A program made the position numbers and the translations under genes. Source: a bacterium (lineage in GTDB: Bacteria > Elusimicrobiota > Elusimicrobia > Elusimicrobiales > UBA9959). Taken from it: a DNA stretch of 64,000 nt. The DNA lies in NCBI GenBank assembly GCA_021847485.1, contig JAJZRA010000003.1, forward strand, positions 7,819 to 71,818. Reading direction: 5' to 3'. The notes beneath the pieces are model-generated. The model was given only the letters and a program-made list of their open reading frames with translations. It searched no databases and was not told the DNA's origin. This document shows positions 1-64,000 of this stretch, piece after piece; the first letter of the stretch is position 1, and each line of letters starts with the position of its first letter.

Positions 1-1
1 G

Positions 2-280
2 CTGCTCGAGCTGGGCGGCCGCACGGTCAAGAACGTGGCCGGCTACGACGCGGTCAGGCTGCTGTGCGGTTCGATGGGCGCCTACGCCGTGATCCTCGCC
101 GCCACCTTCGCGCTTTCCGCCGGCTCGCGCCGCGCGCAGGCCGCCTTCGAGGAGGGGCCGGGCGCGCCCGCCTTCGCCCCCGACCCCTACCAGGTCCGCC
201 TCAAGAGGGCGCTGGACCCCCGCAACCTGCTGAATCCCTGGATCTACGGGGCCGCCGCCGCGGCCGAGGAGCTGCCATGA
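2..280 (+). CDS. FAD-linked oxidase, C-terminal fragment (glycolate oxidase GlcE/GlcD-like); 5' end lies outside the window
   Basis: The frame is open from the window edge (LLELGGRTVKNVAGYD...). The tail ...DPRNLLNP... is typical of FAD-linked oxidase C-terminal domains. The stop overlaps the next start in ATGA (277-280). Confidence 0.6.
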   Translation: MLELGGRTVKNVAGYDAVRLLCGSMGAYAVILAATFALSAGSRRAQAAFEEGPGAPAFAPDPYQVRLKRALDPRNLLNPWIYGAAAAAEELP

Positions 281-1734
281 TCCGCCACGAACGCTTCGCC
301 GAGGACGCGCCCGGGAAGGGCCGCCGTGAGATGGACTCCACCGTGACCACCGCGGTCTCCTCGCACATCCCGAGCGAGACCAACGAGCTCTACGGCCACG
401 AGCGGGCGGACCGCCACCTGGGCGCCCTGCTGACCGACCTCGGGGAGCGGAACCTCTACGACGCCGCCGCGCAGTGCAACCGCTGCGGCTACTGCGAGAC
501 CGTCTGCCCGACCTATATGCTGACCGGGCGCGAGACCATCTCGGCCCGCGGCCGCAACCAGTTCATGCGGATGCTGGTGGAAGGCCGCGCGAAGAACGCC
601 GCCGACGCCGAGGAGGCCCTGTCCACCTGCCTGCTCTGCGGCGCCTGTTCCACCGCCTGCTACGCCAAGGTCCCGACGCCGGACATCGTGCTGGAAGGCC
701 GCCGGGAGCTCAACGGCTACGGCGACAACTTCTTCGCCCGCGCCGCGGTCAGGACGCTGCTGAACGCGCCCGGCCTTTTCGCCTTCTGGCTCAAGCTCGC
801 CTACCTGGTCAAGAAGACCGGCCTGCCCCGCCTGGCGGCGAAGATGGGCCTCTACGACTTCATCGGCATGCCGGCCCTGGCGGAGGCCGAGGGCTCGCTC
901 GACCGGGTGCCGCTGCGCTTCGCGGGCGAGATCTTCCGGAAGGACCCGGCCTTGAGCCCGCACGGCAAGACCGCGGTGAACTGGGCCTACTTCGCGCCCT
1001 GCGGCCCCAACTACGTCTTCACCGACGTGGCGCTGGCGACCGTGCGCGTGCTGCGCCGCTTCGCCGGGGAAGGCGTCTACATCGACAACCAGTGCTGCGG
1101 CCTGATAGCCCACAACTACGGGCGCCTCGAGGACGCCAGGGAGTTCGCCCGCCGCAACATCGAGCGCTACGAGCGCCTGCGGGCGGTCTTCGGCGACTTC
1201 CCGGTGATAGCGGACTGCTCCTCGTGCGCGGCCTTCATGAAGACCTACGAGCAGCTTTTCGCCGGCGACGAGGCCTGGCGCAAACGCGCGGCGGCCTTCG
1301 CCGCGGCCGTCAGGGACATCCTGGAGTTCGTCCCGGCCGACAAGCTGCCGCACGCCGACCCGGCGGCCCTGGAAAAGGCCGGCCGCGTCACCTACCACGA
1401 CTCCTGCCGGGCCTGCCACGGCCAGGGCATCAGGAAGGAGCCCCGCGAGGCCCTGCGCAGGCTGGCCGGCCGCCGGTACGCGGAACTGCCGGAAAGCGAC
1501 TGGTGCTGCGGCGGGGCCGGCGCGTTCGCCTTTACCCAGCCGGAGCTCTCGGCCAAGGTGCTGGACCGCAAGCTGAGGAACATCGCCTCGGTACAGGCCT
1601 CCACCGTGGTCGTGGGCGGCACTTCGTGCCTGGTCCAGATCGGCGCGGGCCTCAAGTCCGCCTATCCTTCGGCCAGGGCGGTGCACTACAGCGTCTTCCT
1701 GGACGAGGCCTCCGGGGCCGCGGAAAAGCCGTAA
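277..1734 (+). CDS. glcF: (Fe-S)-binding oxidoreductase subunit, glycolate oxidase GlcF-like
   Basis: Two ferredoxin-type 4Fe-4S motifs (CNRCGYCETVCP, CLLCGACSTACY) are followed by two Cys-rich CCG-type repeats (NQCCGL, DWCCGGAG). ORF 64..1734 was trimmed to the ATG overlapping the upstream stop. Confidence 0.8.
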   Translation: MIRHERFAEDAPGKGRREMDSTVTTAVSSHIPSETNELYGHERADRHLGALLTDLGERNLYDAAAQCNRCGYCETVCPTYMLTGRETISARGRNQFMRMLVEGRAKNAADAEEALSTCLLCGACSTACYAKVPTPDIVLEGRRELNGYGDNFFARAAVRTLLNAPGLFAFWLKLAYLVKKTGLPRLAAKMGLYDFIGMPALAEAEGSLDRVPLRFAGEIFRKDPALSPHGKTAVNWAYFAPCGPNYVFTDVALATVRVLRRFAGEGVYIDNQCCGLIAHNYGRLEDAREFARRNIERYERLRAVFGDFPVIADCSSCAAFMKTYEQLFAGDEAWRKRAAAFAAAVRDILEFVPADKLPHADPAALEKAGRVTYHDSCRACHGQGIRKEPREALRRLAGRRYAELPESDWCCGGAGAFAFTQPELSAKVLDRKLRNIASVQASTVVVGGTSCLVQIGAGLKSAYPSARAVHYSVFLDEASGAAEKP

Positions 1735-1755
1735 TTTTTACCGGCAGGATAATGC

Positions 1756-1761
1756 TAAAAT
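1756..1761 (+). promoter_or_regulatory. Candidate -10 box TAAAAT, 6 nt upstream of the ATG at 1768 (possible leaderless start)
   Basis: AT-rich hexamer in an otherwise GC-rich context, with no Shine-Dalgarno between it and the ATG. An alternative GATAAT lies at 1748-1753. Confidence 0.35.
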
Positions 1762-1767
1762 AGATTT

Positions 1768-2928
1768 ATGACCAGGGCGGAAGAACTGGAGAACAGGCTG
1801 CGCCAGCTCGTGTACTTCGGAGGGGCGGTCTCGAAGGAGACCAACCTGACGAAGCTGCTCGAGCTCATAGCCGACCAGGTGAAGACCATCCTCAACTGCG
1901 ACCGCTGCAGCGTCTTCATCATGGACCGCCAGACCAACGAGCTCTGGAGCAAGGTCGCGCTAGGCATGCAGCATACCGAGATCCGCGTGCCGTTCGGCAA
2001 GGGGATCGTCGGCCACGTGGCCTCCTCCGGCCAGACGGTCAACATCAAGGACGCCTACCAGGACGAACGCTTCACCCACGATATCGACCGCCTGACCGGC
2101 TACCGCACGCGCAGCATCCTGGCCGTACCGCTCAAGAACGTCGGCGGCAGCATCATCGGCGTCTTCGAGGCGATGAACAAGGCCGGCCTGCCCTTCGACG
2201 GGGACGACGAGGGCATCCTGCAGCTTATCAGCTCGCTGGCCGCCTCGGCCATCGAGAACGCCCAGCTCTACGAGAGCCTCTCCAAGTCCCAGCTCGAGAC
2301 CATCTACCGCCTGGCCGTCACGGCCGAGTACCGCGACCAGCAGGACACGGCCATCCACCTGCGGCACATCAGCGAGTACTCCGCGCTGATCGCGCAGGGC
2401 CTCGGGATGCCGGAGCGGGAGATCGAGAACATCCGCTACGCCAGCCCGCTGCACGACATCGGCAAGGTCGGCATCGCCGACGCGATCCTCCTGAAGCCCG
2501 GCAAGCTCACCGCCGAGGAGTTCGAGGAGATGAAGAAGCACACGATCTACGGCTCCAAGATCCTCTGCAACGCCGAGAGCCACCTGCTGCAGGTGGCCTG
2601 CAAGGTGGCCGGCTCGCACCACGAGAAGTTCGACGGGAGCGGCTATCCGTCGCGGCTGAAGGGCGACCAGATCCCCCTCTACGCCAGGATAGTCTCCGTG
2701 GCCGACGTGTTCGACGCGCTGTGCATGCCGCGCGTCTACAAGCCGAAATGGGACCCCGAGAAGGCCCGCGAGTACATCCTCGAGGAGAGCGGCAAGTCCT
2801 TCGACCCGGTCGTAGTGGAGGCCTTCGGGAAGGTCTACGGCGAGATCCTGAAGATGCACGCCCTGGGCGACGGCAAGAGCACTATCATCCCGGGCATCAC
2901 GCGGGAGCTGCACCGTCACAACTTCTGA
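1768..2928 (+). CDS. GAF domain / HD-GYP domain protein (probable c-di-GMP phosphodiesterase)
   Basis: N-terminal GAF-like region. The C-terminal region carries HD (PLHDIGK) and HHEKFDGSGYP motifs. Confidence 0.85.
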   Translation: MTRAEELENRLRQLVYFGGAVSKETNLTKLLELIADQVKTILNCDRCSVFIMDRQTNELWSKVALGMQHTEIRVPFGKGIVGHVASSGQTVNIKDAYQDERFTHDIDRLTGYRTRSILAVPLKNVGGSIIGVFEAMNKAGLPFDGDDEGILQLISSLAASAIENAQLYESLSKSQLETIYRLAVTAEYRDQQDTAIHLRHISEYSALIAQGLGMPEREIENIRYASPLHDIGKVGIADAILLKPGKLTAEEFEEMKKHTIYGSKILCNAESHLLQVACKVAGSHHEKFDGSGYPSRLKGDQIPLYARIVSVADVFDALCMPRVYKPKWDPEKAREYILEESGKSFDPVVVEAFGKVYGEILKMHALGDGKSTIIPGITRELHRHNF

Positions 2929-2949
2929 CCGGCCGGCAGCGCGCGCCCG

Positions 2950-2976
2950 GGGCCTGAAACTTTCAGGCCCTTTTTT
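2950..2976 (+). terminator. Rho-independent terminator
   Basis: GGGCCTG-N7-CAGGCCC stem followed by TTTTTT, about 20 nt after the stop at 2928. Confidence 0.75.
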
Positions 2977-3014
2977 CCATCTAAAGGATAACGACGAGCT
3001 ATAAGGAGAAAGAC

Positions 3015-3404
3015 ATGAGCGACATGGAAATAACGTTCCCCGGCGGCAAGAAGGTCAACGCGCTCTGGCACGGCTTCGAGATAGCCACCGACCAGCCCGC
3101 CCCCGTCGGCGAAGGCGCGGCCCCGACCCCCTTCGACCTGTTCCTGGCTTCGCTCGGCACCTGCGCCGGCATCTTCGCGCTGGGCTTCATCCAGAGCCGC
3201 GGCCTCAGCGCCGAGGGCCTGGGCATCTCCGTTTCCTTCGAGCGTAACGAGGAGACCCACCTGCTGTCGAAAGCGGTCTTCCGGATCAAGCTGCCCAAGG
3301 ACTTCCCGCCCAAGTACAAGGACGCCGTGATAAAGGCGGCCGAGCAGTGCCTGGTGAAGCGGACGATGGACAACCCGCCCGCCTTCGAGATCACGGCCGG
3401 CTAG
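3015..3404 (+). CDS. OsmC/Ohr-family protein
   Basis: 129 aa with PFDLFLASLGTCAGI and AAEQCLV Cys-containing motifs typical of the OsmC fold. AAGGAG RBS lies 6 nt upstream. Confidence 0.75.
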   Translation: MSDMEITFPGGKKVNALWHGFEIATDQPAPVGEGAAPTPFDLFLASLGTCAGIFALGFIQSRGLSAEGLGISVSFERNEETHLLSKAVFRIKLPKDFPPKYKDAVIKAAEQCLVKRTMDNPPAFEITAG

Positions 3405-3417
3405 GCGCGGTATTTAC

Positions 3418-3423
3418 TAGAAT
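3418..3423 (+). promoter_or_regulatory. Candidate -10 box TAGAAT, 6 nt upstream of the GTG start at 3430
   Basis: Isolated AT-rich hexamer. Same spacing pattern as several other genes in the window. Confidence 0.3.
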
Positions 3424-3429
3424 ATCAGG

Positions 3430-4128
3430 GTGGACCCGGAAGTCTCTGTCATAATCCCCTGCCTGGACGAGGCCGCCAACGCGGCCTCTTACGGCGGGAC
3501 GCTGCTGGAGCCGCTGCGCGCGGCCCTGCCCTCTTTCGAGCTGATCTTCTCCGACGGCGGCAGCGCCGACGGCACGGTGGACCGCCTGTGGGAGCTGGCC
3601 GGGCGCTACCCGGGCGTCTCGGCGCTGGCCGGCGGCAGCTACTCTTTCCGGGCCTCGCTGGAACGCGCCGTAGCGGCGGCCCGCGGCCGCTATATCCTCT
3701 TCATGGAGGCGGACCTCTCTTTCGACCCGGCCGACGCGGCGCGGCTGCTGGCCGAGGCGCGCGCCTCGGGGGCGGACTGCGTGTGCGGCTCGCCGTTCCG
3801 CGGCGGCTTCGAGGGCCTGCCGGCCGGCCGGCGCCTGCTGACGTCCGCCGCCAACCTGCTGCTGCGCCTGCGCTTCGGCCCGCGCCTCACCTCCTACACC
3901 CAGATCTTCAAGCTCTACCGGGCCGACAGGCTCAAGACCCTCCGCTTCGAGACCGAGGGCTTCGCGCTGGACGCCGAGCTGCTCATCAAGTTCCTCAGGC
4001 GGGGCTGGAAAGTGACCGAGGTCCCCGTCACCATGCGCGCCCGCCGCGCCGGCGCCTCCAAGCTGGCCGCCGGCCGCGAAACCCTCAACTGCCTAAAGCT
4101 CCTCCTCCGCCGCGACTTCTCAGCCTGA
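3430..4128 (+). CDS. Glycosyltransferase family 2 (polyprenyl-phosphate sugar synthase-like, divergent DXD)
   Basis: VSVIIPCLDE N-terminus, SDGGSADGT and FMEADLS motifs. GT2 size and fold pattern. GTG start. Confidence 0.65.
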   Translation: MDPEVSVIIPCLDEAANAASYGGTLLEPLRAALPSFELIFSDGGSADGTVDRLWELAGRYPGVSALAGGSYSFRASLERAVAAARGRYILFMEADLSFDPADAARLLAEARASGADCVCGSPFRGGFEGLPAGRRLLTSAANLLLRLRFGPRLTSYTQIFKLYRADRLKTLRFETEGFALDAELLIKFLRRGWKVTEVPVTMRARRAGASKLAAGRETLNCLKLLLRRDFSA

Positions 4129-4142
4129 AATAACATAAGCCC

Positions 4143-4570
4143 GCCACGGGCCCGGGGGCCGGAAAAACCGGGGGTCGGTCCACCAAGTGAATGGGCCCGT
4201 CGGGCACGCTATCGGCCACACCGTGGCCGCGCTCCCGCTCGGGCTTGAACGCTGAATTGTGTCGCCTGCTCCGCAGGCTCCACCCGGCGCTGCGCAAGCC
4301 TCGCCCTGCGCGAGGGCCCGCCGACCCCATCCACTTGGCGTCCCGCCAGAACCCGGAGGGCCGGCAAGGGTATGCCTTTCGAGGGATGTCGCGGAAGGTC
4401 CGGCTTGCGTAAGCGCCGGACCCGAGCGATCAAGGCGCGGGCACGGTGGCCGTCTGTGGCGCATAGCGCCTGTTACGGCACGGCCATAGGCCAGTGCGCG
4501 ACGCCGGTTTTTCCGGCCCCCGGGCCCGTGGCAGGCCAAACGAGCTACGGGCACACCCACTTGGTGGACC
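4143..4570. repeat. Composite non-coding, highly self-complementary element (copy 1; contains the 145-nt core 4363-4507)
   Basis: 29-bp perfect inverted repeat (4143-4171 / 4504-4532). 13-bp perfect inverted repeat (4177-4189 / 4558-4570). Hairpins at 4214-4228, 4264-4278 and 4303-4317. The core is about 90% identical to 33773-33916. Only GC-shadow ORFs cross it. Confidence 0.8.
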
Positions 4571-4601
4571 TACTTGATTTATCACGGGGAGAAAGACGGA
4601 A

Positions 4602-5639
4602 CTAGATGCGGATCTTGGCTATGGCGAGGCCGATGAGGATGAACTCCAGGCCGAGGACGGCGACTATCAGGACGCCCCAGGCGAGCGGGACCTGCGTCAT
4701 CAGCCAGGCGAAGAGGCTCAGGAGCAGCGTAGCCAGGGAGGCCAGCCGCACGACCTGGCGCCGCGTGAAGCCGATCTTCTCCAGCCGCAGCGCGAAGTGG
4801 TCCTTGCTGCCGAGGAACGGCGAGTGCCCGCGGCGCAGCCGCATCACCGAGACGAAGACCGTATCGTAGATCGGCACCGCCAGGATGAACAGCGGCGCGT
4901 AGACGCCGAGCGGGTTGACGTCGGAATAGCGGGTGCCGAGCGCCACCACGGCCAGCACGAAGCCGCACAGCAGGCTGCCCGAGTCCCCCATGAAGATCTT
5001 CAGGCCCTTCGACAGGTTGTACGGCAGGAAGCCGAGCACCGCGCCGGCCAGCGCGGCCGAGGCGAAATTGACGTAGATGGCCTCCGACGGGAACGCTATC
5101 AGCAGGAAGCCGAAGGCCGCCAGCGCGGCCTGGCCGGCGGAAAGCCCGTCCATGATGTCGATGATGTTGAAAGCGTTGGAGACGCCGACTATCCACAGCA
5201 CGGTCAGCGCGAACGACACGTACTCCGGCTGGATGAAATGGATGCGGATGCCGTAGAGCGCCGTGAAGAGCGCCACGATGAACTGCACCGCGAACTTGGT
5301 CTTGAACCCGAGGCCGTGCGGCTTGTACATGTCGTCGATGAAGCCGAGCGTGAACATCACGCCGCCGCCCAGCAGCAGGATGCGCAGGTCGTGCAGCGTA
5401 CCCGTGGGGAAGGAGGTATAGAGGCGCATCACCACGAGCGACACGGCGAAGGCCGCGAAGATGGCCGTCCCGCCCAGCAGCGGCGTCGGGTGCTTGTGCG
5501 TCTTGATGTCGGTAGGCGTATCGACGTGGCCGTAGCGCAGCGCCAGCGCCCTCAGCAGCGGCGTGACGCCCAGCGAGATGGCCAGCGGCAGCGCGAAGGC
5601 CATCAGGTAGTGGATAAAATTGCGGCTCAGGTCATTCAT
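4602..5639 (-). CDS. Polyprenyl-phosphate HexNAc-1-phosphate transferase (WecA/MraY family, GT4)
   Basis: Multi-TM protein with HKHPTPLLGG, NAFNIIDIMDGLS and FMGDSGS motifs. Confidence 0.85.
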   Translation of the reverse strand: MNDLSRNFIHYLMAFALPLAISLGVTPLLRALALRYGHVDTPTDIKTHKHPTPLLGGTAIFAAFAVSLVVMRLYTSFPTGTLHDLRILLLGGGVMFTLGFIDDMYKPHGLGFKTKFAVQFIVALFTALYGIRIHFIQPEYVSFALTVLWIVGVSNAFNIIDIMDGLSAGQAALAAFGFLLIAFPSEAIYVNFASAALAGAVLGFLPYNLSKGLKIFMGDSGSLLCGFVLAVVALGTRYSDVNPLGVYAPLFILAVPIYDTVFVSVMRLRRGHSPFLGSKDHFALRLEKIGFTRRQVVRLASLATLLLSLFAWLMTQVPLAWGVLIVAVLGLEFILIGLAIAKIRI

Positions 5640-6501
5640 ACTGTTTCAGCAGGACCGCTATTTTTCGCAGGCTCCCGTCCACTGGCGGCAGCCTCCGGCC
5701 CAGCGCGGCCTCCAGTTTATCGGTCTTCAGCCCGGCCTTCAGCGGCCGGGCGGCGGCCTGCCCCAGCTCCGAAGTCGGGACGCGGTCCAGGAAATCGGGC
5801 TCGAAGCCGAAGGCCGCGCAGGCCTTCAGCGCGAACTCCCAGCGGCTCAGCCAGTCCGGCCCGACGACGTTGTAGACTCCGGAGGCGCCTTTTTCCGCCA
5901 GGTCCAGCGCCGCGGCCGCCAGGTCCGGGGCGTAGGTAGGGTTGGAATACTGGTCGTACGGCACGCGCAGCCTGGCGCCCGAGCGCCGGCTGCTGATCAG
6001 CTGCATGACGAAGTTCTTGGAGGCCGGGTTATAGCTGTAGACGACCGTGGTGCGCAGCGCGAGGCCGCCCTTCAGCGCCAGCACCGCCCGCTCCCCCTCC
6101 AGCTTGGTCCGGCCGTAGACGCTGACCGGGGCGGGCGCGTCCTCCTCGGAATAGGGCCCGGCCGCGCCGTCGAAGACGTACTCGGTGGAGAAATAGACCA
6201 GCTTCGCGCCGCCCTTGCGGCATTCCTCCGCCGCCAGCGCCGGCCCTTCGGCGTTGATCCTGCGGGCCAGCTCCGGGTCGCGTTCGCAGTTGTCCACGTG
6301 CGTCATCGCCGAGCACAGCAGCACCAGGTCCGGGCGGGCCTTATCGAAAGCGGCGGTTATGGACGAGGGGACGCCCAGGTCGAGATTGAGAAAACCCTGG
6401 CCCTTGCGGGAGGTCCCGTAGACCTCTATCTTGCGCCGGACGCAGAGCGAGGCCAGCGCGCCGCCGACCTGCCCCGAGGCCCCTATGATCAGCGCCCTCA
6501 T
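5632..6501 (-). CDS. RmlD-like NDP-4-keto-sugar reductase (SDR family)
   Basis: GASGQVG Rossmann loop and YGRTK (YxxxK) catalytic motif. About 290 aa, as for dTDP-4-dehydrorhamnose reductases. Confidence 0.75.
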   Translation of the reverse strand: MRALIIGASGQVGGALASLCVRRKIEVYGTSRKGQGFLNLDLGVPSSITAAFDKARPDLVLLCSAMTHVDNCERDPELARRINAEGPALAAEECRKGGAKLVYFSTEYVFDGAAGPYSEEDAPAPVSVYGRTKLEGERAVLALKGGLALRTTVVYSYNPASKNFVMQLISSRRSGARLRVPYDQYSNPTYAPDLAAAALDLAEKGASGVYNVVGPDWLSRWEFALKACAAFGFEPDFLDRVPTSELGQAAARPLKAGLKTDKLEAALGRRLPPVDGSLRKIAVLLKQYE

Positions 6502-7214
6502 CCGGCGAAGTCCGCCCGGCGCAGGGAGAGCCTGAGCGCCAGGATCTTGAGCACGCCCTTCACGGCGTCCCGGTAGTTTATCTTCTTGCCCTCCGTCCGG
6601 GAACGGGAGGCGTAGACGATGGGCAGCTCCTCGTAGCGCAGCCCGAGGAAGGCGGTCTTGCAGGAGAGCTCGGCCTCTATCTCGAAGCCCGTGGACTCTA
6701 TCTTCATCTTCCTGAGCAGCGGGGTACGGAAGGCCTTGTAGCAGGTATAGGAATCTGTTATCCGGGCGCCGAACAGGAGGTCCACCAGGAAGGTAAGGAA
6801 CTTGTTGCCGGCCAGGTAGACGCGGCTATAGGTGTAGGTCCTGGCGGTCAGCATGCGCGTGCCGAACACGGCGTCGGCGCGGCCCTCGGCGATGGGCCGC
6901 ACGAGGTCCGGGATCTGGGCCGGGTCGTATTCCAGGTCCGCGTCCTGCACGATGGTGATGTCCCCGGAAGCCGCGGCGAAGCCGGTGATCAGCGCGCCGC
7001 CCTTGCCCCTGTTCTTCTCGTGCTTTATCACTTTCAGCTCGAAAGGGAACTCGCGGTCCGCGGCGGCCCGGTCCAGCCATTCCCTGGTGCCGTCCCTGGA
7101 ACCGTCGTCCACCACGATCACTTCCTTCTCCAGCGGGAGCGGGGCCAGCGCCTTCAGGACGGCCGGCAGCGTACGCATCTCGTTGTAGGAGGGGATGACT
7201 ATAGTGGTCTTCAC
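6498..7214 (-). CDS. Glycosyltransferase family 2 (short polyprenyl-phosphate glycosyltransferase type)
   Basis: VIPSYNE, VVDDGSRDGT and QDADLEYDP motifs. Trimmed from the chimeric ORF 6498..8450 to the GTG at 7214. Paralogous to 10172..10849. Confidence 0.75.
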   Translation of the reverse strand: MKTTIVIPSYNEMRTLPAVLKALAPLPLEKEVIVVDDGSRDGTREWLDRAAADREFPFELKVIKHEKNRGKGGALITGFAAASGDITIVQDADLEYDPAQIPDLVRPIAEGRADAVFGTRMLTARTYTYSRVYLAGNKFLTFLVDLLFGARITDSYTCYKAFRTPLLRKMKIESTGFEIEAELSCKTAFLGLRYEELPIVYASRSRTEGKKINYRDAVKGVLKILALRLSLRRADFAG

Positions 7215-7325
7215 AGGGGAAATTATAACAAAAGAGGCGGGCAGGCCCAAAAGCGCGCGCATAGCGCTGGCGGACCGGGGTTTTATATAATAAATAATAT
7301 CGGTTTCGGTAATACGGAGGAAATC

Positions 7326-8456
7326 ATGAAAGTACCTATGGTAGACATGCTGGCCGGCTATCCCCCCATCAAGGACGAGGTGGAGGCCGCCGTCAAGCGC
7401 GTTTTCGACAAGGCCCATTTCATACTCGGCGAGGACGTGACCAAGTTCGAGACCGAGTTCGCCGCCCACAACGGCGCCAAGTACTGCGTCGGCGTGGCCA
7501 ACGGCACCGACGCGCTGCGCATGGCCTACATCGCCAGCGGCATCAAGAAGGGCGACGAGGTCATCACCTCCCCGTTCACCTTCATCGCCACCTCCGAGAC
7601 CATCTCGCAGATCGGCGCGGTCCCGGTGTTCGCCGACATAGACCCGGTCACCTACAACCTCGACCCGAAGTCGGTCGAGAAGAAGATCACCCCCAAGACC
7701 CGCGCGATCGTGCCGGTGCACCTCTACGGCATGCCTTGCGACATGGACGCGATCATGGCCATCGCCAAGAAGCATAACCTGATCGTCGTCGAGGACACCG
7801 CGCAGGCCTTCACCGGCAAGTACAAGCCGGCCGCCGGCGACTGGAAGTACCTCGGCACGATGGGCCACTGCGGCACCTTCAGTTTCTTCCCCGCCAAGAA
7901 CCTCGGCGCCTTCGGCGACGGCGGCGCGGTGCTGACCAACGACGACAAGATCCACGAGACCTTGAAGCAGCTCCGCAACCACGGCAGCAAGGTGCGCTAC
8001 CACCACGAGATGGAGGGCTTCAACAGCCGCCTCGACACCGTGCAGGCCGCTATCCTTTCGATCCGCCTCAAGCACGTGGAGAAGTGGACCGAGATGCGCA
8101 ACAAGGTGGCCGCCAGGTACGCCGAGCAGCTCAAGGGCGTCTGCGAGACCCCGGTCGTGCCGGCCAACGCCCGCCACTCGTTCAACTACTACACGATCCG
8201 CTTCGACAGCAAGGCCAAGCGCGACAACGCGCAGAAGCACCTGACCGAGCTCGGCATCGCCAACCAGATCTACTACCCGATCGCGCTGCACCTGCAGGAG
8301 GCCTACGCGCACCTCGGCGGCAAGAAGGGCGACCTGCCCGCCTGCGACAGGGTGCAGGACACGGTCTTCTCGCTGCCGATGTTCCCCGAGCTGACGGACG
8401 AGCAGATCAAGGCCGTGACCGACGCGGTCAAGGACTCGCTGAAGGTGCACGCCTGA
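7326..8456 (+). CDS. DegT/DnrJ/EryC1/StrS-family PLP-dependent sugar aminotransferase
   Basis: GDEVITSPFTFIAT and SFFPAKNLGAFGDGGAV (PLP-Lys) motifs. GGAGG RBS upstream of the ATG at 7326. Confidence 0.9.
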   Translation: MKVPMVDMLAGYPPIKDEVEAAVKRVFDKAHFILGEDVTKFETEFAAHNGAKYCVGVANGTDALRMAYIASGIKKGDEVITSPFTFIATSETISQIGAVPVFADIDPVTYNLDPKSVEKKITPKTRAIVPVHLYGMPCDMDAIMAIAKKHNLIVVEDTAQAFTGKYKPAAGDWKYLGTMGHCGTFSFFPAKNLGAFGDGGAVLTNDDKIHETLKQLRNHGSKVRYHHEMEGFNSRLDTVQAAILSIRLKHVEKWTEMRNKVAARYAEQLKGVCETPVVPANARHSFNYYTIRFDSKAKRDNAQKHLTELGIANQIYYPIALHLQEAYAHLGGKKGDLPACDRVQDTVFSLPMFPELTDEQIKAVTDAVKDSLKVHA

Positions 8457-8470
8457 GGCGCGGAGGGACG

Positions 8471-9460
8471 ATGAACTGGCGCGGGCGCAAGGTCTTTATC
8501 ACGGGCGGCAGCGGCTTCATAGGGAGCCACCTGACGGAACGGCTGGTCACCAGCGGCGCGAAAGTCACCGCGCTGCTGGAGTACACGCCCTATAACGACC
8601 TGGGCTGCCTGCGCCACGTCCCCAGGAACGTCGTCTCCCAGCTCGAGCTGGTCCCCGGCGACCTGCGCGACCCGGAGACGATCAAGAAGCTGCTGCGCGG
8701 CAAGGACGTCGTGTTCCACCTCGGGGCCCTCGTGGGTATACCGTACTCCTACGTGAACCCCCGCGAGGTCTTCGAGGTGAACGCCGTCGGCACGCTGAAC
8801 CTGCTGCTCGCCGCCCGCGACGGCGGCGCCAGCAAGGTGGTCACCACGTCCACCTCGGAGGTGTACGGCACCGCGCTCTACACCCCGATAGACGAGGACC
8901 ACCCGCTGCAGGCCCAGTCCCCCTATTCCGCCAGCAAGATAGCCGCCGACAAGGTGGCCGAAGCCTTCCACAAGACCTACGGCGTGCCGGTGGCCACGCT
9001 GCGCCCTTTCAACACCTACGGGCCCAGGCAGTCCGACCGGGCCATCATACCGACCATCATCATCCAGGCCCTGAAGAAAAAGAAGATCACGCTGGGCTCG
9101 CTGACGCCCCGCCGGGACATGAACTACGTCCTCGACACGGTGGACGGCTTCATCAAGACCGCCGAGTCCCCCCGCGCCGTGGGCGAGGTCATAAACATCG
9201 GCACCGGCAAGGACAGTTCGGTGGGCGAGATCGCCTCCGCGATCCTGAAGGTCATGGGCAAAAAAATGCCGGTGACCTCCACCAAGGACCGCAAGCGCCC
9301 CAAGGGCAGCGAGGTCATGCAGCTGCTCTGCGACAATTCCAAGGCCAGGGAACTCATAGGCTGGGAGCCGAAGACCTCGCTCGAGGCCGGCCTAAAGCAC
9401 ACTGCGGACTGGATCAAGTCCCACTCCGAGGGGTATGACGCGGACAAGTACCAGATCTAA
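8471..9460 (+). CDS. NAD-dependent NDP-sugar 4,6-dehydratase/epimerase (extended SDR)
   Basis: GGSGFIGSH Rossmann loop. STSEVYG and YSASK catalytic motifs. GGAGGG RBS. Confidence 0.85.
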   Translation: MNWRGRKVFITGGSGFIGSHLTERLVTSGAKVTALLEYTPYNDLGCLRHVPRNVVSQLELVPGDLRDPETIKKLLRGKDVVFHLGALVGIPYSYVNPREVFEVNAVGTLNLLLAARDGGASKVVTTSTSEVYGTALYTPIDEDHPLQAQSPYSASKIAADKVAEAFHKTYGVPVATLRPFNTYGPRQSDRAIIPTIIIQALKKKKITLGSLTPRRDMNYVLDTVDGFIKTAESPRAVGEVINIGTGKDSSVGEIASAILKVMGKKMPVTSTKDRKRPKGSEVMQLLCDNSKARELIGWEPKTSLEAGLKHTADWIKSHSEGYDADKYQI

Positions 9461-9479
9461 GGAACGCCGGGGAGAAGCC

Positions 9480-10175
9480 ATGCAAGCCGTCATCATAGCA
9501 GGAGGCTGCGGCACGCGCCTGCGCCCTTTCACCTTCTCCATCCCCAAGCCCCTGCTGCCGGTGGGCGAGAAGCCGATCCTCGAGTATATGGTGAGGCGGC
9601 TGCGCGAACTGGCCATCACCGACATCACGCTGACGCTCGGCTACGGCGCGGAGCTGATAGAGGCCTACTTCGGCGACGGCCGCAAGTTCGGCGTGAAGAT
9701 CAATTACACGCGCGAGAAGAAGCCGCTCGGCACGGCGGGCCCGCTCAGGCAGATCCGAGGCCTCAAGGGCCCGGTCCTCGTGGTTAACGGCGACATCCTG
9801 ACCCGCCTCGATTTCAACCGCCTGCGCGACTTCCACCAGAAGAACCGCGCGGACCTGACGATAGCCGTAAAGAAATACGCCGACCGCCTGCCCTTCGGCA
9901 CGGTGGAGATAGCCGGCGACGCCGTGACCGGCATCACCGAGAAGCCGGAGAAGGAATACCTGATCTCCACCGGCATCTACGTGCTGGGGCGCGGGGCGCT
10001 GGAGTCCGTGCCGCGCGGGACCTTCTTCACGATGCCCGACCTGATCAAGGCCCTGGTCCGCCGCGGCCGGCGCGTGCTGAAGTACGAGTTCGAGGACTAC
10101 TGGCTGGGCATCGAGCGCATCTCGCAGCTCGAGGAGGCCACGCAGACCGCCAGGGCCTGGACGCGCGAACAATGA
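9480..10175 (+). CDS. Sugar-1-phosphate nucleotidyltransferase
   Basis: IIAGGCGTRLRPFTFSIPKPLLPV signature. Trimmed to the ATG at 9480. Confidence 0.85.
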   Translation: MQAVIIAGGCGTRLRPFTFSIPKPLLPVGEKPILEYMVRRLRELAITDITLTLGYGAELIEAYFGDGRKFGVKINYTREKKPLGTAGPLRQIRGLKGPVLVVNGDILTRLDFNRLRDFHQKNRADLTIAVKKYADRLPFGTVEIAGDAVTGITEKPEKEYLISTGIYVLGRGALESVPRGTFFTMPDLIKALVRRGRRVLKYEFEDYWLGIERISQLEEATQTARAWTREQ

Positions 10176-10849
10176 AACTTTCCGTCATCATCCCCGTCTA
10201 CAACGAAGCCGCCACCATCCGGGAGATCATCTCCCGCGTGCGCCGGGTAGAGGTCGGCATGCCCAAGGAGATCATCGTGGTGGACGGCGCCTCCTCCGAC
10301 GGCACCCGCGAGAAGCTCAAAGCCGAGGAGGCCGCCCCGGACACCCGCGTGATCTACGAGGACCGGCGCGAGGGCAAAGGGGCCGCGGTGCAGAAAGGCC
10401 TGGAGCTCGCCGCCGGCGACATCGTGCTGATACAGGACGCCGACCTGGAGGTCAGCCCCGAGGAGTACCCGGCCCTGCTCAAGCACATCGTGGCCAACGA
10501 GACCGACGTGGTCTTCGGGTCGCGCTTCCTCGGCAAGGCCCGGTTCCGCTACGCCAGCCTCTTCGCCAACAAGGTCCTGATCACGCTGGCCAACCTGCTC
10601 TACGGCACCGGACTGACCGACATCCTGACCTGCTACAAGGTCTTCCGGGCCTCCGCGCTCAAAGGGCTCTCCTTCGAGTGCAAGGGCTTCGATTTCGACT
10701 GCGAGCTGGCGGTCAAGCTTATCCGCAAAGGCGTCAAGATCCTGGAGATCCCGATCAGCTACAACCCGCGCACCTACGGCGAGGGCAAGAAGATCAACTG
10801 GAGGGACGGGTTCAAGTCGCTGCGCGTGGTGGTCAAGAACCGGTTCTAA
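10172..10849 (+). CDS. Glycosyltransferase family 2 (short polyprenyl-phosphate glycosyltransferase type)
   Basis: VIIPVYNE, VVDGASSDGT and QDADLE motifs. ATGA overlap with the upstream gene. Confidence 0.8.
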   Translation: MKLSVIIPVYNEAATIREIISRVRRVEVGMPKEIIVVDGASSDGTREKLKAEEAAPDTRVIYEDRREGKGAAVQKGLELAAGDIVLIQDADLEVSPEEYPALLKHIVANETDVVFGSRFLGKARFRYASLFANKVLITLANLLYGTGLTDILTCYKVFRASALKGLSFECKGFDFDCELAVKLIRKGVKILEIPISYNPRTYGEGKKINWRDGFKSLRVVVKNRF

Positions 10850-10861
10850 CCGGCCCATAAC

Positions 10862-12283
10862 ATGAAAGTACTGGTCCTCAACCCGTTCTACGGAGAAGAT
10901 TTCTGCCGGTCTGCCCGCTGGGCCGCCAAGTCGCGCGGCCGCGTGCAGCGCCACCCCGACTGGCTGCTTACGGCCGTGGCCGTGCTGGAGCGCGGCGGCC
11001 ACGAGGTGAAGTTCATCGACGCCGCTGCGCTGAACCTGGACCTGGCGGCCGTGACCGCCATGGCCGCGGAGTTCAAGCCCGCCCTCGCCGTGGTCCACAC
11101 CACCACCCCTTCCATCTATTCCGACCTGGAGCACGCAAAGGCCCTCAAGAACGCCTGCGGCTGCCGCACCGTGCTGGTGGGGCCCCACGTCACCGCTCTG
11201 CCCGGGGACACCTTCGCCATAGCCGCCGGCGCGGCCGACTTCATCGCCAGGGGTGAATACGACTACCAGCTGCTCGACCTGGCCGACGGCAAGGACCCGG
11301 CCGCCGTCCCCGGCCTGAGCTACCTGTCCGGCGGCAAAGCGGTCAGCAACCCCTACGGCGCGCCGATAGACGTGAACACCCTGCCATTCCCCGCGTGGCG
11401 CCACATCGAGCCGGAATGGTACAAGGACGTGGCCAAGCGCTTCCCGTTCCTGACGCTGATCTCGGGGCGCGGCTGCCTCGGCCGCTGCACGTTCTGCCGC
11501 GACACGACCGAATCAATGCACGGCCGCCACATGCGGCTGCGCTCGCCCTCCGCCATCGTCGACGAGATGGAGTACGACCTCAAGCTTTTCCCGCAGCTGC
11601 GCGAGATCATGTTCGAGACGGATACGCTGACGGGCTCCCCGGGCCACCTGCGCTCGCTCTGCGAGGAGATCCTTAAGCGCGGGCTGAAGGTCACGTGGAG
11701 CTGCAACACCCGCGTGGACATGGACCTGTCGCTGCTGCCGCTGATGCGCAAGGCGGGCTGCCGCATGCTGATGATCGGCTTCGAGTTCGGCACGCAGGAG
11801 GCGCTGGACGCCGTCAAGAAGGGGGTCACGCTGGACCAGTCACGGAAGTTCGCCGCCGAGGCCTCCCGGCTGGGATTTACGCTGCACGGCTGCTTCATGG
11901 TGGGCGCTCCCGGCGAGACCAAGGAGTCCGCCCGGGCCACGATAGAGCTCGCCAAGAGCCTGCCGCTGGACACGGTGCAGTTCTCCGGGATCTGCGTCTA
12001 CCCCGGCACCGAGCTCTACGACTGGGCGAAAAAGAACGGCTACCTGGTCCCCAAGGACTGGCGGGACTGGGTCAGCCCTGAGCGCGAGCAGGTCACGCTG
12101 CTGAACTACCCCCAGCTTTCCAAATCGGAAATAGATTATTTTATAGACCGGGGCCTTAAGGAATTCTACCTGCGCCCGGCGCAGATGCTGCGGATGCTTT
12201 TCTCTTCTCCGGCGGACCTGCTGCGCAAACTCTACGGCGCGCGCAGTTTCTTCTCCTACCTGCTCGGCCGCAAGAAGGGCTGA
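10862..12283 (+). CDS. Cobalamin-binding-domain radical SAM enzyme (class B type)
   Basis: N-terminal B12-binding-like Rossmann region. Radical SAM cluster motif CLGRCTFC (CxxxCxxC). Confidence 0.8.
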   Translation: MKVLVLNPFYGEDFCRSARWAAKSRGRVQRHPDWLLTAVAVLERGGHEVKFIDAAALNLDLAAVTAMAAEFKPALAVVHTTTPSIYSDLEHAKALKNACGCRTVLVGPHVTALPGDTFAIAAGAADFIARGEYDYQLLDLADGKDPAAVPGLSYLSGGKAVSNPYGAPIDVNTLPFPAWRHIEPEWYKDVAKRFPFLTLISGRGCLGRCTFCRDTTESMHGRHMRLRSPSAIVDEMEYDLKLFPQLREIMFETDTLTGSPGHLRSLCEEILKRGLKVTWSCNTRVDMDLSLLPLMRKAGCRMLMIGFEFGTQEALDAVKKGVTLDQSRKFAAEASRLGFTLHGCFMVGAPGETKESARATIELAKSLPLDTVQFSGICVYPGTELYDWAKKNGYLVPKDWRDWVSPEREQVTLLNYPQLSKSEIDYFIDRGLKEFYLRPAQMLRMLFSSPADLLRKLYGARSFFSYLLGRKKG

Positions 12284-12294
12284 ACCGCCTCAGC

Positions 12295-12325
12295 CTGCGG
12301 GCCGCTCAGGAAGACCGGCCCGCAG
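12295..12325. terminator. Intergenic hairpin between convergent genes (possible bidirectional terminator, no U-tract)
   Basis: CTGCGGGCCG (12295-12304) pairs perfectly with CGGCCCGCAG (12316-12325). Confidence 0.4.
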
Positions 12326-12337
12326 AAGCCTTAACCT

Positions 12338-13306
12338 TCATTTGCGCCCGTCCTTCAGCAGGAAACCGGCTCCCCAGGCCAGGCCCAGCACCCACGCGAA
12401 ACCCCGGAAATAGAACAGCACCGCGGAGCAGAACAGGCGCGGCGAACCGGAAGCGCGCACGCCGAACAGCACCGACGGGGAATTGACCAGGAAAGCCGCC
12501 AGGTTCAGCGCCAGCGCGGGCAGGCGGAGCTCCGGCACGAAAGGCGAGGCCGCGAGGCAGGTCAGCGCCGCTGCGAACAGCGGCGGCTGGAGCGCGTCCA
12601 GGAAATTACTGTAGCCCGGGGCGCCGGTGCTGCCGTTCTTGGCTAGCAGCTTCATGATCCAGTAGCCGCGCCAGAACTGCTGGCGCACGAAATGGACTGC
12701 CCCGGTCGGGAAGTGGTGGTAGACCAGGCAATCCTTCTCGAAACGGAACCGGTGGCCGGCCTTGCGCAGCCGGAAGGACAGGTCCGAGTCCTCGCCGCAG
12801 GCGATGCGGAAGCTCTCGTCGAAACCGCCGGCCTCCTCGAGCGCGGAACGGCGGACCGCCAGGCTGAACGACCCCAGGTAGGACACTTCCGCGCCCAGCC
12901 TGGCGTGCCGATACTGGATGTCGTAATGTATGCATTGCGCCACCAGGCTCTCCGGATTCCTTATGCCGTAGCTGCCGCCCGCCGCCGAGACGGACGGGTC
13001 GGAGAAGAGCGCCAGCAGTTTCTCCACCCAGCGCGGCTCGGGCACGCAGTCGGAGTCGGTAAAGAAAACTATCTCTCCCGAGGAGGAACGCCAGCCAAGG
13101 TTGCGGGCCTTGGCCGGGCCGGCGTTCTCCTGGCGCAGGTACTTCACCGGCCTGGAGCGGACGGCCGCCGCGGTGCCGTCGGTGGAGCCGTCGTCTACCA
13201 CCAGGACTTCCAGGTCCTTTACGGTCTGCGCCAGCAGGGCGTCCACCGCCAGGCCGATCGTCCTGGCCCCGTTGTATACCGGTACGACTACTGAAACTTT
13301 CGGCAT
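12338..13306 (-). CDS. Glycosyltransferase family 2 with C-terminal membrane segments
   Basis: VVVPVYNG, VVDDGSTDGT and TDSDCVP motifs. Hydrophobic C-terminal third. Confidence 0.85.
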   Translation of the reverse strand: MPKVSVVVPVYNGARTIGLAVDALLAQTVKDLEVLVVDDGSTDGTAAAVRSRPVKYLRQENAGPAKARNLGWRSSSGEIVFFTDSDCVPEPRWVEKLLALFSDPSVSAAGGSYGIRNPESLVAQCIHYDIQYRHARLGAEVSYLGSFSLAVRRSALEEAGGFDESFRIACGEDSDLSFRLRKAGHRFRFEKDCLVYHHFPTGAVHFVRQQFWRGYWIMKLLAKNGSTGAPGYSNFLDALQPPLFAAALTCLAASPFVPELRLPALALNLAAFLVNSPSVLFGVRASGSPRLFCSAVLFYFRGFAWVLGLAWGAGFLLKDGRK

Positions 13307-13311
13307 ATAGA

Positions 13312-14421
13312 CTATCTCTCCAGACCCGCTTCCCTGAGCCAGGCGGCGGTCACGGCGGGCCAGGCGAAGTTCTTCAGCACCCAGTCCCTGCCCGCGGCCG
13401 CCCGGCGCGCGGCCGCGGCAGGATCGGCCGCTACCGCCTCCACCTTGCGGGCAAAATCCCCCGCGTCTTCGGCTATCTCCACGAAATCCCCGAACAGTTC
13501 TATGTCCCCCCCGCGGCTGGAAACCACCGGCAGGCCGAGGGCCAGATATTCGCGGACCTTGATCTGCGAGCGGTAGCGGTCGCGCGGCTCGTGGCTCAGC
13601 AGGAAATTCACGGCGATGCTCCCGCGGCGCATATAGGCCAGGGCCTCTTCGTGCGGCAGGTAGCCGGTGAAGCGCACCCGGTCCTTGACGCCCAGGGCCT
13701 CCGCCTTACGCTCCAGCTCCGGCTGCAGTTCCCCGCCCCCGATGACCAGGAGGCGGTAACGGACGCCCAGGCCCGCGAAGATCTCCAGCAGCGGCCCAAG
13801 GGCCGCGGCCGGGCCGAGGTGGGCCGCGTAGACCAGCGTCACGGCGCGGTCCCAGCCCGCCGGCAGTTCCGGCAGCTGACGCGGAGGGCCGTACTTTTCC
13901 GGGGTTATCCCCTGCGCCAGCGTGGTGACGCGGGCCCCGGGGATCCCGCGGGCTACGAGGTATTCCCGCAGCGCGGCGTTATGCACGCAGACCGTGTCCG
14001 CCCGCTTCAGGAAAAAAAGCTGCATGGCCTCTATGACGCGGCGGGCAAGGGGCCCGGAAGCGTAGCCGGAGTCCAGGTCGTCGAAATCCGCGGCGACCCG
14101 GCTGCCGTAAAGGGCCCGGGCCAGCAGGGCCGGCAGGGCGGTATGCGGGAAAGGCTTCATTACCATCACGGCGCCGGGCCTGACGGCGCGCAGGAGCGCA
14201 AGGTTGGCGCATAGCGCCGGCAGTACCCAGAGGGCAGGCGCGGAGAACCGGCCGCTCAGGCGGTGCAGGCGGAACCCCTCGGCGCCGGGGGAACCTTCGG
14301 GGCCGCAGGGCTCGGAATAATCCACTTCGTGGCCGAGGGCGCCGAGGGCGCCGCAGATCCCGCGGTTCCTTATGGAACTGCCGCTGCGGCTCGACAGGGA
14401 GGAGAGGACGCAGAATTTCAT
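13312..14421 (-). CDS. Glycosyltransferase family 1 (GT-B fold, GT4-like)
   Basis: Trimmed to MKFCVLSS... at 14421 (ATGA overlap with the upstream gene). C-terminal EYLALGLPVVSSRGGD... motif block is typical of GT1. Confidence 0.75.
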   Translation of the reverse strand: MKFCVLSSLSSRSGSSIRNRGICGALGALGHEVDYSEPCGPEGSPGAEGFRLHRLSGRFSAPALWVLPALCANLALLRAVRPGAVMVMKPFPHTALPALLARALYGSRVAADFDDLDSGYASGPLARRVIEAMQLFFLKRADTVCVHNAALREYLVARGIPGARVTTLAQGITPEKYGPPRQLPELPAGWDRAVTLVYAAHLGPAAALGPLLEIFAGLGVRYRLLVIGGGELQPELERKAEALGVKDRVRFTGYLPHEEALAYMRRGSIAVNFLLSHEPRDRYRSQIKVREYLALGLPVVSSRGGDIELFGDFVEIAEDAGDFARKVEAVAADPAAAARRAAAGRDWVLKNFAWPAVTAAWLREAGLER

Positions 14422-15854
14422 CAGCGGACGTATTTCCGCCCGCTCAGCAGCAGAACCGCCAGCCGGTGGACGTACATGAGGAAGCCTTTTATGTTCCAAA
14501 GCAGGTCCAAGGGCTCTATCTTGGAAAGGATGAACGACGGCCTGAGCAGGAACTTCAGGTAGCCTTTGCGCTTCAGCTCGGCCAGCCGCGCCGCGGAGAG
14601 GGCCTCGGTCCTGAAGACCGGCTCCACCTCCAGCGGGTTGTACCGGCGCCAGTCGCGCGTCAGGATCAGGCCGCGCTCGTCGTAGTAGCGGTAGACGGCC
14701 GTGTTGGGGAAGGGGACGGCTATGGCGTACTGGCAATAATAGGGGTCTATCTCCGCGATGAAGCGGAAGGTCTCGGCGACGGTCTCCTCGGTCTCGCCCG
14801 GCAGGCCGAGGATGACGGAAGCTATGGACTTCATGCCGTGCTTGCGGCAGAGCGCGAACGCCTTGCGTATCTGGTCCAGCGTGATGCCTTTCTTGGCCAG
14901 GTCCAGGACCTTCTGGGAGCCGGACTCCACGCCGAAGCCTATCTCCACGCAGCCCGCCGCCTTGGCCGCGACCACCATCTCCTCGTCCAGCAGGTCCACG
15001 CGCGTGCAGATGCCGAACTTCAGGCCGAGGCCGCTGTCGGCCATGCGGCGGAAGATCTCCATCGTCCGCTCGCGCTTGAGCGAGATCGTATCGTCGAAAA
15101 AGACGAAGTTCTTAAGCCCGATGCCCTCCTTGAGCCACTTCAGTTCCTTCACCACGTTCTCCGCGGAGCGTTCGCGGTACTTGCTGCGGCAATAGGCGCA
15201 GAAGCTGCACTGGAACGGGCAGCCGCGGCTGGAGAGGACCAGCGTATAGACCGGGCCGAACAGGCTGGTCTTGTACGGGGCCATGGTCTCGAGCAGGTCG
15301 TAGGCCGGGAAAGGAAAATCGTCCAGGGCGGCGGGCAGTTCGGCGGCGGCGCCCTCGCGCACGGCTCCGCCCTCCAGCCAGGCCGCGGCGGGCGGCCGGA
15401 GACCGGCGGCCAGAGCGGCGCAGACCCGGGCTATTACCGACTCCGGCTCCATCAGCAGGAAATAATCCAGCTCCGGATGGCGCCGCATGAACGCGTCGCG
15501 CAGTTCCGGCACGTCGGAAAGTATCTTGTTGCGCGTCACCGCCAGCGCGCCGGGGACGGCGGCCTTTACCGCTTTGAGCGCCGCGGCGTCGGCGTCCTGT
15601 ACGTCGAAGGCTACGCGGGACAGGATGACCGCCGGGCCGAAGGCCGCGGCCCTGCGCACGACCTCTTCCAGGCCCAGGTCCAGCGCGTTGGCGTCTATAA
15701 GAGCGACCTCATGCCCGGCCCCGCGCAGCATGGAGGCGGAATACAGCAGCCCCAGGGGAGGCTGGACCATCTCGAAATCCTTGTGTTCGAAGCGTTCTTC
15801 CCGGATGACCGGGGCTCCGCCCACGCGGGGAAGGTTGATCAAAAGGATCTTCAT
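14421..15854 (-). CDS. Cobalamin-binding-domain radical SAM enzyme (class B type), paralogue of 10862..12283
   Basis: MKILLINLP... B12-binding-like N-terminus. CPFQCSFC cluster motif. Trimmed to the ATG at 15854. Confidence 0.8.
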   Translation of the reverse strand: MKILLINLPRVGGAPVIREERFEHKDFEMVQPPLGLLYSASMLRGAGHEVALIDANALDLGLEEVVRRAAAFGPAVILSRVAFDVQDADAAALKAVKAAVPGALAVTRNKILSDVPELRDAFMRRHPELDYFLLMEPESVIARVCAALAAGLRPPAAAWLEGGAVREGAAAELPAALDDFPFPAYDLLETMAPYKTSLFGPVYTLVLSSRGCPFQCSFCAYCRSKYRERSAENVVKELKWLKEGIGLKNFVFFDDTISLKRERTMEIFRRMADSGLGLKFGICTRVDLLDEEMVVAAKAAGCVEIGFGVESGSQKVLDLAKKGITLDQIRKAFALCRKHGMKSIASVILGLPGETEETVAETFRFIAEIDPYYCQYAIAVPFPNTAVYRYYDERGLILTRDWRRYNPLEVEPVFRTEALSAARLAELKRKGYLKFLLRPSFILSKIEPLDLLWNIKGFLMYVHRLAVLLLSGRKYVR

Positions 15855-15871
15855 AACCGGTTGTTGCGACC

Positions 15872-15886
15872 ATACAATTATTGTAT
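15872..15886. promoter_or_regulatory. Palindromic candidate operator in a divergent promoter region
   Basis: ATACAAT-T-ATTGTAT (7-bp arms), centred in the 52-bp gap between divergent starts at 15854 and 15907. Confidence 0.35.
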
Positions 15887-15906
15887 ATTTGAGTGTCCCC
15901 CGCAAT

Positions 15907-17502
15907 ATGACGAGACCGGAAAAACTGAGGCTGGCCGCCGTAGTCCTGCTCTATCTGGTCCCCGTGCTGGCCGGCATCCGCTGGGGCCTGCCTAACTCCT
16001 GGCACGTAAACACCTATCACTGCGACGAGAACTCCCCCATGGCCAGTCTTCAGGCCATGCACCCTTCCAGGCTTGACTTTAACCCCGTAGGAGAGAGAAC
16101 GCCTCACGCCCTGGGGGACGGCACCTTCCATATCTACACGCTGGGGGCCGCTTTCAAGGCGCTGACCGCCGCCCGGGCCCTGAAGCTGACCGCCGACAGG
16201 GAATTCTATTATTCCCACCCCTCGGAGTGGGCCCGCTTCTACCTGGCCGGGCGCGGCCTCTCCGCCGTTTACGGCGCCCTCTCGGTAATAGCCCTCTACC
16301 TGCTCGCCAGGTCCATGTTCGGCCCGTCCGCGGCTCTGCTCGCCGCCCTTTTCCTGGCCCTGGCCCCGGTCCAGTCGGTCTACGGGCGCTATATGCTTGT
16401 GAACGGACCAGGCGCGTTCTGGGCGATCCTGTCGCTTTTATTTCTTAAGCGCCTAATGGACACGGGCGAGACCCGCTTCTACCTGCTTTCGGCCGCCTCT
16501 ATCGGGATAGCCGTTTCCACCCGCTACTCCGGGGCTCCGCTGCTGCTGCCTTACCTGGCCGCGCATTTCCTCGGGCCGCGGCGGCGGGAGCTCAAGCCCC
16601 TCCTGCTGGGAGCGCCGGTAATTGCGGCGGCTTTCCTGGCTGGCACCCCTTACGCCGCGCTCGACTACCCGGATTTTCTCAAAGGGGTCCGCGCGCTGTC
16701 CGGCACGATAGCCGAAGGCGCATCCCGGAACGGCCTGCCGGAAGCCGTCCTGGCGCTGCTGCGGACTTCCGCCGACAGCATAGGCGCCGCGATGACGGCC
16801 GCCGCTCTGGCGGGCCTGGGCTGGGCCGCGGTCAAGCGCACGAAGGACGACCTGCTGCTGGCCGCCTGGCTGCTGCCCATGCTGGCCATCTTCGCCAAAG
16901 CCGCCGGCGCCGTCACTCCCGGCAGGATGCTGCCCGTAGTTCCTTTCGCCGCGCTGCTGGCGGCCCGCCTGCTGGCTCAGGCCGGCGAGAAGCTGCCCTC
17001 CCTGCGCAACGCGGCTGCGGCCCTCATCCTGGCCGAACTGCTGCTCCTGCAGGCCGCTACGGTCCGCCTGGCGCTGCGCGAGGACCCGCGCGACGAGGCC
17101 TCGCGCTGGCTGGCGGAGAACGCCGGGCCCCGCGCGGCCATCGGGCTGGTGCGGGAGCCTTCCTGGTTCTACCCCGGGGTCATAGAACTGAAGTACAGGC
17201 ACCCCGGGCTGCCGGCCCTCGGTGACGCGGCCATAGTACCGTTAAGCCGGGATTGGAATTACGGCTGCGGCTACGAGCTGTTGGGGCGGAAACTCCCGGA
17301 CCTGGTCGTAACTACCAGCATCGACGCCCGGTATGCCGGCGACGCGGGTCTGGAACCTGAGCTCAGAAGGCTGGGCTATTCCAAGGCGGCCGAGTTCGGA
17401 GCGGACTTCTCCCTCCTGGGGATCAGGCTGAGACGCCGCCTCCCGGTGATGCTGATGACGCCCGATTGGATACGGATCTACTCCAGGCCGGGCAAGAGCT
17501 GA
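15907..17502 (+). CDS. GT-C fold membrane glycosyltransferase (ArnT/PMT, GT39/GT83-like)
   Basis: Polytopic membrane protein with an acidic motif (HCDENS) in the first predicted loop. Overall resemblance to 4-amino-4-deoxy-L-arabinose transferase-like proteins. Trimmed to the ATG at 15907. Confidence 0.7.
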   Translation: MTRPEKLRLAAVVLLYLVPVLAGIRWGLPNSWHVNTYHCDENSPMASLQAMHPSRLDFNPVGERTPHALGDGTFHIYTLGAAFKALTAARALKLTADREFYYSHPSEWARFYLAGRGLSAVYGALSVIALYLLARSMFGPSAALLAALFLALAPVQSVYGRYMLVNGPGAFWAILSLLFLKRLMDTGETRFYLLSAASIGIAVSTRYSGAPLLLPYLAAHFLGPRRRELKPLLLGAPVIAAAFLAGTPYAALDYPDFLKGVRALSGTIAEGASRNGLPEAVLALLRTSADSIGAAMTAAALAGLGWAAVKRTKDDLLLAAWLLPMLAIFAKAAGAVTPGRMLPVVPFAALLAARLLAQAGEKLPSLRNAAAALILAELLLLQAATVRLALREDPRDEASRWLAENAGPRAAIGLVREPSWFYPGVIELKYRHPGLPALGDAAIVPLSRDWNYGCGYELLGRKLPDLVVTTSIDARYAGDAGLEPELRRLGYSKAAEFGADFSLLGIRLRRRLPVMLMTPDWIRIYSRPGKS

Positions 17503-17615
17503 ATATTTGCGGCGTTCCTAAGGCGCGGGCAGGCTGAAGAGCGCCCGGACGCGGCTCCGCGGCAAATGCTCCCGCCGGAGCCCCCCGGCGCGAGCGGCGG
17601 CCGGGGCTCTATTGG

Positions 17616-17621
17616 TATAAT
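17616..17621 (+). promoter_or_regulatory. Extended -10 box (TGGTATAAT), 8 nt upstream of the ATG at 17630
   Basis: ATTGGTATAAT is identical to the motif upstream of the gene starting at 55081. No Shine-Dalgarno is present. Confidence 0.5.
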
Positions 17622-17629
17622 ATCAGCCG

Positions 17630-18928
17630 ATGCTGCGCACCGATACGCTGATAATAGGCGGCGGCCTGGCCGGCCTCGCGGCCGCCAGGGCCCTGGAAGG
17701 CAGGCGGAGCTACCTCGTCGCCGAGCGGGAGAACCGCCCCGGCGGCCTGGCCTCCACGGTCTCCAAGGGCGGTTTCCTCTTCGATTATTCCGGCCACCTG
17801 CTGCACCTCCGCTGGCCGCGCAGCACGAAGCTGATCCTGGACGCCCTCGGCCCCAACCGCCTGCGCCTGAAGCGGGACGCGCGCGTCTACGCCCACGGCC
17901 GGTGGACCCCGTTCCCTTTCCAGGCCAACCTCTCCGGCATGCCCGACAAGGTTAAGGCCGAATGCGTCAGCGGCTTCCTGAAGGCCTGGAACGCCGGCGG
18001 CGGCCGCGGCGACGGGACCGAGCCCTTCAGCCGCTGGACCCGCCGCGTCTTCGGTGAGGGCATCTCCAGCCACTTCATGCTGCCCTACAACGCCAAGCTC
18101 TGGCGCTACCCGCTGGGCCGGCTCACCACGGAATGGTGCGCGCCTTTCGTCCCCATGCCGACCCCGGAGGAAGTGGTGGAAGGCGCCTACGGCCGCCGGA
18201 CCGAGGGCATGGGCTACAACACCAGTTTCTACTACCCGAAGCGCGGCGGCATCGGGGCGCTGGCCAACGCGCTGGCCCGCGGCGCCTCGGGCCTGCGCCT
18301 CGGGCTCGAGGTCGAGCGCGTGGACCTGAAGAAAGGCGTGGCGCAGGTGCGGCACTTCGGCCCGGTCCATTTCAAGCGCCTCATCAACACCTCCCCCCTG
18401 AACGACTTCGTGGCTATGGCGGCCGACGCCCCCGCCGCGGTGCGGCGCGCGGCGGCCTCGCTGCGCCACAATTCGGTCTACGTCCTGAACCTGGGCGCGC
18501 GCGGCGTGCGGCGGGACCTGCACTGGGCCTATTTCCCCGGCCCGGAATTCCCGTTCTACCGGGCAGGCATAGCCTCCAATTTCTCCGCGGCCCTCGCGCC
18601 GCGCGGCTGCGCTTCCTTCTACGTGGAGTTCGCCACGGCGGGCGAGGCGCTGGACCTGGCCTCGGCCGAGAAGGCCGCGGTAAAGGGCCTCGTCGCCTGC
18701 GGCCTGCTGGACCGCGCCTCGCAGGTGACCGAGCGCCTCTGGCTCAGGATCCCCTGCGCCTACGTCGTCTACAACCGGGAGCGCGCCGCCGCGCTGCCGG
18801 TCATCGACGCCTGGCTCAAGGCCCGCCGGGCCCGGAGCATAGGCCGCTACGGGGCCTGGAAGTACTCCTTCATGGAAGAGAGCGTGAAGGAAGGCCTCGA
18901 GGCCGCCGACGCCCTGCCGCGCTCCTGA
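17630..18928 (+). CDS. FAD-dependent oxidoreductase, UDP-galactopyranose mutase-like
   Basis: GGGLAGLAAA dinucleotide loop. FLFDYSGHLL, PFPFQANL and FMLPYNAKLW blocks resemble long-form (eukaryote-type) UGMs as I remember them. Confidence 0.55.
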   Translation: MLRTDTLIIGGGLAGLAAARALEGRRSYLVAERENRPGGLASTVSKGGFLFDYSGHLLHLRWPRSTKLILDALGPNRLRLKRDARVYAHGRWTPFPFQANLSGMPDKVKAECVSGFLKAWNAGGGRGDGTEPFSRWTRRVFGEGISSHFMLPYNAKLWRYPLGRLTTEWCAPFVPMPTPEEVVEGAYGRRTEGMGYNTSFYYPKRGGIGALANALARGASGLRLGLEVERVDLKKGVAQVRHFGPVHFKRLINTSPLNDFVAMAADAPAAVRRAAASLRHNSVYVLNLGARGVRRDLHWAYFPGPEFPFYRAGIASNFSAALAPRGCASFYVEFATAGEALDLASAEKAAVKGLVACGLLDRASQVTERLWLRIPCAYVVYNRERAAALPVIDAWLKARRARSIGRYGAWKYSFMEESVKEGLEAADALPRS

Positions 18929-18935
18929 CCCCGTC

Positions 18936-19766
18936 ATGTCCCCCCGCAAGAGCCGCTACCCGCTCGCAGGCAAGGAGCTGCCGCTGCTCGGCGCGCTGCT
19001 GGCGCTGCCGGTACTGGCCGCGGCCGTCTACCTGCTGTGGCTGCCCGACGTCTCCGCGCTGAAGCGGAAGAACCCGTCCGAGACGGCCTTCATGCGCATC
19101 AAGGAACTGGAGGCGCGGGAGCGCGGCCGGAAGCTGCCCCGCCTGATGGTCTGGACGCCGTGGGAGGGTATCTCCGGCAACCTCAAGCACGCCGTGCTCG
19201 TGGCCGAAGACGGCGGGTTCTACCGGCATAACGGCGTGGAATGGGAGAGCCTCCGGCGCGCCGCCGAGGAGGATTGGAAGCGGCGCCGCTTCGCCCGCGG
19301 CGGCAGCACCATCACGCAGCAGCTGGCCCGCAACCTCTACCTGTCGCCGTCCAAGAACCCGCTGCGCAAGCTGAAAGAGATCCTGATAGCCCGGCGCCTC
19401 GAGAAGGAGCTGGGCAAGCGGCGCATCTTCGAGCTGTACCTGAACGTGGCGGAATGGGGCAAGGGCATCTACGGCGCCGGAGCGGCGTCGCGCGCCTATT
19501 TCGGCAAGCCGCCCTCCGACCTGACGCCCGAGGAGGCCGCGGCGCTCGCGGCCGCGCTGCCGAGCCCCCGGCGCTACAACCCGGTGGGCGGCACGCGCTT
19601 CATGGAACGGCGCAAGAGCGCCATCGTCGCGCGCATGCGCGCCTCCGGCTACCTGCCGGAGGACGCCGACGACGGCGCCCTGGACGAATCCTTCGAAGTG
19701 ATAAATTCCACCGGGATAGCGGTCAGCACCCCCGCCGTAGAGGCCAGCGCCGGAACCGCCCCCTGA
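18936..19766 (+). CDS. mtgA: Monofunctional peptidoglycan glycosyltransferase (GT51)
   Basis: EDGGFYRHNG, RGGSTITQQLARNL and RRLEKELGKRRIFELYLN motifs. Confidence 0.9.
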   Translation: MSPRKSRYPLAGKELPLLGALLALPVLAAAVYLLWLPDVSALKRKNPSETAFMRIKELEARERGRKLPRLMVWTPWEGISGNLKHAVLVAEDGGFYRHNGVEWESLRRAAEEDWKRRRFARGGSTITQQLARNLYLSPSKNPLRKLKEILIARRLEKELGKRRIFELYLNVAEWGKGIYGAGAASRAYFGKPPSDLTPEEAAALAAALPSPRRYNPVGGTRFMERRKSAIVARMRASGYLPEDADDGALDESFEVINSTGIAVSTPAVEASAGTAP

Positions 19767-19814
19767 CGACGGACAGGGACCGACGTTCTTTCGACCCGCG
19801 GGCCGCCCGCCCGG

Positions 19815-20699
19815 TCAGGGCAGGACGCCGGCCTCTATCAGGGCCGCTTTCACGAGGGCCCGCCTGGCCGCGGGGAGCGGCAGCAGCGGCAGGCGCGGCT
19901 CGGGGGCGCACAGGCCCAGGAGCGAAGCCGCGTACTTCACCGGCACGGGGTTGGTCTCGCAGAAGAGCGCCTTCACCAGCGGGAAGAGGGCGCGGTGCGC
20001 CGCGGCCGCCGCGGCCACGTCGCCTTCGAGGAAAGCCTCGCACATCCGCGCGGTCTCGCGCGGGGCCACGTTGGAGACCACCGAGATCACGCCCTTGGCT
20101 CCCACCGACATCATAGGCAGCGTCAGCGAGTCGTCGCCGCTCATCACGGCGAAGCCCGCGTCGGCGCCGCAGACCAGCTCGCTCACCTGGTCCAGGTTGC
20201 CCGAGGCCTCCTTGATGCCGACGATATGGGAGAACTTCCGGCGCAGGGCCAGCGCCGTGGCCGGCAGCATGTTCACGCCGGTGCGGCCGGGGATGTTGTA
20301 GAGCACTATCGGCAGGCGGGTGGCCTTGGCCAGCTCGGAGAAGTGGGCCGTCATGCCCTCCTGCGTGGGCTTGTTGTAATACGGGACTATGGCCAGCAGG
20401 CCGTCGACGCCGAGCGCCGAGACCTTCTTGACCGTCTCCACGGACCTGGCGGTGGAGTTGGTGCCGACGCCGGGCATCACCGGGACCTTCCCGCCGGCGG
20501 CCGAGACCACTGTCTTTATCACGCCCAGGTATTCCTCCTGGTCCAGCGTGGCGGCCTCGCCGGTGGAGCCGCAGGGCACCAGCCCGGCCGCGCCGCCGTC
20601 CAGCTGCGCGCGCACGATGCGCCTGAGCGCCGCCGTGTCCACCCTGCCGTTCTTGAACGGCGTGACTATCGCGGTAAAAACGCCTTTTAGGTTCAGCAT
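19815..20699 (-). CDS. dapA: 4-hydroxy-tetrahydrodipicolinate synthase
   Basis: TPF...GSTGE motifs and the Schiff-base lysine context GIKEASGN. 294 aa. Confidence 0.92.
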   Translation of the reverse strand: MLNLKGVFTAIVTPFKNGRVDTAALRRIVRAQLDGGAAGLVPCGSTGEAATLDQEEYLGVIKTVVSAAGGKVPVMPGVGTNSTARSVETVKKVSALGVDGLLAIVPYYNKPTQEGMTAHFSELAKATRLPIVLYNIPGRTGVNMLPATALALRRKFSHIVGIKEASGNLDQVSELVCGADAGFAVMSGDDSLTLPMMSVGAKGVISVVSNVAPRETARMCEAFLEGDVAAAAAAHRALFPLVKALFCETNPVPVKYAASLLGLCAPEPRLPLLPLPAARRALVKAALIEAGVLP

Positions 20700-21487
20700 T
20701 CGGTCTCTCCCTCGAACACCAGTTTCGCGGGGCCCTGGATCCGTATGCCGGACGCCCCGCCCTTCTCCGCCGTCAGCTCGACGCGGAACTTCTCCCCGCT
20801 GCGCGCCAGCAGCGCGACCGGCGGCCGGGCCTCCCCGGCCAGCGTCATGGCCACGGCGACGGCCGTCAGGCCGGTGCCGCAGGCCAGCGTCTCGTCCTCC
20901 ACGCCGCGCTCGTAGGTGCGCACGCGCAGGACGCGGCCGCGCCGCTCCACGAAATCCACGTTGGCGCCGCCGGGGCCGAAGGCCCCGTTGAAGCGCAGCG
21001 ACCGGCCGAGGCCGCGCACGTCCAGGCGGTCCAGCCCCTTCACCGGCACCACGGCGTGCGGGACACCGGTGTCCAGGAAATGCACGCGCCCGACGCCGCG
21101 CGGGAACTTCCCGCGCAGGTCCAGGCGGACCTTCCTTACGTCGGGCATGCCCATCCTGACGCTCTCCGGGCCCTTTATCTCGGCCGGCAGGTCGCCGGCC
21201 AGGGTCCTCAGCGTGAAGCGTTTAGAGACCAGCCCGCTGCGGGCGGCCCACAGGGCGGCGCAGCGGGAGCCGTTGCCGCAGAAAGCCTCGGAACCGTCGG
21301 AATTGAAATAGCGCACGGAGACGGCGCCGCGGCCGGCCCCGTTGACGTAGAGCAGGCCGTCCGCCCCCACCGAGAGCTTCCTCTCGCACAGGCGGCGCGC
21401 CAGCCGGCGCAGCCCGGCCGTCTTCCTGCGGCCGCCGGTCAGCAGCACGAAGTCGTTGCCGGCGCCGGACATCTTCCAGAACTTCAT
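20693..21487 (-). CDS. dapF: Diaminopimelate epimerase
   Basis: SGAGNDFVLL plus both catalytic Cys contexts (FCGNGSRC, LACGTG). The start was set to the ATG at 21487, which forms an ATGA overlap with the upstream stop. Confidence 0.9.
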   Translation of the reverse strand: MKFWKMSGAGNDFVLLTGGRRKTAGLRRLARRLCERKLSVGADGLLYVNGAGRGAVSVRYFNSDGSEAFCGNGSRCAALWAARSGLVSKRFTLRTLAGDLPAEIKGPESVRMGMPDVRKVRLDLRGKFPRGVGRVHFLDTGVPHAVVPVKGLDRLDVRGLGRSLRFNGAFGPGGANVDFVERRGRVLRVRTYERGVEDETLACGTGLTAVAVAMTLAGEARPPVALLARSGEKFRVELTAEKGGASGIRIQGPAKLVFEGETEC

Positions 21488-22458
21488 TTTGAGCACGCTC
21501 CCTCCTTCGGCGCCGCCTTGGGCGCCAGGAACGCGCCGGCGATCCCGGCCGTGAAAGGCCCGCCTTTGAGCGCGGCCCTGAAGTAGGGTTCCGCCTCGGC
21601 CGGCCGGCCGAGCAGGCGCAGCGCCATGCCCTTCACCTCGGAAGCCAGCGGATCGCCGGGGGCCGCGGCGAGCTCGGCGTCGGCCGCCTCCATGGCCCGG
21701 CGCGGCAGGCCCGCCAGCAGCAGGTAGAGGGCGCGCTCCAGGCGCAGCCGCCGGGACGGCTCCAGCTTGATGGCGGCTTCGGAGGCGGCGATGGCCTTGT
21801 AGTAGTCGCCCTTGCCGGCCGCGACGCGGGCCTCGGCCAGCTTCCAGTAGGAGGAGGCCGGGGCGGCCTCGGAGCCTTTGCCCGCGATGAACAGCGCCTC
21901 CCCCCAGTCCCGCTTCTTCAGCATGCAGGCCGCGTACTCCTTCAGCACGGCGGCGTCGGAGAAATCCTGCAGCACGACCACCCGCGAGTAGTAGTTCTTG
22001 GCCCTGCCGTAGAAGCCCAGCGCCGCGTAGGCGCGGGCCAGCCCCAGGCCGGCGCCGATATCGTCGGGCTTGCCGGCCAGCACTTTCCGGAACAGCGGCA
22101 CCGCGTTCTCGTGGAAACCGGAGGCGTTGTAGATGGAGGCCAGCCGGAAGGCGAAGAGGCCGTCGTCGGGGTAGAGGCCGATGGCCAGCTTGTAGAGGCT
22201 TATGGCCTTATCGGGGAGGCCCTCCCGCTCGTAGCAGCGGCCCATATAGCCGTAGGCCTCCTCGCGCAGGCCGGCGGAGGGCTTCTCGGAGAAGAAAAGG
22301 TCGGAGGCGGAAAGGACGCGGACGCAGTCGCCGGCGGCGTACGAGGCCCGCATGTCGGCCAGCGCGGCGGCGGACCTCTCCTCCGCGCCCCTGCCGAAGA
22401 GGCCCGCGGCGGCGGGGGCGGCGGCAAGCAGCAGCGCGGCCGGCAGCAGCGCCTTCAT
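21484..22458 (-). CDS. Secreted TPR-repeat protein
   Basis: Signal peptide MKALLPAALLLAAAPAAAG. Repeated A/Y/G-rich helical-pair pattern typical of TPR. Trimmed from the chimeric ORF 21484..23373. Confidence 0.7.
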   Translation of the reverse strand: MKALLPAALLLAAAPAAAGLFGRGAEERSAAALADMRASYAAGDCVRVLSASDLFFSEKPSAGLREEAYGYMGRCYEREGLPDKAISLYKLAIGLYPDDGLFAFRLASIYNASGFHENAVPLFRKVLAGKPDDIGAGLGLARAYAALGFYGRAKNYYSRVVVLQDFSDAAVLKEYAACMLKKRDWGEALFIAGKGSEAAPASSYWKLAEARVAAGKGDYYKAIAASEAAIKLEPSRRLRLERALYLLLAGLPRRAMEAADAELAAAPGDPLASEVKGMALRLLGRPAEAEPYFRAALKGGPFTAGIAGAFLAPKAAPKEGACSK

Positions 22459-23399
22459 AGCTTCTCCACCAGCCTGGGCGCGGCGTAGATCAGGTAGCTC
22501 TCGCGGGCCCTGTCCATCCTGGCGGAGGCGGCCGTAAGCCCGGCCTCGCCGGCCTCGACGCAGCGGTCGAAGTCGGCCACCGCCATGTCGCCGACGCTGG
22601 TGCGCATCACGAAATCGGAGCTCTTCTCGGCCTCGCGGGCCAGCAGCGAGCCGCGGATGTCGATCACCTGCAGCAGCGTGGTCAGCACGGTCTCCGGGTT
22701 CCTGGCGGCCTGGTTCTCCATGACGCTGGCCATGACCCAGTCCGCCCCGAGGCCGCGGGCGGCGTCCACGGGGATGTTGTCCACCACGCCGCCGTCCACG
22801 AGGTAGCGCTGCCGGTAGCGCACCGGCGCGAAGATGCCCGGGATGTTGACGCTGGCCCGCACCGCGATGTCGAGCGGCCCTTCCGTAAAGAGCACCTTCT
22901 CGCCGGTGCGGATGTCCATCGCCGTGCAGGCGAAGGGCTTCCTGAGCTTCTCGAAGGTCAGCCCGCCCAGGCGGTCCTCGATGAAGCGCGTGATGTAGGT
23001 AGGCGTAATGAGCTTGTCGGCGATGATCAGCGGCAGGATCTTGATGCCTTTGAAGTCCCTGGCCACCTTCAGGCGTTCGGCGTCGCGCCCGAAGGCCCAG
23101 AGCTCCTCTATCGGCTGGCCCGAGGAATAGATCGCGCCTATCAGCGCGCCCATCGAGGTGCCGGAGACGTAGTCCACCGGGAACCCGGCGTACCCCAGCG
23201 CCTCCAGCACGCCGGTATGGGCGAAGCCGCGCGCGCCGCCGCCGGAGAGGGCCAGGCCCACCGAAGGCCGGTCTGGCGGCCGGGCGGTCGCCACCCGGGT
23301 CCACAGCGCGTCGCGCAGCACCTCGTCGTCGGTCTCCTGCGCGGCGGCGGGGACGGCCGCCAGCAGCAGGCACAGCAGGAAGGCGCGCCGTCCGGGCAT
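22455..23399 (-). CDS. Patatin-like phospholipase (secreted)
   Basis: SGGGARG oxyanion loop, GTSMG nucleophile elbow and DGG catalytic Asp motif. N-terminal signal peptide. Confidence 0.88.
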   Translation of the reverse strand: MPGRRAFLLCLLLAAVPAAAQETDDEVLRDALWTRVATARPPDRPSVGLALSGGGARGFAHTGVLEALGYAGFPVDYVSGTSMGALIGAIYSSGQPIEELWAFGRDAERLKVARDFKGIKILPLIIADKLITPTYITRFIEDRLGGLTFEKLRKPFACTAMDIRTGEKVLFTEGPLDIAVRASVNIPGIFAPVRYRQRYLVDGGVVDNIPVDAARGLGADWVMASVMENQAARNPETVLTTLLQVIDIRGSLLAREAEKSSDFVMRTSVGDMAVADFDRCVEAGEAGLTAASARMDRARESYLIYAAPRLVEKL

Positions 23400-23404
23400 G
23401 GCGG

Positions 23405-24694
23405 TCAGCCCCGCTCCTGCAGGTCGCGGCCGCGGGCGCGCTCGAGGCGGGTGCGAGCCAGCAACTGCCGGTAAACGGCCTCGTCGGCGCGGCGCTCCAG
23501 GTCGCAGAGGCCGCAGAGGGCCCGCAGCGAGGCCATGGACGGCCGGGAAGCGCGCAGGGCCGCCTCGTAGGCGGCCTTCAGCCGGGAAGCCTCCGCCGAG
23601 AGGCGCGCGGCCTCGGCCTGCCAGAACAGCGCTTCCTTGTGCGCGGCGACTATCTCGAAGCGCACCTTGTCCTGCAGCTCGGCGCGCTTCAGCTCGCCCT
23701 GGCGCTGCTGGGCCCGGCGCTGCTGCACCTGGGTCCAGACGTCGTAGGACAGCGGGAAGCGGATGGCGAGCGAGGCCAGCCAGTTGCTGTAGCGCCGGTC
23801 GCTGTTGCCGATGTCGGAAAGGTTGTAGGCGTTGACGTCATAGCTGGCGCCGAGGTAGATGGTGGGATAGCGGCGGACGAGGGCCATGTTCACCGCGATG
23901 TCGTCCATCTGCGCCTTGTAGACCTCGCTCTTCAGCTCGGAGCGGGCCTCCATCGCCGTGACCAGGCTGGAGGTGACGTCCTCCGAGACCGGGCGCGCCT
24001 CGAGGCGGCCTTCCGGCACGGGGCGCCAGCCCGGCTCCTTGTTGAGGGCCCGCAGGAAATCGGCCAGCGCGCTCTCCTCGGCGCTCTCGGCCTGCTTCTG
24101 CCGGTCGGCCAGGCCGGACAGCAGCAGTTCCGCCTCCAGCTCCTCGAAGGCGTCCTTGCGCACCGAGGCGCTGAGGCTCCTGGCGCGGCCCAGCCAGTCC
24201 GCCGCGGCCTCGGCGAGGCGGCGCTGGTAGAGCAGGCCGTAGAAGGCCTGCTTGGCGGCCAGCGCGGCGTCGGCCCGGGCCGTCTCGTAGTTGACCCTGG
24301 CCTGGTTGAAGGCGGTCTTGGCGAGCTTGAGGTCGTTGGTGTTCTTGCCGCCGGTGTAGAGCGGCTGCAGGGCCTGCGCGCGCAGCGTATAGAAGGAGTT
24401 GTCTATGGCCGGGGAGAGGTAGGCCCCGCCCAGCTCCGGCCCCAGCACCGCCGGGTACTCCAGGCTGGCCCGGCTGGCCGCGCCGGAGAGCGTGAACTGC
24501 GGCAGCGCCAGGTAGCGGGCCTCGCGCACCCGCTGTTTGGCTATGATGATATCCTGCTCGGCGGTCAGCGCCGCCGGGCTGTTCCTGACGGCCAGGTCGA
24601 CCGCCTCGTCTATGGTTACCGCTTCCCCGGTCTGGGCCGCGGCCGCTCCCGGCAGGGCCAGGAGCAGGACGGCGGCCAGTTTCGCTAATGGCAT
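23405..24694 (-). CDS. TolC-family outer-membrane efflux protein
   Basis: Signal peptide. Internally duplicated, Ala/Leu/Gln-rich coiled region with beta segments, typical of the OEP family. Confidence 0.8.
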   Translation of the reverse strand: MPLAKLAAVLLLALPGAAAAQTGEAVTIDEAVDLAVRNSPAALTAEQDIIIAKQRVREARYLALPQFTLSGAASRASLEYPAVLGPELGGAYLSPAIDNSFYTLRAQALQPLYTGGKNTNDLKLAKTAFNQARVNYETARADAALAAKQAFYGLLYQRRLAEAAADWLGRARSLSASVRKDAFEELEAELLLSGLADRQKQAESAEESALADFLRALNKEPGWRPVPEGRLEARPVSEDVTSSLVTAMEARSELKSEVYKAQMDDIAVNMALVRRYPTIYLGASYDVNAYNLSDIGNSDRRYSNWLASLAIRFPLSYDVWTQVQQRRAQQRQGELKRAELQDKVRFEIVAAHKEALFWQAEAARLSAEASRLKAAYEAALRASRPSMASLRALCGLCDLERRADEAVYRQLLARTRLERARGRDLQERG

Positions 24695-24695
24695 C

Positions 24696-25241
24696 TTACA
24701 CCTTGAACTTCGGCATGATCTCCGAGACCTTCTTCCGGAGGGCGGCCGCCCGCTCCGCCAGCGGGCCGGACTCGGCGCCGGCGCGGAAGGTCTCGTATTC
24801 GCGGAGCACCTCGTTGACGGTGCCGGCCATGTTGTTGAACTGGTCCTGCAGCTCGGTCAGCTGGTCGCCGCGGCGCAGGTAGACCCGGTGCGTCAGGTCC
24901 CCCTCGGCCAGCGTCGCGCAGCTCTTCTCGAACTTGAAGATGGGGCCGGCCATCTGGTGCGAGATGACGGCGGACACCAGCAGCACGATGCCCATGTACA
25001 GCAGCATCTTGATGCCGAAGACCGGCACCATCGCCGACAGCTCCTCGAGCAGCGGCTGCATCATCGGATGCTCGTTGACCACCTTGGAGACCGTCCAGAG
25101 GATGTCGAGGCCCACCACGATGAAGGCCACCAGCACGCTGAAGAAGATCAGCGCCATGTAGCGGTACTGCAGGTGCTTCTTTATGAGTATCGTCTTGCGC
25201 TGGAACTGCTGCGCGGGTTTGGTTTGAGCGTTGTCTGTCAT
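24696..25241 (-). CDS. Small membrane protein with a HAMP domain and no output domain
   Basis: Two TM segments followed by a HAMP-like helix-linker-helix (ISHQMAGPIFKF...LTELQDQFNNMAGTV). 181 aa. Confidence 0.65.
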   Translation of the reverse strand: MTDNAQTKPAQQFQRKTILIKKHLQYRYMALIFFSVLVAFIVVGLDILWTVSKVVNEHPMMQPLLEELSAMVPVFGIKMLLYMGIVLLVSAVISHQMAGPIFKFEKSCATLAEGDLTHRVYLRRGDQLTELQDQFNNMAGTVNEVLREYETFRAGAESGPLAERAAALRKKVSEIMPKFKV

Positions 25242-25262
25242 ATCACCCCTGTGGCCCGGGCG

Positions 25263-25284
25263 GGCCGGGGAACGGTCCCCGGCC
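25263..25284 (-). other. Intercistronic 9-bp GC hairpin between pfk and the HAMP gene
   Basis: GGCCGGGGA-ACGG-TCCCCGGCC. No U-tract follows. Confidence 0.4.
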
Positions 25285-25299
25285 GCGGCCCGGCTGTCC

Positions 25300-26340
25300 T
25301 CAGAACATCACGTCCATCACGTCGAACCACTCTTTGTTGACGGTCTTCAGCTGGCCGGTGGCCTTCTCGAGCGGCACGCCGACGTACTGGTTGCCGACGA
25401 GGGCGGCCATCTTGCCGAAGTCGCCGTCGCGCACGAGCTCGGCCGCCTTCATGCCGACGCGGGTCGCGAGCATCCGGTCGAACAGCGTGGGGGCCCCGCC
25501 GCGCTGCATATGGCCTATCACGGCGTGGCGCGTCTCGATGCCGGTCTCCTTCTCGATGAAGCCGGCGATGCGCTCGCCCATGCCGCGGTCCTTCAGGATA
25601 GCGTGGCCGAACTGGTCGACCTCGCGCTTGGACCGGCCTTCGCCCACTTCGGGCAGTTCGGCGGCCTCGCTGGTGACCACCAGCGCGAAGCGCTTGCGGG
25701 CGTGCGCCGCCTTGATCTTGGCGAGCATGTCGGCGGTGTCGATCTTCTTCTCGGGGATGCAGACGTAGTCGGCCGCGGCGGCGATGCCGGTGTAGAGCGC
25801 CACCCACCCGGCGTGGCGGCCCATCACCTCGAGCACCATCACGCGGTGGTGGCTGTTGCCGGTGTCCTGCAGGGCCTGCGCGGCCTCGACGGCCCGGGTC
25901 ACCGAGGTGTCGAAGCCGAAGGTGTAGTCGGTCACGCTCAGGTCGTTGTCCATCGTCTTCGGCACGCCGACGACGTTGAGCTTGTGGTCGCGGTAGAGCC
26001 TGGTCGCCACGCCGAGCGTGTCGTCGCCGCCCATCGCCACCAGCGCGTGCAGGCCCAGCTTGTTGAAGGTCTCTATGCACTTCTTGACGTTGGAGCCGTC
26101 GTCCTTCTTGAAAGGGTTGGTGCGGGAGGAGCCGAGCATCGTGCCGCCCTTCATGATGATGTACTCGGTGATCTCGCGGGAGAGCGGGGTGGTAGTGCCT
26201 TCGAGCATCCCCTTCCAGCCGTCGGTGATGCCGACGCATTCGAAACCGAAGCGCTCGGCCGCGTAGACGCAGCCGCGGATGGCCGGGTTGAGGCCGGGGC
26301 AGTCGCCGCCGCCGGTAAGTATGCCTATTTTCTTTTTCAT
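25300..26340 (-). CDS. pfp: 6-phosphofructokinase, probably PPi-dependent
   Basis: GGGDCPGLN N-terminus. GGDD (Asp where ATP-PFKs have Gly) and PKTMDND (Lys where ATP-PFKs have Gly). AAGGAG RBS. Confidence 0.85.
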   Translation of the reverse strand: MKKKIGILTGGGDCPGLNPAIRGCVYAAERFGFECVGITDGWKGMLEGTTTPLSREITEYIIMKGGTMLGSSRTNPFKKDDGSNVKKCIETFNKLGLHALVAMGGDDTLGVATRLYRDHKLNVVGVPKTMDNDLSVTDYTFGFDTSVTRAVEAAQALQDTGNSHHRVMVLEVMGRHAGWVALYTGIAAAADYVCIPEKKIDTADMLAKIKAAHARKRFALVVTSEAAELPEVGEGRSKREVDQFGHAILKDRGMGERIAGFIEKETGIETRHAVIGHMQRGGAPTLFDRMLATRVGMKAAELVRDGDFGKMAALVGNQYVGVPLEKATGQLKTVNKEWFDVMDVMF

Positions 26341-26367
26341 TTCCGTGGTTCTCCTTATTCTAAGGCT

Positions 26368-27126
26368 TCAGAAGCTTGTGTTGTAGCGCATCTGGACGAT
26401 GCGCTCGGACTTGCGCGGCCAGCCGTTGTCGAACTTGCCGTCCCGGCCGATCTCGCGCAGCGCGAAATCCAGCTGGAAGTAGGGCGTGATGTAGAAGCGG
26501 GTGCCGGCGTTGAGGCGGGCCGGGTCGTCGGAGTGGAACAGGCTGTCGTACTCCACTATGAACGCCACCTTATCCTCGAGCGTGTAGTTCATGGCGAGGA
26601 AGCCGAACAGGTAGTTGTTGTCGAAATCCGGCACGTTGAAGCCGCCGTGCAGCACGAGGCCCGGCACGCCTATCTCCTTGGAGCCGACCAGGTAGAGGCC
26701 TTTGCCCTTCTCGAGGTACTTCTTCTTGTCGGGGTTGTAGTAGTAACCCTGGCCGTCGTAGCCCACCGCCATCGCCGGGATATAGTAGCCGCCGTCGTAG
26801 AAGCGGAACTTCACCTGGATCTCGGGCTTGCGCATCTTGATGCCGGAATCGGAACCGATGAACTTGTCCACCGACATCGCGGCGCCGAGGTTGAGCCGCT
26901 CGAGCACGCCGAAGTTCAGCGTACCCAGCACCCCGCCCCCGGAATAGGCCCGGGTCTTCACCATGAAGCCGTAATAGTCCAGGATGCCGGCGGTCGGGAC
27001 GTCTATCATCTCCACGTCCGGCAGCACCACGCCCTCGCCCTTGTCCCCGTCCCTGGCGGCCAGCGCCGGGGCGGCGGCCAGCAGCAGCAGCGTAGCGGCG
27101 ATCTTCAGTTTTTTCATTTTTACCAT
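26368..27126 (-). CDS. Outer-membrane beta-barrel protein, family unknown
   Basis: Signal peptide (KLKIAATLLLLAAAPALAA), alternating-hydrophobic strands, and a C-terminal ...RYNTSF beta-signal. Confidence 0.65.
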   Translation of the reverse strand: MVKMKKLKIAATLLLLAAAPALAARDGDKGEGVVLPDVEMIDVPTAGILDYYGFMVKTRAYSGGGVLGTLNFGVLERLNLGAAMSVDKFIGSDSGIKMRKPEIQVKFRFYDGGYYIPAMAVGYDGQGYYYNPDKKKYLEKGKGLYLVGSKEIGVPGLVLHGGFNVPDFDNNYLFGFLAMNYTLEDKVAFIVEYDSLFHSDDPARLNAGTRFYITPYFQLDFALREIGRDGKFDNGWPRKSERIVQMRYNTSF

Positions 27127-27148
27127 CCTTGTAAGCAGAGGTTCCTAC

Positions 27149-27523
27149 CTAAATTCCCAGCGCGGCCTTGACCTTGGCGTCCAGCTCTTCCAGCGAGAAC
27201 GGCTTCTGCACGGCGTCGGTCGCGCCCGACAGCATGGCTATGCCTTTCTCGCTGGCCACGTCGCGCGAGGTCATGATGATGATCTTCGGCGAATCCGTCC
27301 CGTAGCGCGAGGAGATCTCGCTGGCCACGTGGTAGCCGTCTATATAGGGCATCATCACGTCCAGCAGCACGAGGTCGAACCGCTCGTTCTCCGCCGCCTG
27401 CAGGGCGTCCTTGCCGTTGACCTTGGCCGTAACGTCGTAGCCGGCCCTCCTGAAATAGGACTCCAGCAGGTCTATTATGTCCGGATCGTCGTCGGCTATC
27501 AGAATCCGCTTTCCACTTTCCAT
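27149..27523 (-). CDS. Single-domain response regulator (REC only)
   Basis: ILIADDD, phospho-acceptor context LLDVMMP, and a conserved T/K downstream. 124 aa. Confidence 0.88.
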   Translation of the reverse strand: MESGKRILIADDDPDIIDLLESYFRRAGYDVTAKVNGKDALQAAENERFDLVLLDVMMPYIDGYHVASEISSRYGTDSPKIIIMTSRDVASEKGIAMLSGATDAVQKPFSLEELDAKVKAALGI

Positions 27524-30500
27524 GTCTTGTCCCCCAGCAGCTTTTCGATGTCCTTCAGCAGGGCCTCGCTCAGGCCCACCCGCTCGGTGGTCTCTATCAT
27601 GTACGTCCCGCGGCCCTTGGTGTTAACCTGGAAATAGACCGGGCACGTCCCGTGGCTCCTGCCGAGCGCGGTCTTGAGCTCGTGGAGCTGCTTCTCGTCG
27701 AACAGCACGCCCTCGGGCAGGTTGACCACCAGGCCGCGCGCCCACTTGTTCATCGCGTCGAACAGGCCGTAGGCCTCCTCGGCTATCAGCTCGTAGTTCT
27801 GCTCGCCGAAATCGGATTTCTGGACCTTGCCGGTGACCACGACCACCTTGTTCGGGCCCAGCTGCGGGCCGTACATCTTGTACTTCTTCGGGAACAGGCA
27901 GACGCCGACGTTGCCCGTCAGGTCCTCCACCTCGAACTTGGCCATCGCCTCGCCGGTCTTCTTGGTCTGCAGCGTCTTGAACTGCGCCACGATGCCGGCC
28001 ACGCGCACCATAGCCCCCTCCTCGAAGGAGCCGGCCAGCACCTTCTCGGCCTGGGCGTTGGCCACCATGGCCAGGTGCCGGCGGTAGCTGTTCAGCGGGT
28101 GCCCCGAGAAATAGAACCCGAGCACCTCGTGCTCGTTCTTGAGGATCGTATGCTCGCTGAGCGCCTGGGCCTCTTTCTTCTCGTCGGCGAACAGCATGGC
28201 CTGGTTGCAATCGAGGCTCTTGCCGCCGCAGAAGGCCTCCACGGCCTCCATCGCCTTGCTGCGCGAGAGCTCGGCCTTCTCGGCCGGGTAGAAGCAGTCG
28301 AAACAGCCCCCCTTGGCCATCGACTCTACGACGCGCTTGTTGAGCTGCTTGGAGTCCACGCGCAGCGTGAACTCCTCGAAAGAGCGGAACGGGCCGTTCT
28401 TGGTCCGCTCGGAGACGATGGACTCCACGACGCCCTCGCCCACGTTCTTCACCGCCGTCATCGCGAAGCGGATGGCGGGCCGGCCGGCGTGGTCCTCGAT
28501 CGAGAACTTGGAGAAGGAACGGTTCACGTTGGGGCCGGCTATCTCTATCTCCATCTCCTGCGCCTCGCCGATGTAGGTGACGAGCTTGTTCTCCTTGTCC
28601 TCGGAGTTGACGGCGCTCTTGCCTATTTCGCTGGTCAGCAGCGCCGCCATGAATTCCACCGGGTAGTTGGCCTTGAGCCACGCGGTCTGGTAGGCCACCA
28701 GCGCGTAGGCCACCGAGTGGGACTTGTTGAAGCCGTAGCCGGCGAACTTCGCCATGTCGTCGAAGATCTTGCTGGAGAGCTTGTTGGCGACGTCGTTGAA
28801 CTTCTTGGACTGCTCGATGAACTTCACGCGCAGCTTCTCCATGACGTCCATCTTCTTCTTGCCCATCGCCTTGCGGAAATCGTCGGCCTCGGAAGGCGTG
28901 AACTTGGCGAGGGTCTTGGAGATCTCCATGACCTGTTCCTGGTACACCATCGTACCGTAGGTGTCCTTCAGGATGGGCTCGAGCAGCGGGTGGTCGTAGA
29001 CGATCTTCTTCTTGCCGTGCTTGCGGTCGACGAACATCTCGAGCATGCCCGACTCGATCGGGCCGGGGCGGTAGAGCGCCACGAGGGCGGCGATGTCGCT
29101 GAACTGGGTGGGTTTGAGGCCCTTCACCAGCTTCTTCATGCCCTCGCTTTCCAGCTGGAACACGCCGGTCGTGCGGCCCTCGCAGAGCAGGTCGAAGGTC
29201 TTCTTGTCGTCCATCGGGATGGAGTAGATATCGAAGCTCTCCTTCCCTGGCAGTTTGCGTATGAATTCGGAGGCGGTCTCGATGATCGTCAGCGTGCGCA
29301 GGCCGAGGAAGTCCACCTTCAGCATGCCGAGCGTGCCGAGCACGTTGCCGTCGTACTGGGTGGTGATGACGTCCTTGTTGTTGCGGTTCGCGAGCGGGAC
29401 GTAGTTGGTCACGTCCTCCTTGGAGATCACGACGCCGGCGGCGTGCACGCCGGTCTGCCGGCGCAGGCCCTCCACCTTGAGGGCGATGTCGAACATCTTC
29501 TTGAGCTTGGGGTCCCGCTGGTACTCCTTGAGCTCGTTGACCTCGTTCATCGACTTGAAGAGGGTGGCCTTGGGGTCGCCGGGGATCAGCTTGGTGATGG
29601 CGTTAACGTCGGCGAGCGGGATGCCCATCACGCGGCCCACGTCCTTAATTGCGCTCTTGGCCTTGATCGTGCCGTAGGTGATGATGTTGGCCACGCGGCT
29701 GGAGCCGTACTTCTCGCGGACGTACTGCACCACCTTCTCGCGGCCGTCGTCGGAGAAGTCGATGTCGAGGTCGGGCATGCTCTTGCGGCCGGGGTTCAGG
29801 AACCGCTCGAACAGCAGCGAGTGCGGCAGCGGGTCCACGCGGGTGATGTCCAGCGTGTAGGCCACGAGGGCCCCGGCGCCGGAGCCGCGGCCGGGGCCGA
29901 CGGGCACGCCGATGCCGCGGCTGTGCTTGATGAAATCCATCACTATCAGGAAGTAGCTCGAGAAGCCCATCTGCCTGATGGTGCCCAGCTCGAACTCGAG
30001 GCGCTTGCGGTACTCCTCGCCCGCGTTCGGCACCTTCTTCTTCAGGCCCTCCTCGCAGAGGTCCTTCAGGTAATAGAAGTCGCCCTCGTCGCCGTACTTT
30101 TCCTTGTAGTCCTTCGGGATGTCGAAGGCGGGCAGGTGCAGCTTGCTGGTGTCTATCTTGACGTTGCACATCTCCGCGATGGCCAGCGTGTTCTTGACGG
30201 CCTCGGGGGTGTGCGAGAAGAGCTTGATCATCTCCTCGGGGCTCTTGTAATAGAGCTCGTGCGTCGTCATGCGCATACGCTCGGGGTCGTCCATCAGCGA
30301 GCCGGTGGAGATGCAGATGTGCGCGTCGTGCGCCTCCCAGTCCTCTTTCTTCTGGTAGTGGCAGTCGTTCGTGGCGACGAGCGGGATGCCGGTGCGCTTG
30401 GCCACCTCGAGGAGCCCGGCCATAGCGGCGGTCTCCTCGGGGATGTCGTGGTCCATCAGCTCGAGGTAGAAATTGCCCTTGCCGAGGATGTCGTTATATT

Positions 30501-31008
30501 CGGAGGCGATCTTGACGGCCTCGTCTATCTTGCCCTCGGCGCAGTTGCGCGCTATATGCGACTTCAGGCAGCCGGACAGGCAGACGAGGCCCTCGGCGTG
30601 CCTGGCCAGCAGTTCCTTGTCTATGCGCGGATCGTGGTAGAAGCCCTCGATGAAGGAGGCCGAGACCAGCTTCATCAGGTTGCGGTAGCCGGCGTCGTTC
30701 CTGGCCAGCACGGTCATATGGCCGTTGTCGCGGCGGGTGGTGCTCTTGTCGCGGTCGTGCCTGGAGCCGCGGGTTATGTAGCACTCGCAGCCGAGTATCG
30801 GTTTGAGGCCCACGGCGGAAGCGTTGAAGTAGAAGTCCATCGCGCCGTACATGTTGCCGTGGTCGGTGATGGCGAGCGCGTTGCCCTTTACGGCGCCCAG
30901 GCCCTTGAGGAATTCCGAGGGGCCGCCGTGCCCGTCCGAGATGCGCAGCATCCCGTCGAGCAGCGAGTACTCGGAGTGGTTGTGCAGATGGATGAATTCT
31001 GGAGCCAT
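27499..31008 (-). CDS. dnaE: DNA polymerase III alpha subunit
   Basis: PHP domain (HLHNHSEYSLLDG), a polymerase core including GPGRGSGAGALVAY, and a C-terminal OB-fold region. 1169 aa. Confidence 0.95.
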   Translation of the reverse strand: MAPEFIHLHNHSEYSLLDGMLRISDGHGGPSEFLKGLGAVKGNALAITDHGNMYGAMDFYFNASAVGLKPILGCECYITRGSRHDRDKSTTRRDNGHMTVLARNDAGYRNLMKLVSASFIEGFYHDPRIDKELLARHAEGLVCLSGCLKSHIARNCAEGKIDEAVKIASEYNDILGKGNFYLELMDHDIPEETAAMAGLLEVAKRTGIPLVATNDCHYQKKEDWEAHDAHICISTGSLMDDPERMRMTTHELYYKSPEEMIKLFSHTPEAVKNTLAIAEMCNVKIDTSKLHLPAFDIPKDYKEKYGDEGDFYYLKDLCEEGLKKKVPNAGEEYRKRLEFELGTIRQMGFSSYFLIVMDFIKHSRGIGVPVGPGRGSGAGALVAYTLDITRVDPLPHSLLFERFLNPGRKSMPDLDIDFSDDGREKVVQYVREKYGSSRVANIITYGTIKAKSAIKDVGRVMGIPLADVNAITKLIPGDPKATLFKSMNEVNELKEYQRDPKLKKMFDIALKVEGLRRQTGVHAAGVVISKEDVTNYVPLANRNNKDVITTQYDGNVLGTLGMLKVDFLGLRTLTIIETASEFIRKLPGKESFDIYSIPMDDKKTFDLLCEGRTTGVFQLESEGMKKLVKGLKPTQFSDIAALVALYRPGPIESGMLEMFVDRKHGKKKIVYDHPLLEPILKDTYGTMVYQEQVMEISKTLAKFTPSEADDFRKAMGKKKMDVMEKLRVKFIEQSKKFNDVANKLSSKIFDDMAKFAGYGFNKSHSVAYALVAYQTAWLKANYPVEFMAALLTSEIGKSAVNSEDKENKLVTYIGEAQEMEIEIAGPNVNRSFSKFSIEDHAGRPAIRFAMTAVKNVGEGVVESIVSERTKNGPFRSFEEFTLRVDSKQLNKRVVESMAKGGCFDCFYPAEKAELSRSKAMEAVEAFCGGKSLDCNQAMLFADEKKEAQALSEHTILKNEHEVLGFYFSGHPLNSYRRHLAMVANAQAEKVLAGSFEEGAMVRVAGIVAQFKTLQTKKTGEAMAKFEVEDLTGNVGVCLFPKKYKMYGPQLGPNKVVVVTGKVQKSDFGEQNYELIAEEAYGLFDAMNKWARGLVVNLPEGVLFDEKQLHELKTALGRSHGTCPVYFQVNTKGRGTYMIETTERVGLSEALLKDIEKLLGDKTWKVESGF

Positions 31009-31107
31009 GTATAGCCGGTCGCCGGCGGCGCGCCGCCCGCGGTCTTTAATTATATAAATAAATATCCCCCTATTGGAACCCCGCCCCAGTTTGCCCCTGG
31101 GGCCGGA

Positions 31108-31146
31108 CCGCGAGAAGCGAAGCCGGACCGACTTCGCTTCTCGCGG
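31108..31146. other. 15-bp perfect hairpin in the dnaE/nudF divergent region
   Basis: CCGCGAGAAGCGAAG-N9-CTTCGCTTCTCGCGG. GCCGGACCG is directly repeated at 31102-31110 and 31122-31130. Confidence 0.6.
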
Positions 31147-31186
31147 CGGCTGAACGGATATTAGCGCCCGGGTTTTGCGGAAATTA

Positions 31187-31192
31187 TATAAT
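31187..31192 (+). promoter_or_regulatory. Candidate -10 box TATAAT, 7 nt upstream of the ATG at 31200
   Basis: AAATTATATAATTGGAGGGATG. The GGAGG ends only 1 nt before the ATG, which is too close to serve as a normal Shine-Dalgarno. Confidence 0.4.
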
Positions 31193-31199
31193 TGGAGGG

Positions 31200-31763
31200 A
31201 TGAAGACCAGGAAAGCCCCGGCCGGGCTGGTGGAGAAAAGACACAGGAAGCGGCTGCTGTTCTCGGGCACCGTCAGTTTCCGCGCCGACACGGTCACGCT
31301 GCCCAACGGCAAGCGGGCCACGCGCGAGTTCATGGCGCATCCCGGCGCCGTCGCCGTGCTGCCGGTCCTGCCCGACGGGCGCATCATCTTCGTGCGGCAG
31401 TACCGCTACCCCGTCGGCGAGGCCACGCTGGAGATCCCGGCCGGCAAGCTGCATTCCCCCTCCGACCGGCCGCTGGCCCGCGCGAAGGCCGAGCTGAAGG
31501 AAGAGACGGGCTACACCGCGGCGGACATGAAGCCGCTGGTCTCCTTCTGGCCCACGCCCGCCTTCTCCAACGAGGTGCTCCATATCTACACCGCCACCGG
31601 GCTCAGGCCCGGAGAGTCCTCCCCCGACGAGGACGAGTTCCTGCGCGTCGAGACGCTGCCTTTCGCCCGGGCCTGGCGCCTCGTGCAGAACGGCGGCATC
31701 CGCGACTCGAAGACCGTGATAGCTTTGCAGGCCTGGCAGATCAGGCTCCTTAAGAACAAGTAA
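31200..31763 (+). CDS. NUDIX hydrolase (ADP-ribose pyrophosphatase-like)
   Basis: Nudix-box-like PAGKL...[11 protein letters not shown]. 187 aa. Confidence 0.8.
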
Positions 31764-31773
31764 CGGAGACAAA

Positions 31774-33738
31774 ATGAAATTCGACACGACCGACACCCTG
31801 TGCGTCAACACGATCCGGACCCTTTCCATAGACATGGTGGGCAAGGCCGACAGCGGCCACCCCGGACTGCCCCTCGGCGCGTCGCCGCTGGCCTACGCGG
31901 TGTGGGCCGGCCACCTCAGGTTCTCCGCGTCCGATCCCGACTGGTTCGACAGGGACCGCTTCGTGCTGTCCGCCGGGCACGGCTCGTCGATGCTGTACTC
32001 GATGCTGCACCTCTACGGCTTCGGCCTGGAGATGGACGAGCTCAAGAAGTTCCGCCAGCTCGACAGCCTCACCCCCGGCCATCCGGAGTACGGCCACACC
32101 AAAGGCGTCGAGACGACCACCGGCCCGCTGGGCCAGGGCTTCGCCAACGCCGTCGGCATGGCGCTCGCCGAGAAGCTGCTGGCGCAGAAGCTCAACACGC
32201 CCGAGCACGCGCTCGTAGACCATTTCACCTACGTCATCTGCGGCGACGGCGACCTGATGGAAGGCGTCAGCTACGAGGCCGCCTCGCTGGCCGGCACGTG
32301 GAAGCTCGGCAAGCTGATCTGCCTCTACGATTCCAACGGCATCACGATCGAAGGTTCCACCGGGCTGGCCTTCACCGAAGACGTGAAAAAGCGCTTCCTC
32401 GCGCAGGGCTGGCAGGTCGTCGAGGTCGAGAACGGCAACGACCTGTCCGAGATCGACCTCGCGATAAAGAAAGCCAAGCGCGAGACGGAGCAGCCGTCGC
32501 TCATCATCGCCAGGACCCATATAGGCTTCGGCAGCCCCAAGCAGGACCGGAACTCCGTGCACGGCGAACCTCTCAAGCCCGAGGAGATCCTGGCCACCAA
32601 GAAGGCGCTGGGCTGGCCCTCGGAGGAGCCGTTCTTCGTGCCCGAAGAGGCGAAGGCCCGCTTCGCCGAGCAGACCGCCGCCGGCGAGCGCGACCGCAAG
32701 CGCTGGCTGAAGCTCTGGAAGAATTACGCCGAGGCCGACCCCTCCAAGGCCGACCTCGCCAAGGCCATGCTGGGCCGCGAGATCCCCGAGGGCCTCTTCG
32801 CCCAGGACGCCGCCTTCTTCGACAAGCCCGTCGCCACGCGCGAGGCCTCCGGCAAGGTCATCAACCTGATGGCCGCCGCGCTGCCCGGCCTGACCGGCGG
32901 CTCGGCCGACCTAGGCCCGTCGACCAAGACCGACTTCACCAAGGAGCCCGAGCGCACGCTGCACTTCGGCATCCGCGAGCACGCGATGGGCTCTATCCTC
33001 AACGGCCTCGCGCTGCACGGCGGGCTGATCCCGTTCGGCGCGACGTTCCTGGTCTTCTCCGACTACATGCGCCCGGCGCTGCGCCTGGCCGCGCTGATGC
33101 AGTGCCCGTCCATCTTCGTCTTCACGCACGACAGCATCGGCGTGGGCGAGGACGGCCCGACGCACCAGCCGGTGGAGCACCTGATGAGCCTGCGCCTAAT
33201 CCCCGGCCTCACGGTGCTGCGACCGGCGGACGCGTGGGAGACCCTTTACGCCTGGGAGACCGCCGTGCGTTCGAAGCGCCCGGCCTGCCTGGCGCTGTCG
33301 CGGCAGAAGCTGCCGCTGCTGACGCAGTATAAGGAAAAGATAGCCGCCGGCGTGAAGCGCGGCGCCTACCTGCTGCGCGGCCCGTCCACCGTGCCGTCGA
33401 TAGAACTGATAGCCTCGGGCTCCGAGGTCTCGCTGCTCTTCGAGGCCGCGGCGCTGCTGGAGAAGGACGGCATAGCCGCCCGCATCATCTCGGTGCCCTC
33501 TTTCGAGCTGTTCCGCGGGCAGGACCAGGCCTACAAGGACTCGGTGTTCCTGCCGAACATGCCCAAGCTCGCCGTGGAGGCGGGCCGCGGCGTCGGCTGG
33601 ACGGAGCTGGTCGGGCCGGACGTGGAGGTCCTCGGCGTGGAGACTTTCGGCAAGTCCGCGCCCGCCGCCCGCGCCTACGAGGCGCTGGGCCTGACGGCGG
33701 AAAAGATCGCCGCCGCCGCCAAAAGATTGGTGAAGTAA
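31774..33738 (+). CDS. tkt: Transketolase
   Basis: SGHPG and GDGDLMEG thiamine-diphosphate motifs. 654 aa, full three-domain length. Confidence 0.95.
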
Positions 33739-33772
33739 TTATTTTTCCGCAGCGTTCTCGCCGCGGAGGGGT

Positions 33773-33939
33773 GGCGAGGGCGTGCCTTTCGAGGGATGTC
33801 GCTCGGGTCCGGCTTGCGTAAGCGCCGGACCCGAGCGAACAAGGCGCGGGCACGGTGGCCGTCTGTGGCGCATAGCGCTTGAGACGGCACGGCCATAGGC
33901 CAGTGCCCGACGCCGGCCCGAGGAAGGCATGCCCTCGCC
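33773..33939 (+). ncRNA. Candidate structured RNA / repeat element (copy 2 of the 4363-4507 core), family unknown
   Basis: Predicted helices:
- P1: 33773-33788 / 33924-33939, 16-bp closing stem with one G-U.
- P2: 33800-33813 / 33824-33837, 14-bp perfect hairpin.
- P3: 33844-33853 / 33903-33913, 10 bp plus a bulged A.
- P4: hairpin 33859-33887.
- P5: GGCC-ATA-GGCC hairpin 33891-33901.
Both wobble pairs are G-U only on the plus strand. Confidence 0.45.
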
Positions 33940-34003
33940 AGGCCCCCGACTCCGCATCCCGCGGTTCTTACCGGCGACAACGCTGCCCTCAGGGGGACAC
34001 AAA

Positions 34004-34918
34004 ATGACGCATTCAATCGCTATCGCCGGGATGGGCAGGATGGGGGCCAACATGGCCCGCCGCCTGCTCGCCAAAGGCGTGAAGCCGCACGTCTGGAACC
34101 GGGACCCGGAGAAGCTCAAGCCGCTCGCCGCCGCCGGCGCGGCCGCCTCGGCCTCGCTGGCGGACCTCGCCGCCGCGATGAAAGGCCCGCGCCTCGTCTG
34201 GATGATGCTGCCCGCCGGCGAGCCCACCGAGACCATCTTCCGCGAACTGCTGCGGCTGCTGCGCAAAGACGACCTCATCGTCGACGGCGCCAACGGCAAC
34301 TGGCGCGACGCCGTCGCGCGCGCCGAAAAGGCCGCCGAGCGCGGCATCGGCTTCCTGGACGCGGGCGTCTCCGGCGGGATCTGGGGCCTCGAGAAGGGCT
34401 ACTGCGTCATGACCGGCGGCGCGGCCGCCGCGCACGCCGCCGCCGAGCCCTTCCTGAAAGCCCTCTGCGCGGAGGGCGGCTACCTGCACTGCGGCGCCTC
34501 CGGCGCCGGGCATTTCACCAAGATGGTGCATAACGGCATCGAATACGGGATGATGGAGGCCTCCGGCGAGGGGTTCGAGCTGCTCAGGGCGTCCCCCTTC
34601 GGCGGCGCGGACATGGCCGCCGTCGCCGCGCTGTGGAACCGCGGCAGCGTGATCCGCTCCTGGCTGCTGGAACTGGCGCAGAGCGCCTTCGAGAAGGACC
34701 CCGAACTGGAGCGCGTGGCCGGCGTCGTGGCCGATTCCGGCGAAGGCCGCTGGACCGTGGAGGAGGCCGCGCGCCTGGGCGTGCCGCTGCCGGCGATCTC
34801 GGTCTCGCTGTTCAAGCGTTTCCGCTCGCAGATGAAGGACGATTTCGGAGACCGCCTCGCGGCGGCGCTGCGCAACGAGTTCGGCGGCCACGCCGTGAAA
34901 ACGGCGGGGGAGAGGTAA
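34004..34918 (+). CDS. gnd: 6-phosphogluconate dehydrogenase, short (about 300 aa) decarboxylating form
   Basis: GMGRMGANMARRL Rossmann loop and a 6PGDH C-terminal domain. AGGGGGA RBS upstream of the ATG at 34004. Confidence 0.85.
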   Translation: MTHSIAIAGMGRMGANMARRLLAKGVKPHVWNRDPEKLKPLAAAGAAASASLADLAAAMKGPRLVWMMLPAGEPTETIFRELLRLLRKDDLIVDGANGNWRDAVARAEKAAERGIGFLDAGVSGGIWGLEKGYCVMTGGAAAAHAAAEPFLKALCAEGGYLHCGASGAGHFTKMVHNGIEYGMMEASGEGFELLRASPFGGADMAAVAALWNRGSVIRSWLLELAQSAFEKDPELERVAGVVADSGEGRWTVEEAARLGVPLPAISVSLFKRFRSQMKDDFGDRLAAALRNEFGGHAVKTAGER

Positions 34919-34922
34919 CGCC

Positions 34923-36407
34923 ATGGCCGAGACGCTCGGTTTTTGCGAAGAACTGCGCCCGGAGGGATGCGGCTTCGTGCTGTTCGGGGCCACCGGCGAC
35001 CTGGCCGCGCGCAAGGTGCTGCCGGCCCTCTTCGGCCTCTGCGAGAAGGGGATAGCCCCGCGGAACTTCTACGTCGTGCTCTCGGGCCGCACCCCGCTGG
35101 ACCGGCCCGCCCTCGAGGCCAGGCTGGCCGCCGCGCTGGGCAGGTCCGGCGTGCCGCCGCGGCCCGCCGCCTTCGCCGCCTTCCTCGAGCGCGTGGAATA
35201 CCTGCGCGCGGATTACGACTCCCCCGCTTTCTACGCCGGGCTGGCGGCGAAGCTGGAAGCCCTGGACGCCAAGTTCGGCGTCAGGCGCCGCCGCCTCTTC
35301 TACCTGGCCACCCCGCCGGCCGCCTTCGAGCCGGTCTCGGCCAGGCTCAGGGAAGCCGGCCTGCTCTTCGACCCCAAGGACTGCACGTGCTGGTCCCGCC
35401 TGATAATAGAGAAGCCCTACGGCTCCAGCCTCGAGACCGCCGTTTCGCTGGCCTCCAGCCTGGGCCGGGCGGTGCCGGAAGCGCAGGTCTACCGCATAGA
35501 CCACTTCACCGGCAAGGAGACCGTGCAGAACGTGCTCGCGCTGCGCTCCGCCAACCCGGTCTTCGACGGCACCTGGAACCGCGCCTTCGTCGACCACGTG
35601 CAGATCACCGTGCTCGAGGAGCTCGGCCTCGAGGGGCGCGAGGCCTTCTTCGAGCACATGGGCCTGGCCCGCGACATGATGAGCCATATCCTGCAGCTGG
35701 CCGCGATAACCGCGATGGACCTGCCCGCCAGCTTCCACGACGCCGACTTCAAGACCGAGAAGAAGCGCTTCTTCGACAGCCTGCGCCTGCCGGCCCCCGC
35801 CGACGTGCCCGCGATGGCGGTGCGTGGCCAGTACGCGTCCTATTCCGGGCAGCCGGGCGTGGCGCCGGGCTCTGCCGCCGAGACCTTCCTCGCCTTCCGG
35901 TTCTTCGTAGACAACGACCGCTGGCGGGACGTGCCTTTCTACGTCAGGGCCGGCAAGAAGACCGGGGCCAAAGCCACCAGGATCGCGGTGGTGTACAAGA
36001 AGCCGGCGGCGGGCGTGTTCGGCGCCATGGACATCGGCTACCCCAACGTCTTCTCGTTCGGCATCCAGCCGGAGGAGCGGGTGGACTTCACGCTGATAGG
36101 CAAGCACCCCGGCCCGCGGCTCTGCTTCGCCCGGCGGGAGATGGGGCTGGACTACCGCCCCGTTCCCGGGGAGGCCGCCAAATACCCCACCGACTACGAG
36201 CGCCTGCTGCTCGAGGCCATGGCGGGAGACCGGACCCTCTTCCTCAGCTACGACGAGATCCGCCGCATGTGGGAATTCCTCTCGCCGCTGCTGGACTCCT
36301 GGCGGGAGAAGCCCGCGGCCTGCCCGCTGCGGACCTACCCCGACGGGACGCCCGGCCCGGCCGAGGCCGCGGAGCTGCTGCGCCGCGACGGGCGGGACTG
36401 GGTATGA
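34923..36407 (+). CDS. zwf: Glucose-6-phosphate 1-dehydrogenase
   Basis: GATGDLA, IIEKPYG and RIDHFTGKE motifs. Confidence 0.93.
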   Translation: MAETLGFCEELRPEGCGFVLFGATGDLAARKVLPALFGLCEKGIAPRNFYVVLSGRTPLDRPALEARLAAALGRSGVPPRPAAFAAFLERVEYLRADYDSPAFYAGLAAKLEALDAKFGVRRRRLFYLATPPAAFEPVSARLREAGLLFDPKDCTCWSRLIIEKPYGSSLETAVSLASSLGRAVPEAQVYRIDHFTGKETVQNVLALRSANPVFDGTWNRAFVDHVQITVLEELGLEGREAFFEHMGLARDMMSHILQLAAITAMDLPASFHDADFKTEKKRFFDSLRLPAPADVPAMAVRGQYASYSGQPGVAPGSAAETFLAFRFFVDNDRWRDVPFYVRAGKKTGAKATRIAVVYKKPAAGVFGAMDIGYPNVFSFGIQPEERVDFTLIGKHPGPRLCFARREMGLDYRPVPGEAAKYPTDYERLLLEAMAGDRTLFLSYDEIRRMWEFLSPLLDSWREKPAACPLRTYPDGTPGPAEAAELLRRDGRDWV

Positions 36408-37063
36408 GGCGCGAGGTCAGGCGTTTCCGCGGCGGCGCCGCTATGGCCCGCTACGCCGCGGGGCTGCTGGGAAAGGCGCTGCGCAGCGGGCGCGGCGTCT
36501 TCACCGCGGCCCTGCCCGGCGGCCGCACCCCGGCGCGCCTCTTCCGCGAGCTCGCCCGCCTGCCGCTGCCGTGGGAGCGCGCCGTCCTGTTCACCTCCGA
36601 CGAGCGCCTCGTGCCGCTCTCCTCCCCCGCCAGCAACTTCGGCGCGGCCCGCAAGGCGCTCTTCTCCAGAATAAAGGTCCCGCCCGGCAACCTGAAGCCG
36701 GCCCGCTCCGCCGCAGCCTGGCGCCGCGACCTGCGCGCCGCGGCCGGCCCCGGCGGCCGGCTCGACGCGGTCTTCCTCGGCCTGGGGACCGACGGCCATA
36801 CCGCTTCCATCTTCCCGGGCTCCCGCGCCTGGCGCAGCCGCGGGCCCGTCGCCGCGGTGCGCGCCCCCCGGGGCGTGAAACCTTCCCGGCGCCTGACGCT
36901 GACGCCGGCCGCCATCGAGAAGGCGCGGCTGGTGGTGCTGCTGGCCTCCGGCCCCGCCAAGCGCGCCGTCTTCGAGCTGGCCGCCGCCGGCGACCGCGCC
37001 GTCCCGGCGGGCCGCCTGCGGCCGCGCGGACGTTTCTATCTCCTCTTCTCGGAGAGGGACTAG
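36404..37063 (+). CDS. pgl: 6-phosphogluconolactonase
   Basis: LPGGRTP and GLGTDGHTASIFPG motifs. ATGA overlap with zwf. Trimmed from the chimeric ORF 34943..37063. Confidence 0.85.
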   Translation: MRREVRRFRGGAAMARYAAGLLGKALRSGRGVFTAALPGGRTPARLFRELARLPLPWERAVLFTSDERLVPLSSPASNFGAARKALFSRIKVPPGNLKPARSAAAWRRDLRAAAGPGGRLDAVFLGLGTDGHTASIFPGSRAWRSRGPVAAVRAPRGVKPSRRLTLTPAAIEKARLVVLLASGPAKRAVFELAAAGDRAVPAGRLRPRGRFYLLFSERD

Positions 37064-37064
37064 C

Positions 37065-37571
37065 GTGAGCAGGGCTTTCGTCAGGAACGACGGGGAGGTC
37101 CCCGAGGAACCGGTGGAGCGCCGCGCCAGCGGCCGCCCCAACTACGTCACCGCGGCGGGGCTGGCCCTGCTGGAAGCGAAGGTGCGCGAACTGGCCGCCC
37201 TGCGCGCGGCCCTGGCCGCGGCCAGGAAGCCCGGCGAGCAGGCCCCTCTGCCGCTGCGCCAGGCCGAACTGGACCTGCGCTACTACGAGGAACGGGTCAA
37301 AAGCGCCCGCCTCGTGGACAACCGCGGGCAGGCCTTCCCCGACGCGCGTTTCGGCGCGACGGTGCGCGTGCGCGAGGCCGGCGGGGCGGAGAGGGAATAT
37401 TCCATCGTGGGCGAGGACGAGGCGGACCCGGCGGCCGGGCGCCTGAACTGGGCCTCGCCGCTGGCCGCGGCTCTGATAGGCGCCAGGGCCGGCGACGAGG
37501 TCGGCTTCACGAGAAAGGGCGGGACCGTCTCCCTGACGGTCCTGGCGGTCTCCTACCCGGGTAAAGATTAG
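37065..37571 (+). CDS. GreA/GreB-family (Rnk-like) transcription factor
   Basis: N-terminal coiled-coil followed by a Gre C-terminal-domain pattern (ATVRV...YSIVGEDEADP...SPLAAALIGARAGDEV). GTG start. Confidence 0.7.
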   Translation: MSRAFVRNDGEVPEEPVERRASGRPNYVTAAGLALLEAKVRELAALRAALAAARKPGEQAPLPLRQAELDLRYYEERVKSARLVDNRGQAFPDARFGATVRVREAGGAEREYSIVGEDEADPAAGRLNWASPLAAALIGARAGDEVGFTRKGGTVSLTVLAVSYPGKD

Positions 37572-38656
37572 ATAGCGCGGGCGCGGCGCAGGCCCCAGAG
37601 CGAGGCCAGCGTGAAGGCCGCCGCCGGGCCCAGGCCGGCCGCGAAGGCCGGCACCACCTCGGCGTTGCCGGCCTCCTGCGCCATGATGATGACGGCCCAG
37701 AAGAAGAAGCCGAACCCCAGCGCGAGGCCGAAGCTGAAGAACCTGTTGTTGCGGGGCAGCAGCAGCACCATCGCCGCGCCTATCAGCGCCATCGCCGGGT
37801 TGGCGAGCGGCGCCGCGAGCTTCACCCACAGCAGCGTGCGCTCGGCAGGGGCCGGCGCGCCCACGGCCCGCATGCGGCGCATGCGCCGCAGCAGGTCCAG
37901 GATCGAGACGCCCTCCGGGACCAGCTTCTCCAGCACCAGGTTCTCCGGCGGCACCGAGATGGGCGACTGGTACTCGGCGAAATGGCGCGTAAGCGGCTTG
38001 GCGTCGCCGCTGTAATTGATGATGACGCCGTCCCGGAAGACCCAGGCCCCGGTCTCGGGCCGCCAGGCGGCGGAGGCCGCGTTGACCTCCAGGAAGAGGC
38101 GGCCGCCCTTGTAGACGTTCATCACCACGTTCTCCATGGTCTTATGCCGCCCGTCGAAGAGGTGCGCGGTGACCATAGTGTCGTCGCCGGCGGAGAAGAC
38201 CACGTCCCGGCGCACGACGCGCTTCCAGTCCTCGCGGCCGCGCAGGTCCACCTCGAAAAGTCTCTCGGAACGCAGGTAAAGGTCCGGCGCGGCCGTCTCC
38301 TGCAGCACGAACTGCCCCGCGCCGGCCGCGAGGGCGCAGGCGAGCAGCGGCTTGATCATGTCGAACGGGCGCCAGCCGCCGGCGAGGCCCGCCTTCCATT
38401 CCCCCCGCCCCATCATGCCGCCGAGCGCGAACAGCACGGCCAGCAGCGTGGCTATCGGCGTCATCTTGACCATGAAGTACGGCGCCTGGTAGACGACGTA
38501 GCGCAGGAACACGCCCGCGCCGGCGCCGCTCTTCATGAAGAAGTTCAGGTTGTCGAACAGGCTGCCGAACAGCAGCAGCAGGCAGAACACGGCGAGGCCG
38601 AACCCGAAAGGGGCCCAGAAGGAGCGGGCGATGTAGCGGAAGAAGGTCCTGTTCAT
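37568..38656 (-). CDS. lptG: LPS export ABC permease, LptF/LptG (YjgP/YjgQ) family
   Basis: YjgP/YjgQ topology and N-terminal FRYIARSFWAPF pattern. ATGA overlap with the upstream paralogue. Trimmed to the ATG at 38656. Confidence 0.8.
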   Translation of the reverse strand: MNRTFFRYIARSFWAPFGFGLAVFCLLLLFGSLFDNLNFFMKSGAGAGVFLRYVVYQAPYFMVKMTPIATLLAVLFALGGMMGRGEWKAGLAGGWRPFDMIKPLLACALAAGAGQFVLQETAAPDLYLRSERLFEVDLRGREDWKRVVRRDVVFSAGDDTMVTAHLFDGRHKTMENVVMNVYKGGRLFLEVNAASAAWRPETGAWVFRDGVIINYSGDAKPLTRHFAEYQSPISVPPENLVLEKLVPEGVSILDLLRRMRRMRAVGAPAPAERTLLWVKLAAPLANPAMALIGAAMVLLLPRNNRFFSFGLALGFGFFFWAVIIMAQEAGNAEVVPAFAAGLGPAAAFTLASLWGLRRARAI

Positions 38657-39765
38657 CGGTTGTAGAGGCGGCGGCGCCAGAGCCACCCGCCGGCGAGCGC
38701 GGTCAGCAGGGCCGGCACGAAGATCGCCCACGGGAACAGCGCGTCGTAACGGCGGGCCAGCACCATGCCGGTTATCGTCAGCCCGTAATAGAAGAAGATT
38801 ATCAGCAGCGTCAGCCCGAAACCCGCCGAGCGGCCGCGCTTGTCCAGCGCAACCCCGAGCGGCGCCCCGACTAGGAAGAACGCCAGCGGCGCCAGCGCCA
38901 GCGCGAAGCGCGAGGCAGCCTCGATGCGGTACTTGGCCGCTATCTGCGGGTCGGCGATGCCTTCGCGCAGGCGGCGCAGCAGCCCGGCCGTGGAGATCTC
39001 GCGCTGGTTGAGCTTGCGGCCCGGGCCGCGCTCGGAGAAGAACGGCAGCAGCGTGCGGTACGAGGAGAACCGCCCGTAAAGCAGCTTGTCGGCGCGCTTG
39101 CAGTCGGTCTGGCTGAACTGGCCGTTGAGCAGCTCTATCTCCAGCCCCTTCTCGCGCAGCACGCGGTAGCGCCCGTCGGCGGCGTTGATCTTGGTGACGT
39201 AGGCCGCCGCCTCCCCCTTGTCGATGCGGCGCAGCAGCTTCACGCCGCGCATGTCGCCGGTGAGCGGGTTCACCTCGCCGGCGTAGAGCACCCAGTCGGC
39301 CAGCTGCTGGAAGGTGCGCGGCTTCAACTCTATCTTGGTGACGCGGTTCAGCATCGAGACGGTATAGTCGGTGGAGCGCTTGACCGAGACCGGCCCCAGC
39401 CAGTTGTTGACGACCAGCAGCAGCAGCGAGGCGGCCAGGGCCGCCCAGAACACGCCGGAGAGGATCTCCGGGAAGGAGAACCCGCCCGCCCGCAGCGCCA
39501 CTATCTCGCCGTCCTGCGACATCTGCCCCAGCGACAGCAGCATCGCCAGCAGGAAGGCCAGCGGCAGCGACGTGGCGATTATGTTAGGCAGCAGGTAGAG
39601 GATGCTCTTGGCGAGGAAATAGAACGAGAAGCCGCCCAGCACGCCCTGGTTGATGATCTGCACGAAGTTCAGCATCACCAGCAGCGAGGCGAAGACGAAC
39701 AGCGAAAGGCCCAGGAACCTGGCGAAGACCTTGAGCAGGTAAAGTCGGGCTATAGGCACGGCCAT
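38653..39765 (-). CDS. lptF: LPS export ABC permease, LptF/LptG (YjgP/YjgQ) family
   Basis: LYLLKVFARFLGLSLFVF...ALRAGGFS pattern typical of the family. Confidence 0.8.
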   Translation of the reverse strand: MAVPIARLYLLKVFARFLGLSLFVFASLLVMLNFVQIINQGVLGGFSFYFLAKSILYLLPNIIATSLPLAFLLAMLLSLGQMSQDGEIVALRAGGFSFPEILSGVFWAALAASLLLLVVNNWLGPVSVKRSTDYTVSMLNRVTKIELKPRTFQQLADWVLYAGEVNPLTGDMRGVKLLRRIDKGEAAAYVTKINAADGRYRVLREKGLEIELLNGQFSQTDCKRADKLLYGRFSSYRTLLPFFSERGPGRKLNQREISTAGLLRRLREGIADPQIAAKYRIEAASRFALALAPLAFFLVGAPLGVALDKRGRSAGFGLTLLIIFFYYGLTITGMVLARRYDALFPWAIFVPALLTALAGGWLWRRRLYNR

Positions 39766-39771
39766 TTATTT

Positions 39772-39777
39772 ATTCTA
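39772..39777 (-). promoter_or_regulatory. Candidate -10 box TAGAAT (minus strand), 6 nt upstream of the lptF ATG
   Basis: The minus strand reads GATATATAATAGAATAAATAAATG. A TATAAT also lies 11 nt upstream. Confidence 0.4.
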
Positions 39778-39870
39778 TTATATATCGACGGCGCGGCGGA
39801 ACAGCCGCGCCGCGTTTCCGGCCGTCCGGGCATCCCGGCGGTCCGGTCGGATTTTTATTGATAGCATAAA

Positions 39871-42800
39871 GTGAAAGTTACCGCGCGAACACTCCTCCTG
39901 CTGTCGGCCCTGGCCTGCGCCACTGGTGCCGCGGCCGCCGATTTCGCCGCGCCGTCGGCGGAAGGAGGCCGCTTCCTGCTGCTGGACAGGCCCGACGCCT
40001 CGCGCGTCATCTCCGAGCCGGAGCCCTCCACGGCCCCGGCAGAAGGCTCCGTGGAGGACATCTCCGAGGAACTGCCCTTCAATTACACCGAGGACACCTG
40101 GAACTCCGTGCGCGAGGCCGTGGAGACCGGCCGCTTCCGCCGCGAGGAGCTGGCCCCGCCGCCGGCGGTAGAGATCTCCACCGAGGCGCCGGCCGCCCCC
40201 GAACCGCAGGTGGAGTTCAAGGACTCCGGCACCACGCTCTCGGTCACCGGCCGCAAGGTCATCTCCCTCAACTACAGCGGCAAGAAATACCTCTACGAGC
40301 AGACGTCGGTCACCCGGCCCCGGAGCCTCAGCCTCTTCGAGATCACGCAGCAGATGCAGGTCCGCATGCAGGGCAAGGTCGGCCAGAAGATCTCGGTCAA
40401 CGTCGACTACGACGACACCAAGCAGGACAAGCAGGACATCTCGGTCGTCTACCAGGGCGACCCCAGCGAGGTCGTGCAGAACGTCTCCTTCGGCGACATC
40501 GACCTGTCGCTGCCGGCCACCGAGTTCGTCTCCTACAACAAACAGCTCTTCGGCATCAGGGCCGACCTGCGCACCGACAGGCTCAAGCTGACGCTCGTAG
40601 GCTCGCGCACGAAGGGCCAGACCAAGACCCGCCAGTTCACCGGCAACACGCAGTTCCAGGCCGCCGACATCCTGGACATCAACTACCTGCGCCGCAAGTA
40701 CTACGACGTGACCTTCGGCAACCAGCTGCGCCTGCCGATCAAGTCCGGCTCGGAGCGCATCTATATAGACCAGCAGACGCAGGCCCCGGTGGACAACGTC
40801 ACGGTCTTCGGCCTCGTCGGCAAGGACCTGGCGGTGCAGACCTCCACCTACACCGGCCGCTTCCAGCTGATGAGCCCCGGCATCGACTACGTGATGGACT
40901 ACGTAAAGGGCGTCGTGACGTTCAGCCGCACGCTGAACCCGCAGGACGTGGTGGTCGTAGATTTCCAGAACGCCAACGGCACGATGCTGTCGCAGAACAG
41001 CTCCACCTCCGCGCTGGACACGGCCTCGCTCTTCCCGGGCGAGCCGGCCATCATCAAGACGCAGAACGACATCGCGCTCTCCTCTGTGCCGGCCACGGCC
41101 GCGGCGCAGGTCTCGCACCGGCGCGAGCTGAAGACCTATTATTCCATAGGGCAGACGAACATCGTCCGCGACAACGGCACCGGCAACTTCATCCTGAAGG
41201 TGCAGGACCTCAACCGCAACCAGGTCAGCGTGCGCGGCGCGAACCCCGCCCAGGGGGACCCGGTCGTCAAGTACTCCGACACGATCGAGGTCGACTTCGA
41301 GCAGGGCATAGTCCACCTGCTCAACCCGTTCGCCTCCGAAGAGAACCCCGACGTGGAGGACCCGCAGGTCTATTCCGCCGCGCCGGTCTCCAAGCGCATC
41401 CTCCGCGTGGAATATTCCTACCGCTTCAAGACGTTCACGCTCGAGCCCAACATCGTGCTGCAGTCGGAAGTCGTGCGCGTGGACGGGCGCAAGCTCGGCC
41501 GCAACGAGGAGTACTTCATAGACTACGACTCGGGCTTCATCACGTTCTACTACCCGGACCGCATCGGCCAGGACTCAAAGATAGACATCTCTTACGAGGT
41601 CTCGCCGTTCGGCGGCGCCGGCAACCAGTCGCTGGTGGGCGGCCGGGTCTCCTACGACTTCGGCGACCATTTCTCGGTGGGGTCCACGGCCCTCTACCAG
41701 GGCGGGGTCAAGTCCAACACCGTACCCAACATCACCGACCTGACCAACAGCATGCTGGTCTACGAGGGCGACGCCCAGCTGAAGGGCCTCAACCTGCTGG
41801 GCCTGCGCGCGACGCTCGGCGCCGAGGCCGCGCAGAGCCGCCTGAACCCCAACCTGAACGAGTACGCGCTGATCGACAACATGGAGGGCGCCAAGCAGGA
41901 GGACTCCCCGTCGATGGACAAGAACTACTGGTTCATCGCCTCGAACCCGACGCTGGCGCCGGCCGACCCGACCGCGCTGTCGTGGAACAGCGAGAACGTC
42001 AAGTCCCGCGACATCAACCCCAACTCCAGCTCCGACGGCAGCCAGCAGGTCCTCAGCGTCAACTACGACTTCAACGTCTCCTCCGAGGTCTCGATAGTCT
42101 ATCCGTTCTCCACCACCGGCCTGGACTTCTCGCAGAAGAACGTGCTGGAGCTGGTGGTCTACGGCGAGAACTCGGCCGGCGTCCCCGGCCCGCAGCTGGA
42201 CCTGCACCTGGGCCAGATCAACGAGGACGCCGACGGCACCGGCGGCCAGACCTTCACCTGCGCCTCGGGCCTCGTGCTGAACAACGCCCCCAAGAGCGAG
42301 GACCTCAACTGCGACGGCCAGGTCTCCAGCGCCGAGGACATAGGCTGGCTCTACGCCCCGGCCGGCTCGGTCCACACGGCCCGCTTCGGCGCCGGCAACG
42401 GCCGGCTGGACTCCGAGGACCTCAACCAGAACGGCCGCATAGACGCCCAGGACTTCACGGGCGGGGATTTCGGCTATGTGAACGGGTCCCTGTTCACCGA
42501 CGCCTCGGACGGCACGAAGAAGGACAAGATCGACTGGGGCCCGTCTTCCTCCGGCAACGGCTGGCACCTGCTCTCCGTCCCGCTGGCGATAGCCTCCACC
42601 GACACCTATAAATGGAACGCCATCAAGCAGGTAAGGCTCTCCCTCAAGCAGGCGCCGGGCGGCGCCGCTTCCGGCGTGGTCCGCATCGCGCGCATCTCGG
42701 CGGTGGGCAACACCTGGACCGTCAACCCGGGCACCGCCACCGAGGCCGGCACGCTGCAGGCCACGGCCGTCAACAACGTGGACAACCCCGGCTACACCCC

Positions 42801-45276
42801 CATCTACGAAGCCGGCGGCGACGCGTCGCTGGTCTACAACGACCTCTACGGCTCGGTCTCCAAGCAGAAGGAGAAGAGCAACACCAAGGTGGTCACCGAG
42901 CAGACGCTGTCGATAAACTACACGAACGTCTACTCCACGGCCACCGCCTACGTCTACCGCAAGTTCACCCGGGCCATAGACGTCTCGCAGCACGGCAAGC
43001 TGCGCTTCCTCGTGCGCGGCCCCAACAACGACGGGACGGTCACCGACCCGAACGCGGCCTATTCCAGCTTCTATATCAAGGCCGGCGACGAGAACAGCTA
43101 CTTCAAGGCCGAGGTCCCGCTGGACTTCGCCGGCTGGAAGCTGGTCACGATAAACCAGGTCGACGTGACCGGCGACGAGGTCCCGGACGTGTGGACCTCC
43201 GGCACGCCCGGAGTGATAGTGACCTCCTCCGGCTCGCCCAGCCTGCAGCAGGTGCCGCAGTTCATCGTCGGCATAGAGGCGAACGACGCCGCCCCCCATA
43301 CCGGCACGCTCTACTTCGACGAGCTGCACGTCGCCAAGCCGCTGACCCGGGTGGGCAACGCGCGCAAGGTGGAGGGCTCCTTCGAGATCCCCGGCTGGCT
43401 CACCTTCGGCGGCAAGCACCGCTTCATGGACCGCAACTTCCAGACCCCGGTGACCGCCATCGCCAACCAGGACAACGAGTCCGAGACCGGCTACCTCAAC
43501 TTCACCCGCCTGCCCTTCTTCCCGGTCAACGTCACGGCGGCCCGGCAGATCACGGTCACGCCGAACGCGCTGGCCACCGGTTCCAACAACCTGGTCAACT
43601 CCCTGCAGCAGGGCCGCGTCAAGAAGTTCGACGGCACGGCGGCCGGTTCGCTCAACCTCGGCGCGCTGCCCAAGATAGGCCTGAACTACACCAAGGGCAT
43701 CACCGATTACACGCTGCTCAGCCGCAAGGACGACAAGGACCTCTACGCCGCCAACCTGGCCTATTCCGTGCCCGGGACGTTACCGGTGCTGCCGCGCACG
43801 CTGAACCTGAACTACTCGCTCGGCCTGAGCCGCGTGAAGTACGACGCCGCCCGCCTGACGGACCTGACCAACCTCTACGAGACCACCGAACGCACCGACA
43901 TCTACGGCGCCAGGCTCGCCTTCGTGCCGTGGAACGGCTCCTCGTTCAATCCCGGCTACACCCTGCAGACCGCCCGCGAGGAGCGCTCCCCGGCCGGCGA
44001 CCCGCTCTCGCTGGAGCGTTATCCCAAGTCCATGCAGCAGACGGTGGACGTCAACTCCAACTTCCTGCTGGCGCGCTGGCTCAACCCCACGGTCAACTAC
44101 TCGGCGACCACGATCGAGAACAACAACCTGAACACGACCACCGTCACCGTGGCCCAGTCCTCGCAGGTCTTCACGGCCGGCCAGATCAAGAACGTCAACC
44201 GCACGGCGCAGGGCGGCGTCGGCCTGACGCTGAACCTGAACGACCTGCTGCCCTCCAGCCGCCTGCTGCGCTCGATGGTGCTGTCCTCCAACTACCAGAT
44301 CCAGGACGGCGATATCTGGCAGAACGTGGAGAAGCAGTACGACACCCGCAACAAGCTCTGGATCCGCGACGGCCTGAAGCCGGGCAACCCGCTGGCGCAG
44401 CGCACCTCGCTGACGCTGCGCGACACCGTCAACTCCACGCAGCGCTGGCAGCCTTTCGAAGGCTACGGGCTCAAGGGCCGCGCCGCCGCGCTGACGACGC
44501 TGTCGCTGACGAACAACTACACCAACTCGGTGCAGCGCTCCGAGGTGACGGGCACCGTCTCCAAAAGCGTCAACCGGACCTTCCCGGACATGATAGTCTC
44601 CATCTCGCAGCTGGAGACGCTGACCGGGGCGCGGGCCTGGGCCCAGAACGCGACGCTGAACCTGAAATACTCCAAGAACACCAACGAGAACAAGCAGGTC
44701 TCGCTGGACGCCTCCGACACCTACGGCCTGGACCTGCGCTTTAAGCTGCTGAACTGGATGGACACCGCCGCCAGCTACAACCTGCGCCTGACCGACAAGC
44801 GCGACCTGCGCGTGGGCCAGCGCACCGGCAGCACCCGCCACGACGACGCCACGCTGCAGGGCACGTTCGACCGCGGCAAGTTCCGCTTCACCCCCAAGGT
44901 GGACTACGTCTCGGACAAGGCCAGGGGCGCGCTGGGCGTCATGACGCAGGACACGCGCACGCTAACTCCGAGCGTGCTGATCAAGTCCGACTTCCAGCTG
45001 CCGAAGGGCCTCAAGCTGCCCTTCATGAAGCAGGCCGTCTTCTTCACCAACCGCATCGTCTGGACGACGACGCTCAGCTACGCGATCAAGAAATCTCCGA
45101 TCACGATAGCCGACAACAACAGGCTCTTCTCGCTGAACTCCAGCGCCGACTACGAGGCCGCCAAGAACCTGCGCCTGACCTTCAACGCCGGGCTGCAGAG
45201 GCTGTGGCACAAGTTCCTCAGGCAGGAGGAGTACATCTCCTACCAGGCCGGCAGCACGCTGACGTTCCAGTTCTAG
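39871..45276 (+). CDS. Giant (1801 aa) outer-membrane beta-barrel protein, SprA/Sov-like
   Basis: Signal peptide MKVTARTLLLLSALACATGAAAA and a C-terminal beta-signal ...STLTFQF. The N-proximal block VNVDYDDTKQDKQDISVVYQGDPSEVVQNVSFGDIDLSLP...KQLFGIRADL...VGSRTKGQTKTRQF resembles the conserved SprA N-terminal block. GTG start. Confidence 0.55.
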   Translation: MKVTARTLLLLSALACATGAAAADFAAPSAEGGRFLLLDRPDASRVISEPEPSTAPAEGSVEDISEELPFNYTEDTWNSVREAVETGRFRREELAPPPAVEISTEAPAAPEPQVEFKDSGTTLSVTGRKVISLNYSGKKYLYEQTSVTRPRSLSLFEITQQMQVRMQGKVGQKISVNVDYDDTKQDKQDISVVYQGDPSEVVQNVSFGDIDLSLPATEFVSYNKQLFGIRADLRTDRLKLTLVGSRTKGQTKTRQFTGNTQFQAADILDINYLRRKYYDVTFGNQLRLPIKSGSERIYIDQQTQAPVDNVTVFGLVGKDLAVQTSTYTGRFQLMSPGIDYVMDYVKGVVTFSRTLNPQDVVVVDFQNANGTMLSQNSSTSALDTASLFPGEPAIIKTQNDIALSSVPATAAAQVSHRRELKTYYSIGQTNIVRDNGTGNFILKVQDLNRNQVSVRGANPAQGDPVVKYSDTIEVDFEQGIVHLLNPFASEENPDVEDPQVYSAAPVSKRILRVEYSYRFKTFTLEPNIVLQSEVVRVDGRKLGRNEEYFIDYDSGFITFYYPDRIGQDSKIDISYEVSPFGGAGNQSLVGGRVSYDFGDHFSVGSTALYQGGVKSNTVPNITDLTNSMLVYEGDAQLKGLNLLGLRATLGAEAAQSRLNPNLNEYALIDNMEGAKQEDSPSMDKNYWFIASNPTLAPADPTALSWNSENVKSRDINPNSSSDGSQQVLSVNYDFNVSSEVSIVYPFSTTGLDFSQKNVLELVVYGENSAGVPGPQLDLHLGQINEDADGTGGQTFTCASGLVLNNAPKSEDLNCDGQVSSAEDIGWLYAPAGSVHTARFGAGNGRLDSEDLNQNGRIDAQDFTGGDFGYVNGSLFTDASDGTKKDKIDWGPSSSGNGWHLLSVPLAIASTDTYKWNAIKQVRLSLKQAPGGAASGVVRIARISAVGNTWTVNPGTATEAGTLQATAVNNVDNPGYTPIYEAGGDASLVYNDLYGSVSKQKEKSNTKVVTEQTLSINYTNVYSTATAYVYRKFTRAIDVSQHGKLRFLVRGPNNDGTVTDPNAAYSSFYIKAGDENSYFKAEVPLDFAGWKLVTINQVDVTGDEVPDVWTSGTPGVIVTSSGSPSLQQVPQFIVGIEANDAAPHTGTLYFDELHVAKPLTRVGNARKVEGSFEIPGWLTFGGKHRFMDRNFQTPVTAIANQDNESETGYLNFTRLPFFPVNVTAARQITVTPNALATGSNNLVNSLQQGRVKKFDGTAAGSLNLGALPKIGLNYTKGITDYTLLSRKDDKDLYAANLAYSVPGTLPVLPRTLNLNYSLGLSRVKYDAARLTDLTNLYETTERTDIYGARLAFVPWNGSSFNPGYTLQTAREERSPAGDPLSLERYPKSMQQTVDVNSNFLLARWLNPTVNYSATTIENNNLNTTTVTVAQSSQVFTAGQIKNVNRTAQGGVGLTLNLNDLLPSSRLLRSMVLSSNYQIQDGDIWQNVEKQYDTRNKLWIRDGLKPGNPLAQRTSLTLRDTVNSTQRWQPFEGYGLKGRAAALTTLSLTNNYTNSVQRSEVTGTVSKSVNRTFPDMIVSISQLETLTGARAWAQNATLNLKYSKNTNENKQVSLDASDTYGLDLRFKLLNWMDTAASYNLRLTDKRDLRVGQRTGSTRHDDATLQGTFDRGKFRFTPKVDYVSDKARGALGVMTQDTRTLTPSVLIKSDFQLPKGLKLPFMKQAVFFTNRIVWTTTLSYAIKKSPITIADNNRLFSLNSSADYEAAKNLRLTFNAGLQRLWHKFLRQEEYISYQAGSTLTFQF

Positions 45277-45282
45277 TCCGCC

Positions 45283-45307
45283 CCCCCGCGGGGACGCGGG
45301 GGCTTTC
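45283..45307 (+). terminator. Rho-independent terminator (weak U-tract)
   Basis: CCCCCGCG-GGGA-CGCGGGGG followed by CTTTC, 7 nt after the stop. Confidence 0.6.
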
Positions 45308-45333
45308 GGACGGTATCGGGGGGCGTGGTATCT

Positions 45334-46062
45334 ATGAAAAGGACCCTACTGAAGGCCGGCAGATGGCTGCTCGACGCGCTGCTGCCGCGCGTCTGCGCCC
45401 ACTGCGGCGAGGACCTGCATTACCTGCGGACGGCGCCGCTGTGCCCCGGCTGCGAAGGCGGCCTGGAGCCGCTGGGGCCGCCGCACTGCGCGGTCTGCGG
45501 GCTGCCGTTGCCCGACGGCGGCGGGACCTGCCGGGACTGCCGCGCCGGCGGGCCGGCGGCGCTGGCGGCGGCCCGCTCGGCCTACGTGTTCAACCCCCAG
45601 CTGCGCTCGCTGGTGCACGCGCTCAAGTACCGTTCGCGCGCCGACCTGGCCGCCTGGCTGGGCGACGCCATGACGGCGGCGCTGCGCCGCTTCCCGGAGC
45701 TCTCGCCGTACAATTTCTGCGCGGCCGTGCCACTGCACCCGGCCAGGCTGCGCCGGCGCGGCTTCAACCAGGCAGGCCTGCTGGCCCGGCGGCTGGCGGC
45801 CGGCGCCAACCTGTTCCTGCTGGACGGGGCCGTCCGCCGCGTCCGGGACACCCCCAGCCAGACGGCGCTCTCAAAGGAGCAGCGGGCGGCCAACGTGGCC
45901 GGCGCCTTCGCGGTGGCCGCGCCGGAGCTGGTGAAGGGGCGCCGGGTCCTGCTGGTGGACGACGTGGCGACCACGCTGGCCACGCTCGACGAGCTGGCCC
46001 GGGAGCTGCGCCGGGCCGGCGCCAGGGACGTGGCCGCCTTCACCCTCGCCCGCGAACCCTAG
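45334..46062 (+). CDS. comF: ComF-family protein (phosphoribosyltransferase domain)
   Basis: N-terminal Cys pairs (CAHCG, CPGC, CAVCG, CRDC) and a PRTase motif VLLVDDVATT. Confidence 0.85.
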   Translation: MKRTLLKAGRWLLDALLPRVCAHCGEDLHYLRTAPLCPGCEGGLEPLGPPHCAVCGLPLPDGGGTCRDCRAGGPAALAAARSAYVFNPQLRSLVHALKYRSRADLAAWLGDAMTAALRRFPELSPYNFCAAVPLHPARLRRRGFNQAGLLARRLAAGANLFLLDGAVRRVRDTPSQTALSKEQRAANVAGAFAVAAPELVKGRRVLLVDDVATTLATLDELARELRRAGARDVAAFTLAREP

Positions 46063-46090
46063 CCCCCCCCCGCGCCGCGGCCGGCAAAAG

Positions 46091-46116
46091 AAAAAGCCGG
46101 CGGAAGCCGGCTTTCT
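46091..46116. terminator. Bidirectional Rho-independent terminator
   Basis: AAAGCCGGC-GGAA-GCCGGCTTT with an A-run on one side and T-rich sequence on the other, between convergent genes. Confidence 0.7.
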
Positions 46117-46135
46117 CGGGGCCGCAAGGGCTGCG

Positions 46136-47686
46136 TCAGAATTCCACGTCGAAGATGTAGGCGGTGTAGGGGGCCATCTCCTGCAGGCGCAGGCCGCCCG
46201 CCAGGTCCCCCGACTTGAAGGAGAAGAAGCGGTCCGACAGTTCCTCGAAGATGGCGGTGGTCTCCCCATCGCTCTTGATGGACACGTTCACCACGCCGCA
46301 GGAAGGCACGCCGGAATAGTTCACCACGACCACCTTCAGCGTGCGCCGCTGAGCCCAGCTCCACGCCAGGATATTGGCGTTGGTGCGGTTCTCCTTGTCG
46401 CACTGGCGCACGTCCAGCAGCGCCCATTCCCCGCCGTGGAAGGCGGGGTGGTCCGTGATCTTGAGGAGCTTCGCGTAGAACTTCTTCACTTCCAGGTCGG
46501 GCGCGCGGTCGTAGAGCTGCGTCAGCTGCAGCGGCGGGCGCACCTTGACGCCGTCGAGCTGGTTGTCGTTGTAGAAGCGCAGGCCCTTGATGGTGGAGAC
46601 CACCACGCCCGCGGCCAGCGCCTTCTGCCGGCCGAAGGCCGTCAGCGAAGGCTGCTCGTCGTGGTTATCGATGAAGCGCGCGGAGCGCTTCTGGTAGAGC
46701 TTCTCGGCGCGCAGGTGGCCGCGCACCTCCTGCGGGCCCTGGAAGCGCAGGCGGTCGTAGGTGCCCTTGTCGTAGGTGTAGTCGAAGCCCATCTGCTGCA
46801 CGCGCCACTCCAGGCCCCAGTAGACCTCGGCGAGAAAGACGAACTCGGGGTGCTTCTCCTTGACGGTCCGGATGGCCCCCTCCCAGAACTCCTCCTGCGG
46901 ACGCTTGTAGCCGCCGCGGGCGAGCAGCCAGCCCCAGGTGCCCTCGTGGATCTCGTTCAGGGTCAGCATCACCATGTCGCAGCGGACGCCGTCGGCCATG
47001 TCGGCGATGCGCAGCAGGACGTCCAGCATCCGCTCGCGCGTGGCCGGGTTGAAATAGTTCAACTGGGCGCTGTCGGTCCACGCCGGGAAATTGGGATCGC
47101 GGCCGTAAGCGATGTAGCGCTTGTGCTCGCCGCTCTGCATCTCGAAGAACCAGTCGGGGTGGGCGCGAAAATCCTCTTCGGCCCCGTTCACGAAGCAGTC
47201 GGGGCACTCTTTTATGTAGGGATTGTCCTTGGCCGTGTGGTTGGACACCAGGTCCACCATCAGCTTCATGCCCATCGAGTTCAGCTTCTCCTTGAGGGCC
47301 TTGAGCTCCCATTCAAAACCGAGCTCGGAGTTCAGACGGTACCAGTGCACGGAATACGGGGAGGAGCCGACGGCCTCAGGGCCGAAGCCGGGCGGCAGGT
47401 TCTTTATCTCTTCCAGCAGCGCGCGGTCCTCGCGGGCTATGCGCTCCGACTCCGGGCTGGGCTCCCAGACGCCGACCAGCCAGACCACGTCGATGCCGAG
47501 GTGGCGCAGTTCCAGCCACTCGTCGTCAGGGACGGAAGAAAGCGTCATCTCGGGGAGAGAATACTTGGCCCGCAGCTGTTTAAGCCACAGTCGCGTATTG
47601 ATCTCTATCAAGTGAGGATTGGAGCGCAGCACGGTCCCTCTTGGAAAAAAATCGGATCTATCGTTGAGAACTACCCCGTTCACCAA
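46136..47686 (-). CDS. Alpha-amylase family (GH13) enzyme, cytoplasmic
   Basis: Catalytic-region motifs DGVRCDMV, FLAEVYW and FIDNHDE. No signal peptide. Start is TTG/GTG at 47686/47683. Confidence 0.8.
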   Translation of the reverse strand: MVNGVVLNDRSDFFPRGTVLRSNPHLIEINTRLWLKQLRAKYSLPEMTLSSVPDDEWLELRHLGIDVVWLVGVWEPSPESERIAREDRALLEEIKNLPPGFGPEAVGSSPYSVHWYRLNSELGFEWELKALKEKLNSMGMKLMVDLVSNHTAKDNPYIKECPDCFVNGAEEDFRAHPDWFFEMQSGEHKRYIAYGRDPNFPAWTDSAQLNYFNPATRERMLDVLLRIADMADGVRCDMVMLTLNEIHEGTWGWLLARGGYKRPQEEFWEGAIRTVKEKHPEFVFLAEVYWGLEWRVQQMGFDYTYDKGTYDRLRFQGPQEVRGHLRAEKLYQKRSARFIDNHDEQPSLTAFGRQKALAAGVVVSTIKGLRFYNDNQLDGVKVRPPLQLTQLYDRAPDLEVKKFYAKLLKITDHPAFHGGEWALLDVRQCDKENRTNANILAWSWAQRRTLKVVVVNYSGVPSCGVVNVSIKSDGETTAIFEELSDRFFSFKSGDLAGGLRLQEMAPYTAYIFDVEF

Positions 47687-47699
47687 TTATAGCAAATCG

Positions 47700-49640
47700 T
47701 CAGCGCAGGTCGAGGACCTTGTACTCGCCGGGCTGCAGCGAGGCCGAGAAGCCCGCCTGCGGCAGGTCGGCCCTGGTAGGGTCCCAGGTCACGTTGCCGA
47801 TCACGGCCTTCCTGAGGCCGGGGCGGGTCTTCGACTTCATCACGTAGCCGGCCCAGCCCTGGCCCTGCGGCGGCCACAGCGGCTCGATATCGTAATCGCC
47901 CAGCTCGGCCTTCACCGAGGCGGCCAGCGCGAAGATCCGGTCGTAGACGCCCTTCACGGCGGGGTCCCCGCCCTTCCAGTCTATCTGGCACGGCACGCTG
48001 AAAGGCAGCGGCTTCTGCTCGCCGCCGGGCACGGCGGCGTCGTAGCCGATCTCGGCGCCGGAATACACCATGACCGCGCCGGGGTAGAGCAGCGTCAGCG
48101 CCAGCATCGCGGGCAGCCGCCTGCCGTATATGCGCTCGGGGGCGGCCTCGTCGTGGTTGCCGGCGAACATCACCGAACCGGACCCGCCGGTCTGCCAGGC
48201 CAGGAAAGCGTTGCGGTTGATGGAGCTCTGGATCGCGCGCGGGTCGCCGGACTCGGAGGCGTTGTACCAGCCGGTCTGGCCCTCGGGGCGGGCGTCCTCG
48301 TGCTTGCTGTAGATGGTATCGAAACCGCAGGCGCCGAGGTCCTCCTGGTAGGCGTAGGCCTCGGCCATGAAGGCGGCCGAAGGCTTGGCGGCCTTGACGG
48401 TCCAGATCAGCTGGCGGTAGAACTCCTCGTAAGGCATCGTCCTGGCCCACGTGCGGGCGAAGACGTTGTTGAGGGCCAGGTAGGCCATGTCCACGCGGAA
48501 GCCGTCCACGTCGAACTTAGTGACCCAGCCCTTGACGATCTCGGTCATCCGCGAGCGCAGCGCCGGGTTGGAATAGTTGATCTGCGCGGTGTCGATCCAG
48601 CTGGAGACGCCGCCGCCGTACTCGAAGCCGCCGTTGTGCACGCAGTACCGGGCCCCGTTCCAGTTATAGTCGAAATGGTCCCGGGCGCAGGCCGCGTCGG
48701 AACGGTAGCTGACGAAATAGGCGGGGTTCTCGGAGAGCAGCCTGGAGTCGAGCGAGGTATGGTTGACGACGAAGTCCACTATCACCCTGAGGCCGGCCGA
48801 GTGAGCGCGCTGCACGAAGGCCTTGAAGTCGGCCTCGGTACCGAGGTCCGGGTTCACGGTGGAATGGTCGCTGATGGAATAGGGTGAGCCGCCGCCGGTG
48901 CCGGTCTGGCCGCGCACGCCTATCGGCAGGATGCCCATAGGCCAGACCGCGTCGAAGCCCATGCGCTTTATCTTCTCGAAGTCGGAGGCCTGGAAATCCC
49001 GGAAGAAGGAGCCGCCCGCCGCGCGCCGGCCGGCCGCGTTGTAGGCCCGCGGGAAAAGCTCGTAGATACGGGCCTTCTTGGCCCAGGCCGCGGCGTCGTA
49101 GCGCGCCATGTTGGCCTGCAGGCCGGAGACGTAGTTCTCTAGGAGGGCGTTGATCCTGGCGTTCTTCTCCGCTTCGGACGCGGACGAGGCCTTAAGATCG
49201 GTCAGCGCCTTGCGCAGCTCCGCGGTCCACGGCACCGGGGCCAGCAGGGCGTCCAGGTAGTTGAAATAGTCGCCGGTCTGGCCGGCGAAGGCGGCGGCGC
49301 CGTACTTGCCCTCCAGTTCCTTCTTGGTCCACAGGAAACCCTCGAGGCCTACGCTCTGCGCCTGGGCGGTCCAGCCCTCGGAGTTATTGCGGAAAACGAA
49401 CTGGCGCATCTGCGGGGAGGAGCCGTTCCAGTGCCCGGTGGCCAGCACTTCCTTCATCTGCTTGAGGAACTCGGTGGAGGCGTCGGCCTTGGCGTCGGCG
49501 GCCGCGGCGGGCGCGGCCGGCAGCGTGCCGTCGAAAAGCGCCGAGGCGGCCAGCCTGTCGGCTTCGGGAGTGGCGTGGAGCGCCGCCGGCAGGGCCAGCA
49601 GCAGCAATAGCCTGGAGAATAGGCGCGGGAAACCCATCAT
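47700..49640 (-). CDS. Alpha-amylase family (GH13) enzyme, secreted
   Basis: Signal peptide MGFPRLFSRLLLLLALPAALHA. DFVVNHTS, DGFRVDMAY, FMAEAYAY and FAGNHDE motifs. Start trimmed to ATG 49640/49637. Confidence 0.8.
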   Translation of the reverse strand: MMGFPRLFSRLLLLLALPAALHATPEADRLAASALFDGTLPAAPAAAADAKADASTEFLKQMKEVLATGHWNGSSPQMRQFVFRNNSEGWTAQAQSVGLEGFLWTKKELEGKYGAAAFAGQTGDYFNYLDALLAPVPWTAELRKALTDLKASSASEAEKNARINALLENYVSGLQANMARYDAAAWAKKARIYELFPRAYNAAGRRAAGGSFFRDFQASDFEKIKRMGFDAVWPMGILPIGVRGQTGTGGGSPYSISDHSTVNPDLGTEADFKAFVQRAHSAGLRVIVDFVVNHTSLDSRLLSENPAYFVSYRSDAACARDHFDYNWNGARYCVHNGGFEYGGGVSSWIDTAQINYSNPALRSRMTEIVKGWVTKFDVDGFRVDMAYLALNNVFARTWARTMPYEEFYRQLIWTVKAAKPSAAFMAEAYAYQEDLGACGFDTIYSKHEDARPEGQTGWYNASESGDPRAIQSSINRNAFLAWQTGGSGSVMFAGNHDEAAPERIYGRRLPAMLALTLLYPGAVMVYSGAEIGYDAAVPGGEQKPLPFSVPCQIDWKGGDPAVKGVYDRIFALAASVKAELGDYDIEPLWPPQGQGWAGYVMKSKTRPGLRKAVIGNVTWDPTRADLPQAGFSASLQPGEYKVLDLR

Positions 49641-49709
49641 ATCAGGTATACCACGCGGCGGAACGCGCGGCAAGTGCGGGACGGCCCACCGGGCGGTGGG
49701 CCTAAAGTC

Positions 49710-50645
49710 CTAGACCGCCCCGTCGCCCCCCTTAAGCCAGCGCAGGGCCAGCAGGTAGGAGATACCGCCGAACATGACGATCAGGACGGCGCCGGAGAAG
49801 ACCACCCTCAGCGCCCAGGGGGAAACCTTGCGGGCCGGCGCGGCGGCCGGGTCCACGATCTCGTAGATCCACCACTTGGTGCCGCCCACCGCGGAGACCG
49901 CCACCAGGTAGGCGCGCCCGCGGAAATAGACCTCGCTGGAGAAACTGGAGACGTCGCGCTCCATCGCCACGGCCATCATCTTGATGACCTCCGGCGGGGC
50001 CTTGAGGCCGGGCTTCAGGATCGACATGCTCAGGGAGTCGGCTATGATCTGCCCCCCGCCGTCCACCAGGCCGAAGCTGCCGTAGGAATTCCTGCCGAGC
50101 AGGCGCACCACCTCGCCGAGGTAGGCCAGGCTGAGCCGCCCCGCCAGGTAATATTCCGGTTTACCGGCGCGGCCTAAGACCGGCTCGCAGAGCACCAGCG
50201 CAGGCGGCGTATATTCGCCGTATTCCACGGCCCCGGCCGGCGCGCCGGCGGCCCTGGCCTCGGCGCAGACGGGGCCCCGGTCGTAGTCCACCCTGGCTAT
50301 AGAGCTCTTCTCGGCGGCATAGCGGGCCAGTTCGCCTCCCCCCGCGCGCAGCAGCGCCAGCTCGGAGAAGACGAACGGGGCTTCCTTCACCTTGCGGCGG
50401 AGCTCCTCCTTGAGGGCGGCCGGCCCCGCCGAGGAGGCGGCCAGCCGCGAAAGGCTGTAATTGAGGTTGAGCACCTCCGAGACTATGTTGGAGCCGGTCA
50501 CCGCCCGCAGCTCCAGGAAGCGCAGCATGTCCTTGCGCTGCAGCTCGCGCTCGCCGTAAAGAAAGTGCCGGCTGAGGATCAGGAAAGGCACCAGGAAAAG
50601 GCCCGTCACCGCCGCTATGAACTTATATTTGTTGGTCCCGCTCAT
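49710..50645 (-). CDS. Membrane protein with a periplasmic (Cache/PDC-like?) domain between two TM helices and no output domain
   Basis: N-terminal TM (FIAAVTGLFLVPFLIL), about 240 aa of extracytoplasmic region, and a C-terminal TM (VVFSGAVLIVMFGGISYLLAL). Confidence 0.55.
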   Translation of the reverse strand: MSGTNKYKFIAAVTGLFLVPFLILSRHFLYGERELQRKDMLRFLELRAVTGSNIVSEVLNLNYSLSRLAASSAGPAALKEELRRKVKEAPFVFSELALLRAGGGELARYAAEKSSIARVDYDRGPVCAEARAAGAPAGAVEYGEYTPPALVLCEPVLGRAGKPEYYLAGRLSLAYLGEVVRLLGRNSYGSFGLVDGGGQIIADSLSMSILKPGLKAPPEVIKMMAVAMERDVSSFSSEVYFRGRAYLVAVSAVGGTKWWIYEIVDPAAAPARKVSPWALRVVFSGAVLIVMFGGISYLLALRWLKGGDGAV

Positions 50646-51811
50646 TTACTTCTCCCTTTGTCTTTAGCCGCTCCGGCCCCGGGGCCGTATCTCGATTCCA
50701 CCCACTCCAGCGCCGACTGGAACCCCAGGCCCGCCAGCGCGCAGAGGGCCCACAGCGTCCAGAGGTAATACCGCAATTCTATCCCGCCGGACGCCGGGAC
50801 CTGCCTTATGCCCGCCAGCGGCAGCACCGGCAGCAGCGCGCCGGCCAGGAAGAACAGCAGGGCGTCCCGCTTCAGCGCGAACGCCGCGTATATCCCCAGG
50901 AAAGCCGGCACGAAGAGCAGGCCGTAATAGATCACCCGGGGCACCTCGTAGGCGAAGGCGCGGCCAAGCCCGCTGAACGCGTCCTGCAGCGCCCCGGCGG
51001 GACCCTTGCGGAGCAGGAAAGCGGTCACGCCCAGGGGGCCGGCCCCGTAGGGCGCCCCCGGCGTATAGCCGTAACGGTCCACGTTGTCCCAGCGCCTCAG
51101 GGCCAGCTGCTGGGCATAGAGCGGGCTGCCGTACTTGGCCCGCTGCACCGCCAGGTACGGCAGGACCAGCAGCAGCGCCAGGCCCAGCGCCGGCGCCGCG
51201 TTCTTCAAGGCGCCGGGCCGGCGCCGTACGGCCAGCGACAGCGCGGCCATTATCAGCACGGCCCAGGCCGCGTCCAGCCGGCTCAGGCAGGCCAGCCCCG
51301 CGAAAAGGCCGGCCGCCAGCGCGGCGCGCAGGCCGCCGCGGGGCGGGTCGAAGTAATACCAGAAAGGCACGAGGAAGAGCAGCGCGTAGAGGTGGGAATC
51401 CCCCTGCACGGCGTAATAGCCGGCGTAGGGGTTGGCCGCCAGGAACAGCGCGGCCATAGCGGCGGTCGTCTCGCCGAAGCGGCGCCGCAGCGCGAAGAAG
51501 GTGACGGCGACCAGCAGGCAGTAGGCGGCCAGTCCCTCGGCCCGCAGCGCGGTATCGGGGTCGGCCCCCAGCGCCGTCGGGACCTTCAGCAGGAAGACGG
51601 GCAGCGGCTCGGCCGGGCCGGAATCGTAGAAGAAGCGGGAGGAGGAGGCCAGCAGGGAGCGGGACGCGGCCTCGCGCAGCGGCTCGTGGCGGTAGACCTT
51701 CCAGCAGGCGGTCACGTTGAGGACGAGCGCCGCGGCGGCCAGCGCCAGCGAGGCCCGGCTCAAGTAGCGGCGGGAGGGCGGCACGGGAAGCTTCTGGAGA
51801 GGTTCCCCCAT
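50642..51811 (-). CDS. Polytopic membrane protein, GT-C/PMT_2-like glycosyltransferase
   Basis: Multiple TM segments in an ArnT/PMT-like pattern. Trimmed from the chimeric ORF 50642..53161 to the ATG at 51811. Confidence 0.5.
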   Translation of the reverse strand: MGEPLQKLPVPPSRRYLSRASLALAAAALVLNVTACWKVYRHEPLREAASRSLLASSSRFFYDSGPAEPLPVFLLKVPTALGADPDTALRAEGLAAYCLLVAVTFFALRRRFGETTAAMAALFLAANPYAGYYAVQGDSHLYALLFLVPFWYYFDPPRGGLRAALAAGLFAGLACLSRLDAAWAVLIMAALSLAVRRRPGALKNAAPALGLALLLVLPYLAVQRAKYGSPLYAQQLALRRWDNVDRYGYTPGAPYGAGPLGVTAFLLRKGPAGALQDAFSGLGRAFAYEVPRVIYYGLLFVPAFLGIYAAFALKRDALLFFLAGALLPVLPLAGIRQVPASGGIELRYYLWTLWALCALAGLGFQSALEWVESRYGPGAGAAKDKGRSK

Positions 51812-51818
51812 AAATTGT

Positions 51819-51824
51819 AGTATA
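51819..51824 (-). promoter_or_regulatory. Candidate -10 box TATACT (minus strand), 7 nt upstream of the ATG at 51811
   Basis: The minus strand reads TTTATATACTACAATTTATG. Confidence 0.35.
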
Positions 51825-51856
51825 TAAAACAAAAGCGACGGGGAGACACGGATTTT

Positions 51857-53170
51857 ATGAGAGAGATCACGCTGGAGTTCAAAAAGATAGTAGGCGAGGG
51901 CAAAGCGCTGGGCCGCAGCGAAGGCAAGGTAGTCTTCTGCTACGGCGTGCTGCCGGGGGAGACCGCCCGCGTGCGGGTCACGTTCGAGAAGAAGAACTTC
52001 GCCGAGGCGGAACTGCTGGAGATCGTTACTCCCTCGCCGAAGCGCGTCGCCCCGCGGGAGGACCATTACCTGAGCTGCTCTCCGTGGCAGGTCATGGAGT
52101 ACGCCTTCCAGTGCGAGACCAAGAAGGAGCTCATCGAAGACCTGCTCTACCAGACGACGAAAGAGACCATCCGCCTGGACAAGTTCTACGGCGCGAAGGA
52201 CGTCTTCGGCTACCGCACGAAAATAGAGTACAGTTTCACCGGCGAACCGGGCGCGCTGAGCTTCGCGTTCCACAAGCGCGGCAACTACCGCGAGAAATAC
52301 CTGCTGCCCGAAGGCTGCGCGCTGATAAGCCCGGCGGCCAACGCCGCCGCCAAAAAGGTGCTGGAGATACTCAACGGCCTGAAGCTCTCCACCGCGGACC
52401 TGAAGACCCTGATAATCCGCGAGGCCAAGAATCCCGGCTCGCGCGTGGCCGCGCTGTTCCTGAAACGGCAGGACATAGAGCTGCCGGACATGAAGGTGGA
52501 GGGGCTGGACGGCTTCCTCGCCGTCTACTCCAACCCGGTCAGCTCCGTCAGCCAGGTGGACGGGATACTCAAGACCTGGGGGCACGAATTCGTGACCGAG
52601 GAGATCCTGGGCAGCAAGTTCTATTACGGCTTCGACTGCTTCTTCCAGAACAACATCGAACTGTTCACCGAGGCCCTGAAGGAGATCCGCGCGGCCGCCT
52701 ACAAGTGCGGCAAGCTGGTGGACCTCTACTCCGGCGTCGGCGTGATAGGCCTGTCCCTGCGCGACCTGGCCGGCAAGGTACTCGCGGTGGAAGCCTCCGG
52801 CAGCTCGGCGAAGTACGCCGCGCTGAACGCCGAAAGCCTCGGCGCGAAGAACTTCGAGATGCTCTGCTCGCTGTCGGAGAAGACGAAGGACGGCATCTTC
52901 GACGGGACCGACATCCTGGTGCTGGACCCGCCGCGCGCGGGCCTGCACAACAAGGTGATAAAGCGCATCATGGAGATCCTGCCGAAGCGCATCGTCTACC
53001 TGTCCTGCAACCCCATCACGCAGGGCCGGGACGCCGCTTTCTTCCTGGAGAAATACAAGATAATCAGGTCGGCCGGCTTCGACTTCTACCCCAACACGCC
53101 GCACGCCGAAACGCTGCTGGTCTTCGAGCGGCAGCAGCCCGGGACCCGGGCCGGGGAACAAGGCGCATAA
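51857..53170 (+). CDS. RNA (uracil-5)-methyltransferase, TrmA/RlmD family with N-terminal TRAM-like domain
   Basis: DLYSGVGVIG SAM motif, LDPPRAGL, and the catalytic Cys context YLSCNP. Confidence 0.85.
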   Translation: MREITLEFKKIVGEGKALGRSEGKVVFCYGVLPGETARVRVTFEKKNFAEAELLEIVTPSPKRVAPREDHYLSCSPWQVMEYAFQCETKKELIEDLLYQTTKETIRLDKFYGAKDVFGYRTKIEYSFTGEPGALSFAFHKRGNYREKYLLPEGCALISPAANAAAKKVLEILNGLKLSTADLKTLIIREAKNPGSRVAALFLKRQDIELPDMKVEGLDGFLAVYSNPVSSVSQVDGILKTWGHEFVTEEILGSKFYYGFDCFFQNNIELFTEALKEIRAAAYKCGKLVDLYSGVGVIGLSLRDLAGKVLAVEASGSSAKYAALNAESLGAKNFEMLCSLSEKTKDGIFDGTDILVLDPPRAGLHNKVIKRIMEILPKRIVYLSCNPITQGRDAAFFLEKYKIIRSAGFDFYPNTPHAETLLVFERQQPGTRAGEQGA

Positions 53171-53197
53171 AGGGCCTCCGGCCGGACGCCGGCGGGA

Positions 53198-53593
53198 TCA
53201 GAGGTCGGAAAGCCTGTGGCTCTCCAGCTTCTTCCTGACCAGCCCGCAGAGGTCGCGCCAGACGGCGCTTATCCTGCAGGACCGGCTCAGGGAACAGGGG
53301 CGGCCGGGCTTGCGGCAGACGGTCTTCAGCACGGACTCGCGGCCGCAGACGGCCTGCATGATCCGGTAGACGCTGACGCCGCGCGCGGGAACCGCCAGCG
53401 TGAAGCCGCCGTTCTTGCCCTTGGTCGAGCTGACCAGGCCGGCCCGGATCAGCTTCTGCAGGATCTTGGAGAGGAAGGCGCGGGGGATGAGAGTACCTTT
53501 CGAGATGTCGCCGAGCACGCGGGTCTCGCCGGCGTGGTCCTTAAGGTAGACCAGGCAGCGCACCGCGTAGTCGGTTTCCAGCGTGATTTGCAT
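53198..53593 (-). CDS. Rrf2-family transcriptional regulator
   Basis: MQITLETDYAVRCLVYL... winged-helix N-terminus with three C-terminal Cys. 131 aa. Confidence 0.88.
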   Translation of the reverse strand: MQITLETDYAVRCLVYLKDHAGETRVLGDISKGTLIPRAFLSKILQKLIRAGLVSSTKGKNGGFTLAVPARGVSVYRIMQAVCGRESVLKTVCRKPGRPCSLSRSCRISAVWRDLCGLVRKKLESHRLSDL

Positions 53594-53620
53594 AGGTAAG
53601 GTAAATCATACCTTTTTTGC

Positions 53621-55081
53621 CTAATTAAATGCCGCCTCGGCCCGGCGCTTTATCTCCAGCGCGAGACCGCGGAACATGAAGGCGTGGGCCGGGTACAGCC
53701 CGTACCAGTAGACGCTGCCGGAAAGGCCGTGGGGCTCGAAATAGGCGGTGAGGCGCAGCGTGCAGGCGGCCTCCCCCCGGGGCACGGCCTCGAACTGCAG
53801 CCAGCCCTTGCCGGGCAGGCGCATCTCGGCGCGCAGCAGCATAAGGCGGTCCTCCATGACCCGCTCCACGCGCCAGGAGTCCAGCGCCTCCCCCTGCCTG
53901 ATCTCGTCTGGGTGGCGGCGGCCGCGGCGCATGCCTATGCCGCCCACCAGCCTGTCCTGCAGGGCCTTCAGCCACCAGAGCCATTGCCCGTAGAACCAGC
54001 CGCGCCTGCCGCCGATGCCGGAGAAGACCCGGAAGACGGCCGCCGCCGGCGCGCCTATGTCCAGCACGTGCGCGTGGCTGATCATGCCTTCCCTGTCCTC
54101 GAAGGTATAGGCCTTGGCGTACGAAGGCGTGTAGGCCGCGGTCCAGGAAGTCTCCACGGCGTTCTCGCTCAGGCGGACCAGCGCGTACTTTACCGCCGTG
54201 GCGTAGTCCAGCGGCCTGACCTCGGGGAACAGCCGCGCGGCCTCGGAAATGTCGCAGGAGACGTCGCAGCTGAGGCTCTCCAGCAGCGGGCGCGCGAAGA
54301 CGCGCGGGACCGGCGTCAGCAGCCCTATCCCCGCGCTGCAGATGTTCAGGTTCCAGCTGCGCAGCTCCAGGAAGCGCCTGCGCAGGCCGCGCACTTCGGC
54401 GTAGATGCGCAGCAGGTCGCGGTAGCGGTGCGAGCTGGAGCCGCCGATCTCGATGACCCTGCCGGCGGTCTCCGGTTTCTTCAGGCACAGGGCCAGGTAG
54501 GACAGGACGTCCCTCACCGCCAGCGGCTGGGAAAGCGTGTTAAGGCAGCTGCAGGCCGGGATCAGCGGCAGCCGCTCCACCAGGTAGCGGATCATCTCGA
54601 AGGAGACGCTGCCCGAGCCCACTATCATCCCCGCGCGCAGCTCGGTGACCGGGACCCCGGTCGAGCCGAGTATGGCCCCCACGCGGTGGCGCGAGGAAAG
54701 ATGAGGCGACAGGCATGAGCCGTCCTTGCCGGGCCCGCCCAGGTAGATGATCCGCTTGCAGCCGGCCGCCGCGGCGGCCCGGGCGAAATTTTCGGCCGAA
54801 GCCGCCTCCATGGCGGCGAAGCCGGGCTCGTCGGCCATGGAATGGACCAGGTAGTAGGCGGCGTCCGTCCCGGCCAGGGCGGCCGCGAGGCCCTCGTCCT
54901 TATACACGTCGCCCTTGAATATTTCCGCGGCGGAGGCCCAAGGCAGCCCGGCCAGCCGTTCCGGGCCGCGCGCCAGGCACCTGACCCGGTACCCTGCCGC
55001 TATCAGCCGGGGCGCGAGGCGCCCGCCTATATAGCCGGTGGCGCCGGTGACGAGGATGGTCCTTGGCTCGGTGGCTGGCAT
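53621..55081 (-). CDS. NAD(P)-binding SDR-like protein with C-terminal DUF2867-like domain
   Basis: VTGATGYIGGRL Rossmann loop. The C-terminal pattern WRVE...LRAEMRLPGKGWLQFE...YWYGLYPAHAFMF is typical of DUF2867. Confidence 0.75.
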   Translation of the reverse strand: MPATEPRTILVTGATGYIGGRLAPRLIAAGYRVRCLARGPERLAGLPWASAAEIFKGDVYKDEGLAAALAGTDAAYYLVHSMADEPGFAAMEAASAENFARAAAAAGCKRIIYLGGPGKDGSCLSPHLSSRHRVGAILGSTGVPVTELRAGMIVGSGSVSFEMIRYLVERLPLIPACSCLNTLSQPLAVRDVLSYLALCLKKPETAGRVIEIGGSSSHRYRDLLRIYAEVRGLRRRFLELRSWNLNICSAGIGLLTPVPRVFARPLLESLSCDVSCDISEAARLFPEVRPLDYATAVKYALVRLSENAVETSWTAAYTPSYAKAYTFEDREGMISHAHVLDIGAPAAAVFRVFSGIGGRRGWFYGQWLWWLKALQDRLVGGIGMRRGRRHPDEIRQGEALDSWRVERVMEDRLMLLRAEMRLPGKGWLQFEAVPRGEAACTLRLTAYFEPHGLSGSVYWYGLYPAHAFMFRGLALEIKRRAEAAFN

Positions 55082-55087
55082 ACGCCT

Positions 55088-55093
55088 ATTATA
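55088..55093 (-). promoter_or_regulatory. Extended -10 box (TGGTATAAT, minus strand), 6 nt upstream of the ATG at 55081
   Basis: The minus strand reads ATTGGTATAATAGGCGTATG, the same 11-mer as at 17611-17621. Confidence 0.5.
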
Positions 55094-55189
55094 CCAATGC
55101 TTGCCCGCACCCCCGCCGCTTTATTAAAATATCTTATAGTTCGGGAACGCCCCCGGGCGCCGACAGCCGTTCTTTTTCGCCTACCCTAA

Positions 55190-57505
<2,316 letters not shown>

Positions 57506-57523
57506 CCACGGCCACCTGGACAT

Positions 57524-57555
57524 AAAAAAACCCCGGCTCCGGCCGGGGTTTTTTT
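57524..57555. terminator. Bidirectional Rho-independent terminator
   Basis: AAAAAAA-CCCCGGC-TCCG-GCCGGGG-TTTTTTT between convergent icd and panD. Confidence 0.9.
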
Positions 57556-57573
57556 ATCGGGCGGCTGGCGCCC

Positions 57574-57948
57574 TCAGGCCGCGGCCAGCACCTTCTCGGC
57601 GTGGCCGGTCTTGCCGGGCAGGCTCCTGCTGGTGCAGATCACGGTGGGGACGTGGCCGCGGCATTCCTCCTCGGTGTACTGCGCGTAGGAGACTATGATC
57701 AGCAGGTCCCCCTTCTGCACCAGGCGCGCCGCCGCGCCGTTGACCCCGATCACGCCTTTAGGGCCGGGGATCACGTAGGTCGAGAAGCGCGCGCCGTTGT
57801 TCACGTCGTAGATGTCCACCTTCTCGTTCTCCAGCAGGTCGGCCTGCCGGCAGAGCTCGCTGTCTATCGTTATCGAGCCGTTGTAGTCCACGTCGGTCTG
57901 CGTGGCGGCCACGCGGTGGATCTTCGACTTCATCAGGGTGCGTATCAT
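57574..57948 (-). CDS. panD: Aspartate 1-decarboxylase
   Basis: MIRTLMKSKIHRV... and the self-cleavage site context YNGSITID. Confidence 0.93.
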   Translation of the reverse strand: MIRTLMKSKIHRVAATQTDVDYNGSITIDSELCRQADLLENEKVDIYDVNNGARFSTYVIPGPKGVIGVNGAAARLVQKGDLLIIVSYAQYTEEECRGHVPTVICTSRSLPGKTGHAEKVLAAA

Positions 57949-58721
57949 TTCTTCACCTTCTCGTTCATGCGGGCCGCCATGGCCGTGCCGGCGAGCACCA
58001 GGTCCGGGACCACCTTATCGAAGAGCTCCGCGTCCTCGAAAAGCTTCGAGAAGCCGCCGGTGCCGAGCAACAGCGCGTCCCCGCCGAAATACTCCTGCCT
58101 GATCTTCTCCGAGATTCCTTTGATGGCCAGCAGGTTGGAATAGTACAGGCCGGACTGGATGGAGTCCACCGTGGTCTTGCCCACGAGCTCCGGCGGCTTC
58201 ATGATCTCCACGCGCGGCAGCTTGGCCGTGCGGGTGGAGAGCGCCTCCATCGAGATGCGCAGCCCCGGCATTATCAGCCCGCCCAGGTATTCCTTCTTCG
58301 CGCTGACGGCGCAGAACGTGGTGGCCGTGCCCAGGTCCACGATGATGAGGTTCCTGTCGGGGAACATCGCCGCGGCCGCTATCGAGTTGGCTATGCGGTC
58401 GGCGCCCACCTCGAGCGGGTTCTTATACTTGATGTTCAGGCCGGTCTTCACGCCGCCCTGCAGCAGGAACGGCTCCAGGCCGAAGTACTTCACGGCCATG
58501 TGGCGCAGCGTGTAGAGCAGGTCCGGCACCACCGAGCAGATCGCGACCTCCGTTATTTCCTTCGGGTCCAGCCCGCTCTCGCGGATGGCGTTCTTGAAGA
58601 ACGTGCCGAACTCGTCGGCGGTGGCGTTGCAGGAGGTCCCCCTGAACTTCGCCACCACGTCGTCGCCCTTGAAAACCCCCGCGAAGATCTGCGTATTGCC
58701 CACGTCCAATGCTAGCAGCAT
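57945..58721 (-). CDS. coaX: Type III pantothenate kinase
   Basis: LLALDVGNTQI and VDLGTATTF motifs. 258 aa. Confidence 0.9.
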   Translation of the reverse strand: MLLALDVGNTQIFAGVFKGDDVVAKFRGTSCNATADEFGTFFKNAIRESGLDPKEITEVAICSVVPDLLYTLRHMAVKYFGLEPFLLQGGVKTGLNIKYKNPLEVGADRIANSIAAAAMFPDRNLIIVDLGTATTFCAVSAKKEYLGGLIMPGLRISMEALSTRTAKLPRVEIMKPPELVGKTTVDSIQSGLYYSNLLAIKGISEKIRQEYFGGDALLLGTGGFSKLFEDAELFDKVVPDLVLAGTAMAARMNEKVKK

Positions 58722-59392
58722 AATGCCTCCGTTCTTTCCGCTATGAAACCGTAAAGTTTTTCGGCCAGTTCCGCGTGACCCGCGCAGTCGGCCTCGAGGA
58801 CGCCTTTCCGGTAGACATGGAACGGGTGAGCCCCGTTCATCTCGGAGAGGTCGTTGTGCACCACCAGGTCCGCCGCCGCGAGAGCCCGCACCTTCTCCAG
58901 CACCTTCCCGGAGGAAGCCCCGGCGGTCAGCTTGAAGCCGACGAGCAGCGGCTTAGGCCTGTTGGCGGCGGCCGCGTAACCCTTTATCCTGTCGAGGATC
59001 TTGAAGTTGCGGCGCAGCGTCAGGCGCAGTTCCAGCGGCGAGGAATCCAGCTTCGTGGCGCGGCCCGGCAGGAAGCCCCTGCCGTCGGCCTCGATATAGG
59101 AAGGGGAATAGTCGCTGACGGCGGCCAGGTGCACCACCGCGTCGAAGGGCTCGGCCCGCAGCGCCTTCTGAACGGCGCCGTTGAGGTCCGCGAAGGAGAA
59201 GAACTCCTCCACGCGGATGCTGCCGCCGGCGGGGCGGATGGCCCCGGCCGCGCAGAGGCACAGCACCTCGCAGCCGCGGGAGGCCAGCTCCTCGGCCAGC
59301 GCGCGGCCGGTATAGCCGGTGCTCAGGTTGGTGATGAAGCGGGCCGCGTCTATCGGTTCGCGGGTGCCGCCTGAAGTGAGCAGCACTTTCAT
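58712..59392 (-). CDS. coaB: Phosphopantothenate-cysteine ligase (stand-alone CoaB)
   Basis: LLTSGGTREPID...ITNLSTGYTG pattern of the DFP/CoaB domain. 226 aa. Confidence 0.8.
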   Translation of the reverse strand: MKVLLTSGGTREPIDAARFITNLSTGYTGRALAEELASRGCEVLCLCAAGAIRPAGGSIRVEEFFSFADLNGAVQKALRAEPFDAVVHLAAVSDYSPSYIEADGRGFLPGRATKLDSSPLELRLTLRRNFKILDRIKGYAAAANRPKPLLVGFKLTAGASSGKVLEKVRALAAADLVVHNDLSEMNGAHPFHVYRKGVLEADCAGHAELAEKLYGFIAERTEALCC

Positions 59393-59931
59393 AGGTTCTT
59401 TATTATCTCCTTATATATGGCCTCGGGCTCGAGCAGCCTCCCCTCCCCCGCGTCGCCGCAGGCCTGGTAGCCCTTGCCGGTGCCCAGCACCTTCACGCCC
59501 CAGTCCTCCAGCGTCTTCACGCCGCGGCGGGTGGCCGGGTGCGCCCACATATTGCGGTTCATCGCCGGGGCTATAAGATACGGCTTCTTCTGGTCCCAGG
59601 CGAGAAAGAGGGTCGTCACGAAGTCGTCGGCCACGCCGGCGGCCAGCTTGTTCATCACGTTGGCGGTGGCCGGGCAGACTATAGCGAGGTCCATCCACTT
59701 GGTCAGCTCGATGTGTTCCAGCGCCGAGCGGTCCTCGAAGGTGTCCACGTAGACCGCGTGGTGCGTAAGGCCCTCCAGCGTGGACTTGCCGATGAACTTC
59801 AGCGCGTTCTCCGTGACCGCGGTCTTTACGTCATAGCCTTCCTGCACCAGCCGCGAAATGACGCCGCAGGCCTTGTAGCAGGCTATCGAGCCGGTCAGCT
59901 GGAAGAGTATGTTCTTCTTAGGCCTTAACAT
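59389..59931 (-). CDS. coaC: Phosphopantothenoylcysteine decarboxylase (stand-alone flavoprotein CoaC)
   Basis: ILFQLTGSIACYK flavoprotein N-terminus and PAMNRNMW motif. 180 aa. Confidence 0.85.
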   Translation of the reverse strand: MLRPKKNILFQLTGSIACYKACGVISRLVQEGYDVKTAVTENALKFIGKSTLEGLTHHAVYVDTFEDRSALEHIELTKWMDLAIVCPATANVMNKLAAGVADDFVTTLFLAWDQKKPYLIAPAMNRNMWAHPATRRGVKTLEDWGVKVLGTGKGYQACGDAGEGRLLEPEAIYKEIIKNL

Positions 59932-60679
59932 TGTCTATCAGCCTCACTTTGCCGAGCCGGGCCGCGGCGAACCTGCGGCCCCAGCGCTCCTCGACGTAAT
60001 CCGGCTTGAAGCCGAGCGCCGCCAGGCGCCGCTTTATCTCCGCGGGAGAGTTCTTCGAGCGCAGCGCCCTGTACAGCTCCGGCGCCAGTTCGCGGTGTTC
60101 CGGCTCCAGCAGCAGATTGCGGGAGCTCATCGCCAGGCCGTCGGGTTCGCGCAGCGTGGGACAGGGGATCATCTCCGTGTCCAGGAAGAAGGCTTCCGCC
60201 ATGCCCTTGATCAGGCGGTACTGCTGGTAATCCTTCTCGCCGAAGTAGGCGCGCGCCGGCCGCACCAGGTTGAGGAGCTTCAGGACCACGGTCAGCACGC
60301 CGTCGAAATGCCCCGGCCTGAACGCGCCGCAGAGCCCAGCGCTGTCGGCCGTCTCGGTGACGCGGTAGCGGTAGCCGTCGGGGTAGATGTCCTCCGCCGA
60401 GGGCAGCAGCAGGTAGTCGGCGCCGGCCGCTTCCAGCTTGCGCACGTCCTCCGCCACCGGGCGCGGGTAACGCCTGAGGTCCTGCGGGTCGTTGAACTGC
60501 GCAGGGTTCACGAAAACGCTGGCCACCACCAGGTCGTTCTCGCGGCGGGCCCGCTCCAGCAGCGACAGGTGCCCGTCGTGCAGGGCGCCCATCGTCGGGA
60601 CGAAGCCTATCTCATCTATCGCGAACCGGGGCTCCGTACGGAGCGCCCGCCAGCGTTTCGTTCCTTTCACTATTTGCAT
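59918..60679 (-). CDS. panC: Pantoate-beta-alanine ligase
   Basis: VPTMGALHDGH and VSVFVNPAQF motifs. Confidence 0.92.
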   Translation of the reverse strand: MQIVKGTKRWRALRTEPRFAIDEIGFVPTMGALHDGHLSLLERARRENDLVVASVFVNPAQFNDPQDLRRYPRPVAEDVRKLEAAGADYLLLPSAEDIYPDGYRYRVTETADSAGLCGAFRPGHFDGVLTVVLKLLNLVRPARAYFGEKDYQQYRLIKGMAEAFFLDTEMIPCPTLREPDGLAMSSRNLLLEPEHRELAPELYRALRSKNSPAEIKRRLAALGFKPDYVEERWGRRFAAARLGKVRLIDNVKA

Positions 60680-61460
60680 GGTCCTTCCTCTTGTTCTCCG
60701 GGAATACGGAAGCCTTCACTTCCGCGTCGAAAGAATTTATGGCCCCCTCCAGCAGCGCGCGGCCGTCCAGGTAACGCTTCACGAAGGACGGCGGCTCGCC
60801 GTAGAGACCGAGCAGGTCCTGCAGCACCAGCACCTGCCCGTCCGTGTGCGGGCCGGCGCCTATACCGATGACGGGGATCTTCAGCAGGTTCGTTATGCGC
60901 CCGGCCAGCGCCGCCGGCACGCATTCCAGCACCAGCGCGAAACAGCCGAGGCGCTCGAGCTCCTGCGCCTGGGCCACGAGCTTCTCCGCGGAGGCCCGGT
61001 CTTTCCCCTGCGTGCGGTAGCCGCCGAGGCGGTTCAAGGACTGCGGCGTTAGGCCGAGATGGCCCATGACCGGCATGTCCGACTGGACTATGTGGGAAAC
61101 GATGTCGCCGTGGCCGTCCAGGCCCTCTATCTTTACGGCCTGGGAGCCGGCGCGGGCCAGCAGCTCCACCGCCTCCATCGCCGGGCCGCGGCCTTTGCGG
61201 ACGGAAAGAAAAGGCATGTCGGAGACTATGAGTTTTTCCTTTACGGCGCGCGCGACGGCGGCGGTATGCAGCGCCATCATCTCCGTGGTGGCGGCTATGG
61301 TGCTGGGGTGGCCGTGCATCACCATCGCGGCGCTGTCGCCCACGAGCACGCAGTCGGCGGCGGAACGGGCGGCTATCGCGGCCAGCGTGTAGTCGTAGGC
61401 CGTGACCATCGAGATCTTCGGCCCCGGCTTGCGGTAATTATAAAAGTCCGTTATCTTCAT
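60612..61460 (-). CDS. panB: 3-methyl-2-oxobutanoate hydroxymethyltransferase
   Basis: MVTAYDY, VGDSAAMV and VKIEG motifs. It has a C-terminal tail of about 25 aa that overlaps panC. Confidence 0.9.
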   Translation of the reverse strand: MKITDFYNYRKPGPKISMVTAYDYTLAAIAARSAADCVLVGDSAAMVMHGHPSTIAATTEMMALHTAAVARAVKEKLIVSDMPFLSVRKGRGPAMEAVELLARAGSQAVKIEGLDGHGDIVSHIVQSDMPVMGHLGLTPQSLNRLGGYRTQGKDRASAEKLVAQAQELERLGCFALVLECVPAALAGRITNLLKIPVIGIGAGPHTDGQVLVLQDLLGLYGEPPSFVKRYLDGRALLEGAINSFDAEVKASVFPENKRKDHANSERNETLAGAPYGAPVRDR

Positions 61461-62146
61461 TTTTTCCTCTTATAGGCTCCGGCGAAAGCTTTGTAGACCC
61501 CGGCGTACGGGTCGCGGCCCAGGGCCTTGATGTTGGCCGCGACGGTGGCCCTGTCCCCCCTGGCTATGGGGCCGGTGAGGGCGCGCTCCGGATCGGCGGC
61601 GAAATTATCGAGCGAGGAGCGGAAGTAATCCCCGGCGGCGGCGCGGCTCACGCCGAAAGCGGAGAGGCCCGCCGCGGCGCGGCTCCAGAGCAGCACCGGC
61701 AGGTTAGCCCCGAGCACGCAGAGGGCGTGGTAGAGCGGCTTGTCTTCCGGGCGTACGGCGAAGGACGGGTTGCCGAACTCCGGCACCAGGCGCTTCAGCG
61801 GGAAGCCGGGCTCCACCGCGAAGGGGATGGCCCTGTAGGCGGCCAGGTCCAGCAGGCGGCCTGAGAGCGGCCTGAACGGGTGCATGGCGCGGACGCCCGG
61901 CAGCGTGAGGCTGCCGGAGAAGTGCACCAGGGTCTTCTTCCGCAGGAAAGGATTGGAGTTTATGAATGGCAGTATGGCCGCGTCCGGCAGCAGCACGAAG
62001 ACCGTGGAGCAGGGCGCGAGGACGGCCCCGGGGGTCTTTCCCAGGCGCCTGTGCCAGAGTTTATAAGGAAGGCCGAGCAGCCTGAAGTAGCGCCGCAGAT
62101 GCCGCGAAGCGCGGCCGTCGCCGGCTATGCCGTAGAGTCTTTTCAT
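61457..62146 (-). CDS. Rossmann-like / DUF2520-like protein, candidate ketopantoate reductase
   Basis: GIAGDGRAS glycine loop and a C-terminal pattern ...LTGPIARGD... typical of DUF2520 proteins. First gene of the pan operon. The start could instead be the TTG at 62176. Confidence 0.6.
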   Translation of the reverse strand: MKRLYGIAGDGRASRHLRRYFRLLGLPYKLWHRRLGKTPGAVLAPCSTVFVLLPDAAILPFINSNPFLRKKTLVHFSGSLTLPGVRAMHPFRPLSGRLLDLAAYRAIPFAVEPGFPLKRLVPEFGNPSFAVRPEDKPLYHALCVLGANLPVLLWSRAAAGLSAFGVSRAAAGDYFRSSLDNFAADPERALTGPIARGDRATVAANIKALGRDPYAGVYKAFAGAYKRKK

Positions 62147-62189
62147 ACCGTGGGTACCTGTCCGTCGCCGGATCAAGTCCGCTGATAAG

Positions 62190-62195
62190 ATTATA
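62190..62195 (-). promoter_or_regulatory. Candidate -10 box TATAAT (minus strand) for the pan/coa operon
   Basis: The minus strand reads CTTGCTATAATCTT, immediately downstream of a GC hairpin (about 62201-62227). Confidence 0.4.
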
Positions 62196-62249
62196 GCAAG
62201 TCCGCGCGCCCCGCGGCGCGCTGCGGATTCACTTTTTAAGGAGCGCCCG

Positions 62250-63728
62250 TCAGACGGGCAGGATGGCGCGCTCTTTGGCCCAGGCGCGGACGAACTCGAC
62301 CGCCTCGGCCTTGATCACCGACAGCGGCCTGGTCAGCTTAAGCTGCTCCAGGACGTGCCGGCCGGAGGTGTTCTCCCCCGCCCCCGAGGCGCTGTAGAGG
62401 GCGGAAATGACCGCCTGCTCTATCTCGGCGCCGCTGAAGCCCTCGCTGGCGGCGGCCAGGGCGGGCAGGTCGAACTGCGCCGGGTCCAGGCCGCGCTTGG
62501 CCAGGTGGATGCGCAGGATGCCTGCCCGCGCGGCGGCGTCCGGCAGGTCGGCGAAGAAGATCTCGTCGAAGCGGCCCTTGCGCAGCAGCTCGGGCGGCAG
62601 GTTATTGATGTCGTTGGAGGTGGCGGCGATGAAGGAGCGGTCCTTGCGCTCCTGCATCCAGGTCAGCATCGTGCCGAGCACGCGCTTGGAGACGCCGCCG
62701 TCCACGTCGCTCGAGGAGGCGGCGAAGATCTTCTCGATCTCGTCTATCCACAGGCAGACCGGCGCCAGGCGCTCCACGGTGGCCAGCGCCTTGCGCAGGT
62801 TCTCCTCCGTCTCGCCGATGTACTTGGAGTAGAGGCGCGTCAGGTCCAGCCGGTAGAGCGGTATGCCCAGCTCTCCGGCGGTCACCTTGGCCGCCAGCGA
62901 TTTGCCGCAGCCCTGCACGCCCAGCAGCAGCACGCCCTTGGGCGGCGGCAGCGGGCCGTCGGAGAAGAACGAGCGTTTGCGGTCGTTGATCCAGCGCTTG
63001 AGATTGTCGAAGCCCGCGATGCCCGCCGGCTTCTCGGAACCGAAATATTCCAGGATCCCCTCGCGGTCGAAGGCCTGCTTCTTGAACTTCTCCATCTCCT
63101 CGATATCGGAGGCGTCGAAGCGCGAGTCCTTGAGCATGCAGACGTTTAGGACGTTGCGGATCTGCTGGATGGACAGCCCGTTGAGGGTCTTCACCGCGCG
63201 GCGCAGCGCCTCGGGCGGCATGTCCACCTCCAGGCGGGCGGCGCTCCGGCGGAACTCGGCCACGGCCCGGTTGATCTCGGCCAGGATCTCCCGTTCGTCC
63301 GGGTAGCCGCCCTGGATGCGCGCGGCCAGCGGCGCTATGTCCGGGGGCAGCTTTACCTCGCCGCCGATCAGCACGGCGGTGGCGGGAGTGCCGTTCATGC
63401 GGTCGAGCAGGTCCTTGAACAGGCGGGCGACGGCCGCGTCGGAGAGGAAGCGGTCGAAGTCCGCCAGCGCGAACAGGCAGTTGCGGGATTCCTTGACCAG
63501 GTCGCCGGCGATCCGCAGCATCGCTGCCGGGTCGCCGGTCTTGTAGAAGGAGTTGGCGTTGCCGCCCACGCGCAGGCCCTCGGTGAGGGACCACGGATAG
63601 AGCGTGAAGCCCAGGCCCGCGGCCGCGCTCCTGAGCTGGCCCATGACGTAATTCTCGTCGATGGTGTCCACGGCCACCAGCGGGTACCGGGATTTTACCA
63701 GGAGGGATATCTCTTCTTCGAAATTCAT
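62250..63728 (-). CDS. AAA+ ATPase, Ycf46-like
   Basis: N-terminus MNFEEEISLLVKSRYPLVAV. Walker A GVQGCGKS, Walker B LWIDEIE, and LPPELLRKGRFDEIFF. Trimmed from ORF 62250..63986, whose 5' extension runs into the tRNA. Confidence 0.85.
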   Translation of the reverse strand: MNFEEEISLLVKSRYPLVAVDTIDENYVMGQLRSAAAGLGFTLYPWSLTEGLRVGGNANSFYKTGDPAAMLRIAGDLVKESRNCLFALADFDRFLSDAAVARLFKDLLDRMNGTPATAVLIGGEVKLPPDIAPLAARIQGGYPDEREILAEINRAVAEFRRSAARLEVDMPPEALRRAVKTLNGLSIQQIRNVLNVCMLKDSRFDASDIEEMEKFKKQAFDREGILEYFGSEKPAGIAGFDNLKRWINDRKRSFFSDGPLPPPKGVLLLGVQGCGKSLAAKVTAGELGIPLYRLDLTRLYSKYIGETEENLRKALATVERLAPVCLWIDEIEKIFAASSSDVDGGVSKRVLGTMLTWMQERKDRSFIAATSNDINNLPPELLRKGRFDEIFFADLPDAAARAGILRIHLAKRGLDPAQFDLPALAAASEGFSGAEIEQAVISALYSASGAGENTSGRHVLEQLKLTRPLSVIKAEAVEFVRAWAKERAILPV

Positions 63729-63756
63729 CTGGGAGGCTGGCCGGCCCCGACCGGCC

Positions 63757-63783
63757 CGGATCTGGTGCGCCCGGAAGGAATCG
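63757..63783 (-). repeat. Partial duplicate of the tRNA-Arg 3' end (27 bp, 1 mismatch versus 63920-63946)
   Basis: CGGATCTGGTGCGCCCGGaAGGAATCG versus CGGATCTGGTGCGCCCGGcAGGAATCG. The upstream part does not fold as a tRNA. Confidence 0.8.
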
Positions 63784-63881
63784 GTCACAGGTCCTCGGTC
63801 CGCCGTCGCGGACCTCGGCCCGCGACCCCGGCTCGCCGCTGCGGGCTGCTGCCCTCGCGGCTGCGCCTTTCGATTCCTGCC

Positions 63882-63903
63882 GCGGGACATAATTATGTCC
63901 CGC
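63882..63903. repeat. 22-bp perfect palindrome GCGGGACATAATTATGTCCCGC
   Basis: Read directly from the sequence. It lies 22 nt downstream of the tRNA 3' end and abuts a 14-bp inverted copy of the tRNA T-arm (63869-63882). Confidence 0.85.
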
Positions 63904-63925
63904 TCCGGGTTCCTTACAACGGATC

Positions 63926-64000
63926 TGGTGCGCCCGGCAGGAATCGAACCTGCACTTAGAGCTTCGGAGGCTCCCGTGATATCCATTTCACTACGGGCGC
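63926..64000 (-). tRNA. tRNA-Arg (anticodon CCG), CCA encoded
   Basis: The reverse complement folds as a 75-nt cloverleaf. Acceptor stem GCGCCCG/CGGGCGC, D arm GTGA..TCAC, anticodon stem-loop GGAGC-CTCCGAA-GCTCT, T arm GCAGG-TTCGATT-CCTGC, then ACCA. Confidence 0.93.

Follow-up and report, generated by a model that had tools for sequence, protein, structure and literature searches.

Several kinds of short, structured repeats have been described in bacterial genomes. The bcr1 element is a non-coding, intergenic sequence of about 155 bp that adopts a cruciform-like fold, a closing helix with two independent stem-loops; compensatory changes maintain this structure, and its genomic distribution is not conserved (PMC3184786). 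MITEs are non-autonomous elements of less than 400 bp with terminal inverted repeats and stable folds, and they show presence/absence polymorphism at intergenic sites (PMC3184786). REPs replicate as doublets and frequently show compensatory changes (PMC3116915). They persist in lineages, and the form in which they are proposed to act is a folded single strand (PMC3116915). The present study concerns a spacer between two convergent glycan genes in a 64,000-nucleotide stretch of DNA from a member of the Elusimicrobiales, hereafter called the window. We propose, with moderate confidence, that this spacer is a head-to-head doublet of diverged members of a bcr1/MITE/REP-like structured interspersed repeat, which belongs to a clade of the Elusimicrobiales. 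The family is apparently undescribed.

The spacer extends from position 4129 to 4601 (473 nt), between the stop of a GT2 gene at 4128 (3430-4128, plus strand; Pfam PF00535) and that of a WecA-like gene at 4602 (4602-5639, minus strand; Pfam PF00953). An earlier inspection of the letters alone (the sequence-only reading) had described it as a hyper-structured, non-coding element and as the longest non-coding stretch in the window. Its length and its non-coding status are confirmed. The sole frame across the spacer (4120-4569, minus strand) has a GC2 of 0.74 and a GC3 of 0.65, against about 0.45 and about 0.9, respectively, for genes in the window. Since these codon-position values are not gene-like, coding potential was rejected and the spacer is non-coding. 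In our crude gene map of the window, the larger "gaps" are all covered by a long ORF, most of them with gene-like GC3. Thus, the spacer is plausibly the longest non-coding stretch in the window. The claim of exceptional structure is also borne out, as the fold of 4130-4600 (471 nt) reaches z-scores of -8.3 (plus strand) and -7.4 (minus strand) relative to shuffles, none of which folded as well.

The sequence-only reading had found by eye no resemblance to several known RNAs, and our searches agree with it. At gathering thresholds, Rfam 15 matched only a tRNA (63929-64000) in the whole window. Scans at E ≤ 10 of 4000-4750 and 33700-34010, as well as of 11030-11550 in a related locus (L030), gave nothing credible, and the only Rfam matches on six related loci were to group II introns in one of them (L041). 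With Rfam negative at both thresholds, a known RNA family is rejected for all three subtypes of the repeat (alpha, beta, and gamma). ARAGORN reported only a tRNA-Arg (63926-64000) in the window and no tRNA or tmRNA in the spacer. A two-piece tmRNA or a tRNA-like end, with TCCACCA at 4180-4186, had been considered and was rejected on this negative result.

A covariance model (R1) built from six family sequences finds two full-length units on opposite strands of the spacer, and not the one large element of the sequence-only reading. A unit is 140 to 185 nt long, and one of its strands folds into a Y shape, with a closing helix (P1) of 20 to 28 bp and two hairpins (P2 and P3) that carry the conserved tips GCUUGCGUAAGCGC and GCACGGUG, respectively. 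The unit E2, of the beta subtype, lies on the minus strand at 4172-4347 (cmsearch 79.2 bits, E = 3e-15, full model). Its P1 is formed by a 5′ arm at 4322-4344 (B″) and a 3′ arm at 4177-4199 (B), its P2 spans 4235-4313 and includes a 38-nt copy-specific insertion, and its P3 spans 4208-4230. E2 is closest to units of the related loci L039, L038, and L037, with 70 to 79% identity. The unit E1, of the alpha subtype, lies on the plus strand at 4355-4524 (cmsearch 105.1 bits; alignment to copy B, described below). It comprises a P1 5′ arm at 4358-4380, a P2 at 4389-4429 with the tip GCTTGCGTAAGCGC, and a P3 at 4434-4505 with a branched tip. The 3′ arm of P1 is missing from E1 through a 17-nt deletion relative to copy B, and a 4-nt patch in P2 is unpaired; E1 therefore looks degenerate.

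Copy B is an intact alpha unit on the plus strand at 33765-33949 (cmsearch 150.5 bits; full structure 33763-33955), between the transketolase gene (31774-33738, plus strand) and a 6PGD-like gene. It folds into a 28-bp closing helix and two hairpins, with -146.8 kcal/mol and a z-score of -9.5. The recurrence of a core sequence some 29 kb away, which had been noticed before, corresponds to this copy: by BLAST within the window, 4354-4507 is 91% identical to 33764-33916 over 154 nt, in the same orientation. BLAST of the spacer region against the window returned one further core copy only. The "145-nt core" (4363-4507) does recur, but it is simply one repeat unit. Over the model alignment E1 and copy B are 87% identical, whereas E1 shares only 49 to 67% identity with the units at the WecA and transketolase loci of relatives. 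An alpha pair that is alike within one genome and unlike the units of relatives indicates intragenomic copying or gene conversion. A refined model (R2) added no further unit in the window or in any other locus (268 kb).

This arrangement accounts for the inverted repeats that made the spacer conspicuous. The doublet is head-to-head, with the 5′ ends of E2 (minus) and E1 (plus) 7 nt apart and the 3′ tails outward. Each unit, read in its own orientation, ends with CCGGTTTTTCCGGCCCCCGGGCCCGTGGC(A/G)GGC, and the unit of the related locus L006 has the related tail GGCCCCGGGCCCGCGGCGGGC. The tails of E2 and E1 are 97% identical and inverted, and they thereby make the inverted repeat A/A′ (4139-4171 with 4504-4536, 33 nt, 97% by repeat finder), in which arm A is the reverse complement of the E2 3′ tail and arm A′, on the plus strand, is the E1 3′ tail. 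The perfect 29-bp inverted repeat reported at 4143-4171 and 4504-4532 is confirmed as the core of A/A′. Similarly, the perfect 13-mer at 4177-4189 and 4558-4570 is present, inside a longer inverted repeat B/B′ (4174-4200 with 4547-4573, 27 nt, 85%). B also pairs with B″ (4316-4345; 30 nt, 77%), and this pairing is due to the closing helix of E2 itself. The arm B′ (4547-4573, plus strand; ACGGGCACACCCACTTGGTGGACCTAC) is an orphan 3′ arm of a beta-type P1, related in direct orientation to the P1 3′ arm of E2; it is probably what is left of a third unit. In alignments, E2 matches the E1 type in reverse complement, and the left half of the spacer is a reverse-complement relative of the right half, both in the window and in L030.

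The smaller features listed by the sequence-only reading fared less uniformly. Its 8-bp pair (4171-4178 with 4321-4328) is out of register with the comparatively supported helix 4177-4199/4322-4344. Of its three small hairpins, the one at 4214-4228 is conserved in the family, being the tip of P3 in the minus-strand unit E2. The other two are not; 4264-4278 falls within the copy-specific insertion and 4303-4317 finds no support in the family structure.

On another view, which takes up the one large element of the sequence-only reading, a single structured ncRNA would span the whole 430-nt region, with A/A′ as its closing helix. When 4130-4600 is folded, the minimum-energy structure does close with A/A′, at the z-score of -8.3 given above. 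Against this, the region splits into two units of opposite strands, and units occur singly in copy B and in the loci L006, L039, and L040 of relatives. Moreover, the doublets of relatives lack A/A′, and in L037 a gene separates the two halves. A/A′ and B/B′ are crossed and not nested; therefore, they are not two nested stems of one hairpin, and B/B′ cannot be accommodated within a fold closed by A/A′. The comparative data thus contradict a single large RNA, which we consider the most improbable of all the explanations weighed here.

Conservation in related genomes is borne out, since units are found at intergenic sites of Elusimicrobiota relatives. The organism itself is placed in the Elusimicrobiota by its WecA homologues. 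Among 185,579 species representatives, an exact 19-mer of the alpha-subtype core was met in a single other genome, the MAG SKS1.bin104, whose locus L006 carries a unit on the minus strand at 2630-2769 (covariance model 153.5 bits). In this copy the closing helix and the first hairpin are as in the core, with compensatory differences, the second hairpin is short, and the outer leader and tail resemble A/A′. Viral contigs contained no match to the 19-mer or to the family pattern GCTTRCRTAAGCGC-N18-48-SCACGGTG. Thirteen metagenome loci with TGCCTTTCGAGGGATGTCGC were discarded as chance matches; all of them represent one and the same unrelated low-GC gut locus, in which the 20-mer lies within a terminator hairpin.

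At the orthologous locus of relatives, the synteny around WecA (converging on OsmC, followed by HD-GYP and the genes beyond) is conserved, and the junction itself is variable. It is 54 nt long with a simple hairpin and no unit in L032/L033 (WecA 84% identical to that of the window), and 50 nt long and empty in L036 (82%). The junction measures 505 nt in L030/L031 (WecA 86%) and 391 nt in L038 (77%). Two units, minus then plus, are present in both L030 (125 and 106 bits) and L038 (135 and 84 bits), so that WecA|OsmC doublets are found in L030, L038, and the window. The 505-nt spacer of L030 is collinear with the plus strand of the window. In L037 (WecA 79%), a 244-aa lipoprotein ORF splits the doublet into a plus-strand unit at 12234-12373 (94.5 bits) and, past the lipoprotein gene, a weak unit on the minus strand. 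L034 (WecA 80%) holds a lipoprotein ORF together with an IS-like 331-aa ORF, and its unit is a truncated fragment with a partial model match that adjoins the IS-like ORF. The latter has no Pfam match. With respect to WecA, the order of the doublet is beta-minus then gamma-plus in L030 and L038, and gamma-like or alpha on the minus strand then beta-plus in L037, L034, and the window. Judging by this order, the doublet has undergone inversion at least once.

Other sites are occupied in a similarly patchy manner. The transketolase|6PGD spacer carries an alpha unit on the plus strand in the window, a beta unit on the minus strand in L039, and a gamma unit on the minus strand in L040; in L041, a group II intron is found instead of a unit. 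The divergent DnaE|NUDIX spacer has a doublet only in L041 and is empty in L039 and L040; in the window, two family-tail sequences that pair into a 15-bp hairpin (31108-31146) are all that it contains. The same two intergenic sites, at WecA and transketolase, are occupied in several relatives, with differing orientation and subtype, and the flanking WecA and transketolase proteins of the occupied species are 77 to 90% identical to those of the window. About 2 loci came to light beyond those chosen by orthology, in roughly 270 kb.

The fold is supported by covariation across 12 units from 7 genomes. Standard pairs occupy 92.2% of cells, compared with 69.4% in column shuffles (0 of 500 reach the observed value), and pairing drops to 35 to 45% when the partners are slid against each other. 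Compensatory changes, on both sides of a pair, are seen at 37 of the 50 pairs, and the covariation extends even to helices of 3 to 10 bp. The closing helix varies at most positions between subtypes with its complementarity kept; a CGAC motif and the two hairpin tips hardly change. Some units carry insertions, either in the tips of the hairpins or between P2 and P3. Furthermore, G-U pairs are far more frequent than A-C mismatches (34 versus 5, binomial p = 2e-6), and the model strand is more stable than its complement in all 12 units, by 7 to 19 kcal/mol. Predicting the structure from the reverse-complement alignment instead leaves the direction of this bias unchanged. The G-U excess and the stability bias together argue that the selected object is one strand, either as RNA or as single-stranded DNA. 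Within the species, there is no covariation signal, because the spacer is identical in sequence and orientation in all three distinct contigs that span it (2 megahit assemblies and 1 MAG contig; 4 loci).

The sequence-only reading had considered that many near-identical copies with target-site duplications would make the element an ordinary MITE. In the DNA covered, the family is low-copy and diverged, and it shows no such duplications. None was seen at the outermost pairs of 15 units or fragments, whose ends are not base-exact so that short duplications could escape, and none was seen when the filled site of L041 was compared with the empty sites. In about 250 kb of annotated flanks, we found no transposase, RAYT, Y1_Tnp domain, or parent IS with matching ends, and no such IS turned up in the total of about 270 kb.

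The low apparent copy number, the rarity of the exact 19-mer, and the lack of target-site duplications and of a transposase speak against a mobile repeat. Its main rival is a host ncRNA with paralogous copies. Such an RNA could be a trans-acting sRNA or a cis-acting 3′-UTR, terminator, or stability module, and the patchiness would then reflect gain and loss of an RNA gene. The very strong covariation, down to the shortest helices, is in keeping with this possibility, and so are the conserved hairpin-tip sequences and the retention of units at the WecA and transketolase loci of several species. The G-U excess and the preference of every unit for one strand are likewise as for RNA rather than duplex DNA. 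The evidence from transcription signals is divided. In L006, about 10 nt lie between the end of a sigma-70-like promoter (CTGATA-17-TAAAAT) and the downstream leader of the unit; in several units P3 or the tail is followed by a U-run, and a terminator-like site is present on the minus strand at 4153-4137. However, L006 is the only one of the six regions scanned with a promoter-like site upstream of the unit, and no sigma-70-like promoter was found at the window copies, L038, L039, or L041. In the window doublet, the 7 nt between the 5′ ends leave no room for promoters, and the units of L041 lie between two divergent promoters. The orientation of units to their flanking genes is inconsistent, even at the transketolase locus (plus in the window, minus in L039 and L040). 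Besides, E1 persists despite the loss of one arm of its closing helix, and no Rfam family matches. Taking both sides together, we regard a host ncRNA as less likely than the interspersed repeat, though as a serious alternative.

The arms A and A′ could also be viewed as the crossover sites of an inverton, in which flipping of 4172-4503 would alter the expression of the neighboring glycan genes. The locus has the outward form for it, with a near-perfect 33-bp inverted repeat around 332 bp of DNA among genes of glycan synthesis. The flipped subtype order of the doublet relative to WecA between species, and the differing orientation of single units at the transketolase locus, also fit. Further, Logan k=31 contigs that carry identical flanking proteins always break inside the spacer (about ten samples). 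Contigs from the left end at 4172 or 4201 and those from the right at 4509, close to the inner ends of A/A′. In a k=31 graph, a 29-nt repeat should be too short to cause a break by itself, and the breaks are explained neither by the 29-nt perfect inverted repeat nor by 31-mers common to copy B. They are ambiguous, as coverage drop-out, further genomic copies, or inversion could produce them, and poor coverage of GC-rich hairpins would suffice. Meanwhile, the three spanning contigs are all in the window orientation, and no contig carries the alternative junction. No promoter-like site lies in or beside the segment, both neighbors converge on it so that there is nothing obvious to switch, and no recombinase gene occurs within 10 kb of the spacer. 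The L030 doublet, moreover, lacks the outer inverted repeat. An inverton is thus highly unlikely in our view.

A further idea is that the units are folded single-strand recombination sites, either attC-like or the ends of an undescribed single-strand transposon, with heads-in doublets bracketing cassettes. Indeed, the units preserve their structure better than their sequence and fold strand-specifically. The doublet units of L037 and L034 bracket a lipoprotein ORF of 244 to 270 aa that is missing elsewhere, and none of the 6 relatives examined has, at the orthologous locus, the GT2 gene that adjoins the window doublet. The GT2 gene is not bracketed, however, as it lies just 25 nt from OsmC. 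On neither strand do the ends of the 12 units carry RYYYAAC or GTTRRRY, the core sites of attC, the units of a doublet are inverted, unlike cassette arrays with their single orientation, and no integrase or HUH transposase was found in the flanks. These observations make recombination sites of this kind very unlikely.

We therefore return to the interspersed repeat as our preferred reading and outline how it might work. Non-coding DNA of this family would spread, be lost, be inverted, and be homogenized within genomes in the fashion of bcr1, MITEs, or REP-BIMEs, which presupposes mobility and an agent that moves the units. Selection would act on the fold of one strand, in a transcript or in single-stranded DNA. 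At the WecA junction, the doublet would stand in for the short bidirectional terminator hairpin of the empty orthologous sites, and might act as a terminator or a stabilizer by giving both convergent mRNAs a very stable and partly complementary 3′ end. Each of these mRNAs would contain the antisense of the near unit and then the sense strand of the far one, followed by a U-run. Such a 3′-end role of the units in convergent settings is possible but unproven.

It is also conceivable, though improbable, that the Y-shaped unit represents a new type of functional element of the Elusimicrobiales whose folding is strand-specific, either an RNA module or a single-strand substrate of a recombination or mobilization system. 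If it were an RNA module, the far unit would form, in sense orientation, the end of each convergent mRNA, and the 3′ ends would thus be long and complementary. If it were a single-strand substrate, inversion of heads-in doublets would be expected, with cargo such as the lipoprotein ORF of L037 and L034 between their units. Should the strand bias reflect a function of RNA or single-stranded DNA, the family would offer a tractable entry to the mobile or regulatory biology of the Elusimicrobiota. The analysis explains a striking sequence in ordinary terms, as two inverted copies of a repeat and not a giant new RNA. It also defines a structured-repeat family in a poorly studied phylum, whose fold has unusually strong comparative support from only 12 sequences and a clear strand bias. 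Elements of this type break metagenome assemblies, can mark rearrangement hot spots in glycan loci, and can pass for ncRNA genes.

Compared with the known systems, the repeat of the Elusimicrobiota is probably a new family of the structured-repeat kind that belongs to none of the named families, since, in the DNA covered, defining features of each did not turn up. The best weak match in Rfam is naRNA4 (REP325-derived RNA), a REP-derived two-hairpin RNA. The match was obtained for the minus strand of copy B only, and for no other unit, with 22.6 bits (E = 0.048 in a 311-nt search), far under the gathering threshold of 59.5.

The REP/BIME/REPIN systems share with our units the extragenic location, the GC-richness, the inverted pairs, and the compensatory changes in hairpins. 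However, REP units are simple hairpins of about 20 to 35 nt and REPINs measure about 100 nt, whereas the Elusimicrobiota unit is a three-way junction of 140 to 185 nt. Unlike in REPINs, the doublet partners are only 50 to 60% identical and generally do not form a single hairpin. RAYT-dependent systems have a RAYT (Y1 transposase) gene flanked by the repeats, with tens to hundreds of copies. The flanks examined here contain no RAYT gene, and the copy number is apparently low. As for MITEs (Correia/nemis, ERIC, RU-3), the likeness lies in the P1 of 20 to 28 bp that closes each unit and in the 33-bp inverted repeats at the ends of the doublet. Target-site duplications and a parent IS were not found in our case. 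Furthermore, where MITEs conserve their terminal repeats, the Elusimicrobiota units conserve the hairpin tips, and their terminal helix varies with compensation.

By architecture, bcr1 is the closest known element, the comparison being one of structure and not of sequences. The units described here match it in size range and overall shape, in strong covariation, and in patchy occupancy. bcr1 belongs to the Bacillus cereus group, a different phylum; it is known to be transcribed, and 5-bp direct repeats occur at its ends, none of which was found here. In contrast to bcr1, the Elusimicrobiota units often stand as head-to-head doublets, and they recur at the same intergenic sites across species.

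The GT2 glycosyltransferase gene (window 3430-4128, 232 amino acids) adjoins the repeat spacer (window 4129-4601). None of the six relatives that we examined has this gene at the orthologous OsmC|WecA junction. The GT2 gene is a lineage-specific insertion, and the junction is a hot spot common to this gene and the repeats. Two relatives carry other genes there. In both L037 (11400-12134) and L034 (12341-13153), the two units of the doublet flank an ORF of 244 to 270 amino acids. This ORF lacks a Pfam match and begins with a signal typical of lipoproteins (LAGCS). L034 additionally has an AT-rich insert with a 331-amino acid ORF (11174-12169), for which no Pfam match was found either; its N-terminal region is Cys-rich and basic, and it shows a DDE-like spacing. 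A truncated repeat unit (L034 12184-12264) lies immediately next to this ORF, which is likely an insertion sequence that entered the repeat or landed beside it.

The spacer itself is invariant between the window and contig JAKBIQ010000171.1 of the metagenome-assembled genome GCA_021836445.1, which we compared over 5.2 kb. Of the 60 differences between the two, 55 fall within 1.1 kb (window 1143-2253), a stretch in which the Fer4/CCG gene ends and the GAF/HD-GYP gene begins. Such clustering suggests a recombination tract. In the k=31 Logan assemblies of about ten sequencing runs, every contig reaching into the spacer (L001, L003, L004, L021-L023, and L025-L028) ends inside it, at window position 4172, 4201, or 4509. 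These ends are explained neither by the inverted repeat of 29 perfectly matched nucleotides nor by the 31-mers that the spacer has in common with copy B, the third unit of the window. At the extreme end of the window, a tRNA-Arg (CCG) gene occupies 63926-64000 on the minus strand.

A further site (window 31084-31146) lies in the divergent spacer between the DnaE and NUDIX genes, where the window holds a perfect 15-bp hairpin, CCGCGAGAAGCGAAG / CTTCGCTTCTCGCGG (31108-31146). Its loop and 3′ arm match the 3′ tail motif of the repeat family (GGACCGACTTCGC..CTCGCGG). The same site contains a full doublet in L041 and no repeat in L039 and L040. The hairpin looks like the remnant of a doublet that lost its interior and kept its two outer tails. 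Two AT-rich motifs, TTTAATTATATAAATAAAT (window 31045-31063) and GGAAATTATATAATTGG (window 31179-31195), adjoin the starts of the DnaE and NUDIX genes and are kept in all four genomes (the window, L039, L040, and L041); these motifs probably represent either the divergent promoters or a pair of operators.

The partner unit of the L041 doublet (9215-9354) has the Y-shaped layout of the family and a long, perfect closing helix (GGGTCTGTACGTGGGATGG / CCATCCCACGTACAGACC), with hairpin tips that differ from those of the family. The superfamily may be wider than the covariance model captures.

L041 also differs at its transketolase site. The 6PGD and G6PD genes are absent downstream, and about 14 nt past the transketolase stop lies a complete group II intron (L041 11979-13750), with a reverse transcriptase and maturase ORF and Rfam matches to D1-D4 and domain V. 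This intron sits at the place that a repeat unit occupies in other genomes.
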